A DNA stretch of 64,000 nt, from contig CAJFCJ010000031.1 in NCBI GenBank assembly GCA_904063045.1, positions 186,001-250,000 of the forward strand, written 5' to 3'. Of the stretch, positions 1-64,000 are shown piece by piece; within the stretch, counting starts at the first letter, position 1; the number at the start of each line of letters is the position of its first letter. A program made the position numbers and the translations under genes. Source of the DNA: Dimorphilus gyrociliatus. Taxonomy: Eukaryota > Animalia > Annelida. The notes beneath the pieces were generated by a model that searched no databases, had not been told where the DNA came from, and was given only the letters and a program-made list of their open reading frames with translations.

Positions 1-3000
1 CGGATGAAGAGGATGAAGAAAACGTCATTAAAAAACTTGCTAAGCAGGTAACCTTGAAACAGTGTAATGAAGTCTTTATTAACTGATTTTGTCTGATTAT
101 GAGTGTTATCTTTTTTTCCTTCTTCTCCGTAATTGCTTTTTATCAAAATTGTCTTTGTTTACAATTTTGATATATTTTTAAATATTTAACAGAATATAGG
201 TGATATTTCTCCTCCTGCTTTACCATCTCAACCTCCTCCGATACCGCCCTCATCTCCTCCACCATTGGACGATAATCGTCCACCTTCCCTGTCTAAGGGA
301 TTTTCACCGATGAATATCCCATCTGTTGATGAGGAAGAGGAACCGTCACCATATCGTAGTGGACCACCACCATTGGCCGATGAAGAAGTATTCTCAGAGG
401 AGGAGGAACACAAGTTTGAAATAAAAGAATATCAGAAAAGTGAACAGAAATTTATTCCGGAAGATGTTGAAACTATGTCAAGAGTTATACACGATTTAGA
501 GGAAAAAGATGTTGAAAAAGAGGAAATAATTGATGCATCGACGGTTGCCACAATTGATGATTCTGAAACACCTTCCATACGCGTTCAAGGATTGTCAGAT
601 AACCAGAATGCTCAAGATGACGACAGACAGCACGATTTTGATGATGAAGATATAGTGGAAGATAATGACAGTTCGGCAGTTAAAACCGATGATGACGAAA
701 GTGACGCTAATGCAGAGGATAACAAGGTTTAACCCAATTATCCCTTGATTAAGCTTTATCCTGTTTTTTTTAGCTTGAATAATTAGATGACCTCGTTATA
801 TTTTCTTTTTATAATTAGCATCTTTATACACCAATATTTTTTATTTATTCTCTCTTCTCTTTCTTCCTCATTAAAGTTAAGAGATACGGTTGTAAATGGT
901 AAACAAGGAGACAAAGTTCATGAAAATGGGCTAAAACTAGAGAAAGAACAGGAAAGAAAACAAGAAATTAACGAAGATATAGAAAAAGAAGAACTAACAA
1001 AAGAAAGAGAAGATTGCAAACTAAACAAAGAAGAAGAGAGCGAACAATTAGCAATTGATGAAACACAACAAAACGAAATGTCCAATCTATTGGATAAACC
1101 GGATTGTAAAGGAGAAAATGTTGTTCCCATGGAAACCAGTTTAAGTGAAGATAAGTGTTCAGAGTTATCAAATGTAAGGAATTTGCAACGATCATATAAC
1201 AATCAATCGTTAATACCGAAATAAATTCTTTTCTCACTCACTTTTCTCTTTATCAGAGCGACGTCAGCCAAGAAAAGAATGATCACGAACTAACCAGTAG
1301 TCGTGATGATGATTCTCACAACGGTAGCCTTGAAACTTCGTCTTGCCTCAATTCTACTGTGGAGGTTTGTTATCCTTTCTTTATCTATCTATCTATCTAT
1401 ATATCTATCTATTTATATATAGTATATCTTTATTTCTGTCTTTTTTTAAAACTGCCAAAACTCTCTTTATCTTTATACAAATCGAAGCAGCAATGATGTT
1501 CCGGTAGGGCGGTGTGCCTTATCTTTTCTATAGAACTAGAATCATTACTAATAATACTAGGTGTGAATGATATAATGCAGTAAGAATTTCATTTATTCCT
1601 ACTAAAAATAAATTAAAAAAATACGCTTTTCCTTCCTTTTTTTGCTGTGAATTTGAAGTATCATTCTCCTCTTGTATAATAATTCTTTCCTTTTTCAGTC
1701 TTCCAAGCAAGGAGACTCTTCCATTGATGATATAAAAGTCAGTATTTTGTTTCTTCTCTTAGCAAGATATTAAAGCTTTTTTTTCTTTTGCTTAAGATTA
1801 CTTCCCCATTATTGAATTTAACGGCTGAAAAGGCCAGAGCTTCATTGAGGTTACCTGGAAGGAAAAAACCTACCCGTGCCTCTGTTGCAACGGGTACCGT
1901 TTTTAGCACTGTTGATATAAATTTAAATGATAAGCTTCCCAAAACCGAAAACGATATCAAAGCTAATGGCCATGATAGTGAACCCGTTAAGAAACAGAAG
2001 CCTAAACTGCCACCAGGAGCCGTTCCAATACCGTACATACCCCCAAAACCCAAAGATGATACCCCGCCGAAGTTGAAAGCAACGAAATTTGGAGTACCAA
2101 TCATGCCCATGTCTATGTCGGCTACTATTGCATCAGCTGTAAAAGAGAAGGTAACAAAAGCCGAAGCAGTCGAGGAGCAGGAGACAAGTAAGAACAATGA
2201 AGATAAACAAACCTTCATAAAAACAGACGACATCGAAAAAATAATCAAGAAAAATAACACAAACGACAATCATTCTGGATCCCCATTACCTTCTTCAGTA
2301 AGCTTATAACAAGTTTTTTGAGAGCCCTTAATAGTTGACTCTATCAAATTTTTTTTAGAAACCAGTCCCAGCACCTCGTCGACCGAAGCCCGTTTTAAGG
2401 AATGTTTCTCAAGAGGAGGCAAATTCTAGCGTTCCAGCTTGGCAATCTTCTTTGAGGCCGCGTCCTGTTGTTGCACCTAAACCTGTGTCTAGAAAAGATG
2501 AACAACCAGCTTGGATGCAAAAGGCTAAAGAGGTGGCTGATCGAAAATCTGCGATTATTACGGACACAACTGATACAAGTGCCAATGGAAGTAACCAACC
2601 CGTTTTCAAATCGGAAGTAAAGGAAAATACAACAGAGAAACCCCAATGGTTAAAGGAATTAGCTAAAAGGCGCGTCAGTAAGCCACAAATTATGGAAAAA
2701 TCAAAGACTGAAGGTAATCTAGACTTGAATAGATTTGCATCTTATAAATTGATAATTTAAAAAATTTTCTCTTATGTAGACCAAGAGGACGAACTGCAAA
2801 AAGAATTTAAAATGAGAAGACAGAGGGTTAAGGAGAAAAGTAAGTATATGGGAGTCTAGTAACCATTTAAAATTAATTATCCGAGTTCAGAATATACAAC
2901 CAAAGCGTTTTCTTTTTATCTAAAAATATTTTAGTGAATATTAATGTAAAACTTACGTTCAGTTAGAAAATATAGTGCCACTAAAAGGCCATCAATAGAT

Positions 3001-3280
3001 GAAGGTTTATTGGAAGGTGAACATTTGGATGATCGAGACGAGGAGATTCAAAATATAAATGAGGTTAACTATCCTCATCTTACGGCTGTTTCTTGCTTAA
3101 AATCAATTAACTAATAATGATGCTTTTAAGCTTAACCGCTAATTTTTTTTAGAACATTAACCATTTCCAATGCTAGAAAAAGCTATACTATTCAATTAAT
3201 TAAAATTGCCTTTTACAGTAGCAGCAAGGAGACAAAGCATGCAATGAAAAGATGGACGAAGAAAAATGTGATTTTATAAA
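1..3280 (+). CDS. 3' part of a multi-exon, acidic/proline-rich disordered protein with a capping-protein-interaction (CPI)-like motif; KIAA1671/CRACD/TNKS1BP1-like, tentative. 5' end lies outside the window; last exons and stop uncertain
   Basis: In-frame GT-AG exons at 1-47, 193-726, 877-1173, 1258-1363, ~1699-1737, 1798-2295, ~2360-2713, with smaller exons to ~3280. Motifs LLNLTAEKARASLRLPGRKKPTR (1809-1880) and repeated P-x-W segments (PAWQSSLRP, PAWMQKAK, PQWLKELAKRR). Confidence 0.55.
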
Positions 3281-3823
3281 ATAACATTTTGCTAACTTGT
3301 TCATAAACTGCTGTTATTGTGCAAAAAAAAGAAAAAATTGTGCTTTACCTGTTTTCGTAAAGATTTATTGTTCAACGTCAATTACTAGCATGTAATAGAT
3401 ATACAATGAACAAAATAAGACATGCAAATCACTTTTTTTCGAACAGTACACTCAAGTTTAAAATTTGACTGATAAATAATGTTTATAGCATGGATCTTAC
3501 AAGGCAAAATAAAATTGAACTTGAAAAAACAATTCAGTGTCAACAGCTCCGGCTAAAAATAAAATAAAATAACGTTGACCTGACGAAAAGTAATGGCACA
3601 TCTTTTAGACGTTGCTTATAACTTTCGATTGTCATTCTTAAACGCGACCGTTCATAATGGATAAAGTTTAGTTGATAACATCATTATCATATAATATCTA
3701 GTAAGTGGAAAAACATGCGCATTATGCGCAACCCTCACCATTTAAAACAAAATTAAGAACGCACGGTAAATGATCATTCGATGAAACAGAAGGTCATAAA
3801 CAAAAGTGCTAAGGTTAATACAC

Positions 3824-5969
3824 TCAATGAAAAACAGCTGGTGAGTTAGAAAGAATAACGTTGCTAGGATAATTTCGGGAATTTCTCATCAACGGTTTGT
3901 GAGATCTAAAAGCATCTAAAGCATGCTGCCATTGCCAGCAGTTGCGACAAAAGTATCTAAAACAAGACAAATCACGGCAAAAGTATGGACCGGATTGTAT
4001 GGTACAAATTGTACAGAGAGAGTCCTCTAAGTATGGATCAATTTGAACCTTTTTGGTAAATTTCGTCGTCTTAATTTCAACAAATGCAGCAGTAACTGCC
4101 TTCAAATACGACTTCATAGTTCCGAAAGTAACTCTTCCCGATCCAATTGGATATTTATGTTTGTCAGTGTCTATTCCCGTGTAAACAACGTTACCAAATA
4201 GGTCGTTCATTACATGGGCTAGACCTAAAAAGAATTCAAAATTGATTTTAACATGTGATAATATAAAAGAAAATAAATTAAATTATTTGTAAATTATTTA
4301 AAAATGACAATTTACCTTCAGCATTAATCATTCCATGAAGAGCGCCAACAAAAACCGTCTTACTTGGATCTAATCTTTGAGATGGTTGCTTAACATGATT
4401 TGAATCAGACAAAACCCAGGGTATTATTTGAACTTCCTTGGATCTCATTCTCCTCGAAGAAATTCTTATATAATATTCTCCTTGTGAATAATCTTGTGCA
4501 CTTGAAGTTAACAATGCGTGAACAGATTTTTCGTTTTCGAAGAGAATATATACATATCCAGCTTTAGCACTACGAGTTTGAATTCCGGTAGCACCGTCTT
4601 TGGTGGTTGGCCACTCAATCTTCATATTTCCGTAATTCTTAAAAGTTGCATATAAATTTTCTTCAGTTATATCCCATGGGACACCGCCTAGAAAGACTTT
4701 ACAACTGTAAATAGGATTCTTATGAGATTTAGGAGGTAAATGACCACTCCAAGTACAAGTTGGTTCCATAACATTTGCAGCACTTCGATACATTTTTGCT
4801 GCTTTTTCAATTGAATAGGAATCTGTTGTTGTTGGGGATGGGTTAATCAATTGATTAATCGATAAGGGAATCTTGTCGTCCTTCGGTGAAAATATTTTAC
4901 CATTCTCGGTCTGAATACCGAGCATTTGTTTCATAACGTTCACATTAAAAGAAGGTGAATGAGGTGATGTTGGGGAAGGTGTAGCGGGACCCTGGAAAAG
5001 AGCAGATGGAAGATGAGCTGCATACGGATTAGGACCTGGTGATAGTGCAGCCAAGTGCGGATGAGCCTGGGCAAATGCCTGATGAGCTAATAATAGTTGT
5101 TGCTCAGAAGTCAATGGTGGTGGGCGTGTCAGTCCCATTGTACGTGGATCTTTCATCAAATTCAGTTGTGTCATGAACTTTCTCAGAGCAATAGATTCAC
5201 TGCCTTCACTTGAGCTACTTATACCCGACTCGGATTCCGGAGAAAATCTTTTATCATTTGAATTTCTTCGATCGCCCGACTTCGGTGGATCTACGTTAAC
5301 AGGTGGTGGCTTTGGTGGACCACTACGAATTTAAAGGAATAGTTTCAACTATTGTTTAGAATCTTATGCTTTAAAATATATACTTTAAATCTGACACGGC
5401 TATCTCTTCAGGAATTGTATCAGATGAGGAACCGCGTCCGTAAATTGGTCTACCCTTTCTTGGGGTTGTCTCTGTCGAACAATCCTCAACTTCAGAGGAG
5501 CTTTTTGAAGTCGGCCTATCTTCCTCCTTAGTTACTTCTATTTCTTTTATGTTTTCTGAAAGATTTTCAATCTGAAAAAATTTTTGTTGAGAAAATAAAT
5601 CACTTACCTTCTTTTAAATTTTCTTTGTTTATAGAATCAACAACGAGTTTTAAACGTAGCTCTTCTTCCGTTAGAGATTCTTTTTTTGAGGCTGCAAATA
5701 AAAAGCAAAACGATAACAATGTACTCTTAAATCGATCGATCATAGACCGAATTTTTCGCCACGATTACCATTTTTCTGACCATTTGAACTTATTTCCAAT
5801 GACTCTATCAGATTGCACAGTTTTTCCTCGTTGCTTTCTTCTTGTTCATTAGGGGTGCTGATGATAACAGCAGGGGGTGTTGGCGCTATTCTTTCTTCGA
5901 CTTCCTATGTAAACAATCAACACTTGTTGACAAATCTAGTAAATCACAACTTTCCGTCCTTACCGTCAT
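3824..5969 (-). CDS. CPEB1: Cytoplasmic polyadenylation element-binding protein, CPEB1/orb type (~601 aa; two RRMs plus ZZ zinc domain)
   Basis: Exons 5964-5969 (ATG ACG), 5769-5904, 5608-5691, 5384-5555, 4316-5322 and 3824-4224 have consistent phases. Contains [38 protein letters not shown] and [21 protein letters not shown], typical of CPEB1. Confidence 0.93.
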
Positions 5970-7362
5970 ATTTATATTAAAGACAAAACTACGGTTATTC
6001 TAATTGGATAAAATACCACGTGCTCTTCCTTCGAGAAAGTTAGAATGACTAAAGATTTGAGGTTGTTTAGAACTTTTATAATCTAATAAAAAGACGAGTA
6101 GTTTTCAAGTCCAGGTCTTAACACTACTCAGTTTGAGTAGTTGTAACGCACGCTGAAAAAAACGACATTTGAGATATAATAATTAATGATAAAATTCGCC
6201 CCCTAAAAAGGTTCTAAAATATTTTCACGTGATTACTTTAGAACAAATATACACGTGGTCATTATTTAAAGCATTTTTCAAAGTCAAATATCATTTCTAA
6301 ACAGAATTCTTAAGGAAAATCCTGGAGATACTTTAGTTTAATGAGCTGACCGAAAGTATGCACATTCTAACATTTAAATTGCCTCGAAAATTTTGCTCAC
6401 AAAAATAATGCTAAATATTCTATTAATTATAAATTATTAAACATACAAATTACATAAAATAAATTTTTATTTACAGAGAATTGCAGAGATTTTTTCGATG
6501 TGACACTAGCTAAAATGTTCCAAAACACTTACAAAAAAATTATACACGTGTCTTTTTTTTTTAACATGAAAAAATTTCAGTATTTAAAATATAATTGCAA
6601 AAAAGGATAAGCTGGTTTTAGAAATACATATAATTCTGAAGACTTTTCAATATAAATGCAAGTTTCATTCTCCGAATTTATTAATTCTTTTAATGTTCTT
6701 CTTAAATATCTCAGAAATTTCTTGTTAATTCCTCAATATTAAATTCAAATTTGCTTACTAATTACTTAAATTAGTAATAGATAAGTTAAAACTTTTAAAA
6801 AATGAGTAAGAAATAAGAAAAACTAACGTAAAATACCTGAACAAGAGAAGAGAACCGGCTTCACCAAGAAAATTCGCAGAAGTGCCGGAGCTCAAAATTG
6901 CGTGGGACATTGAAAGTACTCAAGAATGATTGTGGAATATCACGTGACAGATTTTTACGAAATTGTTACAAAAATGCCTCAAAAGTAACATTTTAAACGA
7001 AAAAGAAACAAATATTAATTGTAAAGAGTAATAACATAGTATCATTTTAAGTTTTTATAGGGAAATGTTTTAGAAAACAACATTCTTTTTTTGGAATTTA
7101 TAAAAAGAACTTTAATTCTTATACTTTCCAGCAAAGTTAGCTAAATAAATTAAAATTTGTAAACTTTTCTTACAAATAAGATTATAAAAAGCTATTACAA
7201 GTTACTTTATTGACTTGTTGATAATTAACACACATTAATTAAGCAAATAATCAAACTTACTTGATAAGTTGAGTCCCGCGTCTGGCACTTGGAGTTCACC
7301 GGATATGAGTGAATGAAAACTGGTAGATAGGTTGCAGACGAATTTTGGCAAAAAAGTTAAAC

Positions 7363-9621
7363 ATGCTTTCCGCTGAATTGAAGAAAGAAAAGGCTATTAA
7401 TCCCTTAGATAAATTAACAATTGGTCTAAATATTTCTCCAATCGATATAAACCAACCTGAAGAAGTGGAGGTAATATAAAAAATTTAAATTTGTATGCCA
7501 AACTAGTATTATTGATCTTCAGATTCAATTCCAATCGAATCAAGCAAACACAATCACAAAAAAAGAAAAAACTTATGGCAAACTTTTAGCAAAGCAGAGA
7601 AAACGATGGACAGCATTCGATGAAGGTTAATGACGTTAAAAATTTGTATTAACTAAAAGTTAAAATTATTTATTAAATAGATTTACCATATGAACTCCTA
7701 AAAAATGATGGGTCAGAAAGTACTAGCGAAAGCGAAGATGAAGAAGATAGCATAACAATTTTAAAGAATATGAAATCCGCTATTCAAAATGGAAATAAAG
7801 AAAAAAAGAAGACAAATTCAAGTAAAACAAAAATGTCTTTTTCAAAATTACTAGCTCAAAGACAAGATAATGTAATCTTTCTTTTTTTCGTTATTGCCGT
7901 TTTAAATTACCGTTATCCTCACTAGATTAATTTATTCCGCAAAAATCACGGAATTACTATTGGTGGAGAAGTTGTTCCAGAACCAATTCAAAATTGGAAT
8001 GATCTACAAAAGCAATATAAAATAAATTATAATTTATTAGAAAATATTTTGAAGAGTGGTTATGAATTGCCTACTCCTGTTCAAATGCAAGCAATTCCGG
8101 CCATGATTGAAGTGATTGAATATTTTTTAATCTTTATTATGACTTTATTAAATGATTTTTTTTTGTAGAGACATGAAGTTCTAGCTTGTGCTCCCACTGG
8201 ATCTGGAAAAACTATGGCCTTCATTATACCGTTAATTCACTATATACTAACAACGTCACCCAAATGGAAAAATAAACAAAGTTCCAAAACAGAAAAAATA
8301 AAAGGCTGTTTAGTTAGATGCTTGGTACTAGCTCCAACTAAAGAATTGGCTCAACAAGTAATGTAACAGTCATTTACTCTAATATCAATATTTATTTATG
8401 TAACTTTTGTTAAAATAGACATATAAGGAAGCACTTAAGTTAACAGTGAACTTGGAAATTGAGTGTACATCACTAGATGATTACGGAGAATCTTCGAAGA
8501 CTCGCGCTGATTTATTGGTAGCAACTCCTAATAAACTATTAGAATTATTGAAGTCTTCAAAACATAAAATCAACCTATCGCACGTCGAATGGATTATTTT
8601 GGATGAAAGCGACAGATTGATGGAGGAAGGTATAAATGCCGAGAGGGTAGGCTTTAGACAGCAAATAAAATCTGTATTGGATTACTGCGGACAAGCTGAT
8701 AATAAGAATAGCCATTTGAGACGAGCTATGTTCAGCGCTACGCTAACAGAATTAGTTTATCAGTGGGCTATGCAGGAATTTAAAGATGTTGTAAATGTAA
8801 GGGTAGGAGCTAAAAATACTGCCGTGACTAGTGTAAAACAAACTCTTAAATATTGTGGTAATGAAGATGGTAAAGTTTTGGCTATTAGAGACTTATTGTC
8901 AAATATTGTTGATAAGCCGACTTTGATATTTGTTCAGTCTCAGAAAAGATCTAAGGAGCTATGGCAGCGTTTAATGATACATAAGGGTGTTCCTGTTGGG
9001 GTAATGCATGGCGGTATGACGCAGAAATCAAGGGCTTTAGCTTTGGATTTGCTTAAAGAAAGAAAACTAGCTGCACTAATTTGCACTGACTTGATGGCGA
9101 GGGGAATTGATGTTGATTGCATTAAATTAATCATCAACTACGATTTTCCTCAATCTGCTTTATCTTATATTCATCGAATCGGTAGGACCGGTCGAGCGGG
9201 ACGAACCGGAGAAGCTATTACATTTTTTACCGACTCTGACCGTACCCTATTACGAACGTAAATTTTTTAAATTTTATCTCCCATTTTATAATTAACCTTG
9301 TTCATATTACAGAATAGCAACAGTAATGAAGGAGTCTGGATGTGAAGTTTCGCAATATTTACTAGAGTTGAAGAAAGCTTCTAGACAGGACAAAAGGAAA
9401 ATATCTAAATCCGCTCCGCGACGAGAGAAGATTCAAGAACCACAAGCAAGTATACAAGTTCAACAAAAGAAAAAGTTTGTATTATATTTTTACCTGATTA
9501 TTCATTATCATTATGACTGAAATATTATGTCTATTATGATTTTAGAATAAAACCAAAAAAACGAAAAGCTACAGAAACTGAAAAACAAAAAGGAAAAACT
9601 AAGAAGCAAAGAAAACGCTAA
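7363..9621 (+). CDS. DDX52: DEAD-box RNA helicase DDX52/ROK1-like
   Basis: Q motif GYELPTPVQMQAIP, Walker A CAPTGSGKT, LDESD, FSAT, HRIGRTGRAG, and a basic C-terminal tail. ATG 7363, TAA 9619-9621, about 8 exons. Confidence 0.9.
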
Positions 9622-9688
9622 ACAAACTAAAAATTTTCTATTTATAATTCTTCATTTTCTAACTTTGTTAAATATATTTACTTGTTTT

Positions 9689-11880
9689 TTAAATCGTAGA
9701 AGTAATTAAAGTAGTAACTACTGGCATAGTTTGACTAGTGTTGTAACTAACTGTACTATTTATTGGAGTGGGCCATTGTGGTTGATTGATTGTGATTCGA
9801 ACAAAAATTCCAGCAGCTAAGAAAAATATTAATATAAGTGCAGTAATTGTCCTATAGAAGACAATCTCCATCCAACGTACACCGTTGGTAATTTCTGAAT
9901 CAGTTCTACCTCTTATCGAAACAGATGAGAGAACTCCTCTGCCTGATGGTGCTGGAAGAGAAGTTCTTCTTTGCTTCTCCAATAGCGGTTGACTCTCTTC
10001 GTCAATATCCTCAAGAGGCTTTGTAATACCAGCTCGAATCAATGCAAGTTCAACTTGTTTCTCCCAATTAGTACATTGAATAATGCCAAAAAGGATTGTT
10101 GATTGTACAATTAAGTTAGCGGCAAGAGACCACCAATATCCAGCTCCCCTTAATTTCGTTAAAAACATAAGAGGTATACCCAGAGGTAAACTAAAAAGAT
10201 AGTAGTTACAAAACAGCATAATAGCTCCGATAATCTGACGCCCAGTACCGTATAAAACTCCTTTACAAACCGTCTTAAAATTAGAAAGAAAGGCAGGTAA
10301 GGCGATAGATTACATTACTAAAAATTCTATAACTCACCGCCATTCCATCAAAAAACATGTATAACGCAACAATCGGTAAAAGTTGACCAACCATCTTAGC
10401 AACCTCTCTGTTTTGAATGTACTCTTTTCAATATTATATTTAAAGAATTTAATGATCAAACTTACTCCACATTTGTAAAAATGTACGGCAATTTAAAACG
10501 GGCAGCCACGAAGACTATGGCCATTAAAATTGAGGCAAAAACTGTTTAAATAGAGATATTTTATTTTTGTTTGAAATTTAATCAATTTTATCATTATATT
10601 TAAAGATAATACAAAAAATTGTCTACAAACCGACTATAGTCATTGCAACTCTGCCAGTAGTTTTTGCATTTAGGGCTTTACCTGCTCCAAGATATTGACC
10701 AACTCGTATGGAACATGCGATTTGTAAGCCCAAAGGTAATTGAAACCATAATGAGTCAATATTTAGTACAACCGATTGAGCGCCCAGATCAGCTTTTCCC
10801 AATAAACCCGTTAAAAATATTCCTATTTCGAAAGCCCACCATTCCAAGCACATCATTAACATTCCAGGAATCATCAATTTTGCAAATTCTCCCCAATGAA
10901 ACCATGCTTCGATTGTGAAACCATCCCATGTAGGTTTATAGATACCGGAGAGTAGAATGAAGGAGAATGTGAGCACGAAGAAGAGGAAATAAGAAACGGA
11001 TTGCGATATTGCAGATCCGCTATAAAACAGCAATAATTTACTTCTAAAGATAATTTATATATATAAATAAGATATTTACTCGGTTCCCCAATCAAGTTTA
11101 TATAAAAATACATAGTGCATTATAGCATTTGCCGCATTCACAAACAAACCAATAATAACGTTTGGTAGAATAATATTCTGACTTGTTAAATATTTAGCTA
11201 ATACCAAATACCAAAAGAAGCACTACATGAGAAAAACAAAAAAAACAAAGAAGAGAATGTTTATCTGATCTCATATCAAATCTTAAGTTGTTGTTATGTA
11301 TGCACTAATTTCTATTTATACTACTTACTATTGCGCCTGGTATAAAATAAAGTAAATATCTTCCAGCTAGAATGGCAACATCCGGTTCTTGACCAAGTAA
11401 ATAGAGTATACTCGTTAAGTTAATGTGAACGGCAATAATAGGAAATAAGCATAACGTAAAGAGCATAAATGCTCTTTGCAAATAGATCCCCAAACGTTTT
11501 TTATTCTCACTGCCAAAAGTTTGAGAGAAGAATGTGTCACATGCCGTTCCTAAACCAGTGCCAACAGACACGACAGTAACGTTTATCATCTACAATTGGG
11601 AATATTAATAATAAAAACAGAAGGAAAGAGAAAGGAGATAAATACATTTAAAAGTTGTATAATTCATAGATTGTACTTAAAATCATAGTATTAAAAATAT
11701 TATTACACTTATTCCTAAAGCTGCTCCATCGAGCTTTGTAGGATCTTTTAAGTGACCACAAAATATAAGTGATATTGGTCCTAAAATCATCTGACTTATC
11801 TGAATAAGAATTATTGGTATAGCGAGTTTGAGTGTATGTTTCATTTCTTCTTTAAAACCGGTCGGAAAAGCTTTACCCAT
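9689..11880 (-). CDS. SLC47A1: Multidrug and toxin extrusion (MATE/SLC47A-like) transporter; may have a short extra N-terminal exon up to ~12011
   Basis: Exonic segments TLKLAIPIILIQISQM, GTGLGTACDTFFSQTFG, WGEFAKLMIPGMLMMCLEWWAFEIG, QLPLGLQIACSIRVGQYLGAG and LGIPLMFLTKLRGAGYWW are characteristic of eukaryotic MATE proteins. Confidence 0.9.
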
Positions 11881-12299
11881 ACATCCTTTCTTAACAACTT
11901 CTTCACTTTCTTTATGAAGAATTAGTACTCAATTTTAATTACTCTTTTCAACAATTCAATAAAAATTTACAAACCGTCACTTATAGAGAGATATTGGTTC
12001 TTAAACGTCATTTTAATTGTTCACTTCTACCAACTGACTACTATTAGTACGTATTATCTCTAATCACTATCGATAAATCAGCTGATAAAAAATTATTTAA
12101 ATATAGTCAAAGGTCGTTTCAATATTCCTCCTACATTTATTAATCTCACACAAAAGTGAAAAAAATGACACTTAAAAAAAAAATCAATAATTATTCAGTA
12201 CGAAAACTTAGTACTGAGTACAATTAAATTTGTTAAAAGCATGATATGAATAAAAACAAAAAAAAACCAAAAAAAAAACAAACAAAGAGAGAAATATTT

Positions 12300-14853
<2,554 letters not shown>

Positions 14854-17055
14854 TCTTATTCATAAATTATTTATAGTACAACTTTTCATGCAGATCAAGC
14901 CAAGTGCCGTGTATAGTTGTTCTTTACATTCATTATACTCTTTGGGATCGCCATATTTGATATTAGTCTGGCTACGGAATCCGCATCACATAGAACAACG
15001 ATCAAAGGAGTCTGCCTGCAACCGCGTTCTCTTTCTTCCCGCTAGCCTTATAAAAATTAAAGCTAAAAGCTTCCCTATAGGCGGAAAAAAGAGAAAATTA
15101 ACAAGCAGATGTTTTATTGGATCTTAAAAAATAATTTTAAAGCGGGGACGTTTTCTGTCCATTTCAAAAAAAAAAGAATAAAGAACAAAATTTAAGAAAA
15201 TAAAGAAATAATTGAGAAAGAAACGAAAAGAGTACAGTTTACAATGAAAGCAAGAGAATGAAGATATTTCTTTTTCTTTCTTTTTTATATAGCCCACTGC
15301 TGCCAATGAACTTTATTCTTATACTAACCTCTTGAAATTGAATTAAGAATTGTAAATAAATAGGTGTCAATTGATTGAAATCCTACTATTAAATAGAAGC
15401 AGAGTAAATAGATAGGAGAAAAGTTTCTTGGAATAAAATATTAGGATATATTTATATGTTATTTATTGTGGAATAGCAATTTTTACCAGTGGAATAAGAA
15501 GATAAAGCGTAACTAGATAGAACATCATTCAATGCGATAAGATTTCCTATCGTTTTCTTCCAGAAGAGAAAAATAAAGAAGAAGAAGAAGATTAATGAAA
15601 GCAATACGTTGGCTCTATATCAATCAACGACTGCGATCAGTTTATTCTATTTCTAAATCAATCGAATGGAAGATGATACTGATTATCGAATAAAATTAGA
15701 CAAAAGGTAGCTAATTTATTTAAAAAAATTAAATGCTTCACCTTCCGTTTGGCCTATTTTCGACCTATATAAAAGAAATCTCTCGTACTAAACTCTACAT
15801 CAAATTTAAAAGGACACGACCTTTTAAATACTAGATTTTTATGTGATCTAACAACAAGAACGAGTTATCAAGGAGTATAGCTAGGTGTTTTTCTTCTCTG
15901 TACCCTATTTTTCTACACCAGTATTGGTCTGTAACCAGTCAAAATTTTTATTTGGAATTGTTTTTATAAACAAACAATTTCTCATCCTTCACTAGTCAAC
16001 GAGAAACGTCCCTAATTTAATAAACAATTGGAATACAGGTTAACACAACATGCGAGGCGTGCATATAGTATAAACTCGAAAATCTGGCATTTTAAATCAT
16101 TTATGAAGCATAGGCTTTAAGTTTTATAAAATAAAAACACCTTCAGGTAAAATATAGCGAATGTTTCAGAAGAATAAGTATCATCAACAGGCTTTAATTA
16201 ATAGAGTGAGAACTCTTAAAAGACCATAGAAAATGCAACTACAAACAGAGTTATATAAAAAAACAGCTCTATATTTAAACAAGCAACTGTAATTGATCAT
16301 AATACTACTATCGACAGAATATAATACTTAACCAAATGATTTCTATACTTGAAACAGAGATCGGTTTTATTATATTATTCTAAACGAAATGATACGTTCG
16401 TAAAAGAATAAAGCTGTAGGACAAACAAGTTTGTAAGTGAGCTATCAAATGAGAAATGGCAAATAAGACGTTCAAAGCTGGTTTGTTTAATATTTATACA
16501 ACACATACATAGGACTGTAATAATTGAATATAAATAAGAATTAAATTGAACATATTTGTATAAATTATATTAAATAAAAAAATTCTGAAGATTTTATCTC
16601 TCATTCACAATTATAATATTGCTAAATAAATAAGAAAATTTAAAAAAAAGTGATGATAAAAGTATCAAATAGTCTTTAAAAATATAAGTGTATATTCTTA
16701 CAATTTATCAACCTGTTAAGGATAGCTCCAGGCAAACAGAGAGGTTTTCTTTTTGCTTAAATATTTTTATATTACAGTATATAGAAAATATCGTTGCTTT
16801 GAATAAAAGTTTTCTTACCCTAGAACGTATAGGTAAATCGAAAAATTCTTCTATTATTAAAAGGTAATATATTATGTCTAAAATTTCGATATTTACTCAC
16901 AAAAATGTAGAGATCGATTTTATAAAATTACGCACGATCGGTTAGAGAATGTTTTATACCCATATACTCAAGCTATCAATAATAAGTAACACATATATAT
17001 ACTATAGATTTTTTATTTTATAGATTAGTAATAATAGTTATATTTAGAGTATATA

Positions 17056-17058
<3 letters not shown>

Positions 17059-17096
<38 letters not shown>

Positions 17097-17112
17097 CTGT
17101 GTCTGTGTCTGT
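17059..17112. repeat. Compound microsatellite (AT)n followed by (GT)/(GTCTGT)n
   Basis: Directly visible. Confidence 0.9.
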
Positions 17113-18548
17113 ATATAGTACAGTGTAAAAATTGTATATATCTCTTTTTAAATATAAAATGTTAATAGTATTGTATTTTTTTAAGTTCGTATTATATAAC
17201 ATATTAAATAACTCAATAGGTTGATTACATTGTGCAAAAAAAATAATGAAAAACCGTTGTAAAAGATAAACGAGAATATGAATAAATCAGAAAAAATTAT
17301 ACTGGTATTTTTGTATACTATCCGTAATAACATACTGGTATTACTGATGCTATAAACAAAGATATTTCCTTTTTTTAACCCTATCAATTGCTGTTCTTTA
17401 TCATTCCTATATTTTTGGCCTACATTGTAATAAAAGGAAACTACAGCAGTATAAAGTCTTAATAAAACATTTCGTGTTTTAGCTAATAAAATATAGTTTT
17501 GAAAAGAGAAAGAGTGTAAACAATTTCTTATAAAATAAAAGAATGTCTCCGAGCTCCATATATCAATGCTTTCTTTCTCATACTACTGATGTGATTTAAG
17601 GTCAGTTATAATAGCTCCTTTTAAATTCCTTATCTTTATATAATATAAGCTTTTTAGCAATATTTCGAAACAAGCTGAATTATACGTATACGATTCATTT
17701 ATTGTTATGAAGATGTATGTTACACCATCTACTTAATATAAATAAGATGAAAGCTTTAAAATAAATTAAAACTGAAAATTTTTTTTTCGAACGTTAAGAA
17801 TAAAGTTGGTATTAACTGTTTTTTTGTTTAAAGAAAAATAACTAATAAAATCAAAATTCGCTTTCAAAGATTGTAAATACGGGAGCTATTTAACTAATAA
17901 TGCACATAATTACTCGTTTCATTAATATTACTATTATTCGTTAATATCTATGAAAATTTTAAGTAAGGAAAAATATTTGATAGAACTAACAGTTTTGATT
18001 TTATGAGGTTACCTACTCCTACGGAGAGGAATTGTCTGGTGTGACGTGAAATTTAAAAAGTCTTTAATATTGAATATAGATATAATAAGCTAAAAGTCAG
18101 TTAATGAAAGTAATAATATAGTAATAGACTTATGTTCTTATAATGATTTGTAAGTGAATTTCTTGATGAATGTTCCGTCAGCTGACTTTAAGTATAGTCG
18201 ATTCGATTTTGCCGCCAAATTTTAACTGTGTACTAAATTACATAGATGTCACTCATTTAACCGGTAATTGAAAAAGTCATCATTTCATCGAAATTAATAG
18301 TTCAGAAAGGTTGTTGTGAATTTTAATTCATTTTTGAGCATATATTTTATAGATTTAGCAAATGAAATTGTAATTAATGCTATATTCATAAAATTAGACA
18401 ATCTCATAAGTGACCGTTTAATAACCGGTTTTAGATTTTTGCCGTGTCCAAGTTACTCCTATCGAATCGATTATTTGTCGGAAGTTCGGAAATCGGAAGT
18501 GTCATTTTAAAGGGTGCAATAAGCTGCTGACCCTCAAATATTTCAACG

Positions 18549-20218
18549 ATGGGGTTGTCACAAAGGCAGAGAGAAGAGCTGTAAGTATAAATAGTCATTT
18601 ATTGATTGTTAATTTGATTAATCATAAAATTGCAGCCATAAAGCTATTGCTAGTTATTTTCATGAAAACGGTTTGCTGGAGAGTCTGGAAGCTTTTCAAA
18701 AAGAAACGAATATGGTAAATCTATGATTCTAATTGACAATCAGAAAATCTGATGAGTTATTTTCAATCTTTAGCAAGAGTTAGATAATGAAAAGAAGTTC
18801 ACAGGACTCCTAGAGAAAAAATGGATATCCGTCTTACGTTTACAGAAAAAGGTAATGGATTTGGAGAATCGACTTAGTGAAGCCGAAAAAGAGATGACTG
18901 GTGGCTTGCCAACAAAGGAGAAACGTCAGCCTGCGGAATGGATCCCGAGACCACCATTCCTTTACAGTCTCACTGGTCATCGCGCCCCAATCACTCGAGT
19001 TATATTTCATCCTGTTTACAGTGTCATCGTATCTGCTAGCGAAGATGCTACAATAAAGGTATTAACATAATTATTTTCATGCAGGTTACTGATTGCTCTT
19101 TTTTGTAGATATGGGACTATGATAGTGGTAGATGCGAGAGAACACTGAAGGGGCATACAGACGCCGTTCAAGATATCGCCTTTGATCCTCAGGGGAAGAT
19201 TCTCGGTAAGGAACATTTTTTTATTAGCAATGACGTAAATAAAAAGTAATTGTGTTTTTGATATCTGAAATATGTAAACGGCTTACGTTTGTTTAGAGTT
19301 TTATAACTGATAACCAAGTACTTTTTGTAATCAACAGCCTCGTGTTCAGCTGATTTATCGATTAAATTATGGGATTTTGTGGGTCATGAATGCATAAGAA
19401 CCTTACATGGTCACGAGCACAATGTATCAAGCGTAGCTTTTATGCCCCGTGGTGACATGCTGATTTCTGCGTCAAGAGACAAAACTATTAAAATGTGGCA
19501 GCTTGATACAGGACATAACGTTTTCACATATTTTGGACATACCGATTGGGTTCGAATGGTTCGCATTAGCGACGATGGTAGCATGCTAGCGTCTTGCTCC
19601 AGTGACCAAACTGTTAGAATATGGGTTGTAGGACAAAAGGGCTGCAAAGTAAATATTTGTCAACAGTCTTACTTTTTTAAGTTTTACTTAACTTTATCAT
19701 TAAAAAAAACTTTTTAGAGCGAGCTTAGAGATCACCAGCACGTTGTAGAATGTGTTGCATGGGCGCCAAGTGTCTCAAATCCTTCCATCAGTGAAGGAGC
19801 AGCTTTAAGTTCAGATAAGAATGGTCGTTACGTAGCGTCAGGAAGTAGGGATAAATTGATAAAAATATGGGACGTAAATAGTGGTGCATGCGTGATAACT
19901 CTGGTCGGCCATGATAACTGGGTTCGTGGCATCGTCTTTCATCCTGGAGGTAGATACCTGTTATCTGCTTGCGATGATAAAACTTTACGTGTTTGGCTAC
20001 TTAAGTCGAAGATGAATATCAAAACGCTCGACGCTCATACTCATTTCTGCACGTCACTTGGTAAGTAACAATACCTTTCCTATCCCCTCAACCCTTCTAA
20101 TCTATTCAATTAACTCATTAATAAAAAAATAAATTTACTAATAGATTTTCATCCGAGTAACCCCTTCATTGCTACTGGAAGCGTCGACGAAACAGTGAAG
20201 GTGTGGGAATGCCGTTAA
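18549..20218 (+). CDS. PAFAH1B1: Lissencephaly-1 homolog (LisH, coiled coil, 7 WD40)
   Basis: [62 protein letters not shown]-terminal [14 protein letters not shown]. Confidence 0.96.
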
Positions 20219-20853
20219 CCATGACTTCGATAACTAAGTGATTTTTCGATAAAAAAAAAATTAGTGCTTTTTCGAAAAATAAGTGTTTTGCCTCGTTATA
20301 ATTGTTATGTTATCTTTCCAAACGGTTCGACAACTTCAGTGCGCGCTTGATTGCTTTAATTCTTTTGTAAGAACTGTTGTGCGAAACAAAAAAGAAAAAT
20401 CTCGAATTTAGGTAAACTTATTCCTCATTGGTGGAAACGTTTTTTTTTCTTTGTAAATATATATATGAATGACATGTGCAATATTAGAGGAGGATAATAT
20501 TAGGATCATGTCCGCATGCGAGATTTGGTCGTTTTTCAATGTACAATGAACGATTGAGAGTGCAAACAGACAAACATTTAAAAAAAAAACATGGCATGAG
20601 TACAACGATTAACATGCAAGTGGATTAGTTTTTAGTTGTTTCATTTTGACTTGAACGATAATTTGCGCTAAAAAGCGTAGGTTGTTGTTTATTGGTCTTT
20701 TATTGAATTGCATATTTGTAAAATGTTTTACATGAAATTTTTCTGTGCATATGAAAAAGGGCAGTATTAAACATGGAACTATGGAAATATAATTATAAAT
20801 AACCGAACAATTGATTTTCGCGCGACAACTCGCTCGAGTACGAATGACGTAAT

Positions 20854-20874
20854 GGGAGTTCCCCGGGAGTTCCC
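20854..20874. promoter_or_regulatory. Two tandem kappaB-consensus sites (GGGAGTTCCC x2) with an adjacent ATF/CRE-like ATGACGTAAT, 67 nt upstream of the AACS ATG
   Basis: Sequence atgacgtaat-gggagttccc-c-gggagttccc. Both 10-mers fit GGGRNWYYCC. Confidence 0.45.
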
Positions 20875-20941
20875 TCGTTCTGCTTCTGCCCAACGCGTGT
20901 CAGCGACGAGATCACTATTTATTTAACGTTTATCAATTGAG

Positions 20942-23900
20942 ATGGATGCGGCAATTTTGAGAAAACCTAATTGTTTGTGGAAACCCGATAGAACCAAGAA
21001 AACTAACTTGGATACATTCAGGGATCTTATCAACAAGAAATACGGACAAAATTTGCGTAATTATTCTACTTTTGTAACATTTCAATGCTGAATTACGAAA
21101 TAGTTTTCTCTAAGGTTGAATGATTTTGCAGAAACCTACAAAGAATTGCATAGATGGAGTGTAGATCATTATCCAGAATTTTGGGGAGAAGTCTGGGATT
21201 TTACGAATATAAAATATTCAAGATCATATAATCAGGTAATGTGTTAGCTTAATCTTTTAAAATTATTCGTCTTTCCGTCATATAGAATCAGCCGATCAAG
21301 ACTTATTCTGATTGGTAGTTGTTGTCCACGCCTTCTTGCCTTGAACTTGACCTTTCTTTTTATCGATAGGCCTTTGGCAGATTCTACGTTTTAACTTGAA
21401 ATAAATTTAATACTTTTATGTATAACAATTTACAAAATAATATTTTTTACAACAGCTGTACATAGATAGATAGATACGTATCGGGCAACATTTGGGTTAA
21501 AAAAAAGGCGGAACATAATATAGTGTATTTCTAAACAAAAAACTTTAAAAAAAAAATAACAATAAAGAATGCAATTCATCCTAATTATTTTGTAAACTAA
21601 TTTTACGTATATACTAGTTTATATACTGTATATATACAATATAAATTTATATATATATATAGTGTTTCAATATTACGTAATTTTTTTTTATTAGGTTTAC
21701 GATGCTACTGTTAGAATGGATGAATTTCCTCCTAAATGGTTTTCGGGAGCTTTATTTAATTTTGCCGAAAATCTTTTAAAGCATGAAGACGAAGATAAAG
21801 TAGCCATTTATGCGGCAGGTACGAAGTTTTATATATATATACATAAATAATGAACAGCTAATTTAAGATAGTTTTATCATAATTATCTATATAGTCGAAG
21901 GTCACGATGAAATTAAGCGAAGAACGTTTAGGGAATTGAAGGATGATGTGGCCTTATATGCTTCTGCTATGAGAAAAATGGGTATTGGAAAAAATGACAG
22001 GGTTGTGGGATACATTCCAAACTGTATTGAAGCTATTGTTGCCATGCTTGCTGCTGTATCACTTGGTGCGATTTGGAGTAGTGCTTCTCCTGATTTTGGA
22101 GTAACTGGTGTTCTTGAAAGATTTTGTCAAATTTCCCCAAAATTTATTATTTCCGTTAATGGAGTCATTTATAACGGTAAAACCTACGAACACTTGACAA
22201 AATTATCAAAGGTAGCGAATGTTCTACCTGAAGTTGAAAAAGTTGTTGTTATACCTTATTTGAAATTTGAAAATGGATCGTCCAAGTCTGATCTATCTTT
22301 CATTAGAAATGCGTATGTAAAAAATAATATTTACAAAAAAATCAATCAATTTTACAGCTGTTTCTATTAATATTTTCTTCAGATGCTCCCTTGAAGAATT
22401 CTTGGAATCTGGAAGGAACAGCGACGGCACTGTAGATAATCTAATTTTTGAACAATTACCTTTCGATCATCCAGTATTTATAATGTATTCTTCGGGTACA
22501 ACCGGAGTACCTAAGTGTATTGTTCATTCGGCTGGTGGAACATTAATTAAGCATCTAGAAGAACACGCTCTCCAAGGAGATATGAGGAGTGAGGATAGAA
22601 TGCTTTATTATACGACAACTGGTTGGATGATGTGGAATTGGTTTGTTTCGCCATTGGCCATTGGAGCCAGTTTAGTTTGTTACGATGGATCTCCATTGGT
22701 ACCTAATCAAAATATTTTGTGGGACTTGATCGATAAACTTGGGTAAGATTTAGTAAAAGCTCACCAATTGAATACGTGTTTTATTAACAACTTTACACTT
22801 TTTATTATTATTAGAATCACTATACTTGGCACTGGTGCAAAATGGTTGGCCGTTTTGGAAGAAAGGGACATAAAACCCAGTAAGATTATTTTTTTTTAAA
22901 CCTTTAATCCATTTATAATAGATAAAAAGCGTCTCGTTAATGCATCATTTATCTTATTCTTATTCTTATTCTATAGTGAATACTCATAAATTAACAACGC
23001 TACGCTCGATATTATCGACTGGCTCACCATTATCTCCAAAATCTTTCCGATACGTCTACGAACACGTTAAAAAAGATATATTACTTGGTTCTATTACGGG
23101 TGGTACGGACATAATTGCCTGTTTTGCTGGTCAGAATTGTACTCTACCAGTTTATGAAGGTGAAATTCAATCAGTTCATTTGGGTGTCGATATGGTCAGT
23201 TTAGATGAGGATGGAAAAGAAGTTTATGGCGAAAGTGGTGATCTTGTTTGCAGGAAGCCATTCCCAAGTATGCCAATTTATTTTTGGAATGATCCTAAAA
23301 ATGAAAAATATCGAAAGGCCTATTATGATAAATATGATGGCATGTGGGCTCACGGTGATTTTTGTCTTATTAATCCTAAGACTGATGGAATATGGATGTT
23401 GGGTAGAAGTGATGGTACTCTAAATCCAAATGGTGTGCGATTTGGTAGTTCAGAAATATATCAAATCGGTAAAAATAATTATAGAATAACGCGTTACATT
23501 CAATGTATTAATTGTATATGTTTTTTTTTCTTTTTCTAGTTGAAGAATTCAAAGAAATTGCAGATAGTTTATGCATTGGTCAAAAGAGTGCTGATGGAAA
23601 TGAAGAGAGAGTTGTACTCTTCTTGAAAATGGCCCAAGGAAGCGATTTTAATGAGGATTTGAAAAAGAGACTTCAAGTTGAAATCCGTATGCAACTATCT
23701 GCCAGACATGTGCCATCTATAATTTTGTCTATTTCCGATATACCGGTAAGTGATTACACATTATCTGCTCTGCGATAAAGGTCGTTAATTTGACATTTTT
23801 CTTGTATTAACAGTACACCAATAGCGGAAAGAAAGTTGAAGTTGCAGTGAAAAAGATTTTAGCCGGAGAAGACGTTAAAAGTCGAGGAGCATATATTAAT

Positions 23901-23951
23901 CCTAACTCTCTAGATCTTTATTACAATATCAAAGAACTACAGAATTACTAA
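20942..23951 (+). CDS. AACS: Acetoacetyl-CoA synthetase
   Basis: [88 protein letters not shown]. About 10 exons. Confidence 0.96.
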
Positions 23952-24024
23952 GTTTCATTTTGGTTTTTTTTTGTTCTGAAGGTTAAATTAATACAAATTA
24001 TTCAAATTTAGCATCAAATTTTCT

Positions 24025-25475
24025 CTAACATCTTTCCATCATGATTGCGATACCTTGACCACCACCAATACAAGCAGAGCCAACGGCAATATTCGCGTTT
24101 CTTCGTCTGGATTAATAATAATAATGATAGCTATTATTATAATAGGATTACAATAATTACCTCAATTCGTGAGCCAAGTGTGCAGTAATTCTCGAACCAG
24201 AGGCGCCGACTGGATGACCTAGGGCAATAGCTCCTCCATTAACATTAGTTTTTTCCGGATCTAAACCTAACTCCTTTTGGCAAGCCAGAAATTGTGGTGC
24301 AAAAGCCTCGTTGATATCAAAAATATCAACATCTCCGACGCTCTTACCAGTTTTGGATAGAAGGGCTCTGATTGCTGGCACTGGACCAATACCCATTATA
24401 CTTGGATCACAGCCTGAAATTGCATAACCAGTTATTGAAGCAAGGGGCGTCAAGTTTTGATCTTTGACAGCTTGTTCACTGGCAACAATAACACAGCCGG
24501 CTCCATCACAAATACCCTACAATAAATAACATAAGATAATTATAATTAGTTCATATAATGAATTATGATAACAAACAGAAGCATTGCCGGCGTTAACAGT
24601 TCCATTCTTTTTGAATACAGATGGTAATTTTGCTAAACTTTCAACTGTTGCCTTTGGTTTAGGGTGCTCATCAATTTCCATAATTTCTTCACCCTTTCTT
24701 GTTTTAACCTTGATTGGTACCATTTCCATTTTAAATGCACCACTCTCTTGACCTTCAAACCATTTGGTTTGACTACGAACTGCGAAAGTGTCGCTTTCTT
24801 CTCTAGAAATATTGTATTTTGTAGCTAGATTTTCAGCGGTAACACCCATAGGAGTTTTGATCTGTTGATCAATTAAACCTTTCCAAAGGGCATCTTCCAA
24901 AACTGGATCAGTTCCGAGTTTAATACCAAATCTAGCATTTCTCAAAACGTAAGGAGCTTGAGACATGTTCTCTGTCCCTCCAGTTAATACAACATTACTT
25001 AATCCTAACTCGATTTCTTGACAGGCCGTAACTACCGACTGGAAGCCAGAACCACAAAGTCTATTCACTGCATGTCCTGGAGTTTCTGTTTTCATTCCTA
25101 ATCTTATACTAACGTGCCTAGGTGTATAGGCTCCATCTATTGAACTCTAAAAAAGTTTACAAAATATAAATATTTATTTTGTTGACAATTCGTAAAACAT
25201 TAATTAAAATATTTACGTGAAAAACATTTCCAATGACAACTGAATCAACATTTTCTGGTTTAACGTTACCCGCTTCTAAAGCTGCTCTGGCAGCAATTTC
25301 TTGTAGATCGGTTTGAGAAAAAGCAGCTAGTCGACCCCCAAATGTTCCAAATGGTGTTCTTTTGGCGGCAACAATGAAGGCCTTACTTACTTCTGCAAAA
25401 TATTAGTTTTTCAAATGTTTCATTTATAGTTTTATTAATTAAAGAAAGCTTTAATTTACCTTTTGCAAGAGCCAT
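24025..25475 (-). CDS. ACAA2: 3-ketoacyl-CoA thiolase, mitochondrial type
   Basis: VNRLCGSGFQS (catalytic Cys), GGTENMSQAP, NASGICDGA, INEAFAPQ, GGAIALGHPVGASGSRI, SACIGGGQGIA. ATG at 25473-25475, TAG at 24025-24027. Confidence 0.95.
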
Positions 25476-25763
25476 CGTCCTAGTTTCTGTTCGAGTTCAC
25501 AAAATGCTGTGATGAGTGACAAATATCTTGATTGGGTAAAAGTTCCTCTTTCAGCCAATCACCGGCAACTTAACGAAATTTAGCAGACGAACATTGGTCT
25601 AAATGACAAAAGTTGAAATCTAAGTTTAAAGTACGCCGAAGACTTTGTATCTAAATTTGCATATATCAGATAAAATCGTTGTTTGAATTTTAAGCGATTT
25701 AAATGATTACAGTAAACCCTATTAGTATTGCGAAATAGTTGTTTGGGCGATAAAGTAAAAACA
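25476..25763. promoter_or_regulatory. Probable bidirectional promoter between ACAA2 and XPF
   Basis: Only 288 nt separate the divergent ATGs. CCAAT-box cores occur in both orientations (ATTGG 25531, GCCAATC 25554, ATTGG 25593). Confidence 0.55.
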
Positions 25764-28700
25764 ATGGCTCTGCTTTCATATGAAAAGCAAGCTTTTGCAG
25801 ATGCATTTAATGAAGATGGTCTTCTTGTTTGCGCAAGGTAGATTTTCAATTAAACACTTTTTGATTTTTTAAAAAAAAAAAATTTCTAAATTCGCAGAGG
25901 AATGGGTTTGGAGAGAATTTTCGTAACGTTCCTTAAATTATACTGTGATCCCGGTCAATTGGTTTATGTGATAAATACAAATGAAGAAGAACAAGTGACC
26001 TCTATTTTAGTATAACATGACACATAAATACAAATATTTTTCTTTATAGGCCTATTTTATAGAACAACTAGAATTACAAGACGTTAAGCCGTTACCAAAA
26101 TCGATTACATCAGATTTTAGCGTTGCTGAAAGGTAATTTTAGTTAGTTATTAAAGCAAATCATAATATTAAATAATTTCAAACATTTCTAGAGAACAATT
26201 ATACTTAAATGGCGGAGTTCTATTCATAACATCAAGAATATTAGTTATGGATTTATTAACTAAGAAAGTTCCTTCTCAACTAGTATCAGGAATTATTATA
26301 TTTAAAGCTCATAAGTTAGTATATAGACCTAATTATTAAAAAATATATAGTATTTATTAATTTTTTTTAAAATAAAGAATTATGGAATCTCATCAAGAAG
26401 CTTTCATTTTAAGATTGTATAGAATGCAAAATCAGGTAAGTTGTTTAGTTTGTTATTTCACTTGATTTCTTTTGTAATTTGTCTTTTTTTTTCATATTTA
26501 GACTGGTTTCGTTAAGGCTTTTTCTGATAATCCAACAGCATTTATCAAAGGTTTATGCTATGTGGAAAGGGTATTAAAAGCTTTATATGTAAAAAAGTTG
26601 TTTCTTTGGCCAAGATTTCATGCCGATGTGAAAGATCTTATGGAAAAGCATACGATTGACGTTGTTGAAATGGAAATTGAAATGACACCGGCAATGGCTA
26701 GTTGCCAAACTGCCTTACTAGATATTATATCATCCTGCGTTCGAGAAATGAAAAAAAGTCATCCATCGGTTTGTTTCTTTTGATTGATATCTTAAATATT
26801 GGAAATAATTTTCTATTCTTTATATTTAGTTAGACGCCGACGAAGACATTACAATCGAAACTGCTCTATCTCAAAATTTTGATAGAACTCTGAGACGTCA
26901 TTTAGATCCAATTTGGCATCAACTATCTATAAAAACAAAAAATTTAGTCAGCGATTTAAGAATGGTTCGAGAAATTTTAGGGTAAATTACTATTGATTAA
27001 TTATATATATCTAATATATATATATAGAATATGTACAGTATATATTGTTTATTGTACCCTACTACAGAAATCTTACTCAGTACGATGCCATTAATTTCTA
27101 TCAGTTCATCAAATCAATTAGATCCAGCGAAAGAACGTTTATATCTAGTGATAGCTGGCTTTATTTAGACGCTGCTGATTCCTTATTTACGGTTTGTTAA
27201 AATATAAATAAACGAAGCCAACTTGTAAAGGTAATAAACTTAACTTGAAATAATACGTTTTGTTTTTTTAAATGTAAAGGCTGCAAAGCAAAGAGTTTAT
27301 TCTTCTAATAAGAAAACAAAAGCAAAGCCTGGTGTGGCTGCCGAAGCTGATCTTTGGGACGATGAAGAGGAAACTACAGATAGCCCTGCTGAAGAATGCC
27401 CAAAATGGAAAGTACTTTCTGACGTAATTAAAGAAATAAGGGAGCATTGTCAAGATGATAGCGCATGTAGAATAATGATAATCGCAAAGGATATTAGAAC
27501 TTGCAATCTTCTGCAAGAAGTTGTTTTTTTTTTTTTGAATTGTACACTTTAAAATGATGATCATTCTGTTCAAAATATGTTTTTCAGTATCTAAAATGCG
27601 GCGGTAATCAAATGTTGAAGAGAATTAAAGATCGTATGAACGAAATGAACAACGCAGCCAATCGTCGTTGCAAAACAACAAAGAATACAAAAAGTAATGA
27701 GCTGACCTTAACTCAAATGATAACTCACGATTCGTCCGGTGATGAGGTAACTAATAAATAGTTGAATAATTTAAAAGAAAAAAAGAAGCAAAGAAATCAA
27801 TAGAGGTGTCTTTTCCTACAGGATGATGTTAAAACAAAAAAAATCAAAATTGGATTAGTCGATGAAGCGTTAACGGTCTTTCATCCTTTATATGGCAATA
27901 GCGATCCTTATAGTATTTTACGAACTTTATCTGAACTGCAACCAACTTACGTTATACTCTATGATCCGGAAATATCAGTGGTTAGACAATTGGAAATATT
28001 TAAAGCTTGTAATCCGGGAAAACCGCTAAGGGTCTACTTTCTTTTATATTCAAACTCGTCGGAGGAGCAAAGATATCTTTTAACCGTACAAAAAGAGAAG
28101 CAAGCATTTGAGTATTTAATCAAAGAGAAAGCTGTAAGATATTATCACAATATTACACTTTAGTACGTTATCTATTGGGTAATAATGCCTTTTCTAATCG
28201 TTTTAGGCATTGGTTATAAGAGATGATCAAGATGATAAAATGGAGGATGACGACGAGGAGACTTCATTGTCATTTCGCGATGCTCGTGCACCCGTTGAAC
28301 ACAAAATAATCGTTGATGTAAGGGAGTTTCGAAGTAAACTACCCTCTGTATTACATAAAAAGAACATTACAATTGAACCTGCGACTATAGAAATAGGAGA
28401 CTATATTCTCACTCCGGAAATTTGTGTAGAAAGAAAAAGTTTAAGTGATCTTATTGGTTCATTGAATAATGGAAGATTGTATAATCAATGTCAAGCTATG
28501 TGTCGTCATTATCGCAAACCTGTTCTACTGATCGAATTTGATAAGAACAAACCATTTTCTCTGTTACAAGGAAAATATAACGTCTCAACAGAAATGATTA
28601 CGCATGATATAATGGGGAAATTAACCCTTTTAACTTTACATTTTAACCGAGTTAGATTAATTTGGAGCCAGGATGCCTATAAAACTGCAACGATATTTAG

Positions 28701-29076
28701 AGAATTAAAAGAAAATAGAGAACAACCCAATCTAAAAGATGCTCTATCGTTAGAAAAGAGTGAAGAAGAAGCAATGCTATTGGGAGGAATGTATGAACAC
28801 GTCGCCAAAGATTTAATTCTAAAAATGCCCGGTATCAATACAAAAAACGCTTATACAATTTTGAATAAAGTTTCCAATGTTGCGGATTTGGCCACCAAAT
28901 CAAAAGAGGATCTTGGAAAGATACTTCACAGCGATATTCATGGTGAAAAATTGTACACTTTTATGAATCATCACGAAACAAGTCAAGGTATTGGAGTTAA
29001 TGCCACCAGACAAAAGGTGGAGAAGAAGAGGTTACAGCTTAAACCGAGGCGTAAAAAGAATGAAAAACTATTTTAA
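25764..29076 (+). CDS. ERCC4: DNA repair endonuclease XPF
   Basis: [53 protein letters not shown]4 nuclease domain [13 protein letters not shown]...[29 protein letters not shown], and a C-terminal HhH region. Confidence 0.96.
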
Positions 29077-29227
29077 ATAAATGCTATATATTTATATACC
29101 TATGTGTTTAATTAACAAAAAACAGTCTTCAAGATGAATCTTAACAAAGCTCTTTCAAATTTCACTACTTCAAATGGGAATAATATCCTTTCGGTACGAC
29201 CTTCGTCGGAGACCGTGAATTCATTTT

Positions 29228-30040
29228 TTATAGTATAGGGGATGTCATACCATAATATCGTGATATTACACTGCCCTGACAGGTTTTCTGTCTAACTCCA
29301 AGAGGTCTTCTTGTCGAATAAAAATTTGCTAGAGGTTTGTTGCTGTTGTCCAAAAGAACATTTACATCTTCCGTTATTTTTCCGGAAATTCTTCTCAAGA
29401 CATGATTCATCAATCTAATGCCAGCACCAGATTTTCGAACTTGGGTGGCAACGAGACGTAAGGCTTGTTCTTCTAGTTCATATATTGTCTTTTTTCGACC
29501 GCTCGTGATAAATGCCGTCAGAGCTTCTTCAACGTAATTAGAATAAGGAAGGTGACTATTCAATTTCGGTTGGCATTGCTGAAAGCTGCCACTCAAGTTC
29601 GAAACATCTTTGGCTGACCAGGAGGATAGTTGGCTCCTTTGAAACTTAAATTTCCTTCTTGCCGAAACCATTCCTTCATCTTCAATGTACTTTATAATAG
29701 CTTTTCGCTCACCCAACGTATAAGTTCGACGTTCTATACAAAAAATACACAAATATATATATATATATAAGCTTTTACAAGAAAAAAAAGAAAAGGTTCA
29801 ACAAATATTCAACTTACTTTTCTTTCTAATTCTGCACGAGGAAGGAATTGATGGTAAGTCTCCAAAACTAGTTTTTATTAATCTTTCATCTTGTAAATAT
29901 TCAGCATTTTTGGTAATAGGATACATATCGGCATCAGTGTCTATTTCAACAACGTTGTCCGTTTCCATGGCCACTACGTGGTTACCAGAATAGTCATAAT
30001 TGTTATAATTGTTCATTGAGTTAGCGGAAAAACTGCCCAT
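29228..30040 (-). CDS. Uncharacterised ~246-aa protein with a Brinker-DBD/pogo-type helix-turn-helix; no transposase catalytic domain
   Basis: Two exons, 29818-30040 and 29228-29733, joined by a phase-1 GT-AG intron, giving RIRKKKRRTYTLGERKAIIKYIEDEGMVSARRKFKFQRSQLSSW. This resembles the RRSY..EFKL.VI...E..G...AARKF.V....V..W pattern. Confidence 0.6.
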
Positions 30041-30216
30041 TGCTTCTCTAGTACTTTTAATTTATGCAGCAAAAAAGTGAATTAACCTCATATTATGAAT
30101 AACTGAATCCTTTTACCAAAAGAGGTCAGGAAACCAAAGTTATCTGCAAAGTTATTAATAAATAAATTGAAAAATTATCAACACTATTCATAATAAAATA
30201 ATAAGAAAAGAGAAAT

Positions 30217-30240
<24 letters not shown>
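30217..30240. repeat. (AG)n microsatellite
   Basis: Directly visible. Similar AG/CT tracts at ~32805, 33422, 36871, 38101, 47662 and 56585. Confidence 0.9.
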
Positions 30241-30248
<8 letters not shown>

Positions 30249-33200
30249 CTTTGATAAAAAGCTATTATAGTTTAGAGAATTGAAATTAGATTTCAAGTAT
30301 TGAAAAACAAATCATTTCAATCTCTCGGATAATTATATATATCAAAAAACTATTATAAGATATTTAATTGTTCAAGTTCTCATTCAGTTGACAAATTTAA
30401 ATTATAATACGAATAAATAAGCCATAATAAAGCAAACTATACCTGGGCTCTTAGATTAGTGCAGCAAAAAAGGAGAAGGCAGCGTTTTTAACTCGGTAAC
30501 CCGAGGACAAGGGTATCGATTTGGTGGTGATTTGCGGTATTTATACCTAAATTCAACACTACTCAACTTCCAAGTTGTCCTCAGTAAAAAATTGTTTGTC
30601 TTTAACTTTTAGAACTCTATAAAAAATGGAAAAAAGCTAAAAAACAAAGTTGTTTTTGAGCATAAATCACCTTTTAAAGGAACTAATCCGACCTTTTCAG
30701 AATTTTATTGATTATTTGATGGAAATTCTACGAAAATTAGAGGATTTTTTGTAAAAAAATTGCTAAATAAAGGCTATTTTTTAGTTAATTTTTCAAAAAA
30801 TTAAAAAAAATTAAAGAAACAATCATTAAAATATATAAATATTCATAAATATGTAAATTTTCCTAAGAATATTTGAATATTTTTAAATAATAATTATTCA
30901 AATTTATTATTTATCGGTTATTTAAAGTGAAAAATGTATGGAAAGATTTTATTAATAATCTAATAATAAAGTTAATCGACCTGGAAAATGGATGAAGAAA
31001 ACATGTTTTTTTTTAATAAAAAAAACCAGCAACGTGCAAAAATTCATCATAAAAAAGAAGGTTAATTTTTGTTATCTTCAAGGAAAAAGCGCGTATAATG
31101 AAATAAGATAAACAATTAGAATAAATGATATGGTCATTTATCCCCTTTCTTCTCTTCTTTCTTCTTTTTTTCTGCTCCTCCTTCTCTTATATCTCTCCTT
31201 CTATTTTTTATTCCTATTTAGTTTTTCAGCTTGATAAAATTAATATATGAGATAAATTTAGCAAACTGTCAATTGGATATTTTTATTATCTCGTTTCCAA
31301 CTGTTCCCGTAGAGTGATGTCCTCTCGAAGGATTTTGTTCAATTTACAAATGACAAATTAATTATGAGTCGTTAAGTTAATCAACAATTGTATCCGAAAC
31401 TAATAATAATAGAACTTTAAAGTATAAAATCTTTATAAACATCTATACAATACGCTCAAAAACATAGTTTGGCCGGACAGATAATGATAATAAGGGAAAG
31501 TTTCAAAGGGTAATTGTTATCGTTTTATAGAGCTTCAATATTGAAAGTTAATCGAGAAACATATCAATTAGGGCGTTTGAGGTAAAGATTATAAAAGGGA
31601 GAGAAATTTTAGATGTAAAAAAAAAGGAAGAGAGGAAACAATTTTTCCTGTGATGAATGAAATAAATTCAAATGATCGGAAAACAAAAGGGACAACTAAC
31701 TAAATGAAACTAGGATAGAGAAACAGTCAGCATCTTTTAGACTTTCCTACTTCAAAGAGAGATTTGAAAGCTTTACAGTTTTTGATTAAAATATTTAGGC
31801 TAAAGAATCCTGATAGTTGGAGGAGACAATAGTTTGGTACTATGGTTATTAATCATTCATACTAACTCTTCAGAGGAGTAAAAGAAAACTTCAGAAGAGG
31901 CAGTTAGTCATTATTATTGTTAGGTGTGCTGATAAGATGTCGTAAAGTGACGAAAAAGGGAATAAATCCATCATCTATGTAAAGCTTCTTCACGAAGAGT
32001 AATTAACAATATACTACAACAAGTAAATATTTGGACAAAGAGAAATTTTTTTCCATCATTCTATTTAAGATTCTCTTTCAAATCCTTTGGCAAATTTCCA
32101 AATGATTTTAATGAATCTGTCAAGATAACAAAAGTAGTCTAATGAGTTGATTAGACGAAATATTCCCTTTCTTTCCTTTCATAATATTCTTACAAACAAA
32201 ATAAATAACAAGACTTTCTGCCTCCCTCCCTCCATCCCTCCCTCCCTCTCTCCTCCCTTTAATAATTACAAACCATATAGGAAGATATATCAGCATATAT
32301 TTATGCATTTATGCAAAACTGCTGATTAAGCACAATCTATTTTACATGGAATAAATGATTCACAAAATATTCTCTAAAAGATTTAGAATAAAACAAAAGG
32401 GGAAGATGAAAGGAATTGTTTCATTATTCGATTTACTGTTTGGCATATTCATTAGAGATAAGTAGAAAGATGATGAAGGAAGATAATGGCTGGCAAGTAA
32501 AGAATAGAAAAACACAATCCGAAAAGAATAGGCGTACATCATCAGTTGGAATAGATGATAATAGAAATGGAAAATTAGTGTTGATGAGGAATTTCTATAA
32601 GCTGGGAGAAGAGGGGGATAGGTAAGGGAATATAGGAAGATAGAAGGAAAATATACTGACTTATAAAATAGGATTTCCGGTTTATATTCAGATGAAATGC
32701 AAACAACAAACACGTCTCTTGATATTTTACAATACCAAATTTATCATGGGATACAAAAAATATTGAAAATTGTCTTGCTAACTCTGTTTTGCTTTTGACA
32801 AAGAGAAAGAGAGAGAGAGAGAGAGGGAGGAAGAAGTGGAGACAGAAAGAATATATGCTATATAAATCCTATGATGTTGAATTGAAATGTAGATGACGGA
32901 TAAAATTAGCCAAATTAATGTAGTCAATTATATTGTTTTTTTTTAAGGATTAATTAACTGTCTGAAAGTAGCAAGTGTCCTTCTCTTCCTATAAAATGAA
33001 GGATGTTGAAGAGAGATTACTCTCAGTCTATTCATGATAGAAGATGCAAAAAGATTTTTTAAAACTATAACATAAGGCAAGAATAAGTTTTTTTTGTCCT
33101 TTTTATATTAATTGGTTTCACGCTGAAAGTAACTAAATGAAATAATCCCGTGAAAATAAAAGAAACGTAAGAAACCAAAGGAAGATTAGCCTTGTTAAAG

Positions 33201-34494
33201 GACAGCACATTTTTTTAGCACCCCAACCTTGAAAATAAACTTGAAATAGGAAGTATCCCTGGATGAGCTTTATTCTATGTTTTGTATAAATAGACTAAAT
33301 TGGCAAAATTTACTTTTCGAGGTGCTTCAATGCAGTATAAAAAAAACCATCTGGGCCTGTGAAAAGTTGGTGCAAGAATAAGAAAAGAGAGAAATTATTT
33401 ATAAATCTTTAAGAGAATAAAAGAGAGAGAGAGAGAGAGAGAATGAACTAATAGAAAAGATGCTAAAAAATATATTTTTCTATTTCTCCCTCAGATACTG
33501 TCACTTATAGAGGAGAGAGAAGAATTCTTAAATTTTATCTCTCATAGGCTTTTAAGTAGTTTCGTGCCCTTCTTTCAAACTTGTTCATTTTATCGCCAGT
33601 ACATTTAAAGAAGCCATTTTTTAACACGACTAATCCAGTAGTGCAGCTTCTCTTACTAATAATTAGTTTTCCTTTATTAATTGAATTCACAGAAAATTCA
33701 ACTATTTAACTTTTTTCTTCCCTTTTTTCCCTTTATTTTGCTCTTCTCCTTTTTTCTTTTCTTTCTTTTTAAAAAAAAAAGTTTTTTTTAATTCTACAAT
33801 TATTAAATTCCTAAATTTTTTATAGTAAAAATAGTGACAGATGATTCACAAGTGATGCGTACTTCCACCAAGATCTTACTTCCGCTTAAAAATATATGAC
33901 TAACTGGAAAATATTAGAGTATATTTAAAAAACCGAACTAATTTTATAAAGAAATAAAACGTAGGCACATTTCTTGTCAATATAGGCCTAAAACATTGAT
34001 TGTAATAGAATCTAGAGCTGATTAACGTAAAAAATATTTAAACTTAGCAATTTATTTGAAAAATAAATGATAATATAATGAGATAAGGATGAATTGCATT
34101 GTGTTTTACTATTTTATAGTTTGATGAATAATGAAATCGTGCTACATTTCTAAAGGAAATGTATTTGTTTGTTAATGTAACAAATTTGTATTAGAAACCT
34201 TTTATAAATTTGGATAATTCACTATTGTTAATTATTCCATTTCGTAAAAAAGGTTATTTAAAAATAGACATCAAAATGCTTGTTGTTAAAAGTGCCATTA
34301 GACTGCGAGTCTATCGGGGAGAATTAAAATGGCCGTCTATACAGTCAAATAGTACTCCACTATTCTAAGCGTGATACTCGTTAATAAAGTATTTTCTCGA
34401 AAGTACCAAATTGTGGTTTAGAGGAAGCGGAAATTAACGGAGCGGTTGATAGACAACATCTAGACTAATAAATAGAATCAATAATAAACGAACT

Positions 34495-36114
34495 ATGGCT
34501 GTGCCACAAACTGATTCTGTGGACGAAAAACCAGCTAGTAGGAAACCTAAAGGTATTCTTTGACATTTAGTACTAAAATTTGGACTGATCATCAAATTTT
34601 AACTTGTAACTGTTGATAACTGAAACATCAGGTTATTCTATCAATGGAGATTAAACATTCATAATTCATTACAGATTCAAAGTTTAAACAACAAAAATTG
34701 CCTGCCTGGCAGCCAATTCTAACTGCACAGACCGTTTTACCCGTATTTGCCGCGATAGGAATAGCTTTCATACCCATAGGAATTGCCCTATTAATCACAT
34801 CAAACAATGTAATATCCTTTGATAAACGTTCACAACGATAACGACTAAATCACTATTATTTGTTTATAGGTGATGGAAATAAAAAAAGATTATACACACT
34901 GCAATGATACAGAGACAGGGCAGTCGTGCGCTCGCGTTATCAGGGATGGTACCAAAAAGACCTGTAAATGCGAAGTTAAGTTTAACATTGCAGAGGGAGA
35001 AGAATTAAAAGGAAATGTCTATCTCTATTATGGCCTATCGAATTTTTATCAAAACCACAGAAGATATGTTAGATCTAGAGATGACGATCAATTAAGGGGA
35101 GAAACTGGTAAACTAACCGACTATTGCGATCCGTATAAAGATGAAAAAAATTCGACAAGCGGTAAAACCTTTAAATACGCTCCATGTGGTTCAATTGCCA
35201 ATAGTTTTTTTCAAGGTATATATATATAATTGTATATATTCGTATTTAAAAAAATAGAATTTTTTTATACGAAAATAGAATGTTCGATAATAATTTTGTT
35301 TGTTTATTTACCTATCCAGACAGATTTAGTTTATCTTACCAAAAACCGAATAAAGAATACGTTACAGCTAAATTAAAAAATACTGGTATTGCATGGTCAA
35401 CGGATAAAAGAGTCAAGTTTAACAATCCGGGTGGTAAACCTTTAAAAGAAGGTTTGCACTATTTATAAACAAATATACTAATATATATGTATAATTAACT
35501 AATTATTTACATATAAAACGGACAGCCTTTAAAGATACAATAAAGCCGAAAAATTGGCTGAAACCTGTCTATGAATTGGATACTGAAAATGAAGATAATA
35601 ACGGTTATAAAAACGAAGATTTAATAGTATGGATGCGTACCGCAGCTTTAAATACTTTTAGGAAATTGCATAGAATAGTTGATACAAGTGATGAATATTT
35701 TAAGTAAGTTTCTTCAATATACAGAGATGCACATCTCTTTTCAAACTTCAACATCAATTATGCTTATTAATAATGTAATAATATTATAATTAGAGACGGA
35801 TTGAGAGCTGGAAACTATAAAATTGATGTAGATTATTCTTTTGAAGTAGACTCCTTTAAAGGGAAGAAGTATATAATACTAACAACAACATCTTGGCTAG
35901 GAGGAAAGAACCCTTTTTTGGGTATTGCTTATATTGTTACTGGAAGCGTTTGTATTGTTTTGGCGGTTGTATTTTTTATAATTCATATAAAAATAGGAAA
36001 AAAGTAAGTTACATACTTTTTTTATAAATCTCAAAAATAACTTTAACTAAACATATCTCTTGTTGTAGACCGCATGAAATGGTATCGAATGTAGATAGTA
36101 GTACGGAATATTAG
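34495..36114 (+). CDS. TMEM30A: CDC50/TMEM30 P4-ATPase (flippase) beta subunit
   Basis: [82 protein letters not shown]. About 7 exons. Confidence 0.96.
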
Positions 36115-36258
36115 AAGGATGATCAGGAAAAATTAGAAAATTAATGCTGATTATGATCATCGTCATGACGAAAAGAAGTTCGCATTTTAAGCATTCCTTT
36201 TACAATTCAAAAGAACAAAAGATTTTGGCCAATTTGTTTTTTATTCATTAGACATACT

Positions 36259-36268
36259 CCCCCCCCCC

Positions 36269-36304
<36 letters not shown>

Positions 36305-36378
36305 TCTTCCTTTCTTTCTTAATTCTTTTGACGCTCACTGTCTTTTCCTCTCTCTTTCTCTCTCTCCCTCTCTCTCTA
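36259..36378. repeat. Poly-C plus (CT)n pyrimidine tract in the TMEM30A 3' region
   Basis: C12 run followed by (CT)14 and further CT-rich sequence. Confidence 0.85.
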
Positions 36379-36683
36379 TTAATCCTATTAGAGCATCCAC
36401 TAATACAGTTTTAGACTTTTTTGTTTACTATATTCATTTTTTTAAAATATTCAATTTATATTTTCATAAAATATTGCAAATTTATGCTTTTCTCTCCTTT
36501 TCTCTGCAATGAAATCCACCTATTTAATTCCTTTTTTCCTCAATGAAGATTTATTGTATTTTATATAATCTTGCTCTTGTAAATTATATGCAAACTTGTT
36601 TTAATATTAAGCGAATGTGATGTTATAACTTATTTATGTATGTACATATGAACTGTATATTTATCTTTCTCTCTCTCTTTGTC

Positions 36684-36715
<32 letters not shown>

Positions 36716-37332
36716 AAAAGAGGCAAAGTACTACCAGTGTGAACTATTTCCTAGTCGTTGGTTGCTTCTTACAAACAATGAGCCTAAGTAAAACATAACT
36801 TTATGGTGATTATTGTCATATAATACTACGTCAGGACGATTTAGCTTTTCAAAATTACTCATTTACATTGGGAGAGAGAGAGAGAGAGAGTATCTAAATA
36901 AAAATTTTACAAAGCTAAAATACGTTTGTTGTTCAATTGATTTCTGTAGGTTTTCTTCTTTTATATACAAAGTTTATATATATATATAATACATAGGATT
37001 GTTAAAGATTAGTTGTTTGTAAGTTTTAAGGAAAACGATTAAGTGTATATATATACACTGTCTATAAGTATATACCTAATATATCCAGTATACAAAGGTA
37101 TACATTTATACAGTAAAAGAATAAAAAGCAAAATGGAAACCGTCCGCTTATAAAGGTATCATTGTTATCATATATGTTTTGTTTTGTTGTTGTTTTTTTT
37201 CAATACATTCGGAAAAAGAACGAGAAAATGCTTTAATGATCGAAAACATCGAACGTACAATAAAAAATATCAAAACAGCCAAACGAATAAAAGCAAACGG
37301 ACTAGAACGACAGATATGTTTTGAGATCGTTT

Positions 37333-49504
<12,172 letters not shown>

Positions 49505-49600
49505 TCGGTAGCTTCTCTATAGCGTTTAGCTCTTTACGGATCGCTATACATGTGTAAATTTTACAAAATATCTGCAGACAATACTTGAGCTTCTACGCGC

Positions 49601-49722
49601 ATGGCCGCATGCGTAAAGCCGTAAAAGCAAATAATGAGCTGGAATGGCGCCCTTTTTCAAATATCATATCTAAAACACTATTTCAATATGGCGATGCTCT
49701 TTGCGGTATAGGCGGCCATTTT
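49601..49722. promoter_or_regulatory. Cluster of four YY1/Pho-like motifs upstream of NF1
   Basis: ATGGCC at 49601, ATGGCG at 49644 and 49688, and GGCGGCCATTTT at 49711 (reverse complement of AAAATGGCCGCC), all ~100-220 nt upstream of the NF1 ATG. Confidence 0.35.
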
Positions 49723-52091
49723 TTAAATATAGATCAGTTGCAGTCGAATATTTTTAGCGCCACCTATTCTACCCTAAGCTATTTAAATTTTTTTCAGCAT
49801 CTAAGCTTTCTAATACCTCCAATGACAAGTTTTTTCAATGTAATAGGCATTTAGGGATCAACATCAAATGCAAAGAGAATGCATTAAAACGAACGAAAAA
49901 TATTTAAAAGCTAAAACATAAACACATTGATTAATGCACCCCAACCGGTGAAATGTATTTCCGCGAAGATATTGATCGATTCTTAATTAGGGAGCCATTT
50001 TAATTTTGTTACCCTAGATAATGGGCAAATTTCTGAGAAATTCAATAATATTACAAAATTCTCAGCTGACTACTATCAGTTGACAACGTGGATGAGTCAT
50101 TGAGAACCAGCGTTGAAGATTTAACTGATGTCTCCAATAGCGACAAGGAGACGAACCTGTTGAAAATTACAAGTTCCAATGCAGCCCTATAAGAAATGAG
50201 TAGAGAGTGGTAATAGTATACTTTATTACTGAAAGTGTAGAAGTTGTTTGTTGTAAATAATCTTTTTTCATCCCTTATAGAAACATAGTGAACTTTTAAC
50301 CTTAGTGAACCAAATAACCATTCGCCAATATTTCAACTAGTGCTAAGATAGTCAATCAAAATGTTTTCGTTTACTTAATTGTTGGCGAAAAGAGGGCTGG
50401 GCAACGGCGTTTCTTTTTTTTTCTGTTAAATTAATTGTAACGTTACTCCCATATAGTTTTTTTTTTCTGAATTTAGCCATTAAATATATATCTTTTCTTT
50501 GAAGATATTTTTTCTAAAATTATTCCCCTCTTTTTTTGTGTAAGAAAAACTTTCTATAGTAATAAAATTCGTATTGTTTTTTGTTTTGTTTTGTTTTGTT
50601 TTTCTCCGTTTTCTCTATTTCAGACAAACTTCTCTTTTAGTAACAATTTCATATATATATATATATACAAGTTTGTCAAAAAAAACATATACACACACAC
50701 ACACACACACAGGTATTTATTTTCAAAAATTTTGTTGCAGTTTTTAAATGACACCTTATTTAGCTATACTAGCTTCAATTTGTCATGAAAATGTAGAAGA
50801 TGTTGAAGGTCATCTTTTTTATTTTTTTTTCTGCTAACTTCATCAGAAAATATGTTAATGAGACTGATAAAAAGCAATCTCTTTCGCAATTGTTTCCATA
50901 ATTCTTTCACATTGTACAGTTTCCTAGTCTATAAACGTAAAATCATAAAATATGTGACGTCATAAAGTGTTTAACTATATATATATATATTATCAATACA
51001 TTTTCTACTTTCAATGAAAAAGAACTATTCTGTTCAGAAATGAATACAACATGCCGAAGGAAGAGATGAAAAAATGTTCCTACAGAAATATTTCATCTGA
51101 TTAACTCAATTAAATATTACATTGCAAATAGCATCAATTGAGTTCTATAAAAAGGTATGTAATTAATTACGTAAAGGTGAAAAGAAAGTTTATATAGTCG
51201 ATTAATCCATATAATTTAAGATTAAAGAAAGAGACGAAAAAGTTTAGGACAATTGAAAACCAAAAAGAACAGTTTTATCGTCTATGTCTAAGCATTCAGT
51301 TTTCTGGTAAAATATTAATAGTTTTCTAAGAAAAATATTAATTTTTCGCTTTTATTTAAGCATATAATTCCCCTTTTATGAATATTCATCGTTAATCGGA
51401 TAGTCTTAAATAATGGATTTAAGAAAATTTTGAAAGGAAACATAATGAGATAGTAATTGAAATGGTATTTATAAGTAAAACTATTCTAGTTTATGAAATT
51501 CATCATATATGCTGTAAAATATTGAAATATTACATTGATTATACTAGTCTAATTATAAGGTTAGATTAAATATGAAATTACACAAGACGTCTAACAAATG
51601 CATAAATTTCAGGGATAATGAATGAAATTAATAAGAATACACTACTTGTGGATTGGAGAACTGGCTTTGAATACAAAACTACTTCTTGGTGAATAAATTT
51701 GTGAGATGGATAAGCCTATAATAGGAATTAGTAATATACCTTTCGTAACGGGGGCAATTAGTGGAAATGTAAGCATTAATTGTTATAGGAAGTTGGTCAT
51801 TACATATTTAGCATAGCCTGTTTATCAATATTGATGAGTTCCTCTGTTTATTGTCATAATACGTATCGTTTAGCAAATACTTTACACATATTCTACTAAT
51901 ACAGCTATATTTATTAAAAATTCATATTACATATATTCGAAATTAAAGAGGGTAAGTCTGAATATCTTGGATAGATGCTTCGTAAGCGAAAGTAAATTAG
52001 GTAAAACGTTTCAACGATTGAACTTGGTGAAAGAAAGTTAGTGATAAAGTAATAAACAACAGAGTCGGTTAATGGACGGGGCAAAATTGCT

Positions 52092-52549
52092 ATGACGCTT
52101 CCTTTCCGGAAAGCGGGCAAAGCAATCGTGCGTCATTGGGCATCGAGGAATAGAAGGATGAGGATAAAGTACATGTCCCTAGCAATACTTTTAATTTTCG
52201 TCGTACTTGGCGGATGTTATAAACAGGAATGTGGTAGTAATCCAATAACCGAATTACAATCCATCGCCAAGAGAGCAGGTACTCTTTTCTTTCTCTTTTT
52301 AAAAACTTTTTATTAATTTATTCAAAGAATTCGTGAATTTTTATACTTAATTATTATTATTGGCGTTCTGCGGATATTAATTAAAAATCAACAGGGGTTA
52401 GTCTTGAAAAAGTTCTATCCACCCTCAAGGAACTTGATGGTAGCAAATACGACAGATTGAAGATTGACTTCCTATCATATGCCTACTGTGTTGGTCTATT
52501 CGATACGGGATACTTTCGTAAGAAAAGATCTCCCCCGTCCACTGCATAA
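52092..52549 (+). CDS. Small uncharacterised two-exon protein (91-113 aa) with a signal peptide or signal anchor and basic cleavage-like sites
   Basis: Exon 1 52092-52278 (second in-frame ATG at 52158), phase-1 intron gtactc...caacag, exon 2 52395-52549 open to TAA. Hydrophobic stretch SLAILLIFVVLGG. Confidence 0.55.
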
Positions 52550-52867
52550 AAAAGTAAGAGAGAAAAGAGAATATCAAGAAAGAAGCTTATTGTTGTCTGC
52601 TTCAATTCGTTAACAGCTTGATCCGAAATAAACGCAATTAGATAGGTAAAAAAAGAGGGAACTCCTGCTGAAGCAACTGGACTGAGTATTATGAAAATAA
52701 ATTGCTGCCATTTAAAAAAAAAATCGCCGATATATTCAATGATCAAAAGTAAAATTCGCTTATTGTGCAAATTTTTGCTCTCCGGGCGGCTTAGTAATTC
52801 GTGTCCAAATGTTCAAATATTAAATAAAAAAAAGAAAACAGAAAACAAAGACAGCTTATCATTTCAA

Positions 52868-53422
52868 TCAAATATCTTCGCTAGGGTACGAGGCTAGGTT
52901 CTTTCGAATACCCACAAGATCGATCGATTGAGGCTGCTTTTCTTTCTTCTCTTCCATAGTCTGCCTCATCTTAAATGCCAACGCTAAACCAACCGGGCTA
53001 TCTGCTTTGGCCGCTTGTTTATTATGAGATATTTTTGCGGCTCTTCTTACATCTTCTCGTCGCGTTGTCGTATAACTGTCCGACAAAGGGGTTTTCCTCG
53101 TTTCTTGAGCTTTCACTTCTGTAGCTTTAGAAGTTAGCTGCCAAGAGTTATATTTATCACCCAAAGTTTCTTTAGATTTTGGAGGATTGACACGCCGACT
53201 GCTATTACACATCAGTAGTATAACCTTCGCTATTACCGCTGGTTCAAAGTTGCGTTTTAACAATTCATTTAAATGGTCGAAAACGTGTGGCGGGATTAGA
53301 GCGCCACTTAACATGGATAACTCGTATAGTTCCATTTCTCTCTTTTGAAACGTTTGCTGGCCAACACCTCTAAATATTTCAGCCGTTCTCTTTAGTTCTT
53401 GAATGTTCCTTTCGTCTTTCAT
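52868..53422 (-). CDS. MZT2: MOZART2 (MZT2/GCP8)-like gamma-tubulin complex accessory protein, single coding exon, 184 aa
   Basis: EMELYELSMLSGALIPPHVFDHLNELLKRNFEPAVIAKVILLMC parallels the remembered human MZT2 core EMELYELAQAAGGGIDPDVFKILVDLLKLNVAPLAVFQMLKSMC, followed by a low-complexity tail. Confidence 0.7.
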   Translation of the reverse strand: MKDERNIQELKRTAEIFRGVGQQTFQKREMELYELSMLSGALIPPHVFDHLNELLKRNFEPAVIAKVILLMCNSSRRVNPPKSKETLGDKYNSWQLTSKATEVKAQETRKTPLSDSYTTTRREDVRRAAKISHNKQAAKADSPVGLALAFKMRQTMEEKKEKQPQSIDLVGIRKNLASYPSEDI

Positions 53423-53537
53423 CTAAATATATATAGAAATAATTGTTTTGCGATTAACTTTGTCACAGTTTATATTTATGAAAGAAAAAAAAAAGCGATT
53501 TATTAAGAGAGTTTATATAGAAAAAAAAGAACAAAAA

Positions 53538-54665
53538 TTAAATATACGATGGTGCAAAAGCAATGTCAACTGGCCATGATCCAACAGCTTTTATACTGGA
53601 ATAAAGGCCGATATGATAAGCAAGATTTGGTTGGACGAGTAGGCCAAGTAAGTTAAAGGAATTTAGGAAATTTGCAAGAGCAACATCTAGAGGGAAATGA
53701 ATGGAGCATTTGACGTTGCTGAATTGTTTGCCAATTAAATCAACGACTGGCTTTCGGTAAAGTACAGCTACAGTTCCGTAGTCGGGAGCTGGAACACGGG
53801 TATAAAGCGATATTGAAATACGTCGCCATTGACTAAGGAATTGACGAGATAGAACCAATGCCATAATAATCGTTATAATAGACGTTAATAGAATACGACG
53901 TCTTCCTATCAAATAGATCGAAATTGAACACATTGCTAATAGCTCAACTAACGATTTAATATTCATTCCGAATCCATTCCACTCACTCTTCGCAAACAAC
54001 TTTGCATAATCGAATTGCCAATTCGATTCAAGTATTCTTTGACTAACTTCAATTAACTGATCGTGCGGTAAACCGTCGTCTTCCAGCATTAGAATAGGAG
54101 AATCAGTTTGCAACTTTTTCGATATTTCTTTCATACAATAGACATAGTCGTCCTTTTCTCGCTCAAAATTTTCCAGAATGCTATGATGAGCGTTGTTCAA
54201 ATGAAAGCGTTTAATAAAGGGTAGATATTCTTGCAAATACGTTGCTTCTGTATGATCTCCCGGACCTGGGTGAACGTTACAAACATTTAAGTAGACTCCT
54301 TTTATTTTTTTGGCAAGCTTGTCCGCCTTAGCAGCAACTTGGGTTAAGTATCCGGCCTTCCTCGATCCAACCATTCTTTTTGTCGTTATTATATTTATAA
54401 CAAGGGTGATCTCACTTGCATCTGTTATCTTTTTATAATAATTAATACTGATGTTCCTATCTACATTTTTCCAATAGTTTAAGGCTTGATTGAGGCGTAG
54501 ATCGTTCCGTCCTTCAGCCAACGTGATTAAAGAACGTCGATCCCAAAAAAGACTTGTCAAAGGTGAATTGGGAATTTCTTTGCACACGTATACAAACAGA
54601 AGTATTAAAGACAATACAAAGACTTTCTTTTTTGATGAAATTTGTTTTAGCTTTCCAAACTTCAT
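53538..54665 (-). CDS. PGAP4: Post-GPI attachment to proteins factor 4 (TMEM246), GPI-GalNAc transferase; intronless
   Basis: N-terminal TM segment, FEREKDDYVYCM, LMLEDDG (DxD-like), tandem internal TM segments, C-terminal QPNLAYHIGLYSS. Confidence 0.85.
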   Translation of the reverse strand: MKFGKLKQISSKKKVFVLSLILLFVYVCKEIPNSPLTSLFWDRRSLITLAEGRNDLRLNQALNYWKNVDRNISINYYKKITDASEITLVINIITTKRMVGSRKAGYLTQVAAKADKLAKKIKGVYLNVCNVHPGPGDHTEATYLQEYLPFIKRFHLNNAHHSILENFEREKDDYVYCMKEISKKLQTDSPILMLEDDGLPHDQLIEVSQRILESNWQFDYAKLFAKSEWNGFGMNIKSLVELLAMCSISIYLIGRRRILLTSIITIIMALVLSRQFLSQWRRISISLYTRVPAPDYGTVAVLYRKPVVDLIGKQFSNVKCSIHFPLDVALANFLNSFNLLGLLVQPNLAYHIGLYSSIKAVGSWPVDIAFAPSYI

Positions 54666-57600
54666 TTAAAAATTCTTGCAGTATCATTCAAAGTAATACG
54701 CGTTAAAAATAGCCAAGTTTAAATGATGGAAAAGCGTTTCAAGCACCCGAGAAATAAATTCAAACTAAGTACAAAATTATTAAATCTGCTAAACTCACTT
54801 TGGAAGCCATGATGTACTGATAAATATTTGGTAAAACTAGTTGATCAGTGAGTAAACAAACGATAATTGGTGAATAAAAAATACTCAAATAAAACAAAAC
54901 ATTCCTATGTGGGTACACTAATGTAGAATAATTTGGTAGCCCCCATTTGTAAAGCGGAGCCCGTAGCATGCAGCGACACCATTTTCTTCGGATATTCAAG
55001 AATATTTTTGAATCGAGATAATTTCTTTGCAAAAGGTGGACGTTCTTTTAAAAAAATCAAAATAAACAAACAAACCAATAAATAATTTTTTAATTAATTA
55101 ATTTTTTCCAGAAGAAATCTAAACCATTACGGCTTTGTGATCTTGTTTCATTGTCCATCTGATATTTTACACAAGAGGGAAGAGTATTACCCTCTTCCTA
55201 TTATTACGCATATTTTAATTAAAATATGTAAATTTACTGATGAAAAAAAAGTACTTTATGCAAAATACCCGATATTTTTCTTCTATGAATAATAATTAAA
55301 ACTAAAATCAGAATATCTACTTTGTAACCTTTTTAATAAATCGTTGATACTCTAGTTCATCACGGGTTACCAATTGATTACTTATTAAAACTTTGCTAGA
55401 TGTATATACGTGCGTTCTCTTTTGGGATAAATGCAAAAGAAAAAAAAGAAACAAAACGCAATAAAGTTGTCGATAAATAATCCTAACTTAGTCATACTTG
55501 AAAATCTTTTTTATTAGTTTATTTATAGAAAATGAATAAGCCTGAGCTTCCTAAATGAATAATGAACATTTGATATACGCAAAGCTCTTGCTATGAATTA
55601 TTATTACAATTGAGAACAAACAAAAATAACTCTAATACATAGTAGCAGTTTATTAAACGGGAAGAGGATTTAAATGGCTTAAAAAAAGGACACATAAGGT
55701 TAGATTAATGAAAGAATGCATCTAACTGTTTCGAATCTTTATCTTGTCGTGTCTATTAGGAAAGAACTTGATAGAGAGAGCAATCTTTTGACAAAAGATA
55801 ATCAGAAATGGAAAGTATATTAAAGTATTATTAGACCATAATAAAGGCGTGTATCCTTTTCTCTTTACCTCATCACGCCTCTACCTCCCTTATATATATA
55901 CAGACACAAATGTATATAGAAATTTACATGTATTATTTTATAATATAACAAGAAAATATACAATAGCTGAAGAGAAATGAAAGCTTCAATGTGCCGTTAA
56001 CTAGCATAGTTATAATGTAAAATATAAGTTAATAATTTTCTGGCAACTTATTTAATAGTAGGATTATTAAAGTATATTTAGACAAAAGAATACTAATAAT
56101 TATAACTTCCGATTTTGGTGTCTTGTTTGATACATTAAGATGAGAAAAAAAGCAAATTATATATAAGAAAATATAGTTTAGATTAAATTAATACGATTAA
56201 TTTACTATACTTAATTAACAATATCATTTTTAAAACGTATTCTTGCTGCTTTCCAGCTTAATTCTACGTAATATAAAAAAACAAAAAGAAAGAGGACTAA
56301 GCAAAGAAGAAAACAATTCTCTGAAGCTACTTATCATTGGTATCCAATTATCTCTTGTGAGTTCTGTCTCAACGTTTAATACTTTCTAATTTTAGTCGTA
56401 TTATCTTTATTAATACAAGTTTATGAAAAATAAACCTAAGACAATAAATTTACGGCTAAGCTATCTTAGTATTAAAAAAATACTGTACATGCTGTGTATA
56501 TTATATAAAATAATCATTGACTCTATAAACCAAGTATTATTGTTTGTATTATTGCAAACTTCTAACGTAAATAGTAAGCGTAAAAGGAGAGAAGGAGGGG
56601 AAGAGAGAGAGAGAGAGAGAGAGAAAGAAATATATAGGTATAAAGATAAAATACGGTATACTGTGTAATAACTAATTTAGCGAATACTGTATACGTAGTA
56701 AAAACATAGAAGATGAAAGGGAACAAGGTATAAATTACTATTAAAAATGTCTTAAACTATTGCATTTAGTTCACATTGGTACAGACGTTCTAGATTTTCC
56801 AATTTGCTTTTTTAAATATAAGCATATATCATTATATCATGATATATATAGTATATATATATATATACATATATAATCTATATTTAGCATGAATTTTTAG
56901 CAAATTATTCATAATTTCTATTAATCATTATTTAAAAGAATATAAAAATATATATATATACAGTATATATATATATAAATATATACAGTAAATATGTATT
57001 TTGTATACTATACATTTTATTATTATATATAGTAGAAACGACGCTTTTTCAAATTATAAATTTATCATTGTACTTTCAATTTGTATACGATATTGTATTA
57101 TATCTACTGTAGACTCGACTGCTATAAATTTTATGCAGAAGAGACGAGAAGAATATCATGTTCCATTTTTCTTATTTTTAAACATCTTCTAATCTCTTCT
57201 ACTCTTCCTTCTTCTTTTTTTGTGCAAATGTCCTAACTCAGTCTCTTTATGTTATTATTTTCAATATTAATATTAATTATTTGATCATAATTTCAATATA
57301 TGTAAATGTGGACAATTTACATTGTAACTCTATCTTTTTGCCCAAATATGATGTCTCAATTATACGTACATAACATATATGTACCGTATATATTGTTTAT
57401 ACCCTTTTACTGATTTATTTATACATAAACTATTGACCTAGTGAACGATTTATTTATAGATTAATTTACCAAGTCTTTACTTGAAATATTAATAGAAATG
57501 TCTAAAAATGGGATAATCAATTGATGACTTTATTAAATATTATGTCACGATGGTAAATACTCCATTGGTAAATAGTAACAAAACAATTTTATGTTTAGAG

Positions 57601-59539
57601 CCTTGTGAATGATTGCAACAAAGTATATTTTGAGAAAAAGAATGAATGCTAATGGAAAAAATCGTTTCTTTCTAGTTTAGTGTTTAGGAAATGAAAATAG
57701 CAGTAAAAAATGTAAGAAATAGAAAAATAAAGCACTCTCCGGAATAGGGATTTAATTTATGGGATTTAATCACTTCCTTTCTGAAAAACAGTAATAATTA
57801 ATGCACCGGCGGATTAATGAGCCCGCTAGATGACAGTAACAACAAGGCTATTGCGATTAATCCTATTTTTAAATCTGGAAAATTTTTTGTCTATTTATCA
57901 TGACAAAATTGACAAACAAAATTGTAGTTTTAGCTCATTTGTTTGTTTGTTTAAAAAGAGAATAGCAGAAGATGAAATGATAGAAAAGCGACGTTATATT
58001 GTATATACAGTATATTCTTTTGTAATTGAACCACGTAGAACATCTTAGTATTGAATTTCAGGCAGAAATAGCTTCTCATTTCATAAGAAACTAAATAGAA
58101 ACAAAGCATCCAGATAGTGGAACCTTTCATTTCCGACAGTACTAACATGACCGTCCACTAATTTGCAGAAGTTTTTCCATTGCTATTAATCTAGAAGATA
58201 ACAATTCTCGAGATATAAATTCATCTTTTACTTATGTAATTGTAACCGATTGCTCTCAGGAATCTTTCAAAAGTAGCCGCTTAAATAGCTTCCGGTTAAA
58301 TCCAGTGGAATAATAGCATTGATAGGAGGTAAAGGGAAGGGTTATCCTTGATAAATTACACCATCACCAGAATTCAATACTCCGGAAGCTTGTAGAAATT
58401 ACTTTTCGAAGTATTTTTTTTAAACTTTGGCAAATAGAGTCAACCTTTTTATAATTTCAATTTTTTAAGAAAGATCAACTGAATAAAGAGAAAAAAGCTG
58501 ATTACTTTTTACTTAAAAATCAAGATAATCCGATTTCCTATCGTTAGAATGAATATTTTCCGTTCGCTGTTTTCACATTGTACTTTTGCAGTACACACTC
58601 GTATACATATATTTCAATACAAAAAGTTTTATATAAAATATCAATCTATTATTTCATCTGTACTAGAATTGTACCAACTTTAGTGCTAGGATCAATTCGA
58701 ATATAATCTCCTTTCCTTCTTTGTCTGCATTATACTAAAAAAATATGTCTGTATGGTGATATTTGTATTAAATATAAATCCTATTAGCTTTATTGAAGAC
58801 TGTATTCTGTATTTAGGCATCAACTTAATATAAACAACTTACATTTAAATATTTCAGTTTTATACTTTTTATACTGCAAAAGAGAAAGGTTTAATTAATT
58901 AAGTTGCGGTTTCAAATCTTAAAAAAGCTCTTATTCTTCATAAAAAGAAAATACAGACATAGTTTAATTATTTAACAACTTTTTCAAAGTTTTTCCTATT
59001 ATTATAAATACTAAATATAAGTATATTAAAAAGAAAAATTGCACATAAATCGTATGATCCACTAACTAACTAGATTTCTGGGTAAAATATGAATAATTTT
59101 AATATTTTTTTGTAATATGAAATATCTGAAAATATATATAATTGAATATGTCTTATTTATTGTTAAAGACAATGTTTATTTTTTATTAAAATCATCATTA
59201 TAGTGTAAAAAAATACTTGGCGGGTTCCTCTCCTCTAGTACATCTTTCACCCAGTTTAAACTGGTAGCGCCCAATTCGAACAATTCTTTTATTTTGTTAA
59301 ACAACAATTGCAAAAGTTTGTTTTTTTTTCATTGTCTTATCTTATCCATTTCAAAAGTTCAAATTCTGTATTATGCATGATATTTGTATAATTTTAATAT
59401 AGCATTGTTTAATTGCTGACTAGTTTCATTAACGAGGGCGTATACTCTGATAAGAAAATGTTTACTCTTTCCTTTTCTATTCTATTGTTCCGAAACATTA
59501 GTTAAACAAAAGAACTTATTTATTTATTGCAGCCTTAAT

Positions 59540-61060
59540 ATGTCTAATGAACAAGAAATCCCCGACCGAATGTATGGTTTGGTGAAAACAAAAGATGAAA
59601 TAGGTTATGATTTTGATGAAAATATGATTGTCCCACATCCCATTGAAGATGAAGTGTTAATTAAGGTATCATACTTGCCTTCATAATATGTTAAATTAAA
59701 TTTGTTTTCATTACGATCACGCAATTTGTTTGCTTCTCTAAAAATAAATATAAGTACAGGTAGAGTCTGTGTCCTTGTGCGGTAGTGATCTAGTTCTATG
59801 GAATTGGACCGATGCTGCTAAGGTTATTGCATCAATTCCATTTACCCCAGGCCACGAATGTTGCGGAACAGTTGTCAAATGCGGACCCGAATCAAAGCTT
59901 CAGGTAGGAAGAATAATAAAACTTCTCCACCCTAATTAATAATTTTAACGAATCATCATTTCGCTCTTATACCTTTTGAGTAAATCTTCCACAGATCGGT
60001 GATCGAGTTGCGGTGGAGAATCATTTTTTTTGCGGTAAATGCCATCAGTGTAAGCATGATAGAGGAGATATTTGCAGTGATATGGGACAGTACGGCCATG
60101 GAAAAAAAACTCCGTACGGCGGCTGCTCGCAATATTCAATCGTATCCTCCAAGTATTGCTATAAATTAGGCAACATAATAAGTTGGTAGAGCATTGAAAT
60201 ATTTCAAACACATCAAATATTATCCACTAAAAATAGATGCTGATGAAGCTGCTTTATTAGAGCCTTTGGGTGTTGCTCACAATGCCGTTGAGAATTTAGG
60301 TGACTTGAATAGGGAAGATGTCCTGATTATTGGTGCTGGTCCTATTGGGCTTATGGCAATTCCCTGCGTTAAAAGTTGCGGGGCAAACAGGTGTAAATAC
60401 AATTTATATACAGGTATATATTGTATTTGTTTAATAATACATAAATATTTTTGTTAAAAAGAGTCATCATATGCGATATAAACGAGAAAAGACTACAGTT
60501 TGCCAAGGAGATGGGCGCCGATCACGTGATTAATACTAATCATCAAAATCTTTCAGAGGTAAGATGGATACTACGAAAAACATTTATACTTGACATGCAA
60601 AATACTGATAAATGCCTAAGATCTGTCCTATTTATTCAGTCTATATCTCAACTGACAAACGGAGATGGAATTGGCCGATTGATAGAATGTAGCGGAGCAG
60701 TGCAAATAGCTTCTATTATGTTTCAGCTAGTGAGAAAGGGAGGCCACATTGTACTAGTAGGTCTCGTCAAGCAGCCGTTAATTATCGAAAATTATATGCG
60801 TGATTTAGGTTCGTATATTGTATCATATCACTAAAAACTAATAGTTATTATATCTTTAATTAGTTTTTAAGTCAATTCAAATTCGTGGCATTCACGGAAG
60901 AAGAATATTTCATACTTGGCGCGAAACTGAGAAACTAGTGGAATCGAAACGCGTTGACATATCGAAGCTAATTTCTCATAAATTCCAATTTAAAGATTAT
61001 AAGAAAGCGTTCGAAATCCTACTAAGTGGAGAAGCTCATAAAATTATCCTTACCCCGTAA
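59540..61060 (+). CDS. tdh: Zinc-dependent (MDR family) L-threonine 3-dehydrogenase-like, E. coli Tdh type; about 7 exons
   Basis: LCGSDLVLWNW, GHECCG, structural Zn loop CGKCHQC...DIC, LLEPLGVAHNAV, GAGPIG, VFKSIQIRGIHGRRIFHTW (cf. E. coli Tdh IFKGLFIKGIYGREMFETW). Confidence 0.8.
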
Positions 61061-61161
61061 TATTCAAAGGGATCAGTATCTGATTTTCATGTATTGATAA
61101 TGGAAAAACTATAGCAAGATAATAAAAGTGAATAAGTAAATAGTGAATTTTCTTGATCTTG

Positions 61162-62346
61162 TTAATTGGGGTCTTGTTCTTGTTTTAATATTGCATCGAT
61201 AAAAGTGCTCTTTTCATCCATCAAGAAACCTCTATCCAAGTCCCCTTGTTGATTTTCTCTTTGTTTCCTCTGTCGCTGTTGCCTCATACGTTGGGCCCTC
61301 TCCGCTGAATAGCCGTGATTTATTTCGTTTAAATCTCTTTGCTGATAAAAAGTAAGACTCAATCTCTTCGGTAATAAGCTGTTAGGTTTTGTGAGAGCAG
61401 TTGTAGCATGAGTTTCATATTTAGAATATTCAATTAGAACAGATCCGTTTGTTAGCTCTAATCCTAAACCTCCTACCGAACCCCCTGGAGTTGTACTGTA
61501 ATGGGACAGTATGTGCAACTGCTCTGGCTTACGTTTCAATGGCACTAACGTATAGATAACCGAACAACCTTCATCCATATTCCAAAAATCCTGATGAGTA
61601 TGGGCAGAATAATCCATATTAATGTTTACAGTTGAATAAGGTCTTTCAGATCCAAAGCCAATTCGACAATTATTATTCAGTTTAACCATATTTGCGAAGC
61701 ATTTGGGAACAAGATCTTTTTGAATCTCAGCGACATCTTTTGCACATTCATTAATAAGTTGGGCAACTTCTCTAGGTAAATTACCATATTTTTTCATATC
61801 CCTATTTTGGGCTTGAGCAAACCCACAACCTTCTAGATATGGTGAATAAGAGCAGCCTACGGTATAGCTTCTACCTTTAAATTTTTCAAACACTCCTTGG
61901 CAAGAGCAGGTTCTTGAACGATTCCAAGTACAAGCTCTAGGCCTTTCAAGCTTACTATTGCACATATTGGCACATAACATACCAAAGAGTAATTTTTGGT
62001 CGTAATAGGAAAACTCGTTTTCCCATTGAACAATTGCAATTATAAATAGGGAGTATTTACAAGTATGATATGGCCTTTTTCGATATAGTATAAGTAATTG
62101 TTCATGATCACTCTCATTTTCGTTTTTAGAAAGAACTTCAAGAGCTTTGGGACAACCTTTTCCGTCAACTCCAACATACTTTTTATAGTAAACTGGAATT
62201 AGCCTTGCTTTTCTTTCCTCAAATATTTCACTTAGATCTTCTTCATTTTTTCCGTGGCCCAAATGAAAATATATATTACCTTCCAACAATTCAGTATTAA
62301 TATTACAATCGCAGGGAGGTATACTAGCGTTTCGGATGAAGGACAT
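61162..62346 (-). CDS. TET: TET-family 2-oxoglutarate/Fe(II) dioxygenase, catalytic domain only, intronless, 394 aa
   Basis: Cys-rich region (PPCDC, YFHLG.G, KGCP, YHTC, TCSCQG, GCSYSPYLEGC), HxD motif SAHTHQDFWNM, EQLHIL, and GSVLIEYSKYETHATT...KRLSLTFYQQ..LNEINHG, all colinear with the TET2 catalytic domain. Confidence 0.9.
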   Translation of the reverse strand: MSFIRNASIPPCDCNINTELLEGNIYFHLGHGKNEEDLSEIFEERKARLIPVYYKKYVGVDGKGCPKALEVLSKNENESDHEQLLILYRKRPYHTCKYSLFIIAIVQWENEFSYYDQKLLFGMLCANMCNSKLERPRACTWNRSRTCSCQGVFEKFKGRSYTVGCSYSPYLEGCGFAQAQNRDMKKYGNLPREVAQLINECAKDVAEIQKDLVPKCFANMVKLNNNCRIGFGSERPYSTVNINMDYSAHTHQDFWNMDEGCSVIYTLVPLKRKPEQLHILSHYSTTPGGSVGGLGLELTNGSVLIEYSKYETHATTALTKPNSLLPKRLSLTFYQQRDLNEINHGYSAERAQRMRQQRQRKQRENQQGDLDRGFLMDEKSTFIDAILKQEQDPN

Positions 62347-62722
62347 GGCTAATTTGCCGAGTGGAATAACAAGAAATTAAAAGAACTCATTTAATTAATA
62401 CTAATTTTGTTAAGCATAACTCAGGAAAAAACTTTTATACTACTATTTAAAGGTAAAAATTTCATATTGTAGATGGCGCTATAAGTAGGTTGAAAATATT
62501 TTATCGTTAAAATAGTAATTTTAAATAAATTTTATCAGAAATAAAGTTTTAAAATCTAATGGAAAAAATATATTTTTTATATTTTTGGTATAAAAATTCA
62601 AAATACGAAAATAATATTTAAAGAAAAAAAAAGCAGTCAACTGACATCGCAATATCATATCCAATAAAGGCGATTGTTTTTTTCATTGGTGACAATCTTC
62701 CTGGTTTTTATATACATTGAAT

Positions 62723-63478
62723 ATGATTAAATTATTCTCATTACGAAATCAAGAGAAAGAAGGCAATGATAGTAAATCCGGGAGAGTTAATCAGAAGAAA
62801 GTATCAGCAGCCGTTCTAAGAGTCCAGAAGGGTATGAAATTTCAAGTCATATTAAATACTTTTATCAAACTCTTTTAATGTATAAATTGTAGATTTAAAC
62901 GATCTAAATCTTCCTAAAACGTGTAAAGTTGATTTTCCGGACCCAGACGATCTCCTAAACTTTAAATTGACATTAATACCCGACGAAGGCTTCTATCGTG
63001 GAGGAAAGTTTGTATTCTCTTTCAAAATTCCACCAGGATATCCTCATGAAGCACCCAAAGTAAAATGTGAAACCATGGTATACCATCCAAACATTGATTT
63101 GCAAGGCAATATATGCTTAAATATTCTCAGGTATTTCATGATATATAGTTATGACCTTCTACTCTTGTACTAAAACAATTAATCTAATTTATTCAGGGAG
63201 GATTGGAAGCCTGTTCTTAACCTTCACTCTGTTATTGTTGGGATACAGTTCTTATTTCTGGTATAGTATTACTCAAATAAAATATTGCACACATTTAGTC
63301 ATTATTAATACTTGATTATTCATCATTTAAATAGGAACCTAACCCTCATGACCCCTTAAACGAAAATGCTGCCGAAATGCTAAAAACAAACCAGCGGATG
63401 TTTGAACAGAACATCTTCAAGTCAATGAGAGGTGGTTATATCGGAAGTACATACTTCGAACGCTGTCTCCTTAAATAG
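62723..63478 (+). CDS. UBE2M: NEDD8-conjugating enzyme Ubc12
   Basis: MIKLFSL N-terminus, [67 protein letters not shown]. Four exons. Confidence 0.96.
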
Positions 63479-63493
63479 AGAAATCGCCACCTT

Positions 63494-63495
<2 letters not shown>

Positions 63496-63537
<42 letters not shown>
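63496..63537. repeat. (AT)n microsatellite just after the UBE2M stop
   Basis: About 21 AT units, directly visible. Confidence 0.9.
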
Positions 63538-63542
<5 letters not shown>

Positions 63543-63830
63543 AAGGAGAAATGGTCGAGTGCCATTTAACATTTGGCTATTTTCGTATAATCTAAATGGT
63601 TTTACAATTTATAGTTCAAATCATGCAGATAGGCGTTTCAGTTGTGCGATTTTCTAATACAAAAATTTATTATATTGCGTATGCTAAAACTATTTTTAAT
63701 ATTATTAATTAATGTGAAATGAAATGCAGCGTGTTTGAATATGTCATTCTGTGTATTGGTTTTTTTTTTTGTTTCTCTTTTTTTTATAATAAGAAAGTTA
63801 TAAAGTTCAAAATATCCATTTTTATTCTAT

Positions 63831-64000
63831 CTATTCTTCTGGGACATTTGAGTTTGTGGGAACGATGGCTCCGCCTCCGATTAATCCATTTGCAGTATTG
63901 AAAAGATTAATTGGACTATTTCCATCAGTGATTAAAGTTGATTTGATGCCAAGACCTTGCAATAACTTAGCTTGCATCTCTGGTCCAGCGACGGCGATTG
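63831..64000 (-). CDS. 3' terminal exon of an unidentified gene continuing beyond the window
   Basis: Open frame ..[55 protein letters not shown] ending in TAG at 63831-63833. GC is higher than the flank. Confidence 0.5.

Follow-up and report, generated by a model that had tools for sequence, protein, structure and literature searches.

TET dioxygenases are commonly seen as large proteins that carry a long disordered insert and act in the erasure of 5mC, and JBPs oxidise thymine. Human TET2 contacts 5mC through hydrogen bonds of H1904 to N3 and of N1387 to N4, and through stacking of Y1902 against the base (PMC11804724). Most N1387 and H1904 variants of the human enzyme lower 5mC oxidation 10–40-fold, while H1904Q raises thymine-to-5hmU oxidation fivefold from a very low baseline (PMC11804724). 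A K1299E/S1303N double mutation strongly lowers TET2 activity (PMC6244454), and the T1372–Y1902 scaffold is needed for oxidation past 5hmC (PMC6244454, PMC12830177). The miniature marine annelid Dimorphilus gyrociliatus has 0.16% mCG, which is below the non-conversion rate, lacks DNMT3 and possesses "a TET gene, duplicated" (Guynes et al. 2024, PMC11292947). The duplication of TET in this animal is already in print.

We analysed a 64,000-nt stretch of D. gyrociliatus DNA (designated as the window) and characterized one of its genes, mini-TET, together with its relatives in the genome and in sequence collections. Alignment established that mini-TET encodes a complete catalytic core that lacks the insert and has intact cofactor sites. 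Our preferred reading, to which we assign a probability of roughly 0.55, is that mini-TET is a genuine and undamaged gene with a single exon, that it encodes a highly divergent paralogue of the animal TETs, and that its product is a working oxidase whose substrate is likely shifted.

The mini-TET ORF starts with ATG and forms one uninterrupted minus-strand frame of 394 aa, whereas the remaining five frames across the same interval contain 20–42 stops. The probability that 394 codons stay open by chance is ~2e-14 at the local base composition (33% GC). A UBE2M/Ubc12-like gene, with its ATG at 62723 on the plus strand, is divergent from mini-TET at a distance of 376 bp, and a zinc-ADH-like gene is convergent and ends ~101 bp from the mini-TET stop. 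Both the ADH-like and the UBE2M-like neighbours are broken into several ORF pieces and thus contain introns, so the preliminary description of a single 394-aa ORF among intron-rich neighbours was accurate. The sequence shared by the two divergent genes probably serves as a bidirectional promoter and would leave no space for an adjacent upstream coding exon.

Mini-TET matched the Pfam family Tet_JBP (PF12851) over residues 167–336 with 72.3 bits against a cut-off of 34.9. It also matched the catalytic constructs of human TET2 (E 5e-53) in two blocks, residues 7–291 and 290–362, which cover the Cys-rich and DSBH parts. Between Y283 and G292, mini-TET has 8 residues, compared with ~438 in TET2 and ~180 in the canonical TET of the same animal, and the earlier claim that about 8 residues replace the insert was confirmed against the TET2 alignment. 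The description of this protein as a naturally minimal TET, a single-exon Cys-rich and DSBH core without the insert, is thus right, and the H-Q-D motif lies exactly at the coordinates first reported for it. Neither mini-TET nor the canonical TET has a CXXC domain. The features are collected in Table 1.

Table 1. Features of mini-TET and its surroundings (positions in the window; residue numbers of mini-TET, with TET2 equivalents), and the canonical TET locus.
Feature	Position	Strand	Residues and correspondence	Basis
mini-TET CDS, complete	61162..62346	-	394 codons + TAA stop (61162-61164)	ORF list, Pfam, TET2 match
Intergenic stretch, AT-rich, head-to-head with UBE2M/Ubc12-like gene	62347..62722	.	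376 bp	neighbour genes
Cys-rich region	61777..62322	-	~9-190	TET2 alignment
Cys-rich ligands (candidate)	within 61777..62322	-	C12, C14, C65, H94, C96, C139, C147, C149, C165, C174 = TET2 C1133, C1135, C1193, H1219, C1221, C1263, C1271, C1273, C1289, C1298, in this order
Arginine of the Cys-rich region	within 61777..62322	-	R137 = TET2 R1261
DNA-contact loop, altered	61810..61854	-	165-179	core alignment; PMC6244454 for K1299E/S1303N
DSBH first half	61498..61776	-	~191-283	TET2 alignment
DSBH first half, residues	within 61498..61776	-	C227 (C1358), H249 (H1380), N256 (N1387), H278 (H1416)
Fe ligands	61588-61596	-	H251, D253 (H251-Q252-D253) = TET2 H1382, D1384
T1372 position, replaced by N	61624-61626	-	N241
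Junction replacing the low-complexity insert	61474..61497	-	284-291 (8 aa)
DSBH second half	61312..61473	-	292-345	TET2 alignment
DSBH second half, residues	within 61312..61473	-	H313 (Fe, H1881, ETH motif), Y334 (Y1902), H344 (H1912)
2OG residues in KRLS	within 61312..61473	-	R328, S330 = TET2 R1896, S1898
H1904 position, replaced by Q	61339-61341	-	Q336, codon CAA	alignment; PMC11804724
C-terminal basic helical tail	61165..61311	-	346-394	AF2 model: helix over 348-390
Canonical TET, contig C19, one open frame	L006:2275-7011	-	1578 aa	PF12851 scan

Structure prediction assigns mini-TET the fold of TET2, DSBH included, with high confidence. An AF2 model built on a 51-row alignment, which was used because the single sequence gave a pLDDT of only 32, reached a pLDDT of 86.5 and a pTM of 0.86. 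Its best Foldseek matches were human TET2 chains (E 1e-34 to 1e-35, TM 0.75–0.78), followed by OsALKBH1, CcTet and NgTet1 (E 1e-8 to 1e-6). The HxD...H triad and the 2OG arginine align without gaps to H1382, D1384, H1881 and R1896 (with S1898) of TET2. Since the model superposes on TET2 far better than on any other dioxygenase, the ligand assignment is not an alignment artefact, and the structure-based check for misassigned metal ligands upheld it.

The genome (77,897,245 bases in 349 contigs) contains three PF12851 loci: mini-TET, a canonical TET on contig C19, and a weaker mini copy on contig C234. The canonical TET has the insert mentioned above and an N-terminal region of ~950 aa, and it retains K1299, T1372 and H1904. 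The C234 locus consists of two overlapping ORFs of the mini form and was compared with the others exon by exon. The coexistence of an insert-bearing TET speaks against the earlier suggestion that mini-TET results from an extreme streamlining of the animal's TET. A scan of the whole genome for C5-methyltransferase domains found only two loci, one a single 393-aa frame and the other in two pieces; from this frame layout alone they are read as DNMT2-like and DNMT1-like, respectively, with no DNMT3. This two-locus result and the CpG o/e of the window (1.01 over 64,000 nt) agree with the published methylome (PMC11292947).

To place the insert-less architecture among other TETs, a HMMER search with mini-TET was used, which returned 802 relatives. 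Insert size was scored as the distance between the DSBH halves in the best 150 of the 802 matches; the score leaves out the handful of residues that make up the junction in mini versions, and mini-TET itself scores 3. Among these best 150 matches the distribution was bimodal: canonical natural TETs scored at least 96, and a separate set scored 1–9 (P0104, P0110, P0112, P0114, P0118/P0159, P0120, P0133, P0137/P0189, P0141 and P0146). On the same scale, the engineered TET2 crystal construct scored 85. Natural insert-less TETs that have the Cys-rich domain form at least 10 clusters at 50% identity. The database evidence thus speaks against the premise of the preliminary description, in which forms without the insert were taken to be chiefly engineered constructs or non-animal proteins. 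The set comes from metagenome, ENA, Logan or JGI contigs (environmental eukaryotic DNA), mostly as single ORFs, and it includes fusions to THAP (P0146) and to MBD and PHD (P0112), while some members carry C2H2. In several members, as in mini-TET, the protein starts only slightly ahead of the first Cys pair, by a few residues; the start codon of mini-TET stands just before the first zinc-binding cysteines (candidate ligands).

A metagenome scan yielded 80 loci and added further insert-less ones (L020, L026, L029/L030 and L084). In L084, a gap of ~89 bp between the matched blocks, read as an intron, lies exactly at the insert site. None of the 80 loci was an orthologue of mini-TET, the best having ~31% identity over the N-terminal part, and none was found among the HMMER relatives, the nearest non-self match being 34–40% identical. 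An exact look-up of the mini-TET protein on other contigs returned no match on record, and a scan of viral contigs found no relative. Pfam scans of the ORFs flanking the environmental mini-TETs gave no hint of a host or mobile-element context. Two "short" matches from named organisms, Lottia and Laodelphax, appear to be artefacts of gene modelling.

In the phylogenetic trees, the insert-less proteins were all on long branches outside the tight cluster of canonical TETs, Hydra was just outside the bilaterian TETs (117-row tree), and the canonical TET of D. gyrociliatus occupied a short branch among invertebrate TETs. Mini-TET has the longest terminal branch of the family (~4.7 changes per column). 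It grouped with P0146/P0133 (support 89/90), and when these two were left out it wandered among the other long branches. The phylogeny that had been proposed as a check thus joins mini-TET to insert-less proteins, but the AU test left a sister relation to the canonical TET unrejected (p 0.316), and likewise the monophyly of the nine insert-less proteins (p 0.073). Because the branch is too long, the trees do not fix the origin of mini-TET. Individual residues give a further indication. Mini-TET has 7–16 identical derived residues in common with each insert-less TET and 1 with the canonical TET. Five columns distinguish the insert-less class from canonical TETs most clearly (M220, I229, V243, N255 and L294, in mini-TET numbering), and mini-TET has the class residue in three of them, M220, I229 and L294. 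We lean towards assigning mini-TET to the insert-less class on the strength of these residues.

The core alignment comprised 101 rows, and in 105 of its columns the same residue occurred in 95% or more of the 96 canonical TETs. Mini-TET retains 68 of these 105 residues and replaces 37. All 13 Cys/His positions invariant in the 96 canonical TETs are retained (C1133, C1135, C1193, H1219, C1221, C1263, C1271, C1273, C1289, C1298, C1358, H1380 and H1912), as are the iron triad H1382, D1384 and H1881 and the 2OG contacts R1896, S1898, H1416 and R1261. The three zinc sites of TET2 thus appear intact, the sites being assigned from conservation. Retention is complete at the Fe, 2OG and candidate zinc positions (20/20) compared with 48/85 at the other near-invariant columns (Fisher p 6e-5), which argues that selection for a folded, metal-binding enzyme acted along most of the long branch. 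The earlier view that the gene is still under selection is supported to the extent that the open ORF and the spared ligands are signs of past purifying selection. N1387 (N256) and Y1902 (Y334) are also retained; in human TET2, N1387 affected thymine oxidation more than H1904 did (PMC11804724), and this residue is unchanged in mini-TET.

The main alternative, which we regard as clearly less probable than a working enzyme but as deserving serious weight, is that mini-TET is a decaying relic: a spare paralogue under relaxed selection after the loss of DNMT3 and 5mC, with little or no activity left and a frame that is still open only by chance, and turning into a pseudogene. The 37 replacements, which include K1299, S1303, T1372 and H1904, are in line with this, and the length of the branch fits relaxed constraint after methylation loss; moreover, neither an orthologue nor a transcript of mini-TET was found in the HMMER relatives, the 80 metagenome loci or the exact look-up. 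Drift at ~4.7 changes per column would not, however, leave 394 codons open at 33% GC, and it would not spare every ligand while altering 44% of the other conserved columns. The gene also sits in a tight slot, with a putative promoter region common to it and the adjoining housekeeping gene, and the canonical TET is well conserved, which implies that TET chemistry is still used in this animal. We therefore retain the reading of mini-TET as a gene under selection that probably encodes an active dioxygenase with a shifted substrate, as its pattern of retained and replaced residues suggests.

The replacements concern the parts that read the base and hold the DNA. In the DNA-contact loop, mini-TET has W1291Y, M1293P, N1296E, K1299G (G175), R1302Q and S1303A (A179), with the Cys ligands retained, and further replacements are T1372N (N241), H1868N and T1393S. 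H1904Q (Q336) is unique among 112 aligned TETs; all others, insert-less ones included, have His. Consequently, two residues of the 5mC-reading triad N1387/Y1902/H1904 are retained and H1904 is replaced. The preliminary description had called the zinc, Fe and 2OG residues apparently intact, which is true of the metal, 2OG and Cys/His positions; several near-invariant base- and DNA-contact residues are not intact. Given the changed base-reading residues, mini-TET probably does not act on methylcytosine in DNA as an ordinary TET does. Its promise as a useful compact 5mC oxidase is doubtful, because K1299, S1303, T1372 and H1904 are all replaced; for T1372N and K1299G, the expected effects are extrapolated from human TET2 mutants.

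As a mechanism, we propose that mini-TET would still work as an Fe(II)/2OG oxidase, acting on a 5-methylpyrimidine in the flipped-out state, and that H1904Q, T1372N, K1299G, S1303A, R1302Q, W1291Y and M1293P would together rewrite base reading and DNA gripping, so that the preferred substrate or product likely differs from the 5mC-to-5caC oxidation of CpG DNA. Candidate activities would be the conversion of thymine to 5hmU in DNA, the oxidation of m5C in RNA, and an inefficient oxidation that goes no further than 5hmC. A shift of this kind would suit an animal whose genome is reported to have negligible 5mC and no DNMT3. A more specific form of this proposal, suggested by analogy with the human variants, is a natural germline "neomorphic" TET in which H1904Q and the remodelled loop direct the enzyme to thymine in DNA, yielding 5hmU, or alternatively to another 5-methylpyrimidine such as m5C in RNA. 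We consider this specific form speculative and rather improbable; if thymine is indeed the target, mini-TET would be an animal equivalent of the thymine-hydroxylating JBPs of trypanosomes.

The opposite view of the same pocket, that mini-TET is a compact but ordinary 5mC-DNA oxidase doing the canonical job, for example on transient embryonic methylation, with its substitutions tolerated, is unlikely. It can draw on the retained Fe, 2OG and zinc ligands, on N1387, Y1902 and R1261, on the predicted fold, which is that of TET2, and on the methylome paper, which does not exclude 5mC at early stages (PMC11292947). Nevertheless, each of H1904Q, the changes at K1299 and S1303 and the missing T1372 scaffold is of a kind that weakens or redirects human TET2, 5mC in the adult amounts to 0.16% with a CpG o/e of ~1, and a canonical TET is already there for that role.

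A recent origin of mini-TET as a processed retrocopy, derived from the canonical TET and stripped of the insert, as first suggested, is now highly improbable, even though mini-TET is intronless and the AU test leaves the sister relation standing. A search of the genome for an intron-containing TET paralogue showed that the presumed parent on C19 is itself a single open frame of 1578 aa, and since this canonical gene is uninterrupted, the lack of introns in mini-TET is no sign of retroposition. Mini-TET is 31% identical to the canonical TET in the N-terminal block and 42% in the C-terminal block, no more than to spider, fish or human TETs, and neither a poly(A) tract nor AATAAA was found 3' of its stop. 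The derived and diagnostic residues described above likewise tie it to the insert-less TETs and not to the canonical one. Least credible of all is a larger gene with overlooked upstream coding exons, of which the ORF would be only the last. A T-rich stretch followed by an AG 3 nt ahead of the ATG (ttag|cc ATG) could formally act as a 3' splice site, but a TAA lies in frame 11 codons 5' of the ATG, the divergent gene is close by, the ORF list of the window holds no minus-strand ORF of at least 60 aa between 62347 and 64000, homology to TET2 begins at residue 7, the starting point of the protein is shared by other insert-less TETs, and the species has no trans-splicing (PMC7854359). The same in-frame stop and the divergent gene bear out the statement that mini-TET has no long N-terminus.

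In a narrow literature search, we found no earlier description of natural insert-less animal TETs, nor of the miniature architecture, the wider insert-less class or the natural H1904Q pocket as they are read here from sequence. Insert-less Cys-rich TET cores would have arisen naturally many times, or once long ago, and may guide the design of minimal enzymes; mini-TET itself would probably perform poorly as a 5mC oxidase, which tempers the practical hope. With virtually no 5mC in its genome, this animal still has a canonical TET plus an intact, heavily remodelled mini-TET. The most unusual residue of mini-TET is the exact change that, in laboratory work on human TET2, turns the enzyme towards thymine oxidation. 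A small protein that is easy to express thereby puts the role of TETs in methylation-free animals within direct reach of experiment.

The closest known system is the catalytic domain of human TET2 (4NM6, 5D9Y, 7NE3 and 9HXV). Both proteins consist of the Cys-rich and DSBH parts, the fold predicted for mini-TET is that of TET2 (TM 0.75–0.78), and mini-TET retains the Fe triad, the 2OG arginine, R1261, N1387, Y1902 and the 13 Cys/His residues. The two differ in that mini-TET is only ~30–37% identical to TET2, has no long N-terminal region and carries H1904Q, T1372N, K1299G, S1303A, R1302Q, W1291Y, M1293P and H1868N. In the TET2 crystal constructs the insert was swapped for a linker by engineering, whereas mini-TET lacks it naturally and, at 394 aa, is close in size to the engineered insert-deleted construct of ~460 aa. 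The canonical TET of the same animal resembles mini-TET in being one open frame without CXXC, and differs in its ~180-aa insert, ~950-aa N-terminus and short branch.

The environmental insert-less TETs (P0146 THAP-TET, P0112 TET-MBD-PHD and others) share with mini-TET the Cys-rich and DSBH layout with an insert score of 1–9, three of the five class residues (M220, I229 and L294), and a junction that resembles H-x-L-x-x-Y ... G-G-L-G. Unlike mini-TET, to which they are 28–36% identical, they all keep H1904 and nearly all keep K1299. The "neomorphic" leukaemia variants of human TET2 at H1904 and N1387 (PMC11804724) include H1904Q, the same glutamine at the N3-reading histidine as in mini-TET; these are somatic or engineered single changes in a canonical enzyme, whereas the change in mini-TET is germline and stands alongside many others. 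Naegleria NgTet1, Coprinopsis CcTet and trypanosome JBP1/2 are compact and insert-less, like mini-TET, and are 2OGFeDO enzymes that act on 5-methylpyrimidines. They do not have the animal Cys-rich module that mini-TET possesses, and the structural matches of non-animal TET/JBP proteins to the mini-TET model (E 1e-8 to 1e-6, TM 0.36–0.46) are far below those of TET2.

Within the window, the insert-less TET gene (mini-TET, minus strand) lies between two plus-strand neighbours. The start codons of mini-TET and of the UBE2M/Ubc12-like gene are 376 bp apart, and the intervening stretch is likely a bidirectional promoter. On the other side, about 101 bp separates the end of the dehydrogenase-like gene from the mini-TET stop codon; this arrangement is convergent, and the 3' ends of the two genes must nearly touch.

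The D. gyrociliatus genome also contains a canonical TET on contig C19, whose reading frame runs through 1578 aa without interruption. This protein possesses a low-complexity N-terminal region of ~950 aa and an insert of ~180 aa in its DSBH, and lacks a CXXC domain. Its terminal branch in the tree is about 0.5, indicating good conservation, whereas negligible 5mC has been reported for this species (PMC11292947). A third copy, a mini TET on contig C234, is strongly diverged: over the DSBH part it shares 28% identity with the window protein, and it scores 32.9 bits with the Pfam Tet_JBP profile (PF12851), slightly below the cut-off of 34.9 bits.

TET genes and neighbouring genes considered here
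Feature	Location	Strand	Description
UBE2M/Ubc12-like NEDD8-conjugating enzyme gene	window 62723-63173	plus	head-to-head with mini-TET
Zinc-type alcohol/sorbitol dehydrogenase-like gene (ADH_zinc_N)	window 60194-61060	plus	short introns
Canonical TET	G000:C19:3168774-3173510 = L006:2275-7011	minus	single open frame
Mini TET no. 3	G000:C234:20238-21318 = L003:840-1920	plus	two overlapping ORFs
L084 insert-less TET	L084:778-2403	plus	multi-exon, GC-rich
P0146	L007:3478-5037; L008:974-2533		THAP + TET, 519 aa
P0112			TET + MBD + PHD, 996 aa

Dozens of host-associated JGI metagenome contigs (L031-L083) carry C-terminal exons of canonical TET, which are 40-60% identical to residues 291-347 of the window protein. 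These contigs appear to represent DNA of animal hosts within microbial metagenomes; from the style of their accessions, they may derive from gutless-worm and termite projects.

In the insert-less TET of locus L084, the matched blocks are separated by roughly 89 bp precisely at the canonical insert position. We read this gap as a putative intron, and its position hints at a relation between the TET insert site and gene structure. Some insert-less proteins from environmental eukaryotic DNA join TET to other chromatin or DNA modules, as in P0146 and P0112. Another insert-less protein of environmental origin, P0189 (464 aa), has an apparent C2H2-like finger at its C-terminus, as judged by eye, and its Pfam matches consist solely of Tet_JBP and a weak, sub-threshold SET.
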